From contig CAZTQY010000004.1 in assembly GCA_964616425.1 (NCBI GenBank), forward strand, positions 46,251-110,250: a DNA stretch of 64,000 nt, read 5' to 3'. The notes beneath the pieces were generated by a model. The model searched no databases and was not told where the DNA came from. It saw only the letters and a list, made by a program, of their open reading frames with translations. Made by a program: the position numbers and the translations under genes. The DNA comes from an uncultured Candidatus Saccharibacteria bacterium (GTDB taxonomy: Bacteria > Patescibacteriota > Minisyncoccia > Phycocordibacterales > DATDWN01). Below are positions 1 through 64,000 of the stretch, piece by piece; the stretch's first letter is position 1; every line of letters begins with the position of its first letter.

Positions 1-788
1 GCAATATCTTCCTTGAACTGTGCAAGCATTTTGTCTAATTCACCCTCTATTACTATTTTAGGTAAATCTATAGTTGAGTCTTCTATTATTTTTTCAATAA
101 TAGCTGTTCTCTTCTTATCCTTTTCTTTTATTTCCTTTTCTTTTGTAATGTTTTCTTTGATTTTAGTTCTAAAATCTTCTAAATCTTTGAAATCCCCAAG
201 AGATTTTACAAACTCATCATTTAGTTCAGGTAGGTCGGAGTCTTCTATTTTTCTATGATTATGCTCTTTTCCTCCTCCGGCTTCTGCATGAACTTTTTCA
301 TGAGCCACATTTTCTCTAATTGTTTTTATTACGTCGTCAACTTCTTTGTCAGACACTTCAGTCGAAGCTATCCCCTCAGATATTAAAGCTTTCGATGCAA
401 TTTTTTTATAGTCTGCCAGTTTAACTTCAGGCATGAGTGATGTTGTGACTTTAAACTCCATATCACTGCCGACACCTATTTTTGTAATAGTGATTTCAGG
501 TCGGCCAATCGCATCTATTTTGTGTTCTTCTAGGATATTTGGGTACTCTTCATTTAATGCGATTTCAGCTGCTTCTTCTAAAAGTGATCCTTCTCCAACC
601 TTTTGAGCAATAAGATTATCGGGAGCATTTCCTTTTCTAAATCCAGGAAGTTCGATTGATTCCTTAAGCTTTTTTATTGCTTTATCACGCATTAGAGCCA
701 TTTTTTCTGCTGTGATAGTACCAATAATTTCTAGCTCTCTTTCTGGAAGAGGGCTAAGCTTAACGTCTTTATAGTGTTTTTTTGTCAT
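1..788 (-). CDS. tig: trigger factor (N-terminal part; gene runs off left edge of window)
   Basis: Minus-strand reading frame from ATG (complement of 786-788) reads MTKKHYKDVKLSPLPERELEI...ELPGFRKGNAPDNLIAQ; PGFRKG(K/N)xP is a hallmark trigger-factor ribosome-binding motif. Not in ORF track because it is open at the window edge. Confidence 0.65.
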   Translation of the reverse strand, partial: MTKKHYKDVKLSPLPERELEIIGTITAEKMALMRDKAIKKLKESIELPGFRKGNAPDNLIAQKVGEGSLLEEAAEIALNEEYPNILEEHKIDAIGRPEITITKIGVGSDMEFKVTTSLMPEVKLADYKKIASKALISEGIASTEVSDKEVDDVIKTIRENVAHEKVHAEAGGGKEHNHRKIEDSDLPELNDEFVKSLGDFKDLEDFRTKIKENITKEKEIKEKDKKRTAIIEKIIEDSTIDLPKIVIEGELDKMLAQFKEDI

Positions 789-872
789 GAAACTCAGTCT
801 ATATTGACGGCTTTGTTTTGTAAAGTAAAAACCGCCCTTGAAGGCGATATTTACTTAAGTACTATATATAGT

Positions 873-1175
873 TTAAAGTGCCTGTACTTCTGCTCCAAGA
901 TTGTCCAGGTTGGTGCTGTTTAAATCTGCATCAATAGAATTTAAATCATCAGAACTAGTTGTCATGTTTATTGAAGATGTCTCATCAGCGTTAGTTGTTT
1001 GCTGGGTTGATGTGTCTGTAACCATGTTCTGTCTAAGTTTCGCTTCTTCCACTCTCTTGCCCCAGAAGTATAGTCCTCCAAGTATAATAACAGCAATAAT
1101 AACAATTGTTCCTATTATTGAACCTATTGATGATTGGTTTTCAGTTTGAACTTGTGATTGAATTGTTGGCTCCAT
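873..1175 (-). CDS. small membrane protein, hypothetical (one TM helix IIGTIVIIAVIILGGLYFW)
   Basis: 100-aa ORF with ATG, single hydrophobic helix; followed on minus strand by hairpin cgccttcaagggcg+T-run (841-870). Confidence 0.35.
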   Translation of the reverse strand: MEPTIQSQVQTENQSSIGSIIGTIVIIAVIILGGLYFWGKRVEEAKLRQNMVTDTSTQQTTNADETSSINMTTSSDDLNSIDADLNSTNLDNLGAEVQAL

Positions 1176-1194
1176 TATATTTATTGTTAGTTAA

Positions 1195-1842
1195 TTAATT
1201 ATCCTGTTCCTTAGTCGAAGATGCATTTTTAAGTTGAGATACTCCTCGAAGTGATCCGACAGATTTTTGGAGACTCTGATGTGCAGACCGAAGATCCTTT
1301 TCAAGGTTTTGTATTGAAGACTTCATTGCTGATATAGTTTCTTTCGCTAGTGCAAATGTTGTAGCCGAGTCAATAGTTGTGTCATTTAAAGCTGTATTTT
1401 TCATAGCATCTAGCTCTAACTGAGCTTTGTCCAAATACACTTTTGCCTCTGCAACATATTTTTCAGCGTCAGCCGTTGATCCACCATTTGCTTTTACCTT
1501 TTCTATTCTAGAATTAATTTTAGCCATTATTGCTAACTCACGGTTAATTGTGGCTTGAAGTCTTAAATACATTTTACCAAATCTAGATTCAATTTTTGTT
1601 TTGATTATTTCTTTTCTGTCATCTCGGATTGACCTAGTTGTGCTAGCAATTTTTTCTCTGAGCTCTACTCTGTTTTCAGACGAACTAGCTATGTTTTGTT
1701 TTAAATCTTGGATTTTCTCTCTTTGCTCTTCTGGCATTATCTTTGTTACTTGAGGCTTGTCTGTAGTAGTCTCTGCAAAGGTTGCCCCAGCATTTCCAAA
1801 CAGTAGAACCGCGACCATTGAATTTAATATAATATTTTTCAT
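1195..1842 (-). CDS. secreted coiled-coil protein, hypothetical (signal peptide MKNIILNSMVAVLLFGNAGATFA)
   Basis: 215-aa ORF, N-terminal signal-peptide-like segment, K/E-rich helical repeats. Confidence 0.45.
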   Translation of the reverse strand: MKNIILNSMVAVLLFGNAGATFAETTTDKPQVTKIMPEEQREKIQDLKQNIASSSENRVELREKIASTTRSIRDDRKEIIKTKIESRFGKMYLRLQATINRELAIMAKINSRIEKVKANGGSTADAEKYVAEAKVYLDKAQLELDAMKNTALNDTTIDSATTFALAKETISAMKSSIQNLEKDLRSAHQSLQKSVGSLRGVSQLKNASSTKEQDN

Positions 1843-2003
1843 CTTTTTAGTGTCTTTTTAGTAATGCTCATAATTATATACCACAAGAGTATATTTTGTC
1901 TCGCACTATATGACGATATTATAATATTTTTCTTACTATATTTTTATATTTTCAAATTACACATTTATTTGATTTTAAAAGATAATATTGTATTATGCTC
2001 AAT

Positions 2004-2930
2004 ATGATAAAGGTTTTTTCTCACATTTCGCCAGACACAGACGCTACAGGTAGTGCTATTTTATGGTCTTGGTTTATGAACACTCATGGAGGAGTTGAAG
2101 CCAAGCCATTTGTTCTTGGTCCACTAAACAAGGAGACATTGTTTGTTCTCAATAAATGGGGTGTTCCTGAACCAGAACTCCTGTCGTCTCTACAAAAGGG
2201 TGATGATGTTGTTATTGTTGATACAAATAACCCACAGGAGTTACTTCCAGATATCATTGACGCAAATATTTTAAAAATAATAGATCATCATAAATTGTTT
2301 GGTGGTTTACAAACAAATTCTCCAGTAGAAGTTACAATGCGCCCTTTGGCATCGACCGCTTCTGTTATTCACGGTCTATTTGGTATCGAGGCAGATAGAC
2401 TGCCAGAAAACATGGCAGGAATAATGCTTTCTTGTATTTTATCCGATACTTTGGCTTTTCGTTCACCAACGACCACCGCTCATGACAAGGATATTGCTGA
2501 AAAATTAGCAAAACAATTAGGCGTCGATATAGAGACTTATTCTAATGAGATGTTTAGAGCAAAGTCAGATGTTTCTGATTTTACTGATATAGGTCTTCTG
2601 CATCTAGATAGTAAAAAGTTTCCAGTGGGGGATAAAAACATTCGCATTTCTGTAGTGGAAACTACAGACCCAGAATCAATTCTTTCTAGAAAGGACGGTC
2701 TAGTGTCTGCTATTAAGGAGATTCTTGTTAATGAGCCTGAAACAGATGATGTTTTGGTTTTTATAATCGACATCTTTAAAGAAGAAGCTTTTGTATTAAC
2801 TTATAACCAGTTTACTAAAGATGTTATTTCAAATTCATTTGAGGTAAATGTGGATGAAGATGTAAAAGTCTTGCCCGGAATTCTATCGAGAAAGAAGCAG
2901 ATAGTTCCAGCTCTTAAATTACCAGCATAA
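2004..2930 (+). CDS. ppaC: manganese-dependent inorganic pyrophosphatase (family II, DHH)
   Basis: MIKVFSHISPDTDATGS, DTNNPQE, IDHHKL, ILSDTLAFRSPTTT and SRKKQIVPAL match family II PPase motifs; start moved to 4th codon (MIKVF) of track ORF 1995. Confidence 0.8.
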   Translation: MIKVFSHISPDTDATGSAILWSWFMNTHGGVEAKPFVLGPLNKETLFVLNKWGVPEPELLSSLQKGDDVVIVDTNNPQELLPDIIDANILKIIDHHKLFGGLQTNSPVEVTMRPLASTASVIHGLFGIEADRLPENMAGIMLSCILSDTLAFRSPTTTAHDKDIAEKLAKQLGVDIETYSNEMFRAKSDVSDFTDIGLLHLDSKKFPVGDKNIRISVVETTDPESILSRKDGLVSAIKEILVNEPETDDVLVFIIDIFKEEAFVLTYNQFTKDVISNSFEVNVDEDVKVLPGILSRKKQIVPALKLPA

Positions 2931-2966
2931 AATAAAACACCCGATTGATCGGGTGTTTTATTTTAT
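2931..2966. terminator. bidirectional rho-independent terminator (acacccgattgatcgggtgt flanked by A/T runs)
   Basis: Perfect 8-bp stem with A-run upstream and T-run downstream between convergent ppaC and nusA. Confidence 0.6.
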
Positions 2967-4106
2967 TTATTCCTTTGGCTCTTTTTCTTCCTCTTCAGTT
3001 TTGTTGCCGACAGACTGAATGTCGATTTTCCAACCAGTTAGCTTTGCTGCGAGTCTTACGTTTTGTCCACCTTTACCTATAGCTAGTGACTGCTGATCTT
3101 CAGAAACAGTAACAGTCGCTTGTTTCTCCGCTTCGTTTATCTTTACTTCAATAGTTTTTGCAGGGGATAGAGCGTCTTCTATAAATTTCTTTGGATCTTC
3201 TGACCATTCTATAATATCTATTTTTTCTCCACCAAGTTCTGACATAACAGTAGAAACTCTAACTCCTCTTTGACCAACCATTGAACCAACAGGGTCAATA
3301 TGTGAGTCGCTTGATGAAACAGCTATTTTTGTTCTAGAACCAGCTTCTCGAGCCACAGACTTAACAACAACAGTGCCGTTGGCAATTTCTGGGGCCTCAG
3401 TTTCAAATAGTTTCTCTAAAAACTTTGGATGACTTCGAGAAAGTCGAAGAAATACACCTTTTCCAGATTCTTCTACTCGATATAGGTATGCGCGTATTCT
3501 TTCACCTTGACCAAATCTCTCTCCAGGAATCTGCTCTTCATAAGGAAGTAGGCCTGTTGCTCGTCCCATGTCGATAAATATGTTTCCGCGTTCAATTCTC
3601 TGAACTGTTCCAGAAACAATCTCACCTTCTCTTTTGCCGTACTCTGACATAACAGAAACTTTCTCTGCTTCTCGAATCTTTTGCATAATAACTTGTTTTG
3701 CTGTTTGAGCAGCGATTCGGCTATAGTCCTCTTGTCCTTCTAGAGGAAATATCATCTCATCTCCTAGTTGCACGTCCTTTTTTATACGACGAGCGTCGCT
3801 AATCATTATGTGCTTTTCTGGATTGTATAACTCAATCTCCACTTCACCTTCTTTAAGTTCAAGAGGTATTTCGTCTTCGTTCATCACTATAGTTGATTCA
3901 TCAACTACGATTTTTACCTGAAACATCTCTGTTTTTCCTGTATTCAAATCAAATTTAGCTCTAACGATCTGGCCTTTCTTTCCGTATTCTTTTTTGTATG
4001 CAGTAGCTAGGGCAAGTTCAATAGCCTCAATGATTTTTACTTGAGGGATACCTCGCTCTTCTTCAAGTTGAGCTAATACTGAATTGATTACTTTTAAATC
4101 CATCAT
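2967..4106 (-). CDS. nusA: transcription termination/antitermination factor NusA
   Basis: 379 aa; N-terminal NusA domain, S1 fold and two KH-like segments (GKGGQNVRLAAKLTGWKIDI). Confidence 0.9.
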   Translation of the reverse strand: MMDLKVINSVLAQLEEERGIPQVKIIEAIELALATAYKKEYGKKGQIVRAKFDLNTGKTEMFQVKIVVDESTIVMNEDEIPLELKEGEVEIELYNPEKHIMISDARRIKKDVQLGDEMIFPLEGQEDYSRIAAQTAKQVIMQKIREAEKVSVMSEYGKREGEIVSGTVQRIERGNIFIDMGRATGLLPYEEQIPGERFGQGERIRAYLYRVEESGKGVFLRLSRSHPKFLEKLFETEAPEIANGTVVVKSVAREAGSRTKIAVSSSDSHIDPVGSMVGQRGVRVSTVMSELGGEKIDIIEWSEDPKKFIEDALSPAKTIEVKINEAEKQATVTVSEDQQSLAIGKGGQNVRLAAKLTGWKIDIQSVGNKTEEEEKEPKE

Positions 4107-4366
4107 ATTGTTTGTTGTTATGAACTTCCAAATTTCATCAATCTCTGCGTTAAAATTGAAAAATTTTCGTCACCATACTGCTAAGTATGGTTTCTCAAAT
4201 TTTTCAATTTTGCCTTGACCTTGAAGAAATTGTGAAAGTTCTAATTTTTAAATTGATTATCCATTCTTATTTTACCGTATTTTGGTAAAAAAGAAGGTCC
4301 GGCTTTCGCCGAACTTCAATAAAATAATAATATCAGCTAAGAAATTGTTTGTCAAATTAATAAAAA

Positions 4367-4638
4367 GAGGGGCCCGTCCGAAGACAAGGCCCCTCTGGGG
4401 TTTGGTGCGGGACCGTTCTAGTCCGCACCTGGGGCATAGGAATACCCCATAGTATCCAAGCCTAAATCTGGAAATCAATGGTCATGACAGAGGCGTGCGC
4501 TCAAGTCCTTGATGAGTGTCTTGGACGAGGCACAGGTGACGGACTAACCATTGATTTTGATTTAAATGAGTGCCCGGTAACACCCATTGGTGACATGGAC
4601 TAGTCACCACCACTGCAGGCGTCCGCCACCCCTAAACC
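4367..4638. ncRNA. GC-rich (~58% GC) structured non-coding island, candidate ncRNA of unknown class
   Basis: No ORF >=60 aa consistent with region; strong hairpins: gaggggcc/ggcccctc (8 bp), ggtgcgg/ccgcacc (7 bp), atcaatggt/accattgat (9 bp long-range), ggtgac/gtcacc (6 bp). GC far above flanks. Confidence 0.3.
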
Positions 4639-4798
4639 AAAATGAGAACAACAACTTTTGAAAGTATATGTAAATTTTATTTATAGTCAAACATTTATTT
4701 TTTTTGTTAATGATCACCGAAAAGTTTTTATTGTTATAAACATTATTTATTAGAAAATGAATTAAGCATTGTGCTATAATTTGTATACAAATTTCTCT

Positions 4799-6550
4799 AT
4801 GCACATTGAAGAATCACAATTAAAGAATTTTATTTTAGACTCAGGTCTTGTTTCAAGAGCGGATTTAGAATCTGCAGAAAAAGAAGTAAAAGAAACTGCG
4901 GGGAACTTAGGAAAGATTTTAGTTAATAAAGGAAAAATTACCGAGGATGACTTGCGAAGAATGCAGGCTTATATCTTGGGGATTCCATTCGTTGATTTAA
5001 AAGGAGAGAAACTTCCTTTCGAAGTTCTTTCGCTTATTCCAGAACCTATTGCAAGAAACCACAATATAGTTGCTTTCAAAAAAACTCAGGATACTTTGGA
5101 AGTGGCGATGCTTGATACAGAGGATCTAACAGCTATTGATTTCGTAAAAAAGAAAGTGGGTTTGAAAATCCTTCCTAGACTAACAGACGCAGACTCAATG
5201 AAGAGTGCTATTTTGCAGTATCAAAAAAGTTTGAAAGCCGAGTTCGGTGATCTTATTGCGGAGGATGTGGGTCAGATAAAAAATATTCCAGACGACAAGC
5301 TTGATGATATGAACGAAGCTGATTTAAAGAAATTAGCTGATGACGTTCCTATGATCCGTATAGTAGATACTCTTTTAAAGCATGCTATTTTGCAAAATGC
5401 ATCAGATATTCATATAGAGCCACAAGAAGGTCAACTTTTAGTTAGATATAGGATTGATGGTCTTTTGCATGATGCCATGATACTGCCGAAAAATATGGCA
5501 CCTAGTATCGCTGCTCGTATAAAAGTTCTCTCTAGTTTAAAGTTGGATGAAAAAAGACTGCCTCAAGACGGAAGATTTAAAATAGATTCAGATGGAGAAA
5601 AAGTTTCTTTTCGTGTTTCAACTCTTCCAACATACTATGGAGAAAAGATTGTAATGCGTCTCCTTCGAGATGCTGTTTCAGGATTCACACTCGAAGGTTT
5701 GGCTTTTCATGGTTCTGGTCTTGAGAGAATTCATACAGCTTTGAAATCAACAACAGGTATGATTCTTGCAACTGGACCTACTGGATCTGGAAAAACAACA
5801 ACTTTGTATACTATTTTGGATATTTTAAATACTCCTGATGTAAACATTTCAACTATTGAAGATCCTATCGAGTACCAAATGAAAAGAATAAACCAAACTC
5901 AAGTTCGTCCAGAAATTGGCTTTTCTTTTGTTTCCGGTCTAAGAACTCTCGTTCGTCAGGACCCAGATATTATAATGGTGGGGGAGATTCGAGATAATGA
6001 AACAGCATCACTCGCTGTTAATGCGTCTTTGACAGGTCACGTTGTGCTTTCAACTCTTCACACAAACTCAGCAGCGGGTGCAGTGCCTCGTTTGATTGAT
6101 ATGAAAGTTGAGCCGTTCCTAATAGTTTCGACAGTAAATATAATTATTGGACAGAGATTGGTTAGAAAATTGACAGATCAGAAAGAGAAGTATTTTTTGA
6201 CCAAAGCTGAAATTAATACATTAGGTAAGTCAATAAATCTAGATAAGGTCTTGAGTGCGTTAAGGGAAGAAAAAGTCGTTGGTAAATCCGATGACTGGGA
6301 TAAAATTCCATTTTGGAGAGTAAAAGAGGGGGTGTCTCCAGCTGAAGGATTTTCAGGTAGAGCTGGTATCCATGAGATTTTAAAAGTATCACCAGCAATT
6401 AAAGAGGCAATTTTGAAATCCGGAAACGCTGATGAAATTCAAAAGATTGCTGAGCAAGAGGGTATGCTGACAATGATAGAAGACGGTATTTTTCAAGCTG
6501 TACAGGGAGCAACCACAATCGAAGAGGTATTAAGAGTAATTTCTGAATAA
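4799..6550 (+). CDS. pilB: type IV pilus assembly ATPase PilB (GspE family)
   Basis: GspII_E N-terminal domain, Walker A GPTGSGKTTTLYT, Asp box and His box; extended -10 tgtgcTATAAT at ~4766-4776; start at MHIEESQ (11th codon of track ORF). Confidence 0.85.
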   Translation: MHIEESQLKNFILDSGLVSRADLESAEKEVKETAGNLGKILVNKGKITEDDLRRMQAYILGIPFVDLKGEKLPFEVLSLIPEPIARNHNIVAFKKTQDTLEVAMLDTEDLTAIDFVKKKVGLKILPRLTDADSMKSAILQYQKSLKAEFGDLIAEDVGQIKNIPDDKLDDMNEADLKKLADDVPMIRIVDTLLKHAILQNASDIHIEPQEGQLLVRYRIDGLLHDAMILPKNMAPSIAARIKVLSSLKLDEKRLPQDGRFKIDSDGEKVSFRVSTLPTYYGEKIVMRLLRDAVSGFTLEGLAFHGSGLERIHTALKSTTGMILATGPTGSGKTTTLYTILDILNTPDVNISTIEDPIEYQMKRINQTQVRPEIGFSFVSGLRTLVRQDPDIIMVGEIRDNETASLAVNASLTGHVVLSTLHTNSAAGAVPRLIDMKVEPFLIVSTVNIIIGQRLVRKLTDQKEKYFLTKAEINTLGKSINLDKVLSALREEKVVGKSDDWDKIPFWRVKEGVSPAEGFSGRAGIHEILKVSPAIKEAILKSGNADEIQKIAEQEGMLTMIEDGIFQAVQGATTIEEVLRVISE

Positions 6551-6555
6551 TTAAA

Positions 6556-7770
6556 ATGCCAATATTTAAATATAAAATTTTAGATCCAGATAAAAACACA
6601 AAAGAGGGAGTAATGGAGGCAAAGGATAAATTTTCTCTCTATCACACTATAAAACAGGATGGTAGTGTTGTTATTTCGGCAGAAGAAGTTACCTCTAAAA
6701 AGAATTCATTTTTTTCAATGTCTTTTTCTTTGGGAAGTGGTGTAAAAATGCATGATAAAATTATTTTTGCAAAAAATTTATCAAAAATGATAGACGCTGG
6801 ACTTCCTTTAACCAGAGGTCTATCGATAATGGAAAGACAATCAAAGGGTAGATTTAAAAAGATACTTTTGGAACTCAATGAGTCAATATTAAAAGGGAAT
6901 ACGTTTAGTGATTCAATGAAGAATTATCCAGATGTCTTTTCAACACTATTTATATCAATGGTTAGAGCTGGAGAAGAGTCGGGTAATCTTTCGTTAGCTT
7001 TAAACAATATCGGTTTGCAGATGGAAAAGTCTTATCAACTGACAAGAAAAATCCGTGGCGCACTTATGTACCCAGCTGTAATATTTTCACTCATGATGGT
7101 TATAGGTGTTCTCATGATGGTTTATATGGTACCAACACTTACGTCTACCTTTATCGGTCTTGGTATTAAACTTCCATTGTCTACTAGGATCATTATATTC
7201 ATAAGTGATTTCCTAAAGAATTATTTTATCTTTGTCATTCTTGGAACAATTCTTTTTGTGTTTGGAGTTATAGCTTTATTGAAGACAACTAAAGGCCAGA
7301 GATTTATTGATACTCTTATCATAAGAATCCCGGTTATAGGTCTCATTGTAAAACAAATTAATTCTGCGAGGACAGCTAGAACACTATCTTCTCTACTCTC
7401 TTCAGGCGTAGATATAGTTGTAGCAATTAGTGTTACTAAAGACGTTATTCAGAACCACTACTACAAAGAAGTTTTGGATGAGATACAAAATGTTATTCAA
7501 AAAGGAGCTCCGATTTCTGCTGTATTTTCTGCACACAATGATCTTTATCCTCTTTTCGTTGGGGAAATGGTTTCTGTTGGTGAAGAGACCGGTAAGATCG
7601 GGGACATGCTCTTATCTGTGGCGCTCTTTTATGAAGAGGAGGTTGATCAACAGACCAAAGATATGTCGTCAATTATAGAACCTGTTCTCATGATATTTAT
7701 CGGTGTTGCCGTTGGATTTTTTGCTATTTCAATGCTTGGACCGACATACAGTTTGGCTGATGCTCTTTAG
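6556..7770 (+). CDS. pilC: type IV pilus inner-membrane platform protein PilC (GspF family)
   Basis: 404 aa, two T2SS-F repeats, three TM segments. Confidence 0.85.
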   Translation: MPIFKYKILDPDKNTKEGVMEAKDKFSLYHTIKQDGSVVISAEEVTSKKNSFFSMSFSLGSGVKMHDKIIFAKNLSKMIDAGLPLTRGLSIMERQSKGRFKKILLELNESILKGNTFSDSMKNYPDVFSTLFISMVRAGEESGNLSLALNNIGLQMEKSYQLTRKIRGALMYPAVIFSLMMVIGVLMMVYMVPTLTSTFIGLGIKLPLSTRIIIFISDFLKNYFIFVILGTILFVFGVIALLKTTKGQRFIDTLIIRIPVIGLIVKQINSARTARTLSSLLSSGVDIVVAISVTKDVIQNHYYKEVLDEIQNVIQKGAPISAVFSAHNDLYPLFVGEMVSVGEETGKIGDMLLSVALFYEEEVDQQTKDMSSIIEPVLMIFIGVAVGFFAISMLGPTYSLADAL

Positions 7771-7822
7771 GAACAAATAAGCTCACCGTTTTTTGTTTTA
7801 TGAGTTAGAACAAAATAATAAG

Positions 7823-9631
7823 ATGTTAGACTTTAAAAAAAATAAAAAAATAAATCTAAGTAAAGGATTTACATTTGTCGAACTCATAGTAGGTGTTGCC
7901 GTTTTTTCTGTTATTGTTGTTGCTGTTTATGGGGCTTACACAAAGGTGTTTGACGTTGTTTATGCTAGTCGCGCGAAAATTGAGGCTATAAGTATAATAA
8001 ATGAGCAATTTGAGATTATTAGGAATATGTCATATTCGGATGTTGGAATATATGGTGGAGTTCCATCTGGTGTTTTGGCGCATACACAGACCATAAGCCG
8101 TGATGGTTATAGCTATAATCTAACATTTACAGTCAGAAATATAGACGATCCATTTGATGGCACTTTGGGCGGTTCTCCAAATGATCTTTCCCCTGCAGAC
8201 TATAAACTTGTGGAAGTGGAAGTTGGTTGTAATGATTGTCGCCAAGATTTTCCATCGATGTTTGTTACAACAAAAGTTTCCCCAAAAAATTTAGAGACAG
8301 CTTCTACAAATGGAGCTTTGTTTGTTAGGGTTATTGACGCAAATGGTAATCCGATTTCTGGGGCTGATGTTCACATTGAGAATAATCAAATAGCCCCACA
8401 TATTGTTATTGATGATACTACTAATGCTGAGGGCTTGTTGCAGATAGTAGATGCACCACCCGGCATAAATGCATATGAGATAACGGCTACAAAGTCAGGT
8501 TATTCAACAGATAAGACTTATGCTGTGTCAGTGGGAAACCCAGATCCAACGAAACCACATGCAACAGTCGTATTGCAGCAAGTAACTCAACTTAGTTTTG
8601 TGATAGATAAAATTAGTACGTTAAATGTTAGTTCGGTGACTAGTTTGTGTAGCCCAGTTTCTTCTTTCAGTTTTAATTTAAAAGGGAATAAGTTGATTGG
8701 TAATCCTAATCTTTTGAAATATAGCCAGAACAAAATTACGAATGGATCAGGATTGTTGACTATAAACAACATAGAATGGGATACGTATTATTTGACTAAT
8801 ATAGATTCAACATACGATTTAATTGGTATAAATCCTATATCTCCTATAAATATAGTACCAAATAGTAGTCAAAATATAGATTTTATTCTGGCCACAAAGT
8901 CACCAAAAACTCTTCTGGTGACTGTAAAAGATAGTGTCACGGGCTTGCCACTTTCTGGAGTAAACGTTGAGATTGTTGGAAATTCATTTGATTCAACATC
9001 AATAACGGGTCAAGGGTTTTTAGGACAGACTGACTGGTCTGGTGGCGACGGTCAGGCTACTTCTAGTGACCCAACTATGTATTTTGAATCAGATGGGAAT
9101 ATAGAAAATAGTGATCCAATAGGGGATATTGAGCTAAAAAATACTCTCGGAGTCTATACTAACTCAGGAGTTTTAACTTCATCTACTTTTGATACTGGTT
9201 CAGCATCTAATTTTCAAAATATTACTTGGAATCCAATATCACAACCAATATTAACTGATACGCCAAATATTCGTGTCCAGATTGCAACAAATAGTGATGG
9301 AGGGGATTGGAATTACACTGGACCAGATGGAACAGACTCAACATATTACACCACTTCAGATCAGAATATTTATTCTGGAAACAATGGAAATAGATATTTG
9401 AGGTATAAGATATTCTTCAATACGGCAGATGACTCAGTTACACCAAATATTTCTGATATTGCCTTTACATTTACATCTGACTGCACTCCTCCAGGACAAG
9501 TTTACTTTCAAGGTTTATCATCCGGTGATTATGTTCTTCACTTGAGCAAGGCTGGTTATGTCAATCAAGATGTTAATGTGACAATGTCTTCTGATTGGCA
9601 GGCACAAGACGTAACTTTCGTATCAGAATAA
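7823..9631 (+). CDS. large pilin-like protein with prepilin-type N-terminal cleavage/methylation signal (KGFTFVELIV)
   Basis: Class III signal peptide motif G/FTxxE followed by hydrophobic helix; ~600-aa S/T/N-rich extracellular portion; track ORF starts at TTG 7793, first ATG at 7823. Confidence 0.6.
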   Translation: MLDFKKNKKINLSKGFTFVELIVGVAVFSVIVVAVYGAYTKVFDVVYASRAKIEAISIINEQFEIIRNMSYSDVGIYGGVPSGVLAHTQTISRDGYSYNLTFTVRNIDDPFDGTLGGSPNDLSPADYKLVEVEVGCNDCRQDFPSMFVTTKVSPKNLETASTNGALFVRVIDANGNPISGADVHIENNQIAPHIVIDDTTNAEGLLQIVDAPPGINAYEITATKSGYSTDKTYAVSVGNPDPTKPHATVVLQQVTQLSFVIDKISTLNVSSVTSLCSPVSSFSFNLKGNKLIGNPNLLKYSQNKITNGSGLLTINNIEWDTYYLTNIDSTYDLIGINPISPINIVPNSSQNIDFILATKSPKTLLVTVKDSVTGLPLSGVNVEIVGNSFDSTSITGQGFLGQTDWSGGDGQATSSDPTMYFESDGNIENSDPIGDIELKNTLGVYTNSGVLTSSTFDTGSASNFQNITWNPISQPILTDTPNIRVQIATNSDGGDWNYTGPDGTDSTYYTTSDQNIYSGNNGNRYLRYKIFFNTADDSVTPNISDIAFTFTSDCTPPGQVYFQGLSSGDYVLHLSKAGYVNQDVNVTMSSDWQAQDVTFVSE

Positions 9632-9632
9632 T

Positions 9633-10247
9633 ATGAAAAAAATTTCATCACAAAGGGGATTTACTATGGTGGAAATGGTAATAAGTATCGCCATTTTTTC
9701 TGTAATTTCATTGGTGGTTTCAAGTTTTGCTAAAGATGTGTTTTCACTGAATTATTTTTTACAAGGCAGTCTAAATGCCCAGATAGATTCGCAACACATA
9801 GTGAAAGTTATGATTACTGAGCTGCGAGAGGCCGGCCCATCTGTATTGGGGGCTTATCCTATAGCAGTAGCATCTTCTAGTTCAATAACATTTTATTCTG
9901 ATGTTAATAATGATGGTTTGAAAGATAAGGTTAGATATTTTGTTAGTGGTGCTGATCTAAAACGTGGCATTGTATCTCCAACTGGAAACCCGCTAACTTA
10001 TGTAGATGCAAATGAAAAGCAATCAACAATAGTAACAGGATTTGTATCTAGCTCAACCTTGCCACTTTTTCAATATTTTCCATCTACATATACAGGCACA
10101 ACATCCCCACTTACATCGCCTGTCGATATTCCATCTATTCGGTTAGTTAAAATTACTGTTATAATTGATAAAGATCCGAACAGATCTCCTGTGAAAATTA
10201 TAACAACCTCACAAGTGAATATTCGAAATCTTAAGGATAATCTTTAA
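9633..10247 (+). CDS. pseudopilin / minor pilin (prepilin signal RGFTMVEMVI)
   Basis: N-terminal GFTxxE methylation motif and hydrophobic helix; 204 aa. Confidence 0.6.
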   Translation: MKKISSQRGFTMVEMVISIAIFSVISLVVSSFAKDVFSLNYFLQGSLNAQIDSQHIVKVMITELREAGPSVLGAYPIAVASSSSITFYSDVNNDGLKDKVRYFVSGADLKRGIVSPTGNPLTYVDANEKQSTIVTGFVSSSTLPLFQYFPSTYTGTTSPLTSPVDIPSIRLVKITVIIDKDPNRSPVKIITTSQVNIRNLKDNL

Positions 10248-11710
10248 TGAAAAGAATAAAATTACAATCTGGAACCATTCTTCTCCAAGCTTTTGTTTTT
10301 GGAACAATTTCTATAATAATGATAGGTGCGTTAGTGTCTTGGGCTGGCTCAAATATAAAAGCTTCAAGGGTTGGAGTCAGACGAGAGCAAGCTTTGCAAA
10401 TAGCAGAAGCGGGAGTAGATTATTATAGATGGCATCTTGCTCATTCTGCTACTGATTTCCAAGATGGAACAGGATCGTCTGGGCCATATATACATGATTT
10501 TTATGATAAAGATGGTAATAAAATAGGGACATTTACTCTAGATATTACACCACCAGCTACAGGTTTTACATTGGTAAAAATTAAATCTACAGGTAAGGTT
10601 GACTCTGATCCAACAATATCTCGAGTAATAAATGTTCAATTAGCAAAACCTTCTTTGGCAAAGTATGCGGTTGTCTCAAATGCTGATATGAGATTTGGTG
10701 AGGGGACTGAAGTTTTTGGTCCTATACATTCAAATGGCGGTATTCGTTTTGATGGTTTAGCTCACAATATAATAACTAGTGCAAAGGATAAATATGATGA
10801 TCCAGATCATTCGGGTAGTAATGAGTTTGGTGTCCATACTCACGTTTTGTATCCTAGCGGAAATGTGAATGATAATTTTATTTCAGCAGAAGCACCACCA
10901 TCTTCTATTCAGAACAGAACAGATGTATTTGCTGCGGGTAGACAGTTTCCTGTACCAGCAGTTGATTTTGTTGGAATAACTACAGATTTATCTCAAATAA
11001 AAGCAGGTGCTCAGTCAGACGGAAAGTACTTATCAAGTTCAGGACAACAAGGATACCATATTATTTTTAAAACCAATGACACTTTTGATGTTTATAAAGT
11101 AAAAACTTTATCATCACCTCCAAACCGATGTACAAATGTATCAAATCAGACAGGTTGGGCCACATGGAGTATCAAGAGTGGTAGTGCAAACCAAACTTAT
11201 GTTGGTAATTATGTCATCCCGGCTAATGGTTTGATATTTATTGAGGATAATGTCTGGGTTGATGGACAGATTAATACTGCAAGGGTAACACTTGCTGCTG
11301 GGAAATTCCCAGATAGCCCAACTACTAGGCCAAGTATCACAATAAACGATAATTTGCTCTATACAAATTATGATGGTCAGGATGTTATATCACTGATAGC
11401 TCAGGATAATATAAATACAGGCTTACTTTCCGCAAACACGCTTAGGATTGATGCTGCTTTGGTTGCCCAAAACGGTCGCATAGGTAGATTTTATTATGAG
11501 GCAGATTGTGGTTCCGAATATAGAAGGAGTTCCATTACTTTATATGGGATGATAGCTACAAACGCTAGATATGGTTTTGCCTATACTGATGGCACGGGCT
11601 ATGACGAACGAGATATTATATATGACGCAAACTTGCTTTATGGTCCACCACCTAGTTTTCCTTTGACTAGTGACCAGTACCAGACCATCTCCTGGGACGA
11701 AACGAAATAG
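10247..11710 (+). CDS. pilus-associated membrane-anchored protein (PilX/minor pilin-like), hypothetical
   Basis: N-terminal hydrophobic helix (LLQAFVFGTISIIMIGALV) without canonical GFTxxE; operonic with pilins. Confidence 0.35.
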   Translation: MKRIKLQSGTILLQAFVFGTISIIMIGALVSWAGSNIKASRVGVRREQALQIAEAGVDYYRWHLAHSATDFQDGTGSSGPYIHDFYDKDGNKIGTFTLDITPPATGFTLVKIKSTGKVDSDPTISRVINVQLAKPSLAKYAVVSNADMRFGEGTEVFGPIHSNGGIRFDGLAHNIITSAKDKYDDPDHSGSNEFGVHTHVLYPSGNVNDNFISAEAPPSSIQNRTDVFAAGRQFPVPAVDFVGITTDLSQIKAGAQSDGKYLSSSGQQGYHIIFKTNDTFDVYKVKTLSSPPNRCTNVSNQTGWATWSIKSGSANQTYVGNYVIPANGLIFIEDNVWVDGQINTARVTLAAGKFPDSPTTRPSITINDNLLYTNYDGQDVISLIAQDNINTGLLSANTLRIDAALVAQNGRIGRFYYEADCGSEYRRSSITLYGMIATNARYGFAYTDGTGYDERDIIYDANLLYGPPPSFPLTSDQYQTISWDETK

Positions 11711-11714
11711 TTTG

Positions 11715-11830
11715 GGTCTTTTTATCCAATTTCCGCGTTGCTCGTTCCGTTTGATCCGCGCTTAGTACTATTAGTACAGCTTGGTCGCAGTACTCACTCG
11801 CGCCTTGAACTTGAACAAAAATCCACCAAA
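11715..11830 (+). repeat. copy A of ~120-nt conserved intergenic repeat (ggtctttttNcc..atttcNgcgttgct...AGTACTAnnnGTACAncTTGGTC...cTTGAACTnGAACAAAAATCC)
   Basis: Near-identical core to 23011-23128 and 44005-44085 (see findings). Confidence 0.6.
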
Positions 11831-11855
11831 CTAATTTTGTGGTATCATAATGGGT

Positions 11856-12614
11856 ATGAAAAAACCAAAGAAGCTTGTCGTAGGGAACTGGAAGATGAAT
11901 CCGACTAGTTTAGAAGAGGCAAGAAAAATAGTCAGCGGTGTAAAGCGGTCAATGAGTAAAATCAAAAAGACAGAAGTTGTTTTCTGTCCTCCTTATATTT
12001 ATTTAGCGCCTATTTCTAGTTATGTGAAAAATAATGTTTTTCTTGGTGCGCAAGATGCCAACAGTGAGACTGCTGGGCCATTTACTGGAGAAGTGGGTCA
12101 TATGCAACTACCGCAGTTTAAAGTTAAGTTTGTTATTGTTGGACACTCTGAGAGAAGAAAAATGGGGGACACAGATGAGATTGTTAACAAAAAAGTTCAG
12201 TCTGTTGTTTCTCTAGGTATGACAGCTATAGTGTGCATAGGAGAGAGTGAGCGGGATGCAAATGGAGATTATCTCGGTTTTATAAAGCAACAAATACAGA
12301 AGGCATTAAAGGATGTTCCAAAGAAATCTTTTGGAAATATTGTAATAGCATACGAACCAATCTGGGCTATTGGTGCAAAGAGCGCAATGACTCCGTTAGA
12401 TTTACACGAGATGTCTATTTATATAAGAAAAATTTTAAAGGATACTTACAGTATTGTTGGTGAAGACGTTAGGATTTTGTATGGAGGTTCAGTTGATAGG
12501 GTAAATGCAGCATCACTTGTTAAAGATGGTAATGTTTCTGGACTTTTGGTGGGAAGGCAGAGTCTTGAAGCAAAAGGTTTTTCTGAGATTATAAGCTTAG
12601 TAGATTCAATTTAG
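11856..12614 (+). CDS. tpiA: triosephosphate isomerase
   Basis: GNWKMN, VIVGHSERR, AYEPIWAIG, YGGSV motifs; -10 TATCAT ends 7 nt before ATG 11856 (leaderless); start MKKPKKL. Confidence 0.85.
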   Translation: MKKPKKLVVGNWKMNPTSLEEARKIVSGVKRSMSKIKKTEVVFCPPYIYLAPISSYVKNNVFLGAQDANSETAGPFTGEVGHMQLPQFKVKFVIVGHSERRKMGDTDEIVNKKVQSVVSLGMTAIVCIGESERDANGDYLGFIKQQIQKALKDVPKKSFGNIVIAYEPIWAIGAKSAMTPLDLHEMSIYIRKILKDTYSIVGEDVRILYGGSVDRVNAASLVKDGNVSGLLVGRQSLEAKGFSEIISLVDSI

Positions 12615-12616
12615 AT

Positions 12617-13759
12617 ATGATTCACTATATAGACGAACTAAAGGGCGATGATCTGAAAGGAAAATATGTTTTATTAAGATTGGATCTCAATGTTCCAGTA
12701 GATAATAACCAAGTAGTAAATGCCTACAGGATAGATAGGGCTATTCCCACAATAGACTATTTACGTGAACATGAAGCAAAGATAATCATTATTGCTCATA
12801 CAGAAAGTGAGGGGAACATGTCTCTACTTCCTGTAGCACAGTATCTAAACGGTTTTTACAAAGTAGAGTTTTGTCAGACATATTTTAATGCTTTGGCTAT
12901 AGACATGGTAGCTAAGATGGAAGAAAGAAGTGTGCTTCTTTTTGAAAATCTTCGCATGAATGCAGAGGAAAAAGAAAACAACACTGAGTTTGCAAAAAAA
13001 CTCGCTCAAATGGCAGACATATATGTAGATGATGCTTTCGGTGCTATGCATAGAAAGCATGCGTCTATTGTGGGTGTGCCTGATTTTCTCCCTCACTATG
13101 CTGGGCTACTTGTTAAAGATGAAGTTGAAAATCTTTCAAAAGCTTTTGATCCAAAGAGACCGTTTCTTTTTATACTTGGTGGTGCAAAGTTTGATACTAA
13201 ACTACCTTTGATAAAAAAATATCTTGATATTGCCGATCATGTTTTTGTTGCTGGAGCTTTGGCAAATAATGTTTTTAAGGAAAAGGGTTTTGAAGTTGGT
13301 ACGTCACTGGTTACAGATGGTGATTTTGGAATAAAAGAGATGCTAGAGAATCCAAAGTTTGTTTATCCAGTGGATGTTTCTGTTAAAAAGGCTGATGGTG
13401 CTGTAGAAATAAAAGATGTGAGTGATGTAAAATTTGACGAATACATTGGTGATGTTGGTCCGAAGACGATAGAGAAACTAAAAGAGTTGGTGAGTGGTTC
13501 AAAAACAGTTGTATGGAATGGCCCTTTGGGAAACTACGAACAAGGTTATAAAGATAAGACTGAAGAATTGGCTCGCATAATTATGCAAGCAACTCAGGAT
13601 GAAAAAATAGAAAGTATTATTGGAGGAGGAGATACACTGGCGTCGATAGATGTAGCTGAGTTTGAGCATGGCTTTAGTTTTGTTTCTACTGGAGGAGGAG
13701 CAATGCTAGACTACCTAGTAAATGAGACGTTACCTGGAATTGAGGCTTTGAATAAATAA
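12617..13759 (+). CDS. pgk: phosphoglycerate kinase
   Basis: VLLRLDLNVPV N-terminal motif, C-terminal GGGDTLA...STGGGAMLDYL. Confidence 0.9.
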   Translation: MIHYIDELKGDDLKGKYVLLRLDLNVPVDNNQVVNAYRIDRAIPTIDYLREHEAKIIIIAHTESEGNMSLLPVAQYLNGFYKVEFCQTYFNALAIDMVAKMEERSVLLFENLRMNAEEKENNTEFAKKLAQMADIYVDDAFGAMHRKHASIVGVPDFLPHYAGLLVKDEVENLSKAFDPKRPFLFILGGAKFDTKLPLIKKYLDIADHVFVAGALANNVFKEKGFEVGTSLVTDGDFGIKEMLENPKFVYPVDVSVKKADGAVEIKDVSDVKFDEYIGDVGPKTIEKLKELVSGSKTVVWNGPLGNYEQGYKDKTEELARIIMQATQDEKIESIIGGGDTLASIDVAEFEHGFSFVSTGGGAMLDYLVNETLPGIEALNK

Positions 13760-13769
13760 AGAATAAATA

Positions 13770-13800
13770 ACAAAAAACCGCCAGATGGCGGTTTTTTGTT
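13770..13800. terminator. bidirectional terminator aaaaaaccgccagatggcggttttttg
   Basis: 7-bp GC stem, A-run/T-run on both sides, between convergent pgk and HIT gene. Confidence 0.7.
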
Positions 13801-14159
13801 TACATATTGTCTTTAATTTTTTGTAAGTTTCCTTCAAAATCTTTGAGCTCGCCTTTCACTTCTTTGTTTGGAAATACCCAGATGTGCGCGTGCTCTACTT
13901 CGTCACCTACAATTCTAGAAATTATCCAGTCTGTATCAAAAGCTTTTCTTTGTGCTAAGGCCACCTTTTTTGCTACTTCAAAATATTCACCCACATTTGG
14001 CACATCCCATACCCATCGATGATGATCTTTTGGTATAACCTGTGTGTGCCCAGGTGACTGAGGGTTTATGTCTAAAAAGGCTAGAAATTTATCATCCTCA
14101 TAGACTTTATAACTAGGTATTTCTCCTTTAACTATTTTGCAAAATATACAGTTTTCCAT
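13800..14159 (-). CDS. HIT-family (histidine triad) hydrolase
   Basis: CIFCKI N-terminus, [10 protein letters not shown] and HAHIWVFP histidine-triad-like motifs. Confidence 0.75.
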
Positions 14160-14192
14160 GAAGGTATTATAGCATGTGGTAAACTACTAGGT

Positions 14193-15923
14193 ATGTCAAA
14201 AAAGTATGCTTTACGGGAGCCAATTCCAGAAAAGATAGATAAGCTGTTTGAAGTGTATTCTCCACTCGTTCGTTCACTTTTATATTCTAGGGGTATAGAG
14301 GATTTGGAAAATGCCGAAAGTTTTCTTAATCCAAAATACGAGAGCCTTCACGATCCATTTTTGCTCAAAGATATGGACAAGGTAACGGAGAGAATATTGA
14401 AAGCAATAAAAGAGAACGAAAAGATCGCTATCTTCAGTGACTACGATGCAGACGGTATTCCTGGGGGAGTGACACTACACGACTTTTTCAAAAAGATTGG
14501 TTACAACAATTTTATAAACTACATACCGCTTCGTAACGAAGAGGGTTTCGGTTTAAACCATACAGCCATAGACAACATTGCATCCCAAGATGTAAAACTC
14601 GTTATTACTATAGACTGCGGTATTACAGATGTAGAGCAGGTAGAAACTGCGAACAAGCACGGCATGGACGTTATCATCACCGACCACCACATACCAGGAA
14701 AGAAACTTCCAAAAGCTTTTGCAATAATCAACCCAAAGCAAAAGGGGTGTGAGTACCCAGAGAAAATGCTGTGCGGGTCTGGTGTTATTTTTAAGGTGAT
14801 TCAGGCTCTCATAATAAAAGGAAGAGAAACAGGACAAATAGATATAAAGGAGGGTCACGAGAAATGGTTTCTCGACATGGTAGGAGTGGCTACACTCTCT
14901 GATATGGTGCCCCTTTTAGGTGAGAACAGAATACTCTCATATTTTGGAATGAAAGTTTTACAGAGGAGTCCGAGGGTTGGTCTTTTGAAACTTTTGTCTT
15001 TGCTTAAGATAAATCAAACAACACTTACAGAGGATGACATTGGTTTTATGGTTACTCCACGTATTAACGCAGCAAGCCGTATGGGAATACCTTTAGATGC
15101 ATTCAAACTCCTTTCGACAATAGATGAGGTTGAGGCAGGGATGCTAGCGGAACATTTGAATAATAAAAATGATGAGAGAAAAGGTGTGGTTGGAAGCATG
15201 ATAAAGGAAGTAAAGAAAAGGATAGAAGGAAGCGATACAGAAATGAAACGCGTTTTGGTTTTTGGAAATCCAGAATGGAAGCCATCACTCTTGGGTCTTG
15301 TGGCAAATAGTTTTGGTGATGAACACAACCGCCCGGTTTTCTTTTGGGGGAGAAACGGTGAGACAGAGGGAGATGGTTTGATAAAAGGTTCGTGTCGCGC
15401 TGGAGGAGATACAGATATAGTAAAACTCATGGAGAAGGTAAAAGATGTATTTGTTGACTATGGTGGGCACAAAGGTGCTGGTGGATTTTCAATAATGCAG
15501 GATAATATCCACACACTCGAAGACAGATTGAACGAGGCTTTTGTTGAACTTTTAAATGAACATAAAATAATAGAAGACACTTTAATCGATAAAAAAATTT
15601 CACTTGATGATGTTAATTGGAATACATATAGCTCAGTAGAAAAGTTTGCACCGTTTGGTCTTGATAATCCGAAGCCTCTGTTTCTGTTTGAAAATATAAC
15701 AGTCTCCGCAATGAAACTTTTTGGTAAAGAGAAGAACCATCTCGAAATAAAATTTAAAAATTCAAAAGATAAAGATGTCACTGCGATAGCTTTCTTCCAA
15801 ACTGGTGAGAAGTTTCCAGTCTCAATAAAAGAGGGGAGTTCTATAAACCTAGTCGCAACTCTCGAAAAATCAGTTTTCCGTAATTTTCCAGAACTCCGAC
15901 TCCGAATAGTGGATGTGTTTTAG
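14193..15923 (+). CDS. recJ: single-stranded-DNA-specific exonuclease RecJ
   Basis: DHH motifs (FSDYDADG, ITDHH), DHHA1 GGHKGAGGFS, C-terminal OB-like region. Confidence 0.85.
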   Translation: MSKKYALREPIPEKIDKLFEVYSPLVRSLLYSRGIEDLENAESFLNPKYESLHDPFLLKDMDKVTERILKAIKENEKIAIFSDYDADGIPGGVTLHDFFKKIGYNNFINYIPLRNEEGFGLNHTAIDNIASQDVKLVITIDCGITDVEQVETANKHGMDVIITDHHIPGKKLPKAFAIINPKQKGCEYPEKMLCGSGVIFKVIQALIIKGRETGQIDIKEGHEKWFLDMVGVATLSDMVPLLGENRILSYFGMKVLQRSPRVGLLKLLSLLKINQTTLTEDDIGFMVTPRINAASRMGIPLDAFKLLSTIDEVEAGMLAEHLNNKNDERKGVVGSMIKEVKKRIEGSDTEMKRVLVFGNPEWKPSLLGLVANSFGDEHNRPVFFWGRNGETEGDGLIKGSCRAGGDTDIVKLMEKVKDVFVDYGGHKGAGGFSIMQDNIHTLEDRLNEAFVELLNEHKIIEDTLIDKKISLDDVNWNTYSSVEKFAPFGLDNPKPLFLFENITVSAMKLFGKEKNHLEIKFKNSKDKDVTAIAFFQTGEKFPVSIKEGSSINLVATLEKSVFRNFPELRLRIVDVF

Positions 15924-15985
15924 ATAGTCGAAAGGCCTCGGTCAAATGACACGAGGCCTTTTGTTTGGCTGGATTTATCCAGCCG

Positions 15986-16366
15986 TCAGATCCCGAGTTC
16001 GGCGCAATCATCGGGACTAAGGAACTTTTTCGCTAGCCATCGGAAGATGTAGTCGGGGATGGACTTGGCGTATGGGATGTCTGGGTTGTTTGTTTTCCCA
16101 TACGGTTCGAATTTCATATCGATGCACTTTCTAACTAGGTCTTTCAGCGGCACACCGTGCTGGAGGCCGGTTGACAGGACGATTGATGCGAAATCCCACG
16201 TGCCAGATACCGGAGAACCAGTTTTGGCGTAGGTGATGAAGATTTCCCCGAGACTTCCGTCGTTATGCATACCAGGACGTATGTATAATTCGTGTCCTCC
16301 TTCAATCTCAAATTTGTGAACGAGTGCCTCTCTTGTATCAGGCAATGGCCTATGATGCTCGGTCAT
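15986..16366 (-). CDS. small TSCPD-domain-like protein (resembles C-terminal region of class II ribonucleotide reductase), GC-richer than flanks
   Basis: RPLPDTREALVHKFEIEGGHELYI...EIFITYAKTGSPVSGTWDFASIVLSTGLQHGVPLKDLVRKC resembles NrdJ C-terminal/TSCPD region but lacks the conserved Cys; GGAGG SD 7 nt before ATG (MTEHH). Confidence 0.35.
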   Translation of the reverse strand: MTEHHRPLPDTREALVHKFEIEGGHELYIRPGMHNDGSLGEIFITYAKTGSPVSGTWDFASIVLSTGLQHGVPLKDLVRKCIDMKFEPYGKTNNPDIPYAKSIPDYIFRWLAKKFLSPDDCAELGI

Positions 16367-16444
16367 GGAGACCTCCATAATGAATACTACCACTAACCCA
16401 AGGTATTAATAGACTAAAAAATATTCTGATATAATATCCACTAT

Positions 16445-17119
16445 ATGACAATTATATTTACTGACGGCAGTTCAAGGGGTAACCCTGGTCCAGGAGGGTG
16501 GGGAGCAATAATTTTAAATGACGAAAAAGCTATTGAGCTTGGTGGAAGAGAGGAAGAAACAACAAACAACAGGATGGAAATGACAGCGGTTATTTCTGCA
16601 CTCAACTCTGCAGATAGTAATGAAGAGATAACTTTGTACACAGACTCTGCCTACGTATTGAACGGTGCAACTCGTTGGGTAAAAGGATGGGAGAAAAATA
16701 ACTGGAAGACTTCTACAAAAGATGATGTGTTGAACAAAGATTTGTGGCAAAAAATGGTAGAGGTTACAGTTCATAAAAATATAAACTGGCAACTCATCAA
16801 AGGTCACAGTGGAACAGCTGGTAACGAAAGGTGCGATGTGATTGCAACTTCATTTGCGGACAGTGCTCCAGTTGTTTTGTATAACGGATCACGGGAGAGA
16901 TATGGTGTAGATATAAAAATAAACGAAACAGTTTCGGATAAAAAATCAAAAAGTAAAAGTAAGGCATATTCATATGTGAGTATGGTGGACGGTGTTGTTC
17001 AAACACACAAAACTTGGGATGAGTGCAGGGCTCGCGTAAACGGTGTTTCTAGTGCACGTTTCAAAAAGTCCGTATCGCCTGCGGATGAAGAGGACATTAT
17101 AAAAGAATTTGTTGAATAA
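16445..17119 (+). CDS. rnhA: ribonuclease H1 with C-terminal hybrid-binding (Cauli_VI-like) domain
   Basis: DGSSRGNPGPGGWG..EMTAV..YTDSAY catalytic core; C-terminal YSYVSMVDGVVQTHKTWDECRARVNGVSSARFKKSVSPADEE resembles RNase H1 HBD normally found N-terminally. Confidence 0.75.
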   Translation: MTIIFTDGSSRGNPGPGGWGAIILNDEKAIELGGREEETTNNRMEMTAVISALNSADSNEEITLYTDSAYVLNGATRWVKGWEKNNWKTSTKDDVLNKDLWQKMVEVTVHKNINWQLIKGHSGTAGNERCDVIATSFADSAPVVLYNGSRERYGVDIKINETVSDKKSKSKSKAYSYVSMVDGVVQTHKTWDECRARVNGVSSARFKKSVSPADEEDIIKEFVE

Positions 17120-17143
17120 TATAAATCTTGATGACCAATTTCT

Positions 17144-17247
17144 TGAGAAAGGCCTTTCGCAGAAGCTTAGAAAATAAAGGAGGTATTCCGACTATTATTT
17201 TATTGAGCGACGAGAAGTTCGCTAGCTCACCAGAGCTAGATAGATTG
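17144..17247 (+). promoter_or_regulatory. leader element copy 1 (~100 nt) with SD aaaggagg and 22-codon uORF (TTG)SDEKFASSPELDRLPFERCWE, upstream of comEC-N
   Basis: ~90% identical to reverse complement of 19759-19856 upstream of sodA on the opposite strand. Confidence 0.5.
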
Positions 17248-17286
17248 CCTTTTGAAAGATGTTGGGAATAAGAGATTTATTAATTT

Positions 17287-18753
17287 ATGCCACTTCAACT
17301 TTCAATCGGTTTCATAGTTGGAATAGCAATAGCATCATTTGTTCCGATTAATTTCGGATTTTTTATTACATGCATTTTTCTCACCATACTAGTGTATTTT
17401 TATAAGTATTTTGTTAGAGAAGATAAAAAAGAGTTGGTCCTAGTCTGTTCTATAGTTTTAATCGGAATAGTTGCTGGTATGGGTAGAATGTTAGTTTCAG
17501 ATTATTATAAAACCTCACATCTGGATATGTATGTTGGAAAGAAAATATCTGCAGAAGGGATAGTCGTGGCTGAGCCTGATGTTAGAGAAAATAATACAAA
17601 GCTCACCGTGAAACTTACAGTAGTTGAGGGTAATAAAGTTTCAGAAAGAATACTTGTAACAGTGCCTATTTATCCCATGTATTCATATGGAGACAAGATC
17701 TCGCTTACGGTTTTACTCAAAGAGCCAGATAAAATAGAGTCAGATGATGGTAGAGTTTTTGATTATAAAGGCTATCTGCGTGTTCGTGGTATTTGGTACA
17801 TATCAACCTTCACTACGGTTAATCTCATCTCTTCTGGCCATGGCAGTCTCGTTAAAACAATGTTATTCAGAGTTAAACACTCGTTTACTAACTCGATTAA
17901 CAATGCCTTGCCTGAGCCAGAATCAAGTTTGCTCGCAGGACTTTTGTTGGGCTCTAAACAGAGTTTGGGTAAGGAGTGGCTTCAAAGATTTCAACTAACC
18001 GGGACTTCTCATATTGTTGTTCTTTCTGGTTATAACATTGCTATTGTCGCAGAAAGCATAATGGATATTCTTTCATTTCTTCCAAAAAATTTATCATTTG
18101 GTTCTGGTGTGGTTGGTATTATTTTATTCACGATTCTTTCTGGTGGGGGAGCCTCTGCGTGGCGTGCTGCTATCATGGTTCTGGTTGCATTGTTTGCAAA
18201 GAAAACAAATCGCGACTATAAAGTTTCTCGAGCTCTAGGTTTTGCAATTGTACTAATGCTCGCATCAAATCCAACTCTTCTAGTTTTTGATCCTTCTTTT
18301 CAACTTTCAATATTGGCTACTATAGGAATAGTTTTTGTTTCTCCATTTGTTTTACCATATCTCTCAAAAGTTTCGGAAAAGTTTGGACTTAGAGAGATAA
18401 TTTCAAGTACTATAGCAACACAAATAGTTGTCTTACCATTTCTAATTTACAACACAGGAATCATTTCTCTAGTTTCACTTCCAGTAAATGTTTTGATATT
18501 GAGCACAATACCTCTAACAATGTTTCTCGGATTTATAACCGGAATTTTTGGTTTTATTTCTCTTTACTTATCATTTATTCCTGCATTTTTTACATATTGC
18601 CTTTTGTGGTATCAGCTAAAGATTGTGCACATCGGCAGTATCGTTCCAATGGGGTACATAAAACTCCCAGCATTTTCAGTGGGAGTTTTAGTGATAGTCT
18701 ATTCAATTATTTTTACTTCCCTCTATTTTATGAAGAGTAGAAAAAATATATAG
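17287..18753 (+). CDS. comEC: DNA internalization competence protein ComEC/Rec2, membrane (competence) domain only
   Basis: DUF4131-like N-terminus, competence domain with GTSHIVVLSGYNIAI (cf. TGTAHLLAISGLHI), ~10 TM helices; no MBL domain in this ORF. Confidence 0.7.
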   Translation: MPLQLSIGFIVGIAIASFVPINFGFFITCIFLTILVYFYKYFVREDKKELVLVCSIVLIGIVAGMGRMLVSDYYKTSHLDMYVGKKISAEGIVVAEPDVRENNTKLTVKLTVVEGNKVSERILVTVPIYPMYSYGDKISLTVLLKEPDKIESDDGRVFDYKGYLRVRGIWYISTFTTVNLISSGHGSLVKTMLFRVKHSFTNSINNALPEPESSLLAGLLLGSKQSLGKEWLQRFQLTGTSHIVVLSGYNIAIVAESIMDILSFLPKNLSFGSGVVGIILFTILSGGGASAWRAAIMVLVALFAKKTNRDYKVSRALGFAIVLMLASNPTLLVFDPSFQLSILATIGIVFVSPFVLPYLSKVSEKFGLREIISSTIATQIVVLPFLIYNTGIISLVSLPVNVLILSTIPLTMFLGFITGIFGFISLYLSFIPAFFTYCLLWYQLKIVHIGSIVPMGYIKLPAFSVGVLVIVYSIIFTSLYFMKSRKNI

Positions 18754-19110
18754 TTATTTTTTCTCAACTATAACAGCAGTTCCGTATGCTAGTACTTCTG
18801 TAACTCCTTGCATAATGTCTGTTGCATCATATCTAGCGGCAATTACAGCATTTGCTCCCATTTCTTTTGCGTGAGTAAGCATTAGATCAAAAGCGTCAGA
18901 TCTTGTTTCTTCACATAGGTTTGTAAACATTGTTATGTTTCCACCAACTATAGTTTGAAGTCCTGCTCCTATTGATCCAAATATAGATCGTGATCTTACT
19001 ATTATGCCTTTAGCTACGCCAATATTTTTTACTATTGTATATCCAGGTAGTTCAAATGCGGTTGTGACCATATCGTGATTAACCATGTTGTTTGTGTTAT
19101 TGATTTCCAT
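18754..19110 (-). CDS. YbjQ/UPF0145 family heavy-metal-binding-like protein
   Basis: [23 protein letters not shown]...[31 protein letters not shown] matches UPF0145 family consensus. Confidence 0.7.
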
Positions 19111-19111
19111 T

Positions 19112-19711
19112 TTATTTTGCGTTAATAAAGTTTTGTTCTATTTTACTCCAATTCAAATTAATAAAAAAATCTTCAATATACTGTTTCTTTCCACTTGGTT
19201 GATAGTCAGCAACAAAAGAGTGTTCCCACATGTCTAATGCGAGTAGGGGTGTGCATCCCTGGAGTTGTCCCAAGTGCTGTTCATCAACCCATGAGTTCAA
19301 AAGTCTATCTTCTTTTTTGTCATACCATAGAACTGCCCAACCTATCCCACGAGTCATTGCTAGTGTTTTAAAAATTGAAAGCCAAGTTTCAAATGATCCT
19401 TGAGTTTCAATGATTTTATTTTTAAGTGAGCTTTCATCATCAAGTGAACTCGCCCCATCAGATAGTGAATCAAAGTAAACTTCGTGGTTTCTCATTCCGT
19501 TGTATTCAAAACTAAAACGACGGTTAAGTTCATTGATTACATATGGAGCAAAAGCATCTTCCTTTATATAGCCTTCGTACTGTGGGATTTTTTCCAAAAT
19601 ACTGTCTGCATTTTTTACATAACCAGAATAAAGCTTTAAGTGTTCCTCAATAGTTTTAGCACTTATCCCCTTTAGTTCTGGAATATTGAATTTTTTTTCT
19701 TCAAATTTCAT
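19112..19711 (-). CDS. sodA: Fe/Mn superoxide dismutase
   Basis: N-terminal helical hairpin domain and C-terminal [15 protein letters not shown] (cf. DxWEHAYY metal site). Confidence 0.8.
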
Positions 19712-19758
19712 TATATTTTTTAATTATTTTAATTCCGTTCGAACCATGCTTTTGATAA

Positions 19759-19856
19759 GCAATCTATCTAGTCCTGCTGGGCTAGCGAACTTCTCGTCGC
19801 TCAAGAAAATAATAGTCGGAGTACCTCCTTTATTTTCTAAGCTCCTGCGAAAGGCT
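19759..19856 (-). promoter_or_regulatory. leader element copy 2 (inverted) with SD and 26-codon uORF (TTG)SDEKFASPAGLDRLLIKSMVRTELK, upstream of sodA-ybjQ
   Basis: Reverse complement ~90% identical to 17144-17247. Confidence 0.5.
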
Positions 19857-19897
19857 TTTCAAAAGCATAATCCGAACGGATTCATAAAGTACTGTTA

Positions 19898-20821
19898 ATG
19901 GGTATAATATATCACATGCAAATCGTTTTCTCTCACATAAAACAACATTTACGCTGGTATATTCTACTGCTATTAATTATCTTCAATTTTACTCTTATGG
20001 GTATAATTTTGCATGAAGATCGAGAGGGAATATTGAAATTTGAGGTATTAGATATTGGGCAAGGAGACGCACTTTGGATAGAATCACCGACAGGAACTCA
20101 GGTTTTGGTAGATGGTGGTCCAAACAATGCTTTGATGAAGGAGATTCCAAATGTAATACCTTGGTATGATAGGCATATAGACATGCTTGTAGTCACAAAT
20201 CCAGACAAGGATCACTTTGAGGGTTTTATTTCACTTTTGAAAAAATATTCAGTTGATGTTGTGTTAGAACCTGGCACAAAGAACAACACGGGTACATATG
20301 ATACGTTTGAAAAAGAAGTTGCCGATAGAAAGATTCCAAAAATCTTGGCACACAGTGGCCAAGTTATAGATTTGGGTGGGGGAGCATATTTACAAGTTTT
20401 ATTTCCAGACAGGGATGTTTCTGGCCTCTCATCAAATGATGGTTCTATAGTAATGAGACTTGTTTACGGAGACACTAGTGTAATGCTCCAGGGTGACTCA
20501 ACAGCAAAAATAGAGAACTACTTAATGACTTTGGGAACAACCACATTAAAAAGCACAATACTCAAAGCCGGGCACCATGGTAGTCGAACGAGTAGTGTAA
20601 AAGAGTATGTTTCTGTTATTTCTCCTCAGTTAACCGTGGCTTCTTCGGGAATAAATAATGATTATGGGCATCCACATAAAGAGACTGTTGATACGATGAA
20701 TGGTCTAGGCATACCTTTTTATGATACGTGCAACAACGGCAGAATAGTTTTTGAGTCCAATGGAAAAGACTTCGTATTAAAAAACAAAAATCCTAAGCCA
20801 GCAGTTGTTGGGTGTAGATAG
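19898..20821 (+). CDS. ComEC/Rec2 C-terminal metallo-beta-lactamase domain protein (separate gene)
   Basis: VLDIGQGDALWIESPTGTQVLVDGG, DHFEGF; N-terminal TM anchor; separated from comEC membrane domain by two minus-strand genes. Confidence 0.7.
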   Translation: MGIIYHMQIVFSHIKQHLRWYILLLLIIFNFTLMGIILHEDREGILKFEVLDIGQGDALWIESPTGTQVLVDGGPNNALMKEIPNVIPWYDRHIDMLVVTNPDKDHFEGFISLLKKYSVDVVLEPGTKNNTGTYDTFEKEVADRKIPKILAHSGQVIDLGGGAYLQVLFPDRDVSGLSSNDGSIVMRLVYGDTSVMLQGDSTAKIENYLMTLGTTTLKSTILKAGHHGSRTSSVKEYVSVISPQLTVASSGINNDYGHPHKETVDTMNGLGIPFYDTCNNGRIVFESNGKDFVLKNKNPKPAVVGCR

Positions 20822-20869
20822 AATTGACTATAGAGTTTGTTTTGATAATGTTTTATTTAGGAGTCTTAC

Positions 20870-21088
20870 ATGTACTACAGTTTGGAGTTTGAAAGAATTG
20901 TCGGGGATAGTGTTCAACACGAAGGTTTCCTATTTTGCTTCGGTAAGAGAGCCAAAACTGTTGGAGTCGTGTCGTTAGCAAAACGTTATATTAGGAGCTT
21001 ATCAGACAATGCAAGGCTGATTAATTTCAGAGTCATATCTCCAGATGGAAAGGTTATCGACCTCTCATCTGAATATGATTTTGATTAG
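20870..21088 (+). CDS. hypothetical small protein
   Basis: 72-aa ORF followed by strong bidirectional terminator aacgaccgacccttatgggccggtcgtt (21090-21125). Confidence 0.3.
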   Translation: MYYSLEFERIVGDSVQHEGFLFCFGKRAKTVGVVSLAKRYIRSLSDNARLINFRVISPDGKVIDLSSEYDFD

Positions 21089-21141
21089 AAAAACGACCGA
21101 CCCTTATGGGCCGGTCGTTCTCAGTTTTATCTAAATAGTTT

Positions 21142-21381
21142 TTATATAACTCCAGCTTTCTTTAGTGTAGCAAATGCTCCGTTTTTCTGAATAGTCTTGA
21201 TTCCTCGAGCAGACAGAGTAACAGTGACTGATTTTTTAAGTTCAGGAATATAAATCTTCTTTTTTTGAAGGTTTGCATATCGTCTTTTCATTCCAGTTGG
21301 GTTGAACTGTGTTGCACGAGTTCTGTTAGAGTATCCTCCTCCCATCTGTGATGACTTATTTGTTACTAAGCAGATTTTTGC
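21142..21381 (-). CDS. rpmB: 50S ribosomal protein L28
   Basis: MAKICLVTNKSSQMGGGYSNRTRATQ...VTVTLSARGIKTIQKNG matches L28; start at MAKIC (18th codon of track ORF). Confidence 0.8.
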   Translation of the reverse strand, partial: AKICLVTNKSSQMGGGYSNRTRATQFNPTGMKRRYANLQKKKIYIPELKKSVTVTLSARGIKTIQKNGAFATLKKAGVI

Positions 21382-21426
21382 CATATGTTTTATTTGATTT
21401 GGATATGCTAACATAAAACCCATAAT

Positions 21427-22050
21427 ATGCAAATAGATTCAATAGGTTTTATATTTTCGATACTAATACTGATATTTTCCGTAATAGCCCATGAAGTTTC
21501 TCATGGTTATGCTGCTTATTTTCTTGGAGACAATACTGCCAAATATGCTGGTAGGTTAAACCTCAATCCTTTCAACCATTTGGAGTGGTTTGGCTCTTTT
21601 ATACTTCCAGTTATCTCATATTTGATGGGGGGCTTTATTATAGGTTGGGCAAAGCCAGTTCCTTTTAATCCATATAACCTTAGGAATCAAAGATGGGGTG
21701 AGGCAATTGTGGCTATTGCTGGACCACTGTCTAATATATGTATAGCTTTGTTTTTCGGACTACTTATACGTACAGGTATCGCTACTAGATTTGGTGAATC
21801 ATATGTATATATATCGTCTGTAATTATTTTTATAAACCTAGTTCTAGCAACATTTAACCTTGTCCCGATACCTCCTTTGGACGGTTCAAAGATCCTTTTT
21901 TCATTATTGCCTTATGATATGCGCTATATTAGAGACTTTTTGGAAAGGAATGGTTTTTTCCTTCTTTTGATATTTATATTTTTTTTCTGGCAATTTGTCG
22001 CTCCACTTGTGTCACTAGAATTTAAGCTAATAACTGGGTTAGTAGCCTAA
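21427..22050 (+). CDS. M50-like (site-2 protease family) zinc metalloprotease
   Basis: HEVSHG (HExxH) in TM helix, NLVPIPPLDGSKI second motif, multiple TM segments. Confidence 0.6.
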   Translation: MQIDSIGFIFSILILIFSVIAHEVSHGYAAYFLGDNTAKYAGRLNLNPFNHLEWFGSFILPVISYLMGGFIIGWAKPVPFNPYNLRNQRWGEAIVAIAGPLSNICIALFFGLLIRTGIATRFGESYVYISSVIIFINLVLATFNLVPIPPLDGSKILFSLLPYDMRYIRDFLERNGFFLLLIFIFFFWQFVAPLVSLEFKLITGLVA

Positions 22051-22104
22051 CCGCTTGCGTTTTTGTCTTAGATATATTAGAGTAGCAAGGTCAATTTTAA
22101 AGCA

Positions 22105-22518
22105 ATGTCAACTATAAACCAATTAATTAAACGAAAGCGAAAAACAGCTAAAACAAAGCCAAAAGCTGTTGCGTTAACTCGTGGTTTCAACACTCTTACT
22201 AACCGACCTGTATTTTACTCAGCACCATTTAAAAGAGGTGTATGTACAAAAGTAACTACAAAGACTCCAAAGAAGCCTAACTCAGCTATCCGAAAGATCG
22301 CTAGAGTTCGACTTACAAACGGAATGGAAGTTACAGCATACATCCCTGGAATGGGACACAACTTACAGGAACACTCAGTGGTTCTACTTCGAGGAGGAAA
22401 GGTAAAGGACGTTGGAGTTAGATACACTATTGTTCGAGGTATGCTTGATGCAACAGGAGTTGAGAAGAGAATGAAGGGTCGTTCTCGATACGGTGCAAAG
22501 AGACCTAAGGCTAAATAA
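22105..22518 (+). CDS. rpsL: 30S ribosomal protein S12
   Basis: Highly conserved S12 sequence ([30 protein letters not shown]). Confidence 0.95.
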
Positions 22519-22533
22519 TATTTAAATAATTAA

Positions 22534-23004
22534 ATGAGAAGAAAAGTAACTAACAGAAACATAGTAGGAAAGGACCATGTATACGGATCAGAGAAGATCG
22601 GTAAGTTTATTAACTATGTAATGCTAAGAGGTCAGAAGGAAACAGCTCGAGGTATTGTTTACGAAGCACTTGATTTGGTAAAGGAGAGAGCAAAAGTAGA
22701 AGACCCAATGGAGGTTCTAGAGACAGCTTTGAAAAATGCTGGACCTATGACAGAGGTTCGATCACGAAGAGTTGGTGGTGCTAACTACCAGATTCCTCGA
22801 GAGGTACGACCAGAGCGACGGTCATTCCTTTCTATGAAATGGATTATCGAAGCAGCTCGAGAAGGAAAGGGCGCTCCTATGGCCTCTAGACTAGCAGACG
22901 AGATTATCCTAGCTTCAAAGAACGAAGGAAAGGCAGCAAAGAAGAGAGAGGATACTCACAAGATGGCGGAGGCGAACAAAGCATTCGCACACTTGGCCTG
23001 GTAG
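22534..23004 (+). CDS. rpsG: 30S ribosomal protein S7
   Basis: Conserved S7 sequence throughout. Confidence 0.95.
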   Translation: MRRKVTNRNIVGKDHVYGSEKIGKFINYVMLRGQKETARGIVYEALDLVKERAKVEDPMEVLETALKNAGPMTEVRSRRVGGANYQIPREVRPERRSFLSMKWIIEAAREGKGAPMASRLADEIILASKNEGKAAKKREDTHKMAEANKAFAHLAW

Positions 23005-23010
23005 TTTTGC

Positions 23011-23128
23011 GGTCTTTTTGCCCGATTTCTGCGTTGCTAGTTTTGTTTGTTCCCGCAGAGTACTAAATGTACACTTTGGTCACAAACAAAACGTCGCGTC
23101 TTGAACTCGAACAAAAATCCTCACAAAA
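23011..23128 (+). repeat. copy B of ~120-nt conserved intergenic repeat
   Basis: Aligns with 11715-11830 and 44005-44085. Confidence 0.6.
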
Positions 23129-23190
23129 CTCATACTTTTTTCACTTGCATTATGTTAATGTTTTTGTGATATAATATTGCCAATAGAAAT

Positions 23191-23439
23191 ATGTCAGAAA
23201 TATTTAAAAATTCCTATACATTTCGTCTTTTTAAAAATGAACCTTCTTTTACTGACGGGATATCTTCTCTAATCGACAGATCACCAAATATTTTAAGATA
23301 CAACCAGGATGTAACTGAGAAAGAAGCTGATATAAATTCATTACGTGCTGATTGGTATGCAATAGGTAACGATTTGTGGAATGGAATAAAAAAATATGAG
23401 CAACAAAAACAGACAGTTTCAGCAACCCAACAATCATAA
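23191..23439 (+). CDS. hypothetical protein (possibly N-terminal part of the following gene, frame-shifted)
   Basis: 82-aa ORF preceded by extended -10 tgtgaTATAAT (23164-23174); overlaps next ORF in another frame. Confidence 0.25.
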   Translation: MSEIFKNSYTFRLFKNEPSFTDGISSLIDRSPNILRYNQDVTEKEADINSLRADWYAIGNDLWNGIKKYEQQKQTVSATQQS

Positions 23440-23824
23440 TCATAATGTTTTAATCGCTCAGAAAGCAGAGATGTTTAGTGGCCCCGTCCCTCACCCTGAG
23501 ATTATTGAGAGGTATGAAAAAATATATCCAGGTGCAGCAAAACAGATTTTCGAAGAATATGATAGACAAGTTCTACATCGACATTCAATTGAAAAAAGTG
23601 TAATAAAGACAGATAATATAAAATCCTTATTGGGAGTTATTTTCGGTTTTATCGTTGCAATGTCGACATTGATTGCTGGAGTAGTGGTTTGGATATTAAA
23701 AGGGGTGTCATTATTTGCAGGAGGACTATCTTTTTCCGGTATCGCTCTTATAGTTATTGCATTTATGGGTACGAATATGGGTACGAAATTTAAAGATGCA
23801 GGTAAAGATAAGGAGAAGAAGTAA
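23396..23824 (+). CDS. DUF2335-like membrane protein
   Basis: PHPEIIERYEKIYPGAAKQIFEEYDRQVLHRH followed by two TM helices, pattern typical of DUF2335 (often phage/mobile-associated). Confidence 0.45.
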   Translation: MSNKNRQFQQPNNHNHNVLIAQKAEMFSGPVPHPEIIERYEKIYPGAAKQIFEEYDRQVLHRHSIEKSVIKTDNIKSLLGVIFGFIVAMSTLIAGVVVWILKGVSLFAGGLSFSGIALIVIAFMGTNMGTKFKDAGKDKEKK

Positions 23825-23842
23825 TTTGCTAAAAGGAATTAC

Positions 23843-24034
23843 ATGGAAACTTTTTTTGATCTATTAAAAGACCCAGCGCATTGGGAGTTTGAGATTTTTC
23901 TCATTATTATTTTTGACGTAGTCATTGGACTTATCATTTGGCCTTTTATTCAAAAGGCTCTAGTTCACCATAAGTCAGATCATGAAAGACTAGAGGATCT
24001 AGAGAGGGAAGTAGAAGCTTTAAAAAATAAATAA
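23843..24034 (+). CDS. small membrane protein, hypothetical
   Basis: 63 aa, one TM helix, C-terminal coiled coil. Confidence 0.3.
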   Translation: METFFDLLKDPAHWEFEIFLIIIFDVVIGLIIWPFIQKALVHHKSDHERLEDLEREVEALKNK

Positions 24035-24035
24035 G

Positions 24036-24066
24036 TACGACAAAGGCCCCGATCTTCTGGGGCCTC
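24036..24066. terminator. hairpin ggccccgatcttctggggcc, terminator for minus-strand GC-rich ORF (T-run on minus strand)
   Basis: Perfect 6-bp GC stem; T-rich tail only on minus strand. Confidence 0.5.
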
Positions 24067-24088
24067 TGGTGAACTGTGTTGGGTGTGA

Positions 24089-24331
24089 CTACGCTTCGAC
24101 GATTGCGGGACTTGCCTGTTGTGCAAGCGAGAGTGTTTCAGGCTTCACCCACCCTCTTTCGTGGGTGTTCACGTATCCGCGTTCCTTGTGTCGAACGCCG
24201 ATGTGCGTGACCGTGAGTGTCTCGCCAGACTCCGTGTCGGTGACGACAACTGGCGGACAGAGTCTGGTGTTTCCGGTGACGGTGCTTGTTTCGGTTCTCG
24301 TTGCCTGAGCAACGAGCTCTTCGTTGGTCAT
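24089..24331 (-). CDS. GC-rich island ORF (hypothetical, ~80 aa)
   Basis: ~58% GC versus ~36% flanks; GGGGTGA SD 4 nt before ATG (MTNEELVAQ...); several overlapping ORFs in other frames, so strand/frame call is tentative. Confidence 0.3.
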   Translation of the reverse strand: MTNEELVAQATRTETSTVTGNTRLCPPVVVTDTESGETLTVTHIGVRHKERGYVNTHERGWVKPETLSLAQQASPAIVEA

Positions 24332-24454
24332 TCTCACCCCTGAAACTATTTCTATCACACGAGTTCTGTCATTGCAACGAGATGAGTTTTGGTATATAGT
24401 TTGAACCATTCCTATTGGGAATTTTTTTTACTCTTTATTATTATTTAATTATAT

Positions 24455-26596
24455 ATGAACCGCGATTATTCATTAGATAAAGTTCGAAACTTCGGTATTA
24501 TTGCTCACATTGACGCAGGAAAGACAACGACTTCAGAGCGTGTGCTTTTCTATACAGGTATGACTCACAAAATAGGTGAGGTGCACGAGGGAGAAACTGT
24601 GACAGACTGGATGGAACAGGAGAGAGAGCGAGGTATCACTATTACCGCGGCTGCTATTACTTGTTTCTGGAACCCGACATATATGCCAAAGGGTGCAAAG
24701 CCAGAATATCGATTTAACGTTATCGATACACCAGGTCACATCGACTTTACAGCTGAAGTGAAAAGATCTCTTCGAGTTTTGGATGGCGCGGTTGTTGTGT
24801 TCGATGGAGTGGCTGGAGTAGAGCCTCAGTCAGAAACAAACTGGCGATATGCTGATGACGGAAACGTTCCACGAATCTGTTTTATAAACAAACTAGATAG
24901 AACTGGCGCTTCTTTTGAGCGATCTTTCGCTTCTATTTTAGATAGACTTACAAAAAATGCAGTTCGAGTTCAGATACCTATTGGTCTAGAGGATAAGTTC
25001 GAAGGAGTTGTCGATCTTTTGAAAATGAAAGCTTTCTACTTTGAGGGAAATATGGGAATGACTATACGAGAAGAAGAAATCCCAGCTGACTATGTAGAGG
25101 AGGCAAAGAAATACAGAGCAGAGTTGGTGGAGAAAATCGTTGAACACGATGATGTTTTGATGGCTGCATATCTTGAAGGTAAGGAACCATCTTTTGAAGA
25201 TTTGAAGAAGACTTTAAGAGTTGCTTCATTAAAAGTAAAACTAATTCCTGTTTTTGCTGGTTCTGCACTAAAGAATAAAGGAGTTCAGTTGGTTCTCGAC
25301 GGTGTGGTTGACTATCTACCATCTCCTCTAGATATTCCTCCAGTTCACGGTATCGATCCAAAGACTGGTGGAGAAATATTTCGACATGCAGATGACAACG
25401 AGCCATTTGCAGCTCTTGCATTCAAACTTCAAAACGATCCATTCGTTGGACAACTAACTTTCTTCCGCGTTTACTCAGGAACAGTAGAGGCTGGTACATA
25501 TTTGTACAACTCAACAACAGGTGAAAAGGAGAGACTTGGACGTATTGTTCGACTACAGGCAGACAAACGAGAAGAGGTGAAAAAAGTTTTTGCTGGAGAA
25601 ATCGCAGCTGCTGTGGGACTAAAGTCTGCAAAAACATCTCATACACTTTGTGATGAAACAAGTCCAATCATCCTTGACCCTATCAAGTTCGTAGCTCCTG
25701 TGGTGTCTCTAAGAATAGAACCAAAGACAAAGGCGGACCAAGAAAAAATGGGTATGGCGCTAAAGAAACTTTCTGACGAAGATCCAACATTTGTTATTTC
25801 TTCTAACACAGAAACAGGTGAGTCAATCGTTTCAGGAATGGGAGAGCTTCACCTTGAAATCATGGTTGACAGAATGAAGCGTGAGTTCGGAGTTGAGGTT
25901 AATGTTGGTAAGCCACAAGTAGCGTACCGAGAAACTATCATGGCTTCAGCCGAGGCAGAACACAAATATATCAAGCAGACTGGAGGTAAAGGTCAGTATG
26001 GTCACGTAAAGCTGACTATCAAGCCTATGGAAAAAATAGAGGAGGGAGACAAGATTCCAAAGAATGTAAAAAGATATGAAGACTTTGAGTTCATTGACTC
26101 AATTAAGGGAGGAGTTATTCCACAAGAATTTATTCCTGCTGTTGAGAAGGGAGTATACGAGGCAATGGAAAGAGGAATTGTTGCAGGGTTTAAGATGGTA
26201 AATATTTCATGTGAACTAACATTCGGTTCATATCACGATGTAGACTCATCTGAAATCGCATATAAAATCGCAGCATCTCAGGCTTTCCAAGAAGCAGCAA
26301 AGAGAGCGAGACCAGTTATTCTAGAACCTATCATGAAAGTTGAGGCAACTATGCCAGAGCAGTTCATGGGAGATGTAACTGGATCACTGTCAGGTAAGAG
26401 AGGACAGATAGAAGGAATGGATGAGAAGGGAATGCTTCGAGTTATACATGCAAAGGTTCCTCTATCAGAAATGTTTGGATATACAACTGATATTCGATCT
26501 ATGACACAGGGAAGAGGCTCAGTTATGATGGAGTTTGATCACTATGAAGTGGTACCACCAAATGTTGAGAAACAAATTGTTGAGTCAAGAAAGTAA
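24455..26596 (+). CDS. fusA: elongation factor G
   Basis: GTP-binding motifs [18 protein letters not shown] and full EF-G domain architecture. Confidence 0.95.
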
Positions 26597-26689
26597 TTTT
26601 TAACTTGTAGAAGATAAATAAAAACTGCTCACAGAAATGTGAGCAGTTTTTATTGATGTTGTGTTTTAAAAACGATACAATATACACAT

Positions 26690-29629
26690 ATGGCTATAAC
26701 TTTTAGAGAAGAAGAACTAACTCCAAGTAATTTGAATCCTACTAAATTCAAAGAAGAGTTCGAGGCCGAGGTTAATGGAAAGCATAAAAACTCTGGTGAA
26801 ATTTTTACTTTTCGTAAACAACCAACAGAGATATTTCCAGATGAAGAAGCACCAGTCGATACTGGGTTGTATCATGGACCGTTAACAAAAAGACGGACAC
26901 AAATAAAAATTTTCAATGAAAGTCCAGAAGGACAGGCTATGTATAAGGACATAAGTAGCATTCTTCCTTCTAGGGAAGAATCTTTAGAAATACATAACAA
27001 AGCACTTTCTCTTGGATCAGGTGGAGAAACTCGTATGTCAAAAGATAGGAAAGATCGATTAAATAGAGAAATGGGTGTAGAAAGCAGTCAGAACGGTGGT
27101 AGTGAATACTATGACATTAGAAAATCAAAATGGAAGAAAAAAATAGATAACATAAGAAGTTTTTTAAGAAACAAATCAATTGAAGTCGGTGCACCAAAGA
27201 GCCTAAAGTCTGTTGCCGACTATTATTTAAAAGGAGAAGGGCTGACAGTTTCACAAGCTATTGATATTTTGTCCAAAGCATATAGTGAAGGACTTTTTCC
27301 TTTAGCAGATGCACAATCTTTTGAGAATGAGTTGGAGATTCCGAAAGGAGTTATTACTGGCGAAAACAAAGCAGAGCAAAAGGTTGAGAAGAAAAATTCA
27401 ACTCCAGTCGAAGCTCCAGTTGATGCCGAAACAGCGAAAGTGGATGAATCCGTAAATGAACCAGAAGTATTAGAAAGAGCTGAACCTGTGTCAGAAGTTA
27501 AAACAGAGCAAGATGTTGTCGCTGATCCTTATTTGAAAAAAGTTAAAATTTCTAGAATCATAGATATTCCAAAGCAAAAAATGAGAGCAGAGATTCCAGC
27601 AGGAGAAATAAAAATAGAAAATAAATATAGCCCCACAGCAGAGGCGGTCGTTTCTGGTATGAGAGGAGAACCTTTTAAAGAAAGTGAGATATTGAATAAA
27701 TCTAGAGTTGAACTACCAGAAAAAGAAAAAGATTTTTTTGAAAGTGAAGCCGCTATCAAGTCATATAGAGAAGGAAATATAGAAGAGGCCGAGAGTCATA
27801 TAGATAAAATATCAGATTTAAAAATCCAGGCTGAGACAGCCGGACAAATCACAGAAGAAGCAGTCAATGCTGGTAATTTTGATAATGCAGTTAAGTTCGT
27901 AGTTAGAATAAAGTATGAAAATTATTCAAAACAGTTAATGGATTGGGTAAAAAAAATGAAGTCTCAGTATTCTAAACCTGCAAAAGAAAAGTCTTCAAAG
28001 ATTAGTGAGTCTTCTGATGTTGAAAATGAAAATATAGAAAATGATCTCATTTTGAATGATCGCAGTGTAGTTGAGGTTCCGATGGATTTGGATTTAAATC
28101 CAATGCTAGACATAGTGGATGATAGTTTTAGCCTTGTGCGTGTTGAGGAAAATCCAGAGAACAAAGAGTCTGTTTTGAATGAAAAAATAAAAGAACAGAT
28201 CGCTAGAGTTAAGGTTGTTGAAAATACAAATGAAAAAGCTTATACCGAAGAACTGGCTAAGCTTAGAGTTTTGGAAAGACAAAGAGATTCTGAAAGAGCA
28301 CCAAAAACAGAGCCAAAGGTTGAATCTCCTGTTTTAGGTAATGAGTCCAAAAAAGATCTAGACGCAGAAGTTGATAGAACAAGAGAGGAGTACGCAAAGA
28401 CTTTTATTGATTGGGAAACCAAATCTCGATTTGGAAAGAGGATGTTTATTAAAACCCTTCAGAGCCTTGGAGTTATCAAACCAACACCCGCTAGACTTTC
28501 TGAAATGACTCCAGCGATGAAGGAGGCAAAAGAAGAGTATCTTGAGGCGATGAGAAAAAGGGGTATAAATCTAGAGATTGATGCAAAAAAGCTTTTGCTT
28601 AGTGAAAGATTTAATCTAGAAGAAAAATTACTTGAGTTAAGACTTGAGAAAAGTAATGAAGGAGACAAGGAGGCAAAAAGAGATGCCGGTATTATGAGTA
28701 AAGCTGTAAAAGGTTGGAAAAATAAAGATACAAAGCAAAAGGTTGTTGCTTCAGCTGTTATTTTAGGTGGCCTGGGAGTAGTTGCTGGTGGAGTTGAGCA
28801 AGGAAAGGAATATTTTGAAGGTTTGCGGGTTTATAGAAACATGACCATTCCGTCATCTCCGTCAGAATCTTTACCTGAAATAGAATCAGCACAAAAAATA
28901 AAAATACCAGAAGGATTTGAAATAGCACCTAAAAAAGTTTTTGTTAAAAATGAAATACGTACTGAAAATCCAGAGGAGAATCAAATAAAAATAGAAAAAA
29001 AAGAAGTTGTCAGTGAAATAGATGCAAAAACAGAAGGAAAAGAAGTAACTGAACCAACAGAAATTAAAAAAGATGAAATCAAGCAAGAAGAAGTTCTGCC
29101 TGTAACGCGAGAGATCAAGCCACTACCTGCACTTGAAACTAATAAAACCATAGCTAGATTTGAGCAGGCTACACATATTCCTTACGGTAATTCATTTGTA
29201 TATATCGTTGAGTTGGATAATGGAGCTAGGGCTGTAAAGTTTGATGGTGTGGAGATTGCTCATGAGCACGATAGTGAATCAGGAAAATATTTCTACCTAG
29301 ATGACCAGTATCAAGATGGTCCTATATTCAACAATATACGAGGGGCGTTTGCTACTTATTTATCTGAAGTCATTGTTGATGATCAAAAGATGTTACCACA
29401 TATCGAATTTGAGGGTGGAAGAATAGATGTACTAAAAGATCCTTCTCTAGAGGGGGGTGTTAGTGTTTTGCTAAATGGAAGGTTGGTTGCTACGGGTGCA
29501 ATTTCAGGGAAAAAAGTAAAAATATCAACACTTAAAGATCTTAAGGGTCCTTGGTTTGCAGCGGATACTGTTTACGAGCGAGCAAAGAATTTTGCTGAGA
29601 AAAGCATAAAGTCTTCACTTAAAAAATAA
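26690..29629 (+). CDS. large (979 aa) acidic, K/E-rich, low-complexity protein with one central TM helix; hypothetical
   Basis: AT-rich native composition, leaderless-type start (TACAAT then ATG), hydrophobic segment VVASAVILGGLGVVAGGV near aa 690, more ordered C-terminal ~230 aa. Confidence 0.5.
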   Translation: MAITFREEELTPSNLNPTKFKEEFEAEVNGKHKNSGEIFTFRKQPTEIFPDEEAPVDTGLYHGPLTKRRTQIKIFNESPEGQAMYKDISSILPSREESLEIHNKALSLGSGGETRMSKDRKDRLNREMGVESSQNGGSEYYDIRKSKWKKKIDNIRSFLRNKSIEVGAPKSLKSVADYYLKGEGLTVSQAIDILSKAYSEGLFPLADAQSFENELEIPKGVITGENKAEQKVEKKNSTPVEAPVDAETAKVDESVNEPEVLERAEPVSEVKTEQDVVADPYLKKVKISRIIDIPKQKMRAEIPAGEIKIENKYSPTAEAVVSGMRGEPFKESEILNKSRVELPEKEKDFFESEAAIKSYREGNIEEAESHIDKISDLKIQAETAGQITEEAVNAGNFDNAVKFVVRIKYENYSKQLMDWVKKMKSQYSKPAKEKSSKISESSDVENENIENDLILNDRSVVEVPMDLDLNPMLDIVDDSFSLVRVEENPENKESVLNEKIKEQIARVKVVENTNEKAYTEELAKLRVLERQRDSERAPKTEPKVESPVLGNESKKDLDAEVDRTREEYAKTFIDWETKSRFGKRMFIKTLQSLGVIKPTPARLSEMTPAMKEAKEEYLEAMRKRGINLEIDAKKLLLSERFNLEEKLLELRLEKSNEGDKEAKRDAGIMSKAVKGWKNKDTKQKVVASAVILGGLGVVAGGVEQGKEYFEGLRVYRNMTIPSSPSESLPEIESAQKIKIPEGFEIAPKKVFVKNEIRTENPEENQIKIEKKEVVSEIDAKTEGKEVTEPTEIKKDEIKQEEVLPVTREIKPLPALETNKTIARFEQATHIPYGNSFVYIVELDNGARAVKFDGVEIAHEHDSESGKYFYLDDQYQDGPIFNNIRGAFATYLSEVIVDDQKMLPHIEFEGGRIDVLKDPSLEGGVSVLLNGRLVATGAISGKKVKISTLKDLKGPWFAADTVYERAKNFAEKSIKSSLKK

Positions 29630-29630
29630 A

Positions 29631-29927
29631 ATGAATAGTATTCTTTCAAAAGAAATAATAAAAGAATGGGACTTACAAGGTCTTCCTATTTCTGAACAAG
29701 AAGAGATGGTTGAGCGAATAGGTCTCATATTGTACCAAGCTATACTTGTAAAATCATTGGATATACTGTCTGACAAAGAACAGGATGAATTAGACTTATT
29801 GCTAGATAAAGATGAGACTACACCCCAAATTGTTATGGCTTTTTTGAACTCAAAAATACCAACTTTTGATAAAATGGTAAATGAGGAGAAGATCAACTTG
29901 AAGAGAGATTTGTTTATGCAAGTATAG
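29631..29927 (+). CDS. hypothetical protein (98 aa), translationally coupled to upstream 979-aa ORF
   Basis: Start 2 nt after upstream stop. Confidence 0.4.
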   Translation: MNSILSKEIIKEWDLQGLPISEQEEMVERIGLILYQAILVKSLDILSDKEQDELDLLLDKDETTPQIVMAFLNSKIPTFDKMVNEEKINLKRDLFMQV

Positions 29928-29975
29928 AAAACTGTTGTTTTGGGCTATATTGATAAGCTTTCGATGAAGGGCCGG

Positions 29976-30004
29976 TTGACTAATTTTGGTGTTTTGACTA
30001 ATAT
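29976..30004 (+). promoter_or_regulatory. sigma70-like promoter TTGACT-17-TAATAT upstream of tuf, followed by 25-bp perfect palindrome gtgtataaaaaagtattttatacac (30025-30049)
   Basis: Consensus hexamers at optimal spacing; palindrome may be operator. Confidence 0.45.
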
Positions 30005-30146
30005 AGTCTAATCGCCGTTTTTGCGTGTATAAAAAAGTATTTTATACACAAAAGTTTCCGAAATTCAGGTTTCTCGAACGTTGAGTTTTTGGAATTTCCA
30101 AAATGGCAAAAATTATAAGGGTTTAATAATTTTAATAAACAAATAT

Positions 30147-31346
30147 ATGGCAGGAGAATTCGATCGATCAAAGCCTCACATGAACGTGGGAACTATTGGT
30201 CACGTTGACCATGGTAAGACAACATTAACAGCAGCTATTCTTACTGTTCTATCAAGACAGGGAAGTGGTTTCGGCGCAAAGCTAAAGGGAGTTGGAGAAA
30301 TCGACTCAGCACCTGAGGAAAAAGCAAGAGGAATTACTATTGCTCTTTCTCACAACGAGTACGAGACACCTACAAGACACTATGCTCACGTAGATGCTCC
30401 AGGACACGCTGACTATATTAAAAACATGATTACTGGTGCCGCTCAAATGGACGGTGCAGTACTAGTGGTAGCAGCTACAGACGGTGTGATGCCTCAAACA
30501 CGAGAGCATGTACTTTTGGCAAAGCAGGTTGGAGTTCCAAAGATCATTGTTTTCCTAAACAAATGTGACATGGTTCCAGATACAGAGCTAATTGATCTAG
30601 TTGAGGAGGAAGTTCGAGAGCTCCTTACAAAGCAAGGATTCGACGGAGCAGGAGCTCCAGTTATTCGAGGTTCAGGTCTTAAGGCTCTTGAATCAGCATC
30701 AAACGATGATGAGTGGGCAAAGAAAGTTCTAGAACTTGCAAACGCACTAGATACTTACTTCCCAGTTCCAGAGAGAGATCTTGATAAACCATTCCTAATG
30801 CCAGTTGAGGACATCTTCTCAATTGAAGGACGAGGAACAGTGGTTACAGGAAGAATCGAGCGAGGAATCGTAAAGGTAGGTGAGGAAATCGAGTGTGTTG
30901 GTCTACATGACACACAGAAGTACACAGTTACTGGTATTGAAATGTTCAACAAATCTCTATCAGAAGGACAAGCTGGAGATAACGCAGGTATCCTACTCCG
31001 AGGTGCAAAGAAAGAAGAAATTCACCGAGGTCAGGTTCTTGCAAAGCCAAAGTCAGTGACTCCTCATACAGAGTTTACAGCTGAGGTTTACATCCTAAAG
31101 AAAGAGGAGGGAGGACGACACACTCCATTCTTCTCTGGTTACAAGCCACAGTTCTACATCCGAACTACAGACGTTACAGGAGATGTAACTTTGAACGAGG
31201 GAGTAGAGATGGTTATGCCAGGAGATACAGTTACATTCAAAGTTAAGCTAGTAGCACCAGTTGCACTAGAAGACAACACAAGATTTGCTATCCGAGAGGG
31301 AGGAAAGACTGTGGGAGCTGGAGTTGTAACAAAGATCATCGCTTAG
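30147..31346 (+). CDS. tuf: elongation factor Tu
   Basis: [19 protein letters not shown] motifs; start at [18 protein letters not shown] (23rd codon of track ORF). Confidence 0.95.
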
Positions 31347-31371
31347 TCTTAAACTTTAATAAGTTTTCAAA

Positions 31372-31396
31372 AAGCCACCTTTGGGTGGTTTTTTGA
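31372..31396 (+). terminator. rho-independent terminator aaagccacctttgggtggttttttg
   Basis: Hairpin + T-run immediately after tuf; near-identical to 32131-32156. Confidence 0.65.
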
Positions 31397-31428
31397 TTTG
31401 ATAGATGGTAAGTTTGTATATGGGGGTC

Positions 31429-31656
31429 ATGATGGTAATTTGCACGGGGCACACTAAGTTGGAAGTCGGAAAGGTTTATAAGAGCCTCGCCGACGATTTG
31501 GGAATCTGGCACCATGGTCAGCCATTTCTCGTCGTGAGAGATGCAACAAGGTTGGAATTCATCCAGGAGTGTATCGAAGCAAGGATTCCAACTGGTAGGT
31601 ATTTGGAAATGATCAGCATACCAGGAGTTCTTTATTGTGAAATCACGTTAGATTGA
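31429..31656 (+). CDS. GC-rich island ORF (hypothetical ~75 aa)
   Basis: GGGGG SD then ATGATG; elevated GC; followed by GC hairpin ggccctcaactgagggcc. Confidence 0.3.
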   Translation: MMVICTGHTKLEVGKVYKSLADDLGIWHHGQPFLVVRDATRLEFIQECIEARIPTGRYLEMISIPGVLYCEITLD

Positions 31657-31687
31657 CACGGCCCTCAACTGAGGGCCGTTCGCGCAC

Positions 31688-31716
31688 TTGAACAAAAAAT
31701 CATTATCTGGTAGTAT
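31688..31716 (+). promoter_or_regulatory. promoter TTGAAC-17-TAGTAT re-driving rpsJ
   Basis: Consensus-like hexamers with 17-nt spacer; near-identical copy at 32421-32449. Confidence 0.5.
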
Positions 31717-31749
31717 CTTGAAATCAATTAAATTGACATGCGATAAATT

Positions 31750-32127
31750 ATGACTGCAAAAGAAACAACAAAAAAAGCTCCAAAGAAGGCTCCTGCAAAG
31801 TCTGCAGTAAAGTCAGATGCTATTTCAAAGCTACGAATACGAGTTCGAGCTTACGAATACAAGATTTTAGACCTTTCAGTAAAGCAGATCATAGATACAG
31901 CTCTGAGATATGATGCAAAGGTAGAAGGACCTATCCCTCTTCCTACAGAGATAAAGAAATACACTGTAAACCGATCATCTTTCGTTTACAAAAATGCTCG
32001 AGAGCAGTTTGAAATGAGAATTCACAAGAGGGTAATAGACATTCTAAACCCTACACCAAAGATAATGGAAGCGTTAACAAACCTTTCATTGCCATCTGGA
32101 GTGAACATTGACGTAAAGATCATCTAA
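31750..32127 (+). CDS. rpsJ: 30S ribosomal protein S10 (with K-rich N-terminal extension)
   Basis: RIRVRAYEYKILD...GPIPLPT...conserved S10 core. Confidence 0.9.
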   Translation: MTAKETTKKAPKKAPAKSAVKSDAISKLRIRVRAYEYKILDLSVKQIIDTALRYDAKVEGPIPLPTEIKKYTVNRSSFVYKNAREQFEMRIHKRVIDILNPTPKIMEALTNLSLPSGVNIDVKII

Positions 32128-32130
32128 TCA

Positions 32131-32156
32131 AAAAACCACCTTCGGGTGGTTTTTTG
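32131..32156 (+). terminator. rho-independent terminator aaaaaccaccttcgggtggttttttg
   Basis: Hairpin + T-run; paralogous to terminator after tuf. Confidence 0.65.
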
Positions 32157-32191
32157 ATTAGATAAGTGATACCTTTTTGAGAGGAGGTTCC

Positions 32192-32362
32192 ATGGAGATG
32201 TCAGACGAGAAACCTGTAAGGCCTGTGCAAAGGCAATCAGAGCGTCCCTACAAGTGCATACTTTGTCGTGCCAGGTTCGCAACCTTTCTCGAGTTGCGAA
32301 ACCATCAAGACGGTCACGACCCGGAGGGGATTCACTTCTCCGAACTAGGGTTACCGAAATAG
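32192..32362 (+). CDS. GC-rich island ORF encoding small C2H2 zinc-finger-like protein
   Basis: YKCILCRARFATFLELRNHQDGH fits C-x2-C-x12-H-x3-H; GAGGAGG SD before ATG (MEMSDEK); followed by GC hairpin gcccgcactcgcactgagttgcgggc. Confidence 0.35.
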   Translation: MEMSDEKPVRPVQRQSERPYKCILCRARFATFLELRNHQDGHDPEGIHFSELGLPK

Positions 32363-32420
32363 CTGGCGACCCCTAGGCCCGCACTCGCACTGAGTTGCGG
32401 GCCCTCTTTTTAAATACCAC

Positions 32421-32449
32421 TTGAATAAAAAAACATTATCTGCTAGTAT
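32421..32449 (+). promoter_or_regulatory. promoter TTGAAT-17-TAGTAT re-driving rplC and downstream genes
   Basis: Paralog of 31688-31716 promoter (cacttgaaYaaaaaaNcattatctgNtagtat). Confidence 0.5.
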
Positions 32450-32558
32450 AGCGAAATCGTTTAAAAAACGTTTTAACCGATGGCTAGCGATGGGCAATGT
32501 TGAGGAAAATCTTTCCTCATTACTGTCCGAAAAACGCCATCAAGTAAGTATCAAAAAT

Positions 32559-33170
32559 ATGAAATTTATTCTTGGAACAAAAGTTAATATGACACAGATC
32601 TTTGATGAAAAAGGTCTAGTTCATCCTGTAACAGTTGTAAAAACTGGTCCTATTGTTGTTACACAGGTAAAAACAGTTGCTACAGACGGATACAACGCAG
32701 TTCAGGTTGGTTTCGGAAAGAAGAACATAAAAAATGTAAACAAAGCTATTGCAGGACACACAAAAGGTGCTGCATATGCACATCTAGTTGAGTTCCGAAC
32801 AGAAGGTGAGCCTACTTTCAAAGTTGGAGATTCTATTGATCTTTCTACTTTCTCTGCTGGAGACATGGTTGTTGTTTCTTCTACATCAAAAGGAAAAGGA
32901 TTTCAGGGAGGTGTTAAGAGACACGGATTCAAAGGAGGATCACGAACACACGGACAGAAGCACTCAGAGCGAGAGCCTGGATCTATTGGAGGAGGAGGAC
33001 GAGACGGAGGTCGTGTTGCAAAAGGCAAGAGAATGGCCGGAAGAATGGGTAGTGATCGAATCACTTCAAAGGGTCTAACTGTTGTTAGTGTAAAGCCAGA
33101 AACTAACGAGATTTTTATTCAGGGAGCTATCGCTGGACGAAGAGGAACTCTAGTTGAAGTTGTAGGTTAA
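32559..33170 (+). CDS. rplC: 50S ribosomal protein L3
   Basis: MKFILGTKVNMTQIFDEKG... conserved L3; start at internal ATG (47th codon of track ORF). Confidence 0.9.
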   Translation: MKFILGTKVNMTQIFDEKGLVHPVTVVKTGPIVVTQVKTVATDGYNAVQVGFGKKNIKNVNKAIAGHTKGAAYAHLVEFRTEGEPTFKVGDSIDLSTFSAGDMVVVSSTSKGKGFQGGVKRHGFKGGSRTHGQKHSEREPGSIGGGGRDGGRVAKGKRMAGRMGSDRITSKGLTVVSVKPETNEIFIQGAIAGRRGTLVEVVG

Positions 33171-33181
33171 TTTTAAATATC

Positions 33182-33856
33182 ATGGAAACAGTAATCTATA
33201 ACACAAAAGGAAAGGAAGCAGGAAAAATCTCACTACCAGAGACAGTATTTGGTCTAAAGTGGAATGCAGACCTAGTTCACCAGGTTGTAACTTCAATGGA
33301 GTCTACAGCTAGAACAAACGTTGCTAACACAAAAAACCGAGGAGAAGTTCGAGGAGGAGGAAAGAAGCCTTGGCAGCAAAAGGGAACAGGACGAGCTCGA
33401 CATGGATCTATCCGATCTCCACTATGGAGAAAAGGAGGTGTTACTCACGGTCCTCTAAAGGGAGAGATTTTCGACCGAAAGGTTAACAAGAAAATGAAGG
33501 CAAAGGCTCTTTATACTATTCTTTCTGCAAAGCTAAAGAAAGGTCAGATCCTTTTTGTTGATGACCTATCAATGGCTGCTCCAAAGACAAAAGACGCTGT
33601 TTCTGTTGTATCAAATCTTTCAAAAATAAAAGGCTACACAGACCTACTTTCAAAACGAAAGAACTCAGCATATATCAACCTAGCAGATAAAAACGTAAGT
33701 ACAGAAAAGAGTTTCCGAAACATGAGTAACTTGGTTATTGATGAGATCCGAAACATGAATCCAGTTGATTTGATGAAATACAAATATGTTGTTATCTCAA
33801 ACCCAGAGAAAGCACTTCCTCAGATAACAGAGAAGCTAGCTAAATCTACAAAATAA
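33182..33856 (+). CDS. rplD: 50S ribosomal protein L4
   Basis: Conserved L4 sequence (GGGKKPWQQKGTGRARHGSIRSP). Confidence 0.9.
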   Translation: METVIYNTKGKEAGKISLPETVFGLKWNADLVHQVVTSMESTARTNVANTKNRGEVRGGGKKPWQQKGTGRARHGSIRSPLWRKGGVTHGPLKGEIFDRKVNKKMKAKALYTILSAKLKKGQILFVDDLSMAAPKTKDAVSVVSNLSKIKGYTDLLSKRKNSAYINLADKNVSTEKSFRNMSNLVIDEIRNMNPVDLMKYKYVVISNPEKALPQITEKLAKSTK

Positions 33857-33867
33857 TTTTAACTATC

Positions 33868-34149
33868 ATGAAGAAAGATTTAAACGCAGTTCTAATACGA
33901 CCACATATAACTGAAAAGGCTTCTATGTCAGCAGAATCTTCTGTTTATGTATTTGAAATCGCTCCAAAGGCAACTAAAGCTCAAGTAGAAAAAGCTTTCA
34001 CTGAGAAATACAAAATTGATCCAGTTAAAGTTTCAACTGTGACTATACCAGCTAAAAGAGTTTTTGTTAGAGGTAAAAAGGGTTTGAAGTCAGGATATAA
34101 GAAAGCTTATATTTACCTAAAGAAGGGTGAGAAGATTGAGATAATATAG
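33868..34149 (+). CDS. rplW: 50S ribosomal protein L23
   Basis: Conserved L23 sequence. Confidence 0.9.
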   Translation: MKKDLNAVLIRPHITEKASMSAESSVYVFEIAPKATKAQVEKAFTEKYKIDPVKVSTVTIPAKRVFVRGKKGLKSGYKKAYIYLKKGEKIEII

Positions 34150-34176
34150 TTCGACTAGCTCACTATAAATAAAAAA

Positions 34177-35019
34177 ATGAAACGATATAAACCAACATCA
34201 AAATCTCGAAGAGGAATGACAACAATCTCATTCGGAGATTACATAACAGCAACAGAACCAGTAAAGTCACTAACTCATGGTTTTAGACGACAAGTTGGAC
34301 GAAACCATCATGGTAAAGTTACAACTAGACATAAAGGAGGGGGTGTAAAAAGGTTGTTCCGAGAGATTGATTTTTCATATGACAAAATAAATGTTCCTTA
34401 TACTATTAAAACAGTAGAGTACGATCCAAACAGATCAGGATTTATTGGTATGGCTCAATACGAGGATGGAGCAAAGAGATACGTTTTGTTACCAAAGGGA
34501 ATAAAAGTTGGAGATAAGTTGGTAACTTCAGAAAATGCTGAACAAAAAGTTGGAAACAGACTACAGCTCAAAAACATCACTATCGGTACTTTTGTTTACA
34601 ATGTTGAAGTTAAACCACAAGGTGGAGCAAAGCTTGCAAGATCAGCAGGTAACTACATCGAAGTAATTGCAAAGGACGCAGGTTATGTTGATGTTAAGAT
34701 GCCATCTTCAGAAGTTCGAAAGATAAAAGATACAGCATGGGCTTCTATCGGAGATGTTTCAAACCCAGAAAACAGACTAGTTAACCTAGGAAAAGCTGGA
34801 CGATCAAGATGGTTAGGTATACGACCTACAGTTCGAGGAACAGCTCAAAACCCAGTTGACCACCCATACGGAGGAGGAGAAGGACGACAGGGAAGAGGCC
34901 GAAAGAGAGCAATCTCAGTCTACGGAAAGCCAACTGGAAAGGGACAAAAGTCACGAACTCCAAAGAAATATTCAAACAAATTCATTGTGTCACGCCGAAA
35001 AGTTGGAAAGAAGAAATAA
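34177..35019 (+). CDS. rplB: 50S ribosomal protein L2
   Basis: Conserved L2 sequence (GRNHHGKVTTRHKGGG, C-terminal basic tail). Confidence 0.95.
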   Translation: MKRYKPTSKSRRGMTTISFGDYITATEPVKSLTHGFRRQVGRNHHGKVTTRHKGGGVKRLFREIDFSYDKINVPYTIKTVEYDPNRSGFIGMAQYEDGAKRYVLLPKGIKVGDKLVTSENAEQKVGNRLQLKNITIGTFVYNVEVKPQGGAKLARSAGNYIEVIAKDAGYVDVKMPSSEVRKIKDTAWASIGDVSNPENRLVNLGKAGRSRWLGIRPTVRGTAQNPVDHPYGGGEGRQGRGRKRAISVYGKPTGKGQKSRTPKKYSNKFIVSRRKVGKKK

Positions 35020-35024
35020 TTCAA

Positions 35025-35055
35025 AACAAAACCGCCGAAAGGCGGTTTTGTTTTG
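35025..35055 (+). terminator. terminator aaaccgccgaaaggcggttttgtttt
   Basis: Hairpin + T-run after rplB, before GC-rich island. Confidence 0.6.
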
Positions 35056-35119
35056 ACTATTTGAAATATATAGGTAATCTTTGGTATAGAGGCGATTTCG
35101 CCACTAATTGGAGGGATTA

Positions 35120-35458
35120 ATGACCAAGGGACAGTTCCTGGGGCACTTTCGGGAGGCCGTCGAGAAGTTTCGTGATGGCGTTGCGGAGTACGTGGCTAAT
35201 GCCGATCATTCGACAGAAACTGTTGGCAAGCGAGTGGGGTTCTATAGTGCTCTGGCACTCGCTTCGGCCAGGGACGCCGAAATACCAATCAAGGATGCCG
35301 AGAACCCGGTATGCGAGGCGATCGTCAGGTTTCGTAACAGTGGACCTTGGCTCCTTACGTTTGATGAGCTGGTCGCCATCGAACAGGCCTGGGAGTACTA
35401 CGACGACTATCAGCGTGCCAAGGAGCTCTCTGGTCGTCGGCCGGATCAGATCGGATAG
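35120..35458 (+). CDS. GC-rich island ORF (hypothetical ~112 aa)
   Basis: Promoter-like TTGAAA-18-TATAGA, GGAGGG SD then ATG (MTKGQFLGHF); ~58% GC. Confidence 0.35.
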   Translation: MTKGQFLGHFREAVEKFRDGVAEYVANADHSTETVGKRVGFYSALALASARDAEIPIKDAENPVCEAIVRFRNSGPWLLTFDELVAIEQAWEYYDDYQRAKELSGRRPDQIG

Positions 35459-35643
35459 TGTGGCGGGCGAGGGGGCGCGGACATATTGGGGGCCCATGAA
35501 AAAATATGTTTACAATATTTTGTGTTTTTTATACTATGGACGCCACTGAAGTATTTACATTCTGTTTGAGTTTTAAGTAAGTCAGTACCACGAAAATGTG
35601 GTTTTCTTCTTGCCAATTGGCGGGGAATTAAAATAGACAAAAT

Positions 35644-35988
35644 ATGACACGATCATCAAAAAAAGGTCCATACGTTGACGAAAGACTCCTTAAGAAAATT
35701 GAGGGTAAAAAATCTAGTGAAACTGGGGTTATTAAAACTTGGTCACGAGCATGTGTAATCTCACCTGAAATGGTTGGATTTATTTTCGGTGTACACAACG
35801 GAAAGACTCATATCGAAGTTTCTGTAAACGAGGATATGGTTGGACACAGACTAGGTGAGTTTTCTCCTACGAAGAAATTCATAAAACACGGAGGAAAGAT
35901 GCAGAAAGAGCTAGAGCAAAAGAAGAAGGAGGGAGAAATCGCTTCGGCACAGGCAGCTAAGTCAACAGGTGATACCGCAAAGAAATAG
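35644..35988 (+). CDS. rpsS: 30S ribosomal protein S19 (with C-terminal K/E-rich extension)
   Basis: Conserved S19 core; upstream promoter TTTACA-17-TACTAT at ~35505-35533. Confidence 0.9.
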
Positions 35989-36019
35989 CTCGATAAACTC
36001 ACTATAAATAAAAACTATC

Positions 36020-36481
36020 ATGGCAACAGCAAAAGCAACATTATCAAACTTCCGACAAGCTCCTCGTAAAATGCGAATGGTGGCTAATACTGTACGAGGA
36101 AAGAAAGTTTCTGAAGCTCTAGTAAACTTAGACTTTGTTGCTAAGAAGGCTTCAGCTCCTATCAAAACTCTTATTGCATCTGCTCTTGCTAATGCAAAGG
36201 CTCTTGATATTCCTACAGAAAACTTAATAATAAAAACTATCAAAGTTGATAGTGGATCTATCATGTACCGAAGACGACCAGCAGCTCGAGGTTCAGCACA
36301 TCCTATCCGAAAGAGAACATCTGCGATTTTTGTTGAGCTAGGTGAGGCAGAGTCAAAGAAGAAGGTTAAGGTTCTAAAGGAGGCGGTATCTCTGCCGAAG
36401 GCTGTAAATAATGAGGCGAAAGCTATGACAGTAGAATCTAAGCCAAAGGCTAAAAAAGTAGCTAAGAAAACATCAAAATAA
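36020..36481 (+). CDS. rplV: 50S ribosomal protein L22
   Basis: Conserved L22 sequence. Confidence 0.9.
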   Translation: MATAKATLSNFRQAPRKMRMVANTVRGKKVSEALVNLDFVAKKASAPIKTLIASALANAKALDIPTENLIIKTIKVDSGSIMYRRRPAARGSAHPIRKRTSAIFVELGEAESKKKVKVLKEAVSLPKAVNNEAKAMTVESKPKAKKVAKKTSK

Positions 36482-36485
36482 TCCC

Positions 36486-37142
36486 ATGACACATACAGTA
36501 CACCCATATTCACATAGACTTGGAATCATAAGAGATTGGAAATCTCGATGGTTTGGAGTAAAAGGAAAATACAAAGAGTTCTTAAAGAGCGATGTGCTTT
36601 TGCGAGAATACCTAGAAAAGAAAATGAGAGGTATGTATGTTTCTAATATTGAGATGGAAAGAGGTGAAAAGGTTCTACGAATCATTATCGAAACATCTAG
36701 ACCTGGAGCTATCATCGGACGAAGTGGAGATGGTGCTACAAAACTTAAAAATGATATTATTTCATTTCTTGCAAAGAACAAACTATCTTCAGGAGGGGAG
36801 GTTAAGGTTGATATTAAAGAAGTAAAGTCTCCAGAATCAAATGCTACTATTGTTGCTCAGATGATTGCTGATGGTTTGGAAAAGAGACTTCCATTTAGAC
36901 GAGTTACAAAGCAGATGGTTGAAAAGGTCATGGCTAACAGAGATGTTTTGGGAGTAAAGATCGAACTATCTGGAAGACTTGCTGGAGCAACTATGGCAAG
37001 ACAGGAGAAGATAAAGAGAGGACGAATTCCTCTTCAGACTCTTCGAGCCGATGTTGATTTCTGTAAATATGAAGCTAGACTTCCATATGGAGGAATCGGA
37101 ATAAAGGTTTGGATATATAAGGGTGAGATTTTCAATAAATAA
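36486..37142 (+). CDS. rpsC: 30S ribosomal protein S3
   Basis: KH domain and S3 C-terminal domain. Confidence 0.9.
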   Translation: MTHTVHPYSHRLGIIRDWKSRWFGVKGKYKEFLKSDVLLREYLEKKMRGMYVSNIEMERGEKVLRIIIETSRPGAIIGRSGDGATKLKNDIISFLAKNKLSSGGEVKVDIKEVKSPESNATIVAQMIADGLEKRLPFRRVTKQMVEKVMANRDVLGVKIELSGRLAGATMARQEKIKRGRIPLQTLRADVDFCKYEARLPYGGIGIKVWIYKGEIFNK

Positions 37143-37153
37143 TAACTACCACC

Positions 37154-37576
37154 ATGTTGATACCAAAAAAAGTTAAATACAGAAAGTGGCATACATTCAG
37201 AAAGAACGCTAATAAGGTTGGGGTTTCTTCTCGTGGAACAACTGTTGCCTTTGGTTCACATGGTCTTAAGGCACTAGAAGGAGCACGTATAATGTCTAAC
37301 CAGCTTGAGGCTGCAAGAAAAGCTCTTTCAAGAGCTTCTGGAAAGACAGGAAAGGTTTGGATCAGAGTTTTCCCTGATATGCCTCTTACAAAGAAACCAG
37401 CAGAAGTAAAGCTTGGAAAAGGAAAAGGAGATTTGTTTGGTTATTGTGCTCCAGTAAAGCCAGGAAGAGTTATCTTTGAAGTTGATGGCGTAACTGACGC
37501 TGTAGCTAGAGAGGCTTTGAGAAAGGCTGGAACAAAACTTCCATTAAAGACAAAAATAGTATCAGCACATAATTAA
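37154..37576 (+). CDS. rplP: 50S ribosomal protein L16
   Basis: Conserved L16 sequence. Confidence 0.9.
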   Translation: MLIPKKVKYRKWHTFRKNANKVGVSSRGTTVAFGSHGLKALEGARIMSNQLEAARKALSRASGKTGKVWIRVFPDMPLTKKPAEVKLGKGKGDLFGYCAPVKPGRVIFEVDGVTDAVAREALRKAGTKLPLKTKIVSAHN

Positions 37577-37583
37577 AACGAAT

Positions 37584-37772
37584 ATGAAAGATTTCATTAA
37601 AAAAACTCCAAAAGAACTTATGACACTGCTAAAGGAAAAGCAGACAGCTTTGAGAGCATTTCGTTTTTCAGTTGCTGGTAGTAACACAAGAAATGTAAAG
37701 GAAGGAAAGTCATTAAAGAAAGATATCGCAAGAATAATGACAATTCTTAATAACTCTACAGAAGTTAAATAA
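37584..37772 (+). CDS. rpmC: 50S ribosomal protein L29
   Basis: Size, position and sequence consistent with L29. Confidence 0.85.
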   Translation: MKDFIKKTPKELMTLLKEKQTALRAFRFSVAGSNTRNVKEGKSLKKDIARIMTILNNSTEVK

Positions 37773-37777
37773 AATAT

Positions 37778-38035
37778 ATGGAAAAGACTATGAAAAAAAC
37801 AGAAGTAAAGAAAGCAAGAAAGCAACTAGTTGGAGTTGTGGTATCTGACAAAATGAAAGATACAGTTGTTGTCGAAGTTTCTAGATTTATAAAGCATCCA
37901 AAGTATAAGAAGTTTATTTCAATAGATAAGAGATTCAAAGCTGATGACAAAGGGAACACAAAAAAGGTGGGGGACAAAGTAACTATCGAGGAGTGTGCTC
38001 CAATCTCAAAGGACAAGAAATTCCGAGTAATATAA
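37778..38035 (+). CDS. rpsQ: 30S ribosomal protein S17
   Basis: Conserved S17 OB-fold sequence. Confidence 0.85.
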   Translation: MEKTMKKTEVKKARKQLVGVVVSDKMKDTVVVEVSRFIKHPKYKKFISIDKRFKADDKGNTKKVGDKVTIEECAPISKDKKFRVI

Positions 38036-38050
38036 ATAACATTAAAAGCC

Positions 38051-38428
38051 ATGATACAACCAAGATCAATAGTTAAAATAGCTGACAACACAGGAGCAAA
38101 GCTCGGAAGAATTTTCAAGGTGCTTGGAAGCTCAAAGAAAAGATATGCAAGTATCGGTGAATTGGTTGTACTTTCTGTACAGAAAGCAGAGCCTAGAAAG
38201 TCTACAAAGAAGAAGGATGTTGTTTATGGTATTGTAGTTAGACAAAAGGCACCTTTCCGACGAAAGGATGGAACATACCTAAGATTTGATGAAAACGCAG
38301 TTGTTATTGTTATGAAAGATGACAAGAAAAAGGAACCAGTTGCTGGACGTGTATTCGGGCCTATTCCACGAGAAATTGGTGAAGTTGGATACCAGAAGAT
38401 TATTTCTCTAGCTCCTGAAGTAGTTTAA
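38051..38428 (+). CDS. rplN: 50S ribosomal protein L14
   Basis: MIQPRSIVKIADNTGAK conserved L14 N-terminus. Confidence 0.9.
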   Translation: MIQPRSIVKIADNTGAKLGRIFKVLGSSKKRYASIGELVVLSVQKAEPRKSTKKKDVVYGIVVRQKAPFRRKDGTYLRFDENAVVIVMKDDKKKEPVAGRVFGPIPREIGEVGYQKIISLAPEVV

Positions 38429-38438
38429 TTTTAAATAT

Positions 38439-38657
38439 ATGAACGTAAAAAAAGACGACAAAGTAATAGTGTTAACAGGAAAAGACAAGGGAAAAACTGG
38501 TACAGTTTTGAAATCTATGCCGAAAGAAGGTAAGGTTGTAGTTTCTGGAGTGAATGTATTAAAGGTTCACCAGAAGCCACGAAAGTCTGGCGAAAAAGGC
38601 CAGATAGTAGACAAGACTATGCCTATCAATGCTTCAAATGTTAAGAAAGCAAAATAA
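38439..38657 (+). CDS. rplX: 50S ribosomal protein L24
   Basis: KOW motif VIVLTGKDKGKTG. Confidence 0.85.
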   Translation: MNVKKDDKVIVLTGKDKGKTGTVLKSMPKEGKVVVSGVNVLKVHQKPRKSGEKGQIVDKTMPINASNVKKAK

Positions 38658-38668
38658 TTAAAACGAAC

Positions 38669-39217
38669 ATGGAATCAACAAAAACAAAAGTAGCAACCGC
38701 ATTCGAAGCTCTAAAAGGGGAGTTCGGATACAAGAATAAGATGCAAGCACCAAAGATTCAGAAATTGGTTGTTTCTGCTGGCGTTGGTTCTATAAAAGAT
38801 AAAAAGAAAATTGAGTTAGTTGTAGATAGACTTTCAAAAATAACTGGACAGAAACCTGTAAAGAAAGGAGCAAAGATTTCTATTGCATCATTTAAAACAA
38901 GACAAGGTGATATAGTTGGAATGCAAGTAACTCTACGTGGCCAGCGAATGTACGACTTCCTTGATAAGCTTATAAACATCGCTATCCCTCGAACAAAAGA
39001 CTTCCGAGGAATCGGAACTACTGGAGTAGATGGAATGGGTAACTACACTCTTGGGATAAAAGAAAACACTATTTTCCCAGAATGTTCTGATGAAGAGTTG
39101 AAGGATGTGTTCGGGCTAGCTATCACAGTAGTTACAAACATAAAGAATCCAAAGGAAACAAGAGCTTTCCTTACTCACCTAGGGTTCCCATTTAAGAAAG
39201 AAGTGGCAAAGAAATAA
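38669..39217 (+). CDS. rplE: 50S ribosomal protein L5
   Basis: Conserved L5 sequence. Confidence 0.9.
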   Translation: MESTKTKVATAFEALKGEFGYKNKMQAPKIQKLVVSAGVGSIKDKKKIELVVDRLSKITGQKPVKKGAKISIASFKTRQGDIVGMQVTLRGQRMYDFLDKLINIAIPRTKDFRGIGTTGVDGMGNYTLGIKENTIFPECSDEELKDVFGLAITVVTNIKNPKETRAFLTHLGFPFKKEVAKK

Positions 39218-39223
39218 TACTAA

Positions 39224-39250
39224 GAAAAATCCCTCAACTGAGGGTTTTTT
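39224..39250 (+). terminator. terminator aaaaatccctcaactgagggttttttc (same CCCTCAACTGAGGG hairpin core as 31665-31680)
   Basis: Hairpin + T-run after rplE. Confidence 0.6.
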
Positions 39251-39360
39251 CTAAAATTGACTTTTGGAGCATTTGGCGTAGGCTATTCCCAGATGCGCAT
39301 ATCGCGCACATGTTTGCTTGTTGCTGTCAGGCGACAACACTGGAGGTTTCCGTGGGTATC

Positions 39361-39810
39361 ATGAGGATTGTCATCGGGTTCGTCGTTGGTGCTTTGTCTA
39401 TGCTGGTTGTTCAGAGTTTGTTGAGGATGTACAAGGAGTCCCAAAAGGAGAAGGCTCGTCTACGATGGAACCGAGAAATCCAAGAGCGTAGAAGTCAGGA
39501 GAAAGCTGTGGCCGACAAGATCAAGGACGCCCTTCTCCTATTCCTGCCGAAGTTCATGATTCGCGTGGGTTCTGAACGATCGTATGGATACCATGAAGTT
39601 CATGTTTGGATCGTGGGGGATCCACGCTCCTCTTACAGAGCACGTGTCACCTTCGGCGATACGGGTGAGGCAGAGATCAACGTTCTGGATATTCGTAGAG
39701 GTAAGTCAGTTTGCTATAGTGCTGAAAACCTCGATCAGGCAATTGACGCAATGAAAGCTAGGATCATTGCGGACCACGCTGAACTGTTCCCCGTTCCACA
39801 TATGGACTAG
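39361..39810 (+). CDS. GC-rich island ORF, membrane-anchored hypothetical protein (~149 aa)
   Basis: GGAGG SD, start MRIVIGFVVGALSMLVVQSLL (TM helix), ~57% GC; followed by GC hairpin gccggcatgccctataggtgtgccggc and promoter TTGACT-17-TAGTAT (~39875-39903). Confidence 0.35.
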   Translation: MRIVIGFVVGALSMLVVQSLLRMYKESQKEKARLRWNREIQERRSQEKAVADKIKDALLLFLPKFMIRVGSERSYGYHEVHVWIVGDPRSSYRARVTFGDTGEAEINVLDIRRGKSVCYSAENLDQAIDAMKARIIADHAELFPVPHMD

Positions 39811-39956
39811 GTTCCTGCCGGCATGCCCTATAGGTGTGCCGGCTGACTCGTTTCCGTTGACTTTTTTACGCCTTATTGCTAGTATAACCCCAGCTTGTCT
39901 GTTCTATAGATATCTATTCTATAGAAAAGATATAGGCTTTTTTAATTACATTTTCA

Positions 39957-40142
39957 ATGGCAAAAACATCAGTAAAAGCACGAGCAGCAAAGAAACCAAA
40001 GTTTAGTACAAAAGCTACTAACCGATGTTTTCGATGTTCTCGAGGAAGAGGTTTTATGCGAGACTTTGGTCTTTGCAGAATCTGCTTTAGAGAGTTAGCC
40101 AACGAAGGTAAGATCCCAGGAATCAAAAAATCATCCTGGTAA
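39957..40142 (+). CDS. rpsN: 30S ribosomal protein S14 type Z (zinc-binding)
   Basis: 61 aa with CxxC...CxxC ([10 protein letters not shown]...CRIC). Confidence 0.9.
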
Positions 40143-40209
40143 TAAAAGAAGTCTGGGAAAGTCTCTACTCACTCGAGGAAAGATACTATCTAGATATAAT
40201 AACAAAAAA

Positions 40210-40599
40210 ATGCAAGACCCAATCGCAGATATGATAGTTAGATTAAAGAACGCTTCTGATTCAAAGAAAGAATCAGTTGTATTTCCGCAGTCAAAATTAA
40301 AGCTCGCTATTCTTGATGTACTTATGAAAGAAGGTTTTGTTAAATCTGTTGGAAAGAAAGGAAAAAAGGTGGCAAAGTTTATCGAAGTTGGTCTTTTGTA
40401 TGATGCAGATGGTCCAAAAATATCTGGAGTTGAGAGAGTATCAAAGACTTCAAAACGAGTTTACAGTAAATCAAAAGAGATTCGAAAAGTTAAGAACGGT
40501 CTAGGTGCACTTATACTTTCAACTCCAAAAGGTATTATGACAGACAATGCTGCTCGAGAGGCACATGTTGGAGGAGAAGCTTTATTTAAAATCTGGTAG
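40210..40599 (+). CDS. rpsH: 30S ribosomal protein S8
   Basis: Conserved S8 sequence. Confidence 0.9.
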   Translation: MQDPIADMIVRLKNASDSKKESVVFPQSKLKLAILDVLMKEGFVKSVGKKGKKVAKFIEVGLLYDADGPKISGVERVSKTSKRVYSKSKEIRKVKNGLGALILSTPKGIMTDNAAREAHVGGEALFKIW

Positions 40600-40631
40600 T
40601 TCGACAGTCTCACTATAAATAATAAAAATAT

Positions 40632-41165
40632 ATGTCACGAATCGGAAAAAAAATAATAGCTATACCAACAGGAACAGAGGTAACTCTAGTTAACGGTCTT
40701 TTGACTGTAAAGGGTCCACAAGGAACACTTTCAAAACCTTTTAAAAGTGATATCGAAGTAACAATAGCAGAAGGAAATGTAACTCTAGTTCCAAAAAAAT
40801 CTACTCTAGAGAACCGAGCACTTTGGGGAACATATGCTTCTCATGTTATGAACATGATAGCTGGTGTAACAACTCCTTTTGTAAAAAAACTTATTCTAGA
40901 GGGTATCGGATATAAGTCAGAAGTAAAGGGAACAAATCTTGTTTTGGCCCTAGGCTTCTCACATCCAGTTAATATAGCAATACCTGCTATATTGAAAGTT
41001 ACTGCAGAGAAAAACATCATAACAGTTTCTGGTATTGATAAAGAAGTTGTCGGAGAATTTGCCGCAAATCTAAGATCTCTAAAGAAGCCAGAACCATACA
41101 AAGGTAAGGGAATGAGATATGATGGTGAGGTAATAAAGCGAAAGCAAGGTAAGAAGACAGCATAA
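40632..41165 (+). CDS. rplF: 50S ribosomal protein L6
   Basis: Conserved L6 sequence. Confidence 0.9.
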
Positions 41166-41181
41166 TCTCCAAAATAAAATT

Positions 41182-41532
41182 ATGAAAACATTAATATCAA
41201 AATCAGCAAGTAGAACACGAAGACACGCTCGAATAAGAGCAAAGATTTCTGGAACAGGAGAAGTTCCAAGACTATCTGTATTCAAATCAAACAAGCATAT
41301 CTCAGCTCAGCTTATCGATGATACAAGCGGCAAAACTCTGGCTTCAGTTCACTCAAGAGACATAAAAGGAAAGGGTATGATGGAGAAGTCTGTTAAAGTT
41401 GGAGAGGAAATGGCAAAGAAAGCACAATCTCTAAAGATTTCAAAAATAGTTTTTGATCGAGGTGGTTTTATTTACACAGGTGCAGTAAAAGCTTTGGCGG
41501 ACGGTGCTAGAGCTGGAGGACTACAGTTTTAA
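41182..41532 (+). CDS. rplR: 50S ribosomal protein L18
   Basis: Conserved L18 sequence. Confidence 0.9.
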
Positions 41533-41543
41533 TTTAAAAACAT

Positions 41544-42128
41544 ATGGATACAGAAGTAATAAAAACAGAAACAGTTGCCACAGAAACTCTACCAGTAGAG
41601 GCTACTCTTCCTGTACAGGATAACCGAGGTGGCGGAAGAGATTTCAAAAAGAACACTCGAAAGGGTGCTCCTCGACGAGAGGCTAGAGTAAAGCCTGAAT
41701 TCGACCAGAAACTTATTGGTATCAGACGAGTTACTCGTGTTGTTACTGGAGGACGAAGATTCTCATTTTCTGTTGGTGTTGTTATAGGAGATCGAAAGGG
41801 TAGAGTGGGTGTTGGAATGGGTAAAGCTGGTGATACACCTGTGGCTATCGATAAGGCAGTTAGAGATGCTCGAAAGAACATGATAAAGGTTAACCTAACA
41901 AAGCATATGTCAGTTCCTCATGATGCAAGAGCAAAGTTCTCTGGATCACAAGTTCTTATTATGAGAGCTCCAGGAAAAGGAGTTTTGGCGGGTTCATCTG
42001 TACGTGTTGTTTTGGAAATGGCGGGAATCAAGGAAGTTTCAGCTAAACTTTTCTCAAGATCAAAAAATAAGATCAACAACGCAAAGGCTGCAATCAAGGC
42101 TCTAAAAATGCTGAAAGCCGTAAAATAA
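41544..42128 (+). CDS. rpsE: 30S ribosomal protein S5 (with N-terminal extension)
   Basis: Conserved S5 dsRBD and C-terminal domain; followed 22 nt later by rplO with no rpmD. Confidence 0.9.
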   Translation: MDTEVIKTETVATETLPVEATLPVQDNRGGGRDFKKNTRKGAPRREARVKPEFDQKLIGIRRVTRVVTGGRRFSFSVGVVIGDRKGRVGVGMGKAGDTPVAIDKAVRDARKNMIKVNLTKHMSVPHDARAKFSGSQVLIMRAPGKGVLAGSSVRVVLEMAGIKEVSAKLFSRSKNKINNAKAAIKALKMLKAVK

Positions 42129-42150
42129 TTTTCTAATAACATAAACTGAT

Positions 42151-42594
42151 ATGCAAAGTCACGAACTAAAAAGAATAAATAAGAACAAGAAGCACCGACA
42201 AATGGGACGAGGGGGAACTCGTGGAAAAACTTCTGGACGAGGTACAAAAGGACAGAATGCAAGAGCTGGACACAAGAAGCGACCAGAAATTCGAGATTTC
42301 ATAAAGAGAATCCCAAAACTTCGAGGGCGAGGAAAGAACTTGAACACAAGTATTCAGTCTAAATTCTCAGTTGTTAACCTAGGTCTTTTGAATAAGGCTT
42401 GCAAGAACGGAGACACTATTTCTCCAGAAACATTGGTAAAGCACGGAGTTCTATCTATGAACAAAGGCACACTTCCAGTTGTTAAAATCTTAGCTAAGGG
42501 GGATTTTGATAAAAAACTATCTTTTGAGGGTTGCGTAGTGTCTGCTACTGCAAAGATTGCCATAGAAAAAGCAGGTGGTACTATAAAGCTATAA
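42151..42594 (+). CDS. rplO: 50S ribosomal protein L15
   Basis: Conserved L15 sequence (GRGGTRGKTSGRGTKGQ). Confidence 0.9.
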   Translation: MQSHELKRINKNKKHRQMGRGGTRGKTSGRGTKGQNARAGHKKRPEIRDFIKRIPKLRGRGKNLNTSIQSKFSVVNLGLLNKACKNGDTISPETLVKHGVLSMNKGTLPVVKILAKGDFDKKLSFEGCVVSATAKIAIEKAGGTIKL

Positions 42595-42607
42595 TATCTA
42601 ACTGGTT

Positions 42608-43879
42608 ATGAAAGAATTCTTTAATAAATTTTCACTAGTCTTCTCAGATAAAATTCTAAGAAGAAGAATATTCTTTACACTTTCAGCTCTTGCGTTGTTT
42701 AGAGTTCTTGCTTCTATACCTGTACCAGGTGTTGACCACGCAAGACTGGCACAGTTTTTTACTAGTAATGAATTTTTTGGTCTACTAAACATCTTTTCTG
42801 GAGGAGGTTTAGCACAACTTTCTATTGTTATGCTTGGTGTTGGTCCTTACATTACAGGTTCTATTATCATGCAGTTACTTACTATTATGTCTCCAAGACT
42901 AAAGGAGATGTACCAGGAAGAAGGTGAGGCTGGAAGAATGAAATTTGCACAATACAGTAGACTAGTTACAGTTCCATTGGCACTTTTACAATCATTTAGT
43001 TTTATTAAGCTTTTGGAGAACCAGCAAGTTATTGCTCATCTTTCACCGCTAGCTTTGGCTACAAACCTAATAGTTATATCAGCAGGTTCAGTATTACTAA
43101 TGTGGATCGGTGAACTTATATCAGAATACGGTATAGGAAATGGAATGAGTCTTATAATTTTTGCTGGTATCGTGGCATCTCTTCCGACTGAAATAAGTCA
43201 ACTAGCTTTCTCTTTTGATCCTTCACAGATTCCTGTTTATTTGGCGTTTGCAGTTGTAGCAGCTGTGGTTATTGTTGCTGTGGTTATTATCACAGAAGCT
43301 GAAAGGCCTATCCCAGTTACATATGCAAAGCAGGTTAGGGGTAATCGTGTATACGGTGGAACATCAACTTATCTTCCACTCCGAATCAACCAAGCAGGAG
43401 TTATTCCAATAATATTTGCATTGTCTATCCTTCTTTTCCCTCAAATGATATTGAGATTCTTGCAGAACTCAAGTCACGAAATAATACAAACAGTTTCTTC
43501 TGCTATTTTAAGAGTGTTGGCAAACAGCTGGTTCTACGCTATAGCATATTTCCTACTAGTATTTATATTTACTTACTTCTACACAGCAGTAACATTTGAT
43601 CCAGATCAGATTTCAACAAACCTCCAGAAAAATGGTGCGTTTATCCCAGGTGTTAGACCAGGAAAATCTACTTCAGAGCATATAGCAAAGATTCTAACTA
43701 GATTAACCTTAGTTGGAGCGTTGTTCCTAGGCTTTGTCGCAGTTCTTCCGCTTATCATGAGAGGTGTAACTGGTATTACAGCTGTCTCAGTCGGTGGTAC
43801 AGCACTCCTAATCGTTGTGTCAGTGGTAATCGACCTGATTAAACGAGTTGATGCTCAGGTTTCAATCCGAGAATATTAA
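42608..43879 (+). CDS. secY: preprotein translocase subunit SecY
   Basis: 10 TM helices and conserved SecY motifs. Confidence 0.9.
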   Translation: MKEFFNKFSLVFSDKILRRRIFFTLSALALFRVLASIPVPGVDHARLAQFFTSNEFFGLLNIFSGGGLAQLSIVMLGVGPYITGSIIMQLLTIMSPRLKEMYQEEGEAGRMKFAQYSRLVTVPLALLQSFSFIKLLENQQVIAHLSPLALATNLIVISAGSVLLMWIGELISEYGIGNGMSLIIFAGIVASLPTEISQLAFSFDPSQIPVYLAFAVVAAVVIVAVVIITEAERPIPVTYAKQVRGNRVYGGTSTYLPLRINQAGVIPIIFALSILLFPQMILRFLQNSSHEIIQTVSSAILRVLANSWFYAIAYFLLVFIFTYFYTAVTFDPDQISTNLQKNGAFIPGVRPGKSTSEHIAKILTRLTLVGALFLGFVAVLPLIMRGVTGITAVSVGGTALLIVVSVVIDLIKRVDAQVSIREY

Positions 43880-44004
43880 TTCTGGTTTTTTTGCCGAATT
43901 TCTTTGTTCTCGATTTTACTTTCCTTACAGGAACAGTACACCTTTCACATTTTGTTTACAAAATATTCAAGGTCTTGCGAAGTGATAAAATCACTTCTCA
44001 CTCC

Positions 44005-44085
44005 ACGCGCAGTACTAGATGTACAGCTTGGTCGAAAGTAAAATCTGCGAACTTCGAACTTCAACAAAAATCCGCAGAATTAGAA
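44005..44085 (+). repeat. copy C core of ~120-nt conserved intergenic repeat (5' portion of repeat at ~43883-43925)
   Basis: gcgcAGTACTAgatGTACAgcTTGGTCg...cTTCGAACTTCAACAAAAATCCgcaGaa aligns with copies A and B. Confidence 0.55.
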
Positions 44086-44119
44086 ACTTCACATTAGTAG
44101 TTGCGGAAAATCAAAAACA

Positions 44120-44160
44120 GTGTCAAAGAGTGAAAACTCTTTGACACTGTTTTTGTAGTT
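44120..44160 (+). terminator. strong terminator aaaaacagtgtcaaagagtgaaaactctttgacactgtttttg
   Basis: 13-bp stem with A/T runs. Confidence 0.65.
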
Positions 44161-44222
44161 GTTTAACATTCAGTCAGATCGCTCTTCACGCGAATTTCAT
44201 TTTAGTTCAGAAAGGAGTCCTC

Positions 44223-45218
44223 ATGGCGAAGCCGCTACCTTTCGTATCGCCTATGAGGGCTTTACGAAATATCCGAGCGATGGATACCCAACCTGCAAAG
44301 GCGGATACAAAGCTTGGGAAAAAGCTGCAAGCTCTTTTCCCAGACTATGACCCAAAGTTTGACCGTGAAAAGTCAGATGAGGTTCGACTGTACTACCTGC
44401 CACAGGTTGTACACCTATCAGATAGTGACCTACTTGCAGAGCTCGATTACTGGGCTCGAAAGTATGCCAGTCGGAACGACGTGGAATACTCCACCAAAAC
44501 TCCGATCGGTGACTTTCTCTCCCAGGCAAAGAGCCTGCAAAGGAAGATAAGACAGGGCCTGCATCCTGAGAAGCTGACCCCTTTGTACCGCAGAACTATC
44601 ATCAAGGGGTGCATTGCACTCAGATGGCAGGTAGTGCCGTACTTCCCGGGGCCTTCAATCTCAGGACAGCCTAGTGTCCGTGGCTGTATCAATGGTCACA
44701 AGCACTTTCTCTATGAGGACACTGACTGGCAGCTGGCCCAGAGGCTCGCTTCACTCGTAGGTTCCTGCGACATTGCTCTTCACGAGCTGTCGTTCATGGC
44801 ACGGAGTTGGCGGTCTGCATGGGACAAGGGTCCAGAGAAGTTCTCCTTCGAGTCAGATGGTCATCGGAAGTGGGCTGAGAAGCTCCATCACTCACTCCTC
44901 GAGAGAGAGGCGGGCATTTTCTACGATCAGGCACAAAGGTTCAGGGAGATGGTCGGGTTCCTGAAAAGGGTCCCACTCTGGCGGAGAAATCCAATCCAGG
45001 CGAACCTTTCGATTCTTCCAGATGCGGTCATTGTGACCAAAACGGAAGAGACCGATGCTGACCCAGAGAAGCCTGTTCGCCCGGCAGACCTCGGGGATTT
45101 ACTCTCAGTTCCAGATCTTGGTGACTGGGTAGGAGACTGCTTCCAGTATCGGCTCGACTTTCCACGTGTGGAGGTCGAATGGAACGGTGAAGCTGTTCAA
45201 AGTGAAATTAGTTTTTAA
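44223..45218 (+). CDS. GC-rich island ORF (hypothetical 331 aa)
   Basis: AGGAGT SD 6 nt before ATG; ~58% GC; followed by GC hairpin cgacggccacctagaggagtggtcgtcg and promoter TTTATC-17-TATAAT (45247-45275) for adk. Confidence 0.4.
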   Translation: MAKPLPFVSPMRALRNIRAMDTQPAKADTKLGKKLQALFPDYDPKFDREKSDEVRLYYLPQVVHLSDSDLLAELDYWARKYASRNDVEYSTKTPIGDFLSQAKSLQRKIRQGLHPEKLTPLYRRTIIKGCIALRWQVVPYFPGPSISGQPSVRGCINGHKHFLYEDTDWQLAQRLASLVGSCDIALHELSFMARSWRSAWDKGPEKFSFESDGHRKWAEKLHHSLLEREAGIFYDQAQRFREMVGFLKRVPLWRRNPIQANLSILPDAVIVTKTEETDADPEKPVRPADLGDLLSVPDLGDWVGDCFQYRLDFPRVEVEWNGEAVQSEISF

Positions 45219-45281
45219 CGACGGCCACCTAGAGGAGTGGTCGTCGTTTATCGTTTATATATATTTTGCTATAATCAACTC

Positions 45282-45872
45282 ATGACACCAAAAACTTTCA
45301 TATTCTTCGGTCCATCAGGAGCGGGAAAGGGGACACAGGCAAAAATACTCATTGAGCATTTAAAAAATATAGATCCAGAAAGAAAAACATTATACATTGA
45401 GACTGGGCAGAGATTTCGAGAATTTATTACTGAGGCTTCTTATACTGCAGAGAAAACAAAGGAAGTTATTGATAATGGAGGACTTCTTCCTGAGTTTTTA
45501 CCGATATGGATTTGGTCAGAATATTTTGTTAAACATGTTGGTGGTGATGAGCACATGATTCTTGACGGTCTTTCACGTAGGGCGCATGAGGCTCCAATAC
45601 TTAATTCAGCTATGAAATTTTATGGAAGAGAAAAACCATATGTAATCTCAATAGAAGTTTCAAGGGATTGGGCAAGGGAAAAATTGATGGGTAGAGAAAG
45701 AGGGGATGATAAAATTGAGCAGATAGAAAAGAGATTAGATTGGTTCGATGAGAATGTTTTGCAAGCCATGGAATATTTTAAAAATAATGAATTCTATAAT
45801 TTCGTATCGGTAAACGGGGAACAGTCTATAGTCGAGGTTAATAAAGAAATAATGTCTAAAATTGGAATATAA
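45282..45872 (+). CDS. adk: adenylate kinase
   Basis: FFGPSGAGKGTQA P-loop; -10 TATAAT ends 6 nt before ATG (leaderless). Confidence 0.85.
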   Translation: MTPKTFIFFGPSGAGKGTQAKILIEHLKNIDPERKTLYIETGQRFREFITEASYTAEKTKEVIDNGGLLPEFLPIWIWSEYFVKHVGGDEHMILDGLSRRAHEAPILNSAMKFYGREKPYVISIEVSRDWAREKLMGRERGDDKIEQIEKRLDWFDENVLQAMEYFKNNEFYNFVSVNGEQSIVEVNKEIMSKIGI

Positions 45873-46639
45873 TGATTAAATTAAAAACATCAGAAGAAAT
45901 AGCTATTTTACGTGAAGGAGGAAAACGCCATGCGTATATTCTTGCAGAAGTGGCAAAGAAAGTTGCTCCAGGAGTTTCGACACAACATCTAGAAGACTAT
46001 GCACAAAAACTAATACACGAAGGTGGTGACACTGCCGCATTTCTAAACTACACACCTCGTGGTGCAAAACGCCCATATCCTGCTGCTCTTTGTGTATCAG
46101 TAAACAATGAAATTGTTCATGGTATTCCAAATGAAAATGCTTTAATTTTACAGGATGGAGATGTTGTTTCGTTAGATTTGGGTCTTATTCATCAGGGAAT
46201 GATAACTGATAGTGCGATTACGGTACCAGTTGGAAATATTTCAGATGAGGATAAAAAATTACTTGAACATACCAAGGAGGCTTTGTATTTGGGTATAAAA
46301 GCTGCTCGTGGGGGTGCTCATGTGGGAGATATAGGGGAGGCTATTGGGACATTTGCTAGAGGTTTGGGTTACGGCTTGTCAGAAGGTCTAGCTGGTCATG
46401 GAGTTGGTTATAAGGTCCATGAAGACCCATTTGTACCCAATGAAGGTAAGAAGGGCACTGGAGAGTTACTCCGACCTGGTATGGTCATTGCTATTGAGCC
46501 TATGCTGACTTTGGGAACTGATAAGATAGTTTTGGCTCAGGATGGTTATACATATAAAACTGCAGACGGAACAAATGCCGCTCATTTTGAACATACTGTT
46601 GCAATTACCGACGGTGAGCCCATAATATTAACTAAATAA
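45872..46639 (+). CDS. map: methionine aminopeptidase type I
   Basis: Conserved MetAP metal-binding residues and pita-bread fold sequence. Confidence 0.9.
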   Translation: MIKLKTSEEIAILREGGKRHAYILAEVAKKVAPGVSTQHLEDYAQKLIHEGGDTAAFLNYTPRGAKRPYPAALCVSVNNEIVHGIPNENALILQDGDVVSLDLGLIHQGMITDSAITVPVGNISDEDKKLLEHTKEALYLGIKAARGGAHVGDIGEAIGTFARGLGYGLSEGLAGHGVGYKVHEDPFVPNEGKKGTGELLRPGMVIAIEPMLTLGTDKIVLAQDGYTYKTADGTNAAHFEHTVAITDGEPIILTK

Positions 46640-46642
46640 ACA

Positions 46643-47248
46643 ATGTCACATCCAAAGAAAGAAAGAACATTTGTAGCAGTAAAACCAGACGGAGTTCAAC
46701 GTGGCCTTATTGGAGAAGTCATTTCTCGCTTTGAAAGAGTTGGCTTGAAACTTGTAGCTATGAAAATGATAGTTGCTGATAAAGAACAAATCATAAAGCA
46801 CTACACTCTTGATCCAGAGTGGCGACGTGTAACTGGAGAAAAAACTATTAAAGGATATTTGGACAAAGGCCTCACTCCTCCAACAACAGATCCTTTAGAG
46901 GTTACAGAAAAACTTCTTAATAAACTTTGGCCTTTTATGACTAGTGGTCCTTTGGTAGCTATGGTTTGGGAAGGAGCGCATGCTCAAAAAATCGTTAAAA
47001 AAATCACAGGTGGAACTGAACCTCTTACTTCTGATGTCGGTACAATAAGAGGAGATTTTGTTTTGGATTCATACGCTATGTCTGATGGAGATGATAGATC
47101 AATAAGAAACGTCCTTCATTGTTCGGGATCAATCAAAGATGCAGAAGACGAAATAAAGCATTGGTTTAAACCTGAAGAAATAATAAACTACCGCCTGATA
47201 CATGAGCAGATACTGTACGACGTTAATCTAGACGGTATTTTGGAATAA
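46643..47248 (+). CDS. ndk: nucleoside diphosphate kinase (long form)
   Basis: RTFVAVKPDGVQRGLIGEVISRFERVGLKLVAMKM and catalytic His region; longer than typical 140 aa. Confidence 0.8.
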   Translation: MSHPKKERTFVAVKPDGVQRGLIGEVISRFERVGLKLVAMKMIVADKEQIIKHYTLDPEWRRVTGEKTIKGYLDKGLTPPTTDPLEVTEKLLNKLWPFMTSGPLVAMVWEGAHAQKIVKKITGGTEPLTSDVGTIRGDFVLDSYAMSDGDDRSIRNVLHCSGSIKDAEDEIKHWFKPEEIINYRLIHEQILYDVNLDGILE

Positions 47249-47473
47249 TTTCAACCCATTTTGTAATTCTTGCAAGTTCCCGGAGTAAAATTTAGGGGTA
47301 TAATCTATGCAGGGTCACTAATGATATTTTCCTCCTAAAGCTTATTTAGGGAGCCTTATATCTTTGTACCACGATGAGTTTGCATCTCATTGAGATGTAT
47401 AGTTCTGACGAGTCCATGTGCGGGCACCCACCTACATTTTCAGTAGGGAAATATCGTCTGTGATCCTATTAAA

Positions 47474-47589
47474 ATTCCAAATTCAGGACATTTCTTTGTT
47501 GAAATGTGAAAAATAATCCTCACCTTATGTCTGAGTAAGGCTCGAATTATTTTCCACATTTCGCCTCGAACTGTATCTGAATTTGGAAT
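47474..47589. repeat. ~115-nt nearly perfect long hairpin (nested inverted repeats attccaaattcag...ctgaatttggaat; gaaatgtgaaaaataat...attattttccacatttc)
   Basis: 13-bp outer IR, 17-bp inner IR (1 mismatch), inner 5-bp stem; intergenic upstream of 47610 ORF. Confidence 0.4.
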
Positions 47590-47609
47590 TTTAGTTTACA
47601 ATAGTATAT

Positions 47610-48002
47610 ATGCTTGAGAAAAGTTTGTTCAAAAAAGCTTTCGCACTTTTGTTTATTGTTGGGCTCATGTCTGTGGCTGATAATTTTCTATACTTAACTT
47701 GGATATATTGGTGGTTTGATATGGTTATGCATTTTACGGCAGGGGGTGTTGTTGGTATGGCAACCATTATTACTTGTGTATATTTTTCAAGGTATGTAAA
47801 CGATAAAACAAGATTGGTTTTGTGTGCTGTTGGCGCTGGGTTAGTTGTAGGTTTGTTGTGGGAAGTTTTTGAATTGTATTTTAATCTGACTACGTTTTCT
47901 GATGGAATGGTCTATGTTACAGATACCCTTTCTGATTTGTTTCTAGATATGTCTGGCGCACTACTTTTTTCTGTATTTTCTATCAGACATATAAAAAGGT
48001 AA
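47610..48002 (+). CDS. hypothetical membrane protein (4 TM)
   Basis: 130 aa, hydrophobic helices. Confidence 0.4.
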   Translation: MLEKSLFKKAFALLFIVGLMSVADNFLYLTWIYWWFDMVMHFTAGGVVGMATIITCVYFSRYVNDKTRLVLCAVGAGLVVGLLWEVFELYFNLTTFSDGMVYVTDTLSDLFLDMSGALLFSVFSIRHIKR

Positions 48003-49394
48003 ATGGATAAAAAACTACAAATTATATTTTACGGTGGGGTAGGTACTGTAACTGGTGCAAACTTTCTTTTATTTTCTCCAAAAACAAAGATTCTTGTTGA
48101 CTGCGGTTTACTTCAGGGCACACCGGACGCGTTTGTCGAAAACAAAAGGCCATTTGATTACGACGTTAAGTCGATGGATTTTCTTTTTATTACTCATGCG
48201 CATTTAGACCATATTGGGCGAGTGGGGAAACTGGTCCATGATGGTTTTTCAGGCACAATTTACTCTACACCTGAAACAAAAGAGATTGCGCTACCAATGC
48301 TGACTGATGCTCTAAAGGTTATGGAAATGAATGAAAAGCAGTTGGGATTAACCCGCCCACAAAACAAATCTACAGAGGAACCACTGTATACTCTAGACGA
48401 TATAAATAAAGCGTTTTCACTCTGGAAAACTATTCCTTATCACGTCGATACTAAAATAGGTGAGGATTTTTCCGTATATCTAAAGGATGCAGGACACATA
48501 CTCGGATCATCTATGTATGAGTTCAAATATGGTGGCAAAAAAATAGTTTTCACTGGAGACTCTGGAAACTCTCCAACACCACTACTGAAAGATACAGAAG
48601 AGATTACTGGTGCTGACTACCTTGTAGTTGATAGTGTCTATGGTGATAGAAATCATGAGTCAAAAGACGAAAGAGATGCTCGGTTTAGGAGTATTGTAAC
48701 AGAAACAATACATAGTGGTGGAACATTGGTTATTCCGGCTTTTTCTATTGAAAGGACTCAAGTTATTCTTTATGAACTTAACAATCTTGTTGAAGATAAA
48801 AAGATTCCATCTGTGCCAATATTTCTAGACTCACCACTTGGTCAAAAAGTTACTGACATTTATTCTAGACATCTCAAAGATTTTAATTTGGGAATCCAAA
48901 AAGAAATAAAAGATGGAGATAATATCTTTAAATTTCCAAAACTTTTTATTACTCACGGCTCTAGAGATTCACAAGAAATAGTTAACACTCCAAGCCCTAA
49001 AATAGTTATTGCGGGGTCTGGCATGTCGTCTGGGGGGAGGGTTCAATGGCATGAGATGAATTTTTTACCAGACCCAAAAAGCACTGTATTGCTTATGGGC
49101 TATCAAGCCATAGGTACTCTTGGACGTAGGATACAAGACAAACCAAAGGAGGTGGAGATAAAAGGTCAGATAGTTCCAATTAGAGCTAGAATAGAAATGA
49201 TATCTGGTTACTCCTCTCACAAAGATTCTGACGGTATAGTAGCTATGGTAGAGAATACAGCGAAGTCAGTAAAAAAAGTTTTTGTGGTTATGGGTGAACC
49301 AAAGTCTTCAACTTTTCTAGCTCAGAGACTCCGAGATGAGTTAGACGTTGACGCCATCTACCCAGAAAGAGGGAAACCTTATAAATTAGACTAA
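48003..49394 (+). CDS. MBL-fold metallo-hydrolase, beta-CASP RNA-metabolising family (Ysh1/CPSF73-like)
   Basis: ITHAHLDHIG motif, beta-CASP architecture, 463 aa. Confidence 0.7.
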   Translation: MDKKLQIIFYGGVGTVTGANFLLFSPKTKILVDCGLLQGTPDAFVENKRPFDYDVKSMDFLFITHAHLDHIGRVGKLVHDGFSGTIYSTPETKEIALPMLTDALKVMEMNEKQLGLTRPQNKSTEEPLYTLDDINKAFSLWKTIPYHVDTKIGEDFSVYLKDAGHILGSSMYEFKYGGKKIVFTGDSGNSPTPLLKDTEEITGADYLVVDSVYGDRNHESKDERDARFRSIVTETIHSGGTLVIPAFSIERTQVILYELNNLVEDKKIPSVPIFLDSPLGQKVTDIYSRHLKDFNLGIQKEIKDGDNIFKFPKLFITHGSRDSQEIVNTPSPKIVIAGSGMSSGGRVQWHEMNFLPDPKSTVLLMGYQAIGTLGRRIQDKPKEVEIKGQIVPIRARIEMISGYSSHKDSDGIVAMVENTAKSVKKVFVVMGEPKSSTFLAQRLRDELDVDAIYPERGKPYKLD

Positions 49395-49425
49395 AACAAA
49401 AAACCGCCATATGGCGGTTTTTTGT
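49395..49425. terminator. bidirectional terminator aaaaaaccgccatatggcggttttttg
   Basis: Between convergent MBL gene and rplT. Confidence 0.7.
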
Positions 49426-49769
49426 TATTTTGCTAGAGCTACTACTTTTGCAAAAGTCTCAGGATTCTCCTCAACTAGTGTTGCTAGGATCTTTCGATCT
49501 AGTAGGATTCCTTTTTTCTTTAGTCCTCCCATAACTTTACTGTATGAAGTCCCCATTTCCTTTAGAGCGTATGAGATCTTTACATTCCACATGTTACGAG
49601 CATCACCCTTTTTGTCCTTTCGGTGAGCAAATGCAGAAGCACCTGCGTGGAAGATAGCTTCCTGTGCCTGTCGTTCCTTTGTTGATCTTCCATTTCTAAA
49701 ACCTTTTACTCGTCTGAGTATATTTCGTCTTGATTTTAGTGCATTTACTCCTTTCTTTACTCTTGTCAT
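49425..49769 (-). CDS. rplT: 50S ribosomal protein L20
   Basis: Conserved L20 sequence. Confidence 0.9.
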   Translation of the reverse strand: MTRVKKGVNALKSRRNILRRVKGFRNGRSTKERQAQEAIFHAGASAFAHRKDKKGDARNMWNVKISYALKEMGTSYSKVMGGLKKKGILLDRKILATLVEENPETFAKVVALAK

Positions 49770-49793
49770 GTTAGTTTGTTATTTGTATTAAAA

Positions 49794-49982
49794 TTATTTC
49801 TTTATGTAGAAAGCGATATCCTTGTTGCTCATGTTGAAATTAACATCTCGGTTAGATGCTAGCTGAGCTCTTCGAGACTCCTTTGCTCTAAAGTGATTTC
49901 GGCCTGTAGCACGAGCTTTTATCTTGCCATTTTTACTGACTTTCAGTCTCTTTGTGAATGATTTGTTTGTTTTTGTGCTCAT
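49794..49982 (-). CDS. rpmI: 50S ribosomal protein L35
   Basis: Conserved L35 sequence. Confidence 0.85.
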   Translation of the reverse strand: MSTKTNKSFTKRLKVSKNGKIKARATGRNHFRAKESRRAQLASNRDVNFNMSNKDIAFYIKK

Positions 49983-50000
49983 TTTATTTCTCGTGATTTA

Positions 50001-50507
50001 TTAGGCTTTCTCTATTATGACACTTAGTCCCTTTGGAGATTTCTTGGCTGGATCAGCGATTTTATACTGTTCCGTTATGAGTTTTAGGACTCTTGCCATT
50101 CTTTCCTCTAGGAACTTTATATCCATATACTTAGTTCTACCAGGTAGAAATAGGTCTACTTTTATACGATTTCCTTCTTTTAGCCACTCTGAGGCTTTCT
50201 TAGCTTTGAGTTCAAGATCGTGCTCTCCAGTGCCAACTTTTACCTGTATATTCTTGATTTCTACAGTGTGAGCCTTGGTTTTTGCCACCTTTAGCTTCTT
50301 GTTTTCGGCATACTGAAATTTACCATAATCCATGATTTTTGCAACTGGGGGGACAGCTTTTGGTGAAATCTCTATAAGGTCTAGTCCAGCTTCTCGAGCC
50401 TTATCCAAAGCATCTTTAAAGGAGAGTTCCCCAAGATTTGTGCCGTCTTCCATGATTACACGGAGTGTTGGGACAGTTATCTGGTTATTGATTCTTACGT
50501 GTGAAAT
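50001..50507 (-). CDS. infC: translation initiation factor IF-3, probably initiating at a non-ATG (ATT) codon upstream of the track ATG
   Basis: Frame upstream of ATG 50453 continues in-frame as ...ISHVRINNQITVPTLRVIMEDGTNLG matching IF3 N-domain (RINxEIRAxEVRL); ATT at complement of 50505-50507 follows an in-frame TAA. Confidence 0.7.
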   Translation of the reverse strand: MSHVRINNQITVPTLRVIMEDGTNLGELSFKDALDKAREAGLDLIEISPKAVPPVAKIMDYGKFQYAENKKLKVAKTKAHTVEIKNIQVKVGTGEHDLELKAKKASEWLKEGNRIKVDLFLPGRTKYMDIKFLEERMARVLKLITEQYKIADPAKKSPKGLSVIIEKA

Positions 50508-50622
50508 ATTGAGTAAGTTAATTTATAAATATATCCAACAAAATATAGCATATTTTATGAGTTTGTGCAATTAAGCTTCCCAAGGTAAAAGTTGACTGAA
50601 CTCAGCTGAGTTTAGAGCAGAG

Positions 50623-51261
50623 TTATTGCACCACAAGTGTGTTTAGAATTGAGTTAAATATATCTTCTGCCTGTTGTTTTTTTATAACACCAGGTACAGC
50701 TGACGCTCTTTCCATATTTTCTGTATCTATAGAGCCAGAAAAAATAGTGATAAAATCATCTATAATAACCAAAGTTCTATTATCTGATATTTTTAAGTAG
50801 TACACCGTGTGTCCACAACCTTCTGCACCTTCAAATATTTTGTAACCTTTTAATACACCAAAATTTACTGAATCAATAAAACCTGGCGACTCTACTATCT
50901 CACCATTTAGGAAATTTTCATCTGGTATATAAGGACTCTTGGATTTCATGGTTTCAATTAAACTACTCTCAACGATGCTTATTGTTATATTGAAATCAGT
51001 TAGAGTTGGAATAGTTGTGTCTATTTCGCCTTTGAAATCACAGTAGTCGTGGTGTTCAAATGGAACCTCATGGTGAAGAGTTATTCTGTTTCTGTCACCA
51101 ACAACGGATATCGTTTTAGGGTATTTAAAAGATATTCCGAGACTTGAATTCCTGTATGTAGAAATGTTCGAATCTGGGACTTTTGTGTCAGATTTTCTAG
51201 TATAAAGATAGCCAGCTATTAGTATTAGTAATATTAAAATAGGTAAAACTAGTTTTTTCAT
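50623..51261 (-). CDS. membrane-anchored hypothetical protein
   Basis: Start MKKLVLPILILLILIAGYLY (TM anchor), rest extracytoplasmic. Confidence 0.4.
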   Translation of the reverse strand: MKKLVLPILILLILIAGYLYTRKSDTKVPDSNISTYRNSSLGISFKYPKTISVVGDRNRITLHHEVPFEHHDYCDFKGEIDTTIPTLTDFNITISIVESSLIETMKSKSPYIPDENFLNGEIVESPGFIDSVNFGVLKGYKIFEGAEGCGHTVYYLKISDNRTLVIIDDFITIFSGSIDTENMERASAVPGVIKKQQAEDIFNSILNTLVVQ

Positions 51262-51362
51262 CGTTGATGAGTATATCACAAAAGTGGATTGTGAGGTGTT
51301 AATTGTGCTCAATACATATATAATATATATACAGTTACGACCTTTATTAAATAATCTTTACT

Positions 51363-51938
51363 ATGAACAAAAACATATTATGGGGTTCGATTGCAGTTGT
51401 GGTGGTTGTTATATTTGTTTGGCTTCAGTTTTCAAATGGGGAAGTTCAGACGATAGATATAAACAATGTAGTGGGGGATACAGTTCAAGATAGCAACAAA
51501 AGCGCTAATACAACAAAGACTAATTCAGTATCAACAACAATAAAATCAACTCCAACACAAACTTTTACAAATATTTTGCCAAAAGTTGGAAATTATCAGT
51601 GTGATTATGAAGAGGTGACACAGAGTACACGAAGTACAAACACTGTTTATTTGGCTGATGGAAAAATGCGAGCCGAGTTTAGGTCAATGAATTCTGTTGG
51701 TGTTGGTTCAGGAAATGTCATGGTTTATGATGGCGTTAACTTGTACACATGGACAGAAGGTAAAACTACAGGAACAGTTTCTCACCCAACTAGTATTTCA
51801 GATTTTCCTGCAATTATTCCAAAGGATTTGGTTACAGGCATTAGTTTGGGCTCAGGTTTAAACAGTGCTAGTTGGTATTGTCATGCTTGGTCAAAAGACG
51901 CTAGTTTATTACAGAAGCCCGCATATTTAAAGATTTAG
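51363..51938 (+). CDS. membrane-anchored/secreted hypothetical protein
   Basis: N-terminal TM helix, T/S/N-rich linker. Confidence 0.4.
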   Translation: MNKNILWGSIAVVVVVIFVWLQFSNGEVQTIDINNVVGDTVQDSNKSANTTKTNSVSTTIKSTPTQTFTNILPKVGNYQCDYEEVTQSTRSTNTVYLADGKMRAEFRSMNSVGVGSGNVMVYDGVNLYTWTEGKTTGTVSHPTSISDFPAIIPKDLVTGISLGSGLNSASWYCHAWSKDASLLQKPAYLKI

Positions 51939-52039
51939 TTTGGCAAAAAATATATACAAATAAAATACTGCAATAATGAAAATAGTTTGCGAAATAATCT
52001 AGAACCAGTCGTTGTATCATAACTAGAAGTTCATATAAC

Positions 52040-52066
52040 AAAAACACCTCGATCGAGGTGTTTTTG
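52040..52066. terminator. bidirectional terminator aaaaacacctcgatcgaggtgtttttg
   Basis: Immediately 3' of tmRNA on minus strand and 3' of 51363 gene on plus. Confidence 0.65.
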
Positions 52067-52075
52067 TTTGTATTG

Positions 52076-52461
52076 TGGAGAAGCCGAGATTTGAACTCGG
52101 GTGCAAATAAGTTTTGGCAATGTTTCTACACGACGTAGTTGGTTTTGATTTTCAAACACGATTCTGTAAGCCAACAAAATGAATCGTATTTTAGTTTTCT
52201 TTGTGTCAGAACAAACTCGAAACTAAGTTGCTCTCAAGTCCGATGATATATCAACTATTTCCTGTAACAGACTTCGAGGAATAGCCGCCACTTTGGTTAG
52301 TCTTAAAAAAGATTAAGCGAAAGCGAGAGCGAATCCATTCGCCATAAATGGTGAAGGGATTGCCTTTGCAAAGGTGTTTTTAGCATCTATGCTTTGAAGC
52401 AGTTTTAAAAGTTACTTCAGCTTTGTCGTGCACATTGTCAAAGGACTTACTTGTCTATGCC
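52076..52461 (-). ncRNA. ssrA: tmRNA (ssrA), tag peptide reading frame encodes ANGFALAFA-stop (minus strand, ~52343-52314)
   Basis: Minus strand 5' GGGGAUGACAGGCAUAGACAAG (cf. GGGGCUGAUUCUGGAUUCGAC) with G3:U wobble acceptor; 3' end ccgagTTCAAATctcggCTTCTCCA (T-arm + acceptor); internal ORF GCG AAT GGA TTC GCT CTC GCT TTC GCT TAA; adjacent smpB; no protein ORF in region. Confidence 0.7.
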
Positions 52462-52649
52462 TGTCATCCCCCTGAAATAGACTTCTTGTTTATATTATTT
52501 TCTTTTTCTCATAATTTTTTCTTGTAACAGAATAATTTTCTGCTGAAAATTTTCTTTCTACTCACCTTTTCACAGGTTCCGTAGATACAAGAAAAAATTA
52601 TGAGTCAACGAAAATAAAAAGAAATTTACTTTAGCCGAATGATAGGGAA

Positions 52650-53093
52650 CTATCGGTCAGAAAACTCTCGTCTAGTTTGTCTCAAAGTATCCTCTTTTTT
52701 CAAAGTCTCTCGTTTGTCGAATTTCTTTTTACCTTTTCCGACGCCGAGATCAATCTTTAAAACTCTACCCTTATTATACACCGAAATAGGCACTATTGTC
52801 AATCCCTTTGTTTTTTCTATGGTGCCTAGCTCTAAGATCTCTTTTTTGGTCAAAAGTAGTTTTCGAGTTCGGTTCGGGTCATACTCCTTTGGTGCATTTT
52901 TCTCTTGAAAAGGCGGTATAAATGAGTTCAAAAGAAAAGCTTCACCTCCTCGGATAGTGACATATGCACCATCTAGGGAACCTTGGCCCTTACGGATAGA
53001 TTTTACCTCAAAACCAAAAAGCTCTATACCTGCAGTATATTTCTCTCCTATTTCATAGTTAAAACTGGCTTTTCTATTGGTGATCAGAGACAT
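52650..53093 (-). CDS. smpB: SsrA-binding protein SmpB
   Basis: Conserved SmpB sequence (FNYEIGEKYTAGIELFGFEVKSIR..., C-terminal basic tail). Confidence 0.9.
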   Translation of the reverse strand: MSLITNRKASFNYEIGEKYTAGIELFGFEVKSIRKGQGSLDGAYVTIRGGEAFLLNSFIPPFQEKNAPKEYDPNRTRKLLLTKKEILELGTIEKTKGLTIVPISVYNKGRVLKIDLGVGKGKKKFDKRETLKKEDTLRQTRREFSDR

Positions 53094-53164
53094 AAGGGTA
53101 TTGTAACAGATTTATTGACATACTCTAGTAAAACTATACTATTTTCTCGGGAGGGGATGCTACG

Positions 53165-53539
53165 ATGGCCGAAGTGATGAAACCCCGGAGATCGATTTCT
53201 GTCGTGCACGCTGCAGAACGTGCACGAAAGCCTATCCAGGAAATTCACGGGCTTCTTGTTGAGGGAGTTCTAAAGGGTTGCCGGGCGGAGAATGGCACGC
53301 GGCGAGTGTATATCGATTCGCTCGACGACTACATCTCCAAGATGAAAGCAACCCAGTCTGAGACGCAACAACCAGAGGAGGTGACCTTGAGCCAGGCGGT
53401 CATGATGTCCGGCTTACCTAGGGACATTATCAGTAACTGGGTTGATCACGGCGAGGTCGCAAGCCGGACGGACCACCTCGGAGTTCTTCTTGTGGACTTC
53501 AGTACAGTCCAGAGGAGGATGAAGGGTGTGCGTAAGTAG
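53165..53539 (+). CDS. GC-rich island ORF with excisionase/MerR-like helix-turn-helix (hypothetical DNA-binding protein)
   Basis: Promoter TTGACA-16-TACTAT, GGGAGGGG SD; VTLSQAVMMSGLPRDIISNWVDHGEVASRT resembles HTH_17/Xis-type motif; followed by hairpin gggggtagcaccaatgtgcaccccc. Confidence 0.4.
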   Translation: MAEVMKPRRSISVVHAAERARKPIQEIHGLLVEGVLKGCRAENGTRRVYIDSLDDYISKMKATQSETQQPEEVTLSQAVMMSGLPRDIISNWVDHGEVASRTDHLGVLLVDFSTVQRRMKGVRK

Positions 53540-53634
53540 GTCTGTGTGGCCGGTTTCCATAAGGGGGTAGCACCAATGTGCACCCCCTTTTCGTTTCTTT
53601 TATTTTGTTTAATATCGTGTATACTGGGGCTACA

Positions 53635-55572
53635 ATGACAACACCAGAAAGTCCAGAAAAAACAAAAATTGTAATTAAGCGAAAGGGTGGAGACAAAGAA
53701 CCAGAAAGAAATTCTCTTGTTGGTTATATTTTGTCTATTTTATTGATTTTTATTGTACTTTCTTCAATATATTCATTTATCTCTAACAATTCTGCTTCAA
53801 AAAAGGCTGATGAAATATCAATATCGCAACTTTCTGCAGATATAAAAGCTGGTCAAGTAAAAGCTGTAACTATTCATGGTGATTCTCTAGATGTTGAATA
53901 CAAAGAAGGCGATAGCAAAATTTCAAAAAAAGAACCTGGAGAAGCATTGTCTCAAACATTGGTTAACTATGGTGTGACAAAGGAGCAGGTGAGCGCAGTA
54001 AATATTACAGTAAAGAATGAGAATGGACTAGGTTACTGGTTAATAAATTTAGCTCCTATTATTTTTCCAATACTATTTATTGCTATATTCATTTGGTTCA
54101 TTACTCGTCAGGTAAAAGGTGCTGGTATGCAGGCACTTACTTTTGGCCAGTCAAAGGCTAGGATGATAGATCCCAATGACTCTTCGCAAAGAGTTACATT
54201 TAAAGATGTCGCTGGCGCAAAAGAAGCAAAAGAAGAACTTTCTGAAATTGTTGATTTTCTTAAAAATCCTAAAAAGTTTCTAGACATTGGAGCTCGTATT
54301 CCAAAAGGGATACTTCTTATGGGTGCCCCGGGAACAGGAAAGACATTGTTGGCAAGAGCTGTCGCTGGAGAAGCTGGTGTGGCATTTTTCTCTATTTCTG
54401 GATCAGAGTTTGTTGAGATGTTTGTTGGTGTTGGAGCATCTCGCGTAAGAGATTTGTTTTTGATGGCAAAGAAGAACTCACCGGCTATTATTTTTGTTGA
54501 TGAGATAGATGCGGTTGGCCGTGTTAGAGGTGTTGGAGCTGGTGGAGGAAACGATGAAAGAGAACAGACATTGAACCAAATACTAGTTGAGATGGATGGA
54601 TTTGAGCCAAATGAAAAAGTTATAGTTATGGCTGCAACAAATAGACCAGATGTTTTGGATCCGGCACTACTTCGACCAGGAAGATTTGATAGGCGAGTGA
54701 CTTTGGATTTGCCTGACAGGAATGATAGAGAAGAAATATTAAAAGTTCATAGTACAAAAAAACCTTTTGCAGAAGATGTAAATTTGAAAGTGATTGCTGA
54801 AAGAACACCTGGATTTTCTGGAGCTGATTTGTATTCACTAATGAATGAAGGAGCAATTTTGGCCGCAAGAGAAAGTCGGACAAAAGTTTCTCAGTATGAT
54901 CTCATACGTTCAATTGAAAAAGTAATGCTAGGTCCAGAAAGAAAGAGCCACATCCTTTCAAAAAAAGAAAAAGAGATAACTGCTTATCACGAGGCAGGAC
55001 ATGCATTACTTGCATCACTTCTCCCTTATGCTGATCCAGTTCACAAGATATCTATTATCTCTCGTGGTCGTGCTGCTGGGTATGTTTTGCATCTACCTAT
55101 CGAGGATCGAAAATTACAATCAAGAAAAGAGTTCCTGGATGACATAGCAGTTTCACTTGGTGGATATGTTACAGAGAAAATGATGTTTAACGATCTAACA
55201 ACAGGTCCATCAAATGATCTCCAAGTTTCAACTGCATTAGCTCGAGACATGGTTACAAAATACGGAATGTCTGACATGTTGGGTCCAGTTGCTCTCGAAG
55301 GTCAAGAGGGGAAGGCTTTGTTTGGAAGAGGTGTAGAAGAAAAATCTTTCTCAGAAAAAGTTTCTGCTGATATAGATGCGGAAGTTTCTAGAATCATGAA
55401 TGAAGCAAAGGATAAAGCAGAAAAAACTATTACTGAAAACAAAAAGTTATTGGATGCAATAGCTGTGGTTTTGATGGATAAAGAAACTATAGAACGTGCA
55501 GATTTTGAAAGCATACTCGTTGCACATGGAGTGACCCCAAAGAAAAAACTGGATATAGAGCATCAATCATAA
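53635..55572 (+). CDS. ftsH: ATP-dependent zinc metalloprotease FtsH
   Basis: Two TM helices, AAA domain [27 protein letters not shown] zinc site. Confidence 0.9.
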
Positions 55573-55599
55573 TTGACATAAAAAATAAAAAGTCTATTC

Positions 55600-55824
55600 T
55601 TGCATTTGGAGGGAGACATGCTCTGTTGGCAAATAAGAGTTAAGGGTGGCATGAAGTTTGTTTGCGAAGGTGAGATTCTCATCAAAAGCAAACAAGATAA
55701 ATCAGGTGCAGACAGAAATGCTATGGAGTGCTCAAAATGTAAGGAAGAGTATCCTCAGCTTGTTCGTTCAGATAAGGCTGAGCTACTTCTTAAAATCGCC
55801 AGAGACATAGTTACTAGAAAATAA
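55600..55824 (+). CDS. small Cys-containing hypothetical protein (possible zinc ribbon)
   Basis: CxxxxxxxxxxxxC...CSKC spacing; followed by terminator aaggccggattgatccggcctt (55825-55848). Confidence 0.3.
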   Translation: MHLEGDMLCWQIRVKGGMKFVCEGEILIKSKQDKSGADRNAMECSKCKEEYPQLVRSDKAELLLKIARDIVTRK

Positions 55825-55901
55825 GGCCGGATTGATCCGGCCTTAAGCGTTTATATTTTTTTAAAAGTGTGCTAATTTATATGGGTTAATGTAATACAAA
55901 T

Positions 55902-55956
55902 GCGCCTGTACCTGCCCGCAGTGCTACGCACAGCGTTGCAGGCGGGGCTCAGTTTA
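55902..55956 (+). repeat. partial duplicate of tRNA-Ile 5' end (gcgcctgta + 36-37-nt GC-rich insert + gctcagtt)
   Basis: 19 of the first 20 tRNA nucleotides recur 300 nt upstream of the intact tRNA, bracketing the GIY-YIG ORF. Confidence 0.45.
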
Positions 55957-55967
55957 ATTTAGATTTT

Positions 55968-56204
55968 ATGTTTTATACATATGTTCTAAAAAGTTTAAAA
56001 GATAGTGAGTTGTATATTGGCTTTTCCAAGGATTTGAAAAATAGGATCAAGGAACATCATAAAGGTTTAGTTCCTGCAACAAGAGACAGGAGACCCTTAG
56101 AGCTAGTGTACTATGAGGCTTGCTTGAGTTATAGTAAGGCTGTTGAACGGGAAAAGTCGTTAAAAACTGGTTTCGGTCGTTCATATTTAAAAAGACGAAT
56201 ATAA
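55968..56204 (+). CDS. small GIY-YIG nuclease-domain protein (UPF0213/YhbQ-like)
   Basis: YTYVLKS...SELYIGFSKDLKNRIKEHHKG...R...LVYYE...E...K matches GIY-YIG catalytic core spacing. Confidence 0.6.
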   Translation: MFYTYVLKSLKDSELYIGFSKDLKNRIKEHHKGLVPATRDRRPLELVYYEACLSYSKAVEREKSLKTGFGRSYLKRRI

Positions 56205-56208
56205 TCAT

Positions 56209-56282
56209 GCGCCTGTAGCTCAGTTGGTTAGAGCACAGAGCTTATACCTCTGGGGTCCCAGGTTCGAATCCTGGCAGGCGCA
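56209..56282 (+). tRNA. tRNA-Ile with anticodon UAU (AUA-decoding)
   Basis: Cloverleaf: acceptor gcgcctg/caggcgc, D-arm gctc-agttggtta-gagc, anticodon stem cagag/ctctg with loop cTTATAc, T-arm ccagg-ttcgaat-cctgg, discriminator A; CCA not encoded. Confidence 0.8.
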
Positions 56283-56289
56283 CACGACG

Positions 56290-56320
56290 AAAAAAATCTC
56301 CTGAACGGAGATTTTTTCGT
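56290..56320 (+). terminator. terminator aaaaaaatctcctgaacggagattttttcg
   Basis: Hairpin + T-run after tRNA. Confidence 0.6.
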
Positions 56321-56477
56321 ACGCGTGCGAGGCACAGGCCGACGGGCCGAGCCGGGGTCGCGCAAAAATTCAACAGAATTTTATGCGTGACCACAGACGA
56401 AAACAAAATTATCCGTGACCACAACTAAATAATGCAAAAGGTCTGCAATCAAATTGCAGACCAAATGGGAACCTCCT

Positions 56478-56930
56478 TTATTTTTTGAACCCGAGTCTTT
56501 TGCGTCTGTGACGCACATTGTAAGCGGGGAATGATGGCGAGACCAGGAGTGCGATTTCTTTATCCGTTTTTGTTCTCCAGTTATCCTTTATGAGCATTTC
56601 GAGCTTGTGGTTTGGGCGAGAGTTAGTGTGACAGTGTCTCGAGAAACCAAGTTTGACTCTCAGTTTCTGGAATCCGAGAAAACTGTAACCAAGCTCGTTT
56701 GCCATCTCTGCATCGGACATCGAGTCTTTGTTTTCCTCGATGAACTTTTTTATCTGGTTATGCGGTATCCTTTCTTCGCTAGACTTTGCTCTCAGCACAC
56801 CATCCAGTAGTCTTACTTTTTGGATGGTACTTTTGGATAGCCCAGTGGCTTCTGCAAGTTTGGAGTCTGAGAGTAATTTGGCGTTCTTTCTGACAAACTG
56901 CTTATCTTCCTTCGTGACAAATCGGCGCAT
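56478..56930 (-). CDS. helix-turn-helix DNA-binding protein, hypothetical regulator
   Basis: Two HTH-like segments (LSDSKLAEATGLSKSTIQKVRL; MSDAEMANELGYSFLGFQKLRVKLG). Confidence 0.45.
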   Translation of the reverse strand: MRRFVTKEDKQFVRKNAKLLSDSKLAEATGLSKSTIQKVRLLDGVLRAKSSEERIPHNQIKKFIEENKDSMSDAEMANELGYSFLGFQKLRVKLGFSRHCHTNSRPNHKLEMLIKDNWRTKTDKEIALLVSPSFPAYNVRHRRKRLGFKK

Positions 56931-56981
56931 GCTCCTCCGGAGTCTAAGGTGTTTTATATATAATTTTTATGATTACGTCAA

Positions 56982-59141
56982 TTACTCAAAATGTATTTTA
57001 TCTGTTTTGGTTTTGAAATATTCTTGTATCATTGGATATTTTTTAAACTCCACATCTTCATCAACTAGTCGCACTGCTTCGTTTCTAGATGCTTCAACCA
57101 TTTTTATATTTTTGATAGCTTCCATAGCTAGGTCCGAGATACCCCATTGTTTTCTACCATATAGTTCACCGGCACCTCTTTGCCCTAGGTCGAACTCTGC
57201 TAACTCAAATCCATTTTTTGCGGTGGTGAGAGCCTTCAGTCTGTCTTTGGTTTTTGTCCCGTTACTTTCAGGGAACACATAACAATAAGCTTGATGGTTT
57301 GATCGGATAACACGACCTCGTAACTGATGAAGCTGAGATAGTCCAAATCTTTCAGCACCTTCAATGATAATAACAGTTGCATTTGGTACGTTTACCCCGA
57401 CCTCGACTACAGATGTGGCCACAAGTATTTTTGTTTTGTCTTGTTCAAACTTTGTCATGACAGATTCTTTTTCTACTGGAGTCATTTTGCTGTGCAAAAT
57501 ATCTATAGTATATTCTTTGAAAACTTCTTTCTTAAGTCTTTCGGCCTCAAGTGTTACAGACTTTGCTATAACAGCCATTTCTTTTGTTGGGTCTGGTTCG
57601 TCTATTCGGGGACAAATAACGTACAGCTGTCTTCCTGCTTTAAGTTCATTACGAATTTCTTCATAAGTATTTTTTCTATCAACTGTCGGGACAACTTTTG
57701 TGATAATCGGCTTTCTTCCGTGTGGCATTTGGTCTAAAACTGTTATGTCTAAATCCCCGTAAATAGTTAGAGCTAGTGTTCGTGGAATAGGTGTCGCAGT
57801 CATAGAAAGTAGGTGAGGCATCATCTCACTTTTAGTTGTAAGCTTTTGTCTTTGTAGAGTTCCAAAACGATGCTGTTCATCGATAACAACAAATGCAAGA
57901 TGTTTAAATGTTACAGACTTTTGGATTAAAGCATGTGTTCCGATAAGTATTGGTACTTCGCCGTTCGCTACCCATTTTAGTAACTGAGCTTTTGAAATTT
58001 TTGTTGGTTTTGTCGGATCGCTTTTGCTAGGGAATATTTTACATTCACTTCCAGTAACCAGACCTATTTTAATAGGGAGATGTTTAAAATAGCTAATAAA
58101 GTTTTCGTAGTGTTGCTTTGCCAGGATTTCTGTCGGGACCATATATGCAGTTTGGAGGTTTCCATAATCTTTGCCATCAGGTCTAGCTTTTGTTACGGCG
58201 TATATAGTTGTCGCTGCTACAGCTGTTTTTCCAGAACCAACATCACCCTCAAGCAGTCGTGACATGGGGTGGCCTCGACGAAAGTCAGATGTGATGGATT
58301 TTATGGCATCCATTTGCGAAGCTGTAGCTTCAAAAGGAAAACGTTTAACAAAATCCATAATATCTTTTTCACTTGTTTGAATATTGAAACTACTCTTTTT
58401 TGCCCAGAGTTTTTTCTCTTTTTGTTTCTCTAGTTGTATGAAAAATATTTCTTGGAAGGCAAATCTTTTTCTAGCAGATAGGGCATTGTTTTCGTTTTTT
58501 GGTGCGTGGATCCAGATAAGTGCAGTTTTTATTCCAGGTAGATTATATTTTTTTAAAATATCTTCTGGTATAGGGTCGGGGATTGAGTCGAGTACACCAG
58601 CAGAAAATATTTTTTGGATTGTGTGGTACATCCAGTACGAAGTCACCCCTTTGCTTTCTGGATAGACGGGGTACATAGAATGTTCGTCACCCTCAGCTTT
58701 GCCAAAAAGTGAATCACCAACAGCATTTGGTAATTGGTTTATCATCTCTATTTTCGGGTTACTCATATAAAGTTCACTTTTTCTTTCAGTGACTTTTCCT
58801 TCGACTCTAACTAAGGCTCCCTCGCGCATCATCTTTGCTATGTATGGTTGGTTGAACCAAACAAGTTTTATTTTTCCAGTCTCATCTTCTACCACAGCTT
58901 CTGACATAGGGATTTTTTTGATGAATGCCTTGCTGGTTTTTAGCCCTGTGATAGTTCCAAAAATAACAGAGTCATTTCCTTTTGCTAGACTATCGACATA
59001 TGAAACCTTGGCGGTGTCACCGTATCGAACGGGGAAGTGATAAAGCATATCTTCAACACTAGAAATGCCCATTTTAATCAAAGCTTTTCTTTGTATTTCT
59101 GTTAGCCTGAAGTTGTCCTTTAATGTCGAATCTGTGCGCAT
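56982..59141 (-). CDS. recG: ATP-dependent DNA helicase RecG
   Basis: Wedge/OB N-domain, helicase motifs GDVGSGKT, DEQHRFG, QLRGRVIR. Confidence 0.85.
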   Translation of the reverse strand: MRTDSTLKDNFRLTEIQRKALIKMGISSVEDMLYHFPVRYGDTAKVSYVDSLAKGNDSVIFGTITGLKTSKAFIKKIPMSEAVVEDETGKIKLVWFNQPYIAKMMREGALVRVEGKVTERKSELYMSNPKIEMINQLPNAVGDSLFGKAEGDEHSMYPVYPESKGVTSYWMYHTIQKIFSAGVLDSIPDPIPEDILKKYNLPGIKTALIWIHAPKNENNALSARKRFAFQEIFFIQLEKQKEKKLWAKKSSFNIQTSEKDIMDFVKRFPFEATASQMDAIKSITSDFRRGHPMSRLLEGDVGSGKTAVAATTIYAVTKARPDGKDYGNLQTAYMVPTEILAKQHYENFISYFKHLPIKIGLVTGSECKIFPSKSDPTKPTKISKAQLLKWVANGEVPILIGTHALIQKSVTFKHLAFVVIDEQHRFGTLQRQKLTTKSEMMPHLLSMTATPIPRTLALTIYGDLDITVLDQMPHGRKPIITKVVPTVDRKNTYEEIRNELKAGRQLYVICPRIDEPDPTKEMAVIAKSVTLEAERLKKEVFKEYTIDILHSKMTPVEKESVMTKFEQDKTKILVATSVVEVGVNVPNATVIIIEGAERFGLSQLHQLRGRVIRSNHQAYCYVFPESNGTKTKDRLKALTTAKNGFELAEFDLGQRGAGELYGRKQWGISDLAMEAIKNIKMVEASRNEAVRLVDEDVEFKKYPMIQEYFKTKTDKIHFE

Positions 59142-59204
59142 ATGACTAGTTTATCATGTACATAGGTATATAATGTATAGTAGAAATCTCGGAGGGGTAC
59201 CACC

Positions 59205-59480
59205 ATGATGGATGATGTGTTGCACCACGACACTCAGGAACACGCTTACTACCTCTACCTCAAAAGGAAGAAGAAGGGGTTGCCCAACGACCCCATCGCC
59301 GACTGGTATGAGGCCGAGAAAGACATGCGTTCGGCTCACGAGCAGGCTTACGAAGTTGCCGAACGAGTGTTCTTTCATCGAAGAGGTCACTACCCAGAGT
59401 TTTTCGGAGAGCGCTCATTCTTGGATGAGGCTTTCCGAATCATCATGCGTGCTAGGTTCTCAACCGTGCACGCAAACTAG
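59205..59480 (+). CDS. GC-rich island ORF, DUF2934-like small protein
   Basis: GGAGGGG SD; DPIADWYEAEKDM resembles DUF2934 (DWxxAE) signature; followed by GC terminator hairpin (59495-59530). Confidence 0.3.
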   Translation: MMDDVLHHDTQEHAYYLYLKRKKKGLPNDPIADWYEAEKDMRSAHEQAYEVAERVFFHRRGHYPEFFGERSFLDEAFRIIMRARFSTVHAN

Positions 59481-59531
59481 CCCATCCTCTGTTGGGACGC
59501 TCCCGCCCGCCGGACTCTTTGAGCCCGGCGG

Positions 59532-60719
59532 TTATTTATTAAACTTTGCTACTTTTTTTACTGCATTAGCTACTGCTTTTGCTACGCGCTTATCAAATGG
59601 GTTTGGAACAATGTATTTTGGTGACAGTTCTTTTTTTGAAACTAGATTTGCTATTGCTATAGCTGAAGCGATTTTCATTTTATCTGTTATCTGTTTTGCT
59701 CCACTATCTAGTGCTCCACGGAAAATGCCTGGAAAAACCAACACATTGTTTATCTGGTTAGGGTAGTCTGATCTTCCTGTTCCAAAAACTTTTATTTTTG
59801 TTTTTAGCGCTTTTTCCATAGTTATTTCTGGGTTTGGATTTGCCATAGCTATTACGATCGGTTCATCTGCCATAGTATCAACCCATTCTGGTTTTAGTGA
59901 ATCTGCAACAGAGACTCCGATAAATATATCGGCTCCAACTAACGCATGTTCTAGCTGGCCAGAAACTCTTTTTAGATTTGTTTTTTCAGCAATATGAACT
60001 TTATGTGGGTTCATGCCTTCTCTCCCGTGGTGGATTATTCCTACACTATCTACCATAACCATATTGTGACCATTAAAACCGTATTCTATAAGCAGTTTTG
60101 TTATAGCAATAGCGGCAGAACCTGCTCCATTTATTACAATATGTACTCTATTTTTATCTTTCTTAACTATTTTTAAAGCGTTGATAAGCGCTGCTAAAAC
60201 TACGATAGCAGTTCCATGCTGGTCATCGTGCATGACGGGGATATCGAGCTCCTTTTTGAGTCTCTCCTCAATTTCAAAACATCTTGGAGCTGAAATATCT
60301 TCGAGGTTTATTCCTCCAAAAACAGGAGCAATATTTTTTATTGTTTTTATTATTTCTTCTGTGTCTTGTGTATCAAGACAAATAGGGTAAGCATCTATTC
60401 CACCAAATTCTTTAAATAAAACAGCTTTACCTTCCATAACAGGAAGTGCTCCATACGGGCCGATATTTCCAAGACCGAGAACAGCAGAACCATCAGAAAT
60501 GACAGCAACAGAGTTGGCTTTCATGGAGTACAATCGTGCTAGTTTCTGGTCTTTTGATAGAAGTCTTGAAACCTCTGCTACACCAGGGGTGTAAACAGTT
60601 GAGAGGTCATCTTTGTTTTTGATTTTAGTTTTTGAAGTAACTTCTAGTTTTCCTTTCAATTTTTTATGAAGATCAAGAGATTTTTTGTAGTAATTCATTT
60701 TATTTTGATTTAAAGTCAT
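59532..60719 (-). CDS. NAD(P)-dependent malic enzyme (short form)
   Basis: YTPGVAEV, GxGxxG NAD site [27 protein letters not shown] motifs. Confidence 0.8.
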
Positions 60720-62592
60720 ATATTCCTTGCCAGTCTAATGGGGGATTGTGTTCCAGATATTCTATTCTTTCTAAATAGGTTTTACTTGGAGTGTCACCTA
60801 GTAGTACAGCATGATTAAAGTTTTCTTTCGCTTTTATCCAGTCCGCTTTCATATAGTCTTCTCGACCATTTCTAAAGAACTCTAAAGCCTTCGGATCATT
60901 TTTTTCAGTAATCAGCTCGAATATTTTCTTTGGTTCACTTTTTCCTTTTACTCTTATAATATCGAGCTCTCTGAAAGAAAAACCTTCTGCTTTTATATTT
61001 TTTATTATATTTTCACTAACTGCACATTTTGTTCCATAAAAGTTATTGATTCCTTCTAGTCTTGAGGCAAAGTTAACTTCATCGCCGATAACTGTGTAGT
61101 TAAATCTTTTCTTTGATCCCATGTTTCCAACAACAACTTCACCAGAGTTTATTCCGATTCGGATACTTATTGGAGGAAGACCCCTCTTTGACCAGACTAC
61201 ATTTAATTCATTTAATTTAAGCAACATTTCTTCTGCCGCTCTACAGGCATCATCAGTTTGGTTTGGGTTATCAAGTGGTGCTCCCCAAAACGCCATTACT
61301 GCATCACCAATATATTTATCAACCAAACCTCCATGCTTCATTATGATATCAGTCATTTCCGTAAGGTATTCATTCATTAGATGAGTCAGTTCTTCTGGAG
61401 AAAGCTTTTCTGAAATACTTGTAAATCCAGCGATATCAGAGAACAGAATAGTTAGATTCTTTCTCACACCTCCCAGAGCTATTTTTTCAGGATTCTTAAT
61501 TAGTTCATCTATTACCTCCGGCATCAGATAATACTGAAAAGTATTTTGAATAAATTTTTTCTCTCTTGATTCAAAAATATATTGGTAGATTATGGCCAAT
61601 ATACATATAGCGACGAACCCAATAGACAGGTACAAATTTGGAAAGATAATTCCAAATGAAAATAGTGCTAGCCCTAAGATGTTTATACCCACTCCAAGTA
61701 ATAGAAGAGATGGTATAAGAATTATAAATTTTTTAACTTTATTGATTAGCAATATTGCAATAAGAAATGTTAAGGCAAAAAATATGACAACTACTGGAAA
61801 TGAAAAAGACTTTCTAAAATTTCCAGTCATCAGTGTTTCTATTGTGTTGGCGTGGACCTCCACACCAGACATCAAACCAAAAGGTGTATTGAATGTATCG
61901 TGAAGGTCATTTGCAGTTGCTCCAATCAGCACAATCGAATCTTTTATTACAGATTGTGGTATTTTGTCATTCAACAAATCAATAATAGGAATAGTTAAAA
62001 ATGTTCCTTTTGGTCCAAGGTAGTTGATATAAAATTCATTGGGAATTTTTTCTGATGTTACTCCAGATAGTACAACAGAAAAATTTTTGAACCCGTACTG
62101 TTCTGTCTGGCTTTTTCTTACAATACTATCGATGTCTTGATTAACATTTGTAAAAGCTTCAGTTATGTACGGTTGAAATACTGAAAGAGGTCTGTCTGTT
62201 ATTTTCTCTCGATCTGCAAGTTGAACTGGCATAACAACGTTTTTATTCTTTAAAGCGTCAACCAGTTTATTGTCGTCACTTACTCCAAATCTAGATGGTT
62301 CGCTTAAACTAACATCGAGACCTATAATTTTACTATTGTTTATTTTTGATATTGCATTTGCAAAAACTTCTCTAGGCCAAGGCCAAGCTCCAACACGATT
62401 TATACTCTCGCTGTCTATAGCCAGTATTAGTATTTTTTGTGTTGGTGAACTTTTTGTAAAAAATCTATCTGTTAGCTTGTTTTGCCATGAGTCGAGATTC
62501 CCAAAATAATACGATAGGGAAGTGAGTGTCAGAACAATTAAAAAAATCAAAATTAAAACTAAATTTTTCTGATTTGTTTTTGATAACTTCAT
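60700..62592 (-). CDS. CHASE2 sensor domain-containing class III adenylate/guanylate cyclase
   Basis: Periplasmic CHASE2 (WPWPR), TM helices, C-terminal cyclase domain LTILFSDIAGFTSISE...KYIGDAVMAFWGAP. Confidence 0.75.
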   Translation of the reverse strand: MKLSKTNQKNLVLILIFLIVLTLTSLSYYFGNLDSWQNKLTDRFFTKSSPTQKILILAIDSESINRVGAWPWPREVFANAISKINNSKIIGLDVSLSEPSRFGVSDDNKLVDALKNKNVVMPVQLADREKITDRPLSVFQPYITEAFTNVNQDIDSIVRKSQTEQYGFKNFSVVLSGVTSEKIPNEFYINYLGPKGTFLTIPIIDLLNDKIPQSVIKDSIVLIGATANDLHDTFNTPFGLMSGVEVHANTIETLMTGNFRKSFSFPVVVIFFALTFLIAILLINKVKKFIILIPSLLLLGVGINILGLALFSFGIIFPNLYLSIGFVAICILAIIYQYIFESREKKFIQNTFQYYLMPEVIDELIKNPEKIALGGVRKNLTILFSDIAGFTSISEKLSPEELTHLMNEYLTEMTDIIMKHGGLVDKYIGDAVMAFWGAPLDNPNQTDDACRAAEEMLLKLNELNVVWSKRGLPPISIRIGINSGEVVVGNMGSKKRFNYTVIGDEVNFASRLEGINNFYGTKCAVSENIIKNIKAEGFSFRELDIIRVKGKSEPKKIFELITEKNDPKALEFFRNGREDYMKADWIKAKENFNHAVLLGDTPSKTYLERIEYLEHNPPLDWQGIYDFKSK

Positions 62593-62595
62593 GTT

Positions 62596-63684
62596 CTATT
62601 GAGGTGCTACATAGAGTATTTGAGTTTCTGGAGGTGTTTCTGGTGCTGGAGCTTGAGTAATAGTTAACTGCATACTTGCTCTAGATACATTGTTATTTAT
62701 ATCTATGACTGAAACTTCAAACGTTCCTGCAGGAAGACCTTCTGTCATTACTTGAATATTAGTAGGACTCATTATTCTATAGTTAGTGATTGAGTATCTT
62801 CCAATTATAATGGACTTCAATGTTTGGAATCCATTCCCTTTTAGAGTAACTATTGTACCAGGAGCGTTGTTGGTTGTGGTTGGAATAATATTTGTAATAT
62901 CAAACTGTATTCCTGGAGTTGCTGTGACTGTTGGTGTAGGAGTTGGAGTTGGCGCCTGGCCTTGAGTCGTTTTTGGAGGCGTCACAATAACCTGGGCTTT
63001 ATCTTCGGGATTGTTGTATATATACCAAGGTTCGTTTTTATCAGCGTTAGTTATTTTTGAAATAACTATTTTTCCTTCAGCATTGACTGTAGCTTTTTCT
63101 CCAGCTTTAATAACGACTTCACTGTTTGGAATAGTCTGACCTGTCTTTGGATCAACAGCAGATAAGAAAATAGAACCTTCTGTTACTGCTATGGTTGTTA
63201 ATCCATTAAAATACCAAACACCAAATGAAGTTCCTCTAACAGTCGCAACTGCATTAGAGGTTTTAACTTCGTAATATTCTCCAGAGTCAAAAACCTTTCC
63301 AAGTCTAGCCCAGACCGCACCAGATACTAGCGCAATTTTTGTTTTCTTTTCAGATTTTGAGTCATCAGTGATTGTTATTTCAGTATTGTAGTCAATCAGT
63401 GTTTGGTGAGCAGAAGAAGATTCTATAAGAGCACGGCCTGAACTGCCAGTTTTTATTTTTGAACCAACATTTGTTTTTACAGCTTCTTTAATTTCTGCAA
63501 AAGTCGATGATGTCGCTTCTGTTATAGAAACAGTAGGTTCTAGAGGACTAACAGTAACAGGTTGTTCTATTGAGTTTATTTCAGTATTTTTCTGAGGTTC
63601 TTTTTTGTTTCCAAGTAGCCAAATTCCTAAGATGATTAATATTATAGCCAAACCCACACCGCCAAATATTAGATAATTTTTCAT
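62596..63684 (-). CDS. FecR-domain membrane-anchored protein (CHASE2 cyclase partner)
   Basis: N-terminal TM, FecR-like beta-sandwich (VATVRGTSFGVWYFNG), C-terminal Ig-like repeats. Confidence 0.5.
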   Translation of the reverse strand: MKNYLIFGGVGLAIILIILGIWLLGNKKEPQKNTEINSIEQPVTVSPLEPTVSITEATSSTFAEIKEAVKTNVGSKIKTGSSGRALIESSSAHQTLIDYNTEITITDDSKSEKKTKIALVSGAVWARLGKVFDSGEYYEVKTSNAVATVRGTSFGVWYFNGLTTIAVTEGSIFLSAVDPKTGQTIPNSEVVIKAGEKATVNAEGKIVISKITNADKNEPWYIYNNPEDKAQVIVTPPKTTQGQAPTPTPTPTVTATPGIQFDITNIIPTTTNNAPGTIVTLKGNGFQTLKSIIIGRYSITNYRIMSPTNIQVMTEGLPAGTFEVSVIDINNNVSRASMQLTITQAPAPETPPETQILYVAPQ

Positions 63685-63765
63685 TTGATAAATATATCAC
63701 GACAAGAGGGGATAATCTATGTTTTATTGTGGCTATTGACAATATGGGGGATTGTAGTGGTATGA

Positions 63766-63969
63766 TTGTCTGGGGAGGATACAACAGTGGCACACAAGGA
63801 AAAGCCGCTCGACAGGTGGACCGAAGAAGATTCTTCTCGGGTGACATCATTTGGGATGGCTGATCTACGGAATGGCCATCCCCAGATCCAAGTACTATTC
63901 GACCCCAAAAAGGGTGACGACAGGGATGCTCCAAGCTTCGTGATTCATTCACGCAGTGAACGCAGGTAG
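63766..63969 (+). CDS. GC-rich island at window edge, uncertain ORF
   Basis: GC-rich from ~63770 to end with GGGGAGGA SD and TTGACA/TATGAT promoter-like boxes upstream; track ORF begins at TTG; frame uncertain. Confidence 0.15.
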   Translation: MSGEDTTVAHKEKPLDRWTEEDSSRVTSFGMADLRNGHPQIQVLFDPKKGDDRDAPSFVIHSRSERR

Positions 63970-64000
63970 TTTCCTTGGTCGGAGGGCGCGTGAATACATC

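Follow-up and report, generated by a model that had tools for sequence, protein, structure and literature searches.

tRNA genes are classic integration sites, and in some bacteria they are host to group I introns. The characterised GIY-YIG homing endonucleases, such as I-TevI, combine a catalytic domain with a separate DNA-binding part, and the recognition site of SegB is 27 bp long. The GC clusters of yeast mitochondria are an example of GC-rich hairpin elements, comparable ones are known from other organelles: sponge mitochondria contain repetitive hairpin-forming elements, and Allomyces has double-hairpin elements (PMC2800124). The mobile endonuclease ORFs of fungal mitochondria (mORFs) bring along a substitute for one end of the target gene, whose native end stays behind as a relic. 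Gene hybrids formed in this way are atp6 in Allomyces and atp6, atp9, cox2 and nad3 in Glomus (PMC3630166). SegB, from T4, is a GIY-YIG homing endonuclease which recognises the T-psi-C motif of tRNA (PMC2330249). Finally, the rRNA genes of CPR bacteria contain GIY-YIG-encoding insertion sequences which are not introns and are located at the top or the base of stem-loops; tRNA genes are not mentioned in the paper describing them (PMC11270868).

The window (the whole 64 kb stretch of DNA that was analysed) contains a partial copy of the 5' end of a tRNA-Ile gene, a GIY-YIG ORF and the full tRNA gene, in this order. The sequence-only reading had already proposed this arrangement, which our analysis confirms with small coordinate corrections. 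All features given below are on the + strand, except the hairpin, to which no strand is assigned. The native 5' flank of the tRNA is promoter-like (AAAAGTGTGCTAATTT, 55863..55899) and includes an extended -10-like motif (TGTGCTAAT, 55868-55876). Its promoter function is inferred, a scan with the sigma-70 consensus gives no call on this flank. Since this native promoter-side flank now lies upstream of the partial copy, the latter corresponds to the displaced original 5' end. We infer from this that the intact tRNA is transcribed through the cassette.

The displaced copy, or relic, has two parts. Part A (ATGCGCCTGTA, 55900..55910) is identical to 56207-56217 and contains 2 nt of the 5' flank and tRNA positions 1-9. 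Part b' (GCTCAGTT, 55947..55954) is identical to 56218-56225, which are tRNA positions 10-17. The sequence which comes right after it, TAATTTAGA, may once have continued the D arm and then decayed. A GC-rich imperfect palindrome, the hairpin module H (CCTGCCCGCAGTGCTACGCACAGCGTTGCAGGCGGG, 'F' orientation, 55911..55946), is cleanly inserted between positions 9 and 10 of the relic. A GC-rich insert of 36-37 nt had been noticed here before: the insert is present, and its size is exactly 36 nt. It has about 70% G+C, against about 30% in the surrounding region. The window has a single match to the pattern GCGCCTGTA-N(20-50)-GCTCAGTT, and none is found in 100 shuffles.

A stand-alone GIY-YIG nuclease gene follows (55968..56204, 78 aa), with a minimal domain of the Slx1/UPF0213 type. 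A 4 nt spacer, TCAT (56205..56208), separates it from the tRNA; the terminal AT is part of the duplication. The intact tRNA-Ile(UAU), at 56209..56283, is the restored target and looks functional: ARAGORN finds a cloverleaf with anticodon tat at 56209-56283, and the Rfam tRNA score is 74.6 bits, in agreement with the earlier identification. The native 3' flank of the tRNA is recognised by an intrinsic-terminator-like hairpin with a T run (56291..56317, inverted repeat I1), which is not part of the insert. The starts of the relic and of the intact copy are 307 nt apart. The cassette may be placed at 55911-56217 (307 bp), its limits can be shifted to any rotation over the 19-nt duplication. The neighbouring genes are ftsH, a 74-aa ORF, a 150-aa weak HTH-like ORF and recG, and no integrase or recombinase was found among them. 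No other copy of the nuclease gene was found in the window by tblastn, and there is no GIY-YIG gene of this kind upstream of the window tmRNA (52075-52471).

A UAU anticodon encoded in the genome had been considered uncommon. This holds for bacteria in general, in this lineage it is routine. A 31-nt probe from the anticodon arm of tRNA-Ile(UAU) matches at least 120 metagenome contigs, and Ile(UAU) is the identity in 13 of 63 related loci. No ORF with the SGGxDS PP-loop motif of tilS is found in the 64-kb window; this does not bear on the rest of the genome.

The ORF matches the Pfam GIY-YIG family (PF01541) with 55.7 bits (cut-off 22.6; E 6.3e-15) over residues 1-70. The 78-aa protein is catalytic domain throughout, with no auxiliary or DNA-binding domain. 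Residues Y3, Y5, Y16, G18, R26 and E62 are invariant in 27 homologues, and H30 is conserved in at least 90%. E62 would be the catalytic Glu, judging from its spacing to R26 and by analogy with UvrC and I-TevI. The AlphaFold2 model (pLDDT 93.5) has a beta-beta-alpha-beta-alpha-alpha layout. The top Foldseek matches are UPF0213 BH0048 and Slx1 (TMq 0.64-0.71), followed by the catalytic domain of I-TevI and by UvrC; 1zg2, 6sei, 7cq3 and 4xlg are among the fold relatives. A profile search of PDB sequences gives 1zg2 (8e-8), 1ywl (2e-5) and SLX1 7wme (0.009). Among solved structures, the UPF0213 proteins 1zg2 and 1ywl come closest, so the YhbQ/UPF0213-like label originally given to the ORF was a fair one.

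Compared with its relatives, the ORF has a dN/dS of about 0.06-0.12, with saturated dS, which indicates strong purifying selection. Given this low dN/dS, the invariant catalytic residues and the confident GIY-YIG/Slx1-like fold, we infer that the protein is functional; its nuclease activity as such is predicted. The profile search finds 15,335 cluster representatives, 3,110 of them at E <=1e-10. The CPR family is a distinct, highly conserved subgroup (MFYTYVLKS...LKTGFGR) with its own genomic syntax. Homologues in the databases are often 100-125 aa long because the ORF has been prolonged through the relic. Searches of NCBIfam, PADLOC and PHROGs gave no meaningful family match, and no exact match to the window protein is on record.

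Module H is present once in the window. As DNA it folds at -12.6 kcal/mol in either strand (z -3.2 and -3.6). An H-type hairpin splits the relic of 57 related loci; in 35 of these it points one way, in 22 the opposite way. The insertion point within the relic varies between inner positions 5 and 22, in the D-arm region. The module itself is conserved nearly base-for-base across CPR classes: an identical 31-mer core of the consensus is found in 7 MAGs, next to tRNAs of 6 different identities, and the window copy differs from this core at 2 positions. In some loci one H is nested in another (L007, L018, L036, L067, L080), in others the relic contains H and there is no ORF (L021, L038, L041, L055). 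Rfam searches of the relic, H and ORF region, at the gathering threshold and at E <=10, found only the tRNA itself and noise; for other tRNA-linked inserts nothing was found.

Rather than incidental damage, the 36-nt insert is a conserved hairpin module with a strict link to this family of nucleases. We have rejected the idea that H is an independent dispersed element of the MITE or REP type: there is one copy in the 64-kb window, and 769 kb of comparable DNA with 161 tRNAs contain one true H, at the sole occupied locus. A role as a specific RNA signal is unlikely, since H is found in both orientations. Structure-specific cleavage of branched or hairpin DNA by the nuclease is suggested only by its linkage to H.

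A close relative has an empty orthologous site, L142, which lacks the 307 bp. Both loci share the end of ftsH, a terminator, the promoter-like flank, the tRNA, the downstream terminator and the GC-rich block next to it. Positions 55863..55899 of the window align to the flank found directly before the intact tRNA in L142 (TTTTTTATAAAGTATGCTAATTTGATATGG...CAAT|GCGCCTGTAGCTC). The upstream flanks were aligned separately, a global MAFFT alignment misplaces them. Over the aligned tRNA there are 3 differences between window and L142, all of them in the T arm. Both the GIY-YIG gene and the partial repeat are absent from L142. The sequence-only reading had suggested an insertion into the tRNA gene with restoration of the target; the empty site and the dozens of genomes with the same design support this, while the homing mechanism is inferred. 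A second pair is formed by L001, which is occupied, and L136 and L139, which are empty: a TGTGCTAATTTGTTATAG-like flank precedes the partial copy in L001 and lies directly before the tRNA in the empty loci. Among the matches listed, 108 tRNA-Ile(UAU) loci have at least 400 nt of upstream sequence. About 105 of these 108 similar loci are empty, and a close homologue is in place in only one of them, L115.

Throughout the Patescibacteria (CPR bacteria), cassettes of the same design are found at tRNA genes of many kinds. Practically all homologous loci (79 of 81) are linked to a tRNA or tmRNA gene a short way downstream, when tandem and hairpin variants and contig-end cases are counted. The identities involved are Ile, Gln, Lys, Asn, Thr, Leu, Val, Met, His, Glu, Asp, Pro, Arg and tmRNA. 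In 63 of the 81 loci a tRNA on the same strand starts at most 35 nt from the end of the ORF, and 57 of the 81 have an upstream copy of the 5' end of their own tRNA, split by an H-type hairpin. Part b' usually extends to about tRNA position 21-26 in these loci. When compared with their own tRNA, 40 of 63 loci obtain a split-match score of at least 18; with tRNAs for other amino acids, 9 of 315 comparisons do. In 21 of 63 cases (5.3 expected) an ORF and its nearest neighbour are next to tRNAs with the same anticodon. ORF relatedness follows tRNA identity only in part, new tRNA types must therefore be colonised frequently.

Several loci have signs of activity. L010 contains two tandem units which are 100% identical, and one MAG has two copies at different tRNAs (L060 and L063). 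One exact protein, P0094, has different surroundings upstream from case to case, and the tandem tRNA fragments with H vary in number. In this set the ORF is identical and H differs between contexts, so H and ORF have not always moved together; assembly chimeras at repeats are not excluded. In L002 the acceptor sequence is CCGCCTG in the relic and CCGCGAG in the functional tRNA, as expected if DNA has been swapped between lineages. Decayed relics are found beside an intact ORF in L006, L011 and L022. Some targets are not tRNA genes: about 48 nt of the end of smpB are duplicated before the tmRNA in L198 (the smpB-ORF-tmRNA layout is shared by L193 and L195), and L013 contains a duplicate of about 85 nt of the end of an aaRS-like gene, diverged at many positions. 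Only one match was found in viral contigs (L201), phages are apparently not the usual carrier. We have found no description of this nuclease-hairpin-tRNA arrangement in the literature searched, which leaves out most subscription journals; an earlier description is possible.

We interpret the locus as a selfish homing-type cassette, formed by the nuclease and H, in the 5' part of tRNA-Ile(UAU), with the target restored. We would give this reading a probability of about 65%; cleavage is inferred. The anatomy, the family-wide association, the empty site, the purifying selection and the fold are observed. An insertion would ruin an essential, probably single-copy tRNA gene, which is why a duplication of the tRNA 5' end is carried along. 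It would span from about -2 to +17 in the window and from about +1 to +21-26 in related loci. The upstream copy would retain the native promoter context as a dead relic split by H, and the downstream copy would complete the tRNA. No obvious promoter belongs to the nuclease gene. Transcription most likely starts at the tRNA promoter and would give a joint leader-relic-H-ORF-tRNA transcript, from which RNase P may free the tRNA. To spread, the nuclease would break the tRNA gene of an empty allele in the D-arm region, and repair of the break would copy the cassette from the occupied allele. Homology might be provided on the left by the relic and upstream flank, and on the right by the intact tRNA. 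H, placed in the non-essential copy, may ruin the nuclease target there, split a direct repeat through which the cassette could be lost, or do both. The nesting of H and the existence of two orientations suggest that it is processed as a DNA hairpin or cruciform by the nuclease, which would be structure-specific. There is no biochemical evidence of cleavage or target. We only infer the specificity of cleavage, the homing, the co-transcription and what H does.

The cassette meets the criteria for a homing endonuclease gene or mORF as regards presence/absence polymorphism with precise boundaries and an intact copy accompanied by a relic. A linked recognition domain for a long DNA site is missing in this single-domain 78-aa protein. 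By its anatomy it thus works like a homing endonuclease gene, but it is outside the characterised I-TevI/Seg type. With 78 aa and no DNA-binding domain, sequence-specific recognition of tRNA genes is hard to picture. In addition, the intact downstream tRNA keeps the presumed D-arm target, so the immunity of the occupied allele is unexplained, unless the site reaches the native 5' flank. Simple homing also fails to account for the presence, at a new locus, of a relic (A and b') which matches the local tRNA and has H mid-way. We have set aside pure homing as a full account, since it leaves the matching relics at new tRNA types unexplained. A speculative reading, to which we give little credence, is that the split tRNA copy is the specificity determinant of the nuclease, a self-programming, hairpin-guided homing nuclease whose guide is made by the insertion. 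The A and b' arms, as ssDNA or RNA, would pair with the matching strand of the intact tRNA gene, and H would jut out at the junction, forming a three-way branch which the Slx1-like nuclease might recognise and cut.

Other explanations have to be weighed against a selfish homing-type cassette. The one we take most seriously, unlikely as we consider it, is a transposon-like element: the nuclease would make staggered cuts about 20-30 bp apart, near -2 and +20-26 of the tRNA gene and perhaps on structured or single-stranded DNA, the ORF cassette would be joined in, and fill-in would give a long target-site duplication. In this scheme the nuclease would also mobilise H, a tiny hairpin element in its own right, which could survive only where the target is dispensable and hairpin-like, as in the D arms of relics or the loops of other H copies. 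The relic always matches the tRNA of its own locus, whichever its identity, the ORFs are tied to tRNA type only in part, and the outer limits of the duplication are fairly constant (about +1 to about +21-26) compared with the variable position (5-22) and orientation of H: all this speaks for such an element, as do nested H modules, relics with H and no ORF, and the duplications of non-tRNA targets in L198 and L013. Nevertheless, the L013 duplicate is so diverged that it looks like a replacement of foreign origin and not like a recent target-site duplication, and the difference between relic and tRNA in L002 matches the tRNA-Ile of other species. The cassette has no terminal repeats, and GIY-YIG proteins are not known as transposases. 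An operon useful to the host seems improbable to us. The nuclease would be a housekeeping or regulatory factor of tRNA metabolism, co-transcribed with tRNAs, and the partial tRNA and hairpin would act in cis as a regulatory leader, such as a mimic of tRNA or a signal for processing or stability. Strong purifying selection, the tight co-oriented placement 0-15 nt upstream of tRNAs and the size of the family (3,110 representatives) would fit, and a reported fusion of GIY-YIG with TrmH, the tRNA Gm18 methyltransferase, in the Slx1 cluster hints at RNA roles (PMC1564403). A useful gene would hardly be found at only about 1 of the 108 equivalent loci listed and be missing in the close relative, nor would it sit next to different tRNAs in different genomes. 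The identical tandem copies, the decay of relics beside intact ORFs and the use of either hairpin orientation, unlike a specific RNA signal, also speak against it.

The anatomy of the locus effectively refutes an integrase-type islet or a group I intron remnant, in which the repeat would be an att site or an exon remnant, and we see very little room for either. Both kinds of element do make use of tRNA genes. Here no integrase is found among the four neighbouring genes, the duplication is 5' rather than 3', and the insert has just 307 bp. Rfam finds no intron model even at E <=10, it is a truncated copy that is interrupted, at position 9/10, and the intact tRNA downstream does not need splicing. 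Chance likeness of a short GC-rich intergenic stretch to the tRNA 5' end can be discarded with still greater confidence: single 11-mers do recur by chance within 1.7 kb (repeat D9 is an example), but the two-block pattern is absent from all shuffles, a split copy of the local tRNA is present at 57 independent loci, and the comparison of own and other tRNAs shows specificity.

If a selfish homing-type cassette is the correct reading, a very compact selfish element has a hot spot in the tRNA genes of Patescibacteria, hosts which have small genomes and mostly a single copy of each tRNA gene. An essential RNA gene would be invaded without an intron, by rebuilding its 5' end. It would also provide the first biological context for the large uncharacterised family of stand-alone Slx1/UPF0213-type GIY-YIG proteins, and raise a question of specificity: how a 78-residue nuclease without a DNA-binding domain, paired with a 36-nt hairpin, finds tRNA genes. 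Direct biochemistry is feasible with components of this size, and a hairpin- or structure-directed nuclease would have practical interest. On a practical level, relics and hairpins can mislead tRNA and ORF calling in CPR MAGs.

The known systems resemble the cassette in different ways. The rRNA insertions of CPR bacteria are found in the same host group and also have GIY-YIG ORFs in non-intron insertions of a structural RNA gene. However, they interrupt the rRNA gene and are presumably removed from the RNA, while the cassette keeps the RNA gene intact by duplication. The organelle hairpin elements are, like H, short GC-rich palindromes in AT-rich genomes, with clean insertion, both orientations and nesting. 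On the other hand, H is not dispersed: it is confined to relics beside the nuclease gene and is near-identical across CPR classes. As regards the protein, it is a catalytic domain alone, in contrast to the I-TevI type, and its nearest fold is Slx1/UPF0213. The stand-alone Slx1-like/UPF0213 proteins of the YhbQ type have the same minimal domain (PMC1564403; PDB 1zg2, 1ywl); we have found no description of function, mobility or tRNA linkage for the prokaryotic ones in the literature searched. Eukaryotic Slx1 cuts branched DNA substrates (PDB 6sei, 7cq4), which fits the association of the cassette nuclease with a DNA hairpin.

SegB is also a GIY-YIG nuclease whose gene is embedded among tRNA genes. 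It has neither target duplication nor hairpin module, and the implied target of the cassette is on the D-arm side. The mORFs share with the cassette a free-standing endonuclease ORF (LAGLIDADG or GIY-YIG) beside a replacement end of the target gene, the native end being a non-functional duplicate, and presence/absence polymorphism at sites between close relatives. In fact, the layout of L013 (gene 3' end, ORF, diverged relic) is that of a mORF. The cassette differs in its usual target, a tRNA gene, and in the duplication of the 5' end, so that the restored gene is downstream and must be read through the cassette. It also differs in its 78-aa nuclease with only the catalytic domain, in the conserved hairpin which splits the relic, and in its presence in Patescibacteria rather than in organelles. 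The best reading is that the cassette resembles the fungal mORFs and T4 SegB, and that H is a hairpin module which is new with respect to both.

The only tRNA that ARAGORN finds is a tRNA-Ile with anticodon tat at 56209-56283, and Rfam concurs (74.6 bits); a tmRNA is placed by ARAGORN at 52075-52471. The 78-aa GIY-YIG ORF (55968-56204; Pfam GIY-YIG, E 6e-15) ends 4 nt ahead of this tRNA. Upstream of the ORF lies a relic, a partial copy of the tRNA 5' end in two blocks: ATGCGCCTGTA at 55900-55910 equals 56207-56217, and GCTCAGTT at 55947-55954 equals 56218-56225. Jointly they span tRNA positions 1-17 and 2 nt of flank, and exactly 36 GC-rich nt stand between them (CCTGCCCGCAGTGCTACGCACAGCGTTGCAGGCGGG). 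This 36-mer, which we call H, is predicted to form a hairpin on both strands (-12.6 kcal/mol, z about -3.2 to -3.6) and occurs only once within the 64 kb. The two-block pattern appears in none of 100 shuffles of the window. The sequence-only reading was therefore correct in describing a split tRNA-Ile 5' copy upstream of a GIY-YIG gene, and its UAU anticodon is confirmed by both programs. Uncommon as this anticodon is among bacteria in general, such tRNAs are ordinary in this lineage (at least 120 listed loci). The 64 kb hold no ORF with a tilS-type PP-loop motif, a result that does not extend to the rest of the genome.

These tRNA-Ile(UAU) loci, all metagenomic, were collected with a 31-nt anticodon-arm probe. 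About 105 of those listed have at least 400 nt of upstream sequence and are empty, typically with the end of ftsH, a short spacer and then the tRNA. By tblastn, among the matches listed, a close GIY-YIG homologue (70% identity) lies directly 5' of the tRNA only in locus L115. The orthologue of the window locus is L142, with the same FtsH C-terminus (KKKLDIEHQ) and terminator hairpin, and a tRNA with three differences, at T-arm positions. Here the flank TTTTTTATAAAGTATGCTAATTTGATATGG...CAAT abuts GCGCCTGTAGCTC directly, and relic, H and ORF are all absent. Since the flanks are the same, the window carries a 307-bp insertion relative to L142; the absence of both gene and partial repeat from a related locus agrees with the insertion footprint that had been proposed from the sequence. 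The native flank precedes the relic, which is therefore the displaced original 5' end, and the intact tRNA sits 3' of the ORF. A second pair is formed by L001 (occupied) and L136 and L139 (empty).

Downstream, L142 also has the terminator and GC-rich block of the window. This block of 48 nt, about 75% G+C (gtgcgaggcacaggccgacgggccgagccggggtcgcgc), lies 3' of the tRNA terminator (56318-56365) and is nearly base-for-base identical in L142. Two 24-nt direct repeats, each ending in GTGACCACA, are found at 56372-56423; L142 has one. Neither the block nor the adjoining repeats match Rfam. L142 lacks some 580 bp (56396-56975) that lie, in the window, between the tRNA region and the stop of recG and hold a minus-strand 150-aa ORF (56478-56930) with weak HTH-like matches; in L142 the end of recG comes within 5 nt after GTGACCACA. 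This is a second insertion/deletion difference beside the tRNA.

The AlphaFold2 model of the ORF product is confident (pLDDT 93.5). Foldseek against the PDB ranks UPF0213 protein BH0048 and Slx1, the nuclease of the Slx1-Slx4 branched-DNA system, at the top (TMq 0.64-0.71), followed by the I-TevI catalytic domain and UvrC; sequence profiles give the same ranking. The protein belongs to the minimal, stand-alone Slx1-like branch of the GIY-YIG superfamily (PMC1564403) and has no DNA-binding domain. The GIY-YIG motif residues are invariant among homologues. Compared with relatives, dN/dS is 0.06-0.12 (dS is saturated), so the nuclease is kept by selection.

This ORF family is highly conserved and nearly restricted to Patescibacteria/CPR MAGs. 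Searching 1.84 billion cluster representatives with its profile gave 15,335 matches at E<=1e-3 and 3,110 at E<=1e-10. Many of the database proteins P0121-P0270 have annotated lengths of 100-130 aa, and their conserved domain begins at residue 20-40; gene callers probably ran the ORF upstream through relic and hairpin. We scanned for tRNAs 80 homologous loci from species-representative genomes, 81 with the window. A same-strand tRNA begins no more than 35 nt past the ORF end in 63 of the 81, compared with one tRNA per about 4.8 kb in similar CPR DNA. Linkage to a tRNA or tmRNA rises to 79 once tandem and hairpin variants and contig-end cases are included, the exceptions being L013 and L075. The target tRNAs are Ile-UAU, Ile-GAU, Gln, Lys, Asn, Thr, Leu, Val, Met, His, Glu, Asp, Pro and Arg.

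In 57 loci a two-block search detected, ahead of the ORF, a repeat of the 5' end of the tRNA at that same locus, split by a GC-rich insert; the median lengths of the two exactly matching blocks are 11 and 9 nt. The relic spans tRNA positions about +1 to about +21, often more with mismatches, and the ORF starts at the equivalent of about position 30. The match of the relic to its own tRNA scores at least 18 in 40 of the 63 loci; among 315 comparisons with tRNAs for other amino acids, 9 reach this score. For 21 of 63 ORFs the nearest neighbour sits at a tRNA with the same anticodon (5.3 expected; maximum of 16 in 2,000 shuffles); ORF relatedness tracks tRNA identity only in part.

The H inserts have a median of 40 nt and 67% G+C, and fold as hairpins (median z -3.5; below -2 in 54 of 57) that share arms of the CCCGCCYGC...GCGGGCRGG type. 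An identical 31-mer core is found in seven MAGs from different CPR groups, on either strand, beside Val, Ile, Leu, His, Lys and Gln tRNAs. H lies between positions 5 and 22 of the tRNA copy, most often at 9/10, the base or loop of the D arm, with neither duplication nor loss at the junctions. Its orientations are divided 35:22. At the 9/10 site of the Ile(UAU) group, the window, L001, L030 and L033 have one orientation, and L005, L019, L027 and L115 the opposite. One H is nested in another in L007, L018, L036, L067 and L080. In a variant associated with tRNA-Lys or tmRNA (L031, L032, L034, L052, L061, L062, L201), the ORF lies upstream, a relic is lacking and H directly adjoins +1 of the intact gene; L031 has a close homologue followed by H and a tmRNA. 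About 20-115 nt after the tRNA-Leu(CAG) of L071, two tandem H are seen in the apparent T-loop of a 3' tRNA relic (gggttggaggtt-H-H-gagtcctcttctgggcac), so H is not confined to D-arm relics. H does not match any Rfam family. It is not a general genomic repeat: across 769 kb surrounding the listed tRNA-Ile(UAU) loci, with 161 tRNAs, one true H occurs, at L115, the sole locus that is occupied.

Some relics are perfect (the window) and others strongly decayed (L006, L011, L022), with the ORF intact throughout. L010 has two tandem relic-H-ORF units, 100% identical, and a second relic and H without a second ORF is found in L021, L038, L041 and L055. One MAG has two copies at different tRNAs (L060, L063). 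In L002, the relic acceptor strand is CCGCCTG, that of the functional tRNA CCGCGAG; the relic strand is identical to that of tRNA-Ile(UAU) in other species. For one exact protein, P0094, identical ORF and tRNA-Gln DNA is found with two alternative sets of upstream flank, relic and H variant. In its contigs (L202-L210) identical 131-nt units (33-nt spacer, H, tRNA positions 11-72) come after the functional tRNA-Gln, numbering one, two or more depending on the assembly; in L207 a partial H is instead fused to the 3' part of another tRNA-Gln. Assembly chimeras or artefacts at repeats are not excluded in this set.

Targets other than tRNA genes exist. In L013 (2001-2330) the start codon of a family member overlaps the stop codon of an aaRS-like gene (ATGA), and a diverged copy of about the last 85 nt of that gene, carrying H, is found 3' of the ORF. 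A distant GIY-YIG subfamily (about 40% identity) lies between smpB and the tmRNA gene in L193, L195 and L198; the L198 locus has a duplication of about 48 nt from the 3' end of smpB, without H.

Other partial copies were also observed. In L044 (1000-1460) two different GIY-YIG subfamilies stand in series ahead of one tRNA-Lys, the second ORF with its own relic split by a different small hairpin (ccccgattaaatcgggg), which suggests that several nuclease/hairpin pairs employ one strategy. Units without ORF directly precede an intact tRNA-Ile(UAU) in L084, L104, L113, L143, L145, L150, L152, L158, L161 and L193. Each repeats tRNA positions 1-12 (CCGYCCTTAGCT) and continues with a diverged D-arm-like stretch (GTTTTGGCTAGGCGAAAAGT) and a spacer of about 40 nt; those of L143 and L150 form tandem arrays. 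Such units could be non-autonomous relatives, or remnants, of a similar insertion. A copy through the anticodon loop (…GAGCTTATA) lies upstream of a complete tRNA-Ile(UAU) in L089, L134 and L165, a different insert with the same 5'-duplication logic. The intervening stretch in L089 and L134, about 80 nt with paired ends (AATTGG...CCAATT; AACGGG...CCCGTT), has no Rfam match. In L036 and L066 (both tRNA-Leu), L002 and L073, the last 18-22 nt of a tRNA recur 130-165 nt past the intact gene on its 3' side. In L036 and L066 the intervening element is conserved, GC-rich and structured-looking (…GGGAAGGGGYCGGGAAAC…GTTTCCCG…AAACCGTGGGTTTT…), without Rfam match. It represents the same arrangement on the 3' side, with an unidentified insert of another type.

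The structure of the loci, the unoccupied sites, the range of tRNAs targeted and the conservation of the nuclease speak for a selfish mobile element which restores its target. We consider homing-type repair of double-strand breaks, between an occupied and an empty allele of a given tRNA, the most likely mechanism; cleavage and homing are inferred. This does not explain how new tRNA types gain a locally matching relic with a cleanly placed H, nor how a nuclease without additional domains finds its target. The main rival is a transposon-like, structure-directed mechanism. A mechanism guided by the hairpin is a long shot: relics decay while the ORF stays intact, and the Lys variant has none. Under homing-type repair, H would shield the relic from cleavage, the cassette from deletion between direct repeats, or both, and tandem arrays may arise when the restored tRNA is cut and its repair from the relic is misaligned. 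Since the restored gene is downstream, tRNA and ORF are probably read, we infer, from the tRNA promoter.

We have found no published description of this arrangement in the literature searched, and a prior one is not excluded. The closest documented logic is that of mobile ORFs of fungal mitochondria, which carry a substitute for one end of a gene whose native end persists as a relic (PMC3630166), of phage T4 SegB, a GIY-YIG homing enzyme reading a conserved tRNA stem-loop motif (PMC2330249), and of non-intron, GIY-YIG-encoding insertions at stem-loops of CPR rRNA genes (PMC11270868). The layout of L013, with its protein-coding target, mirrors that of the mitochondrial ORFs. Unlike these systems, the cassette here targets the 5' portion of tRNA genes and has the restored gene downstream of the ORF, the nuclease has only 78 residues, and a conserved hairpin is obligatory in the non-essential copy. 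In summary, the cassette is of a known kind, a free-standing homing-type nuclease with target restoration, and has one new component, the hairpin module.
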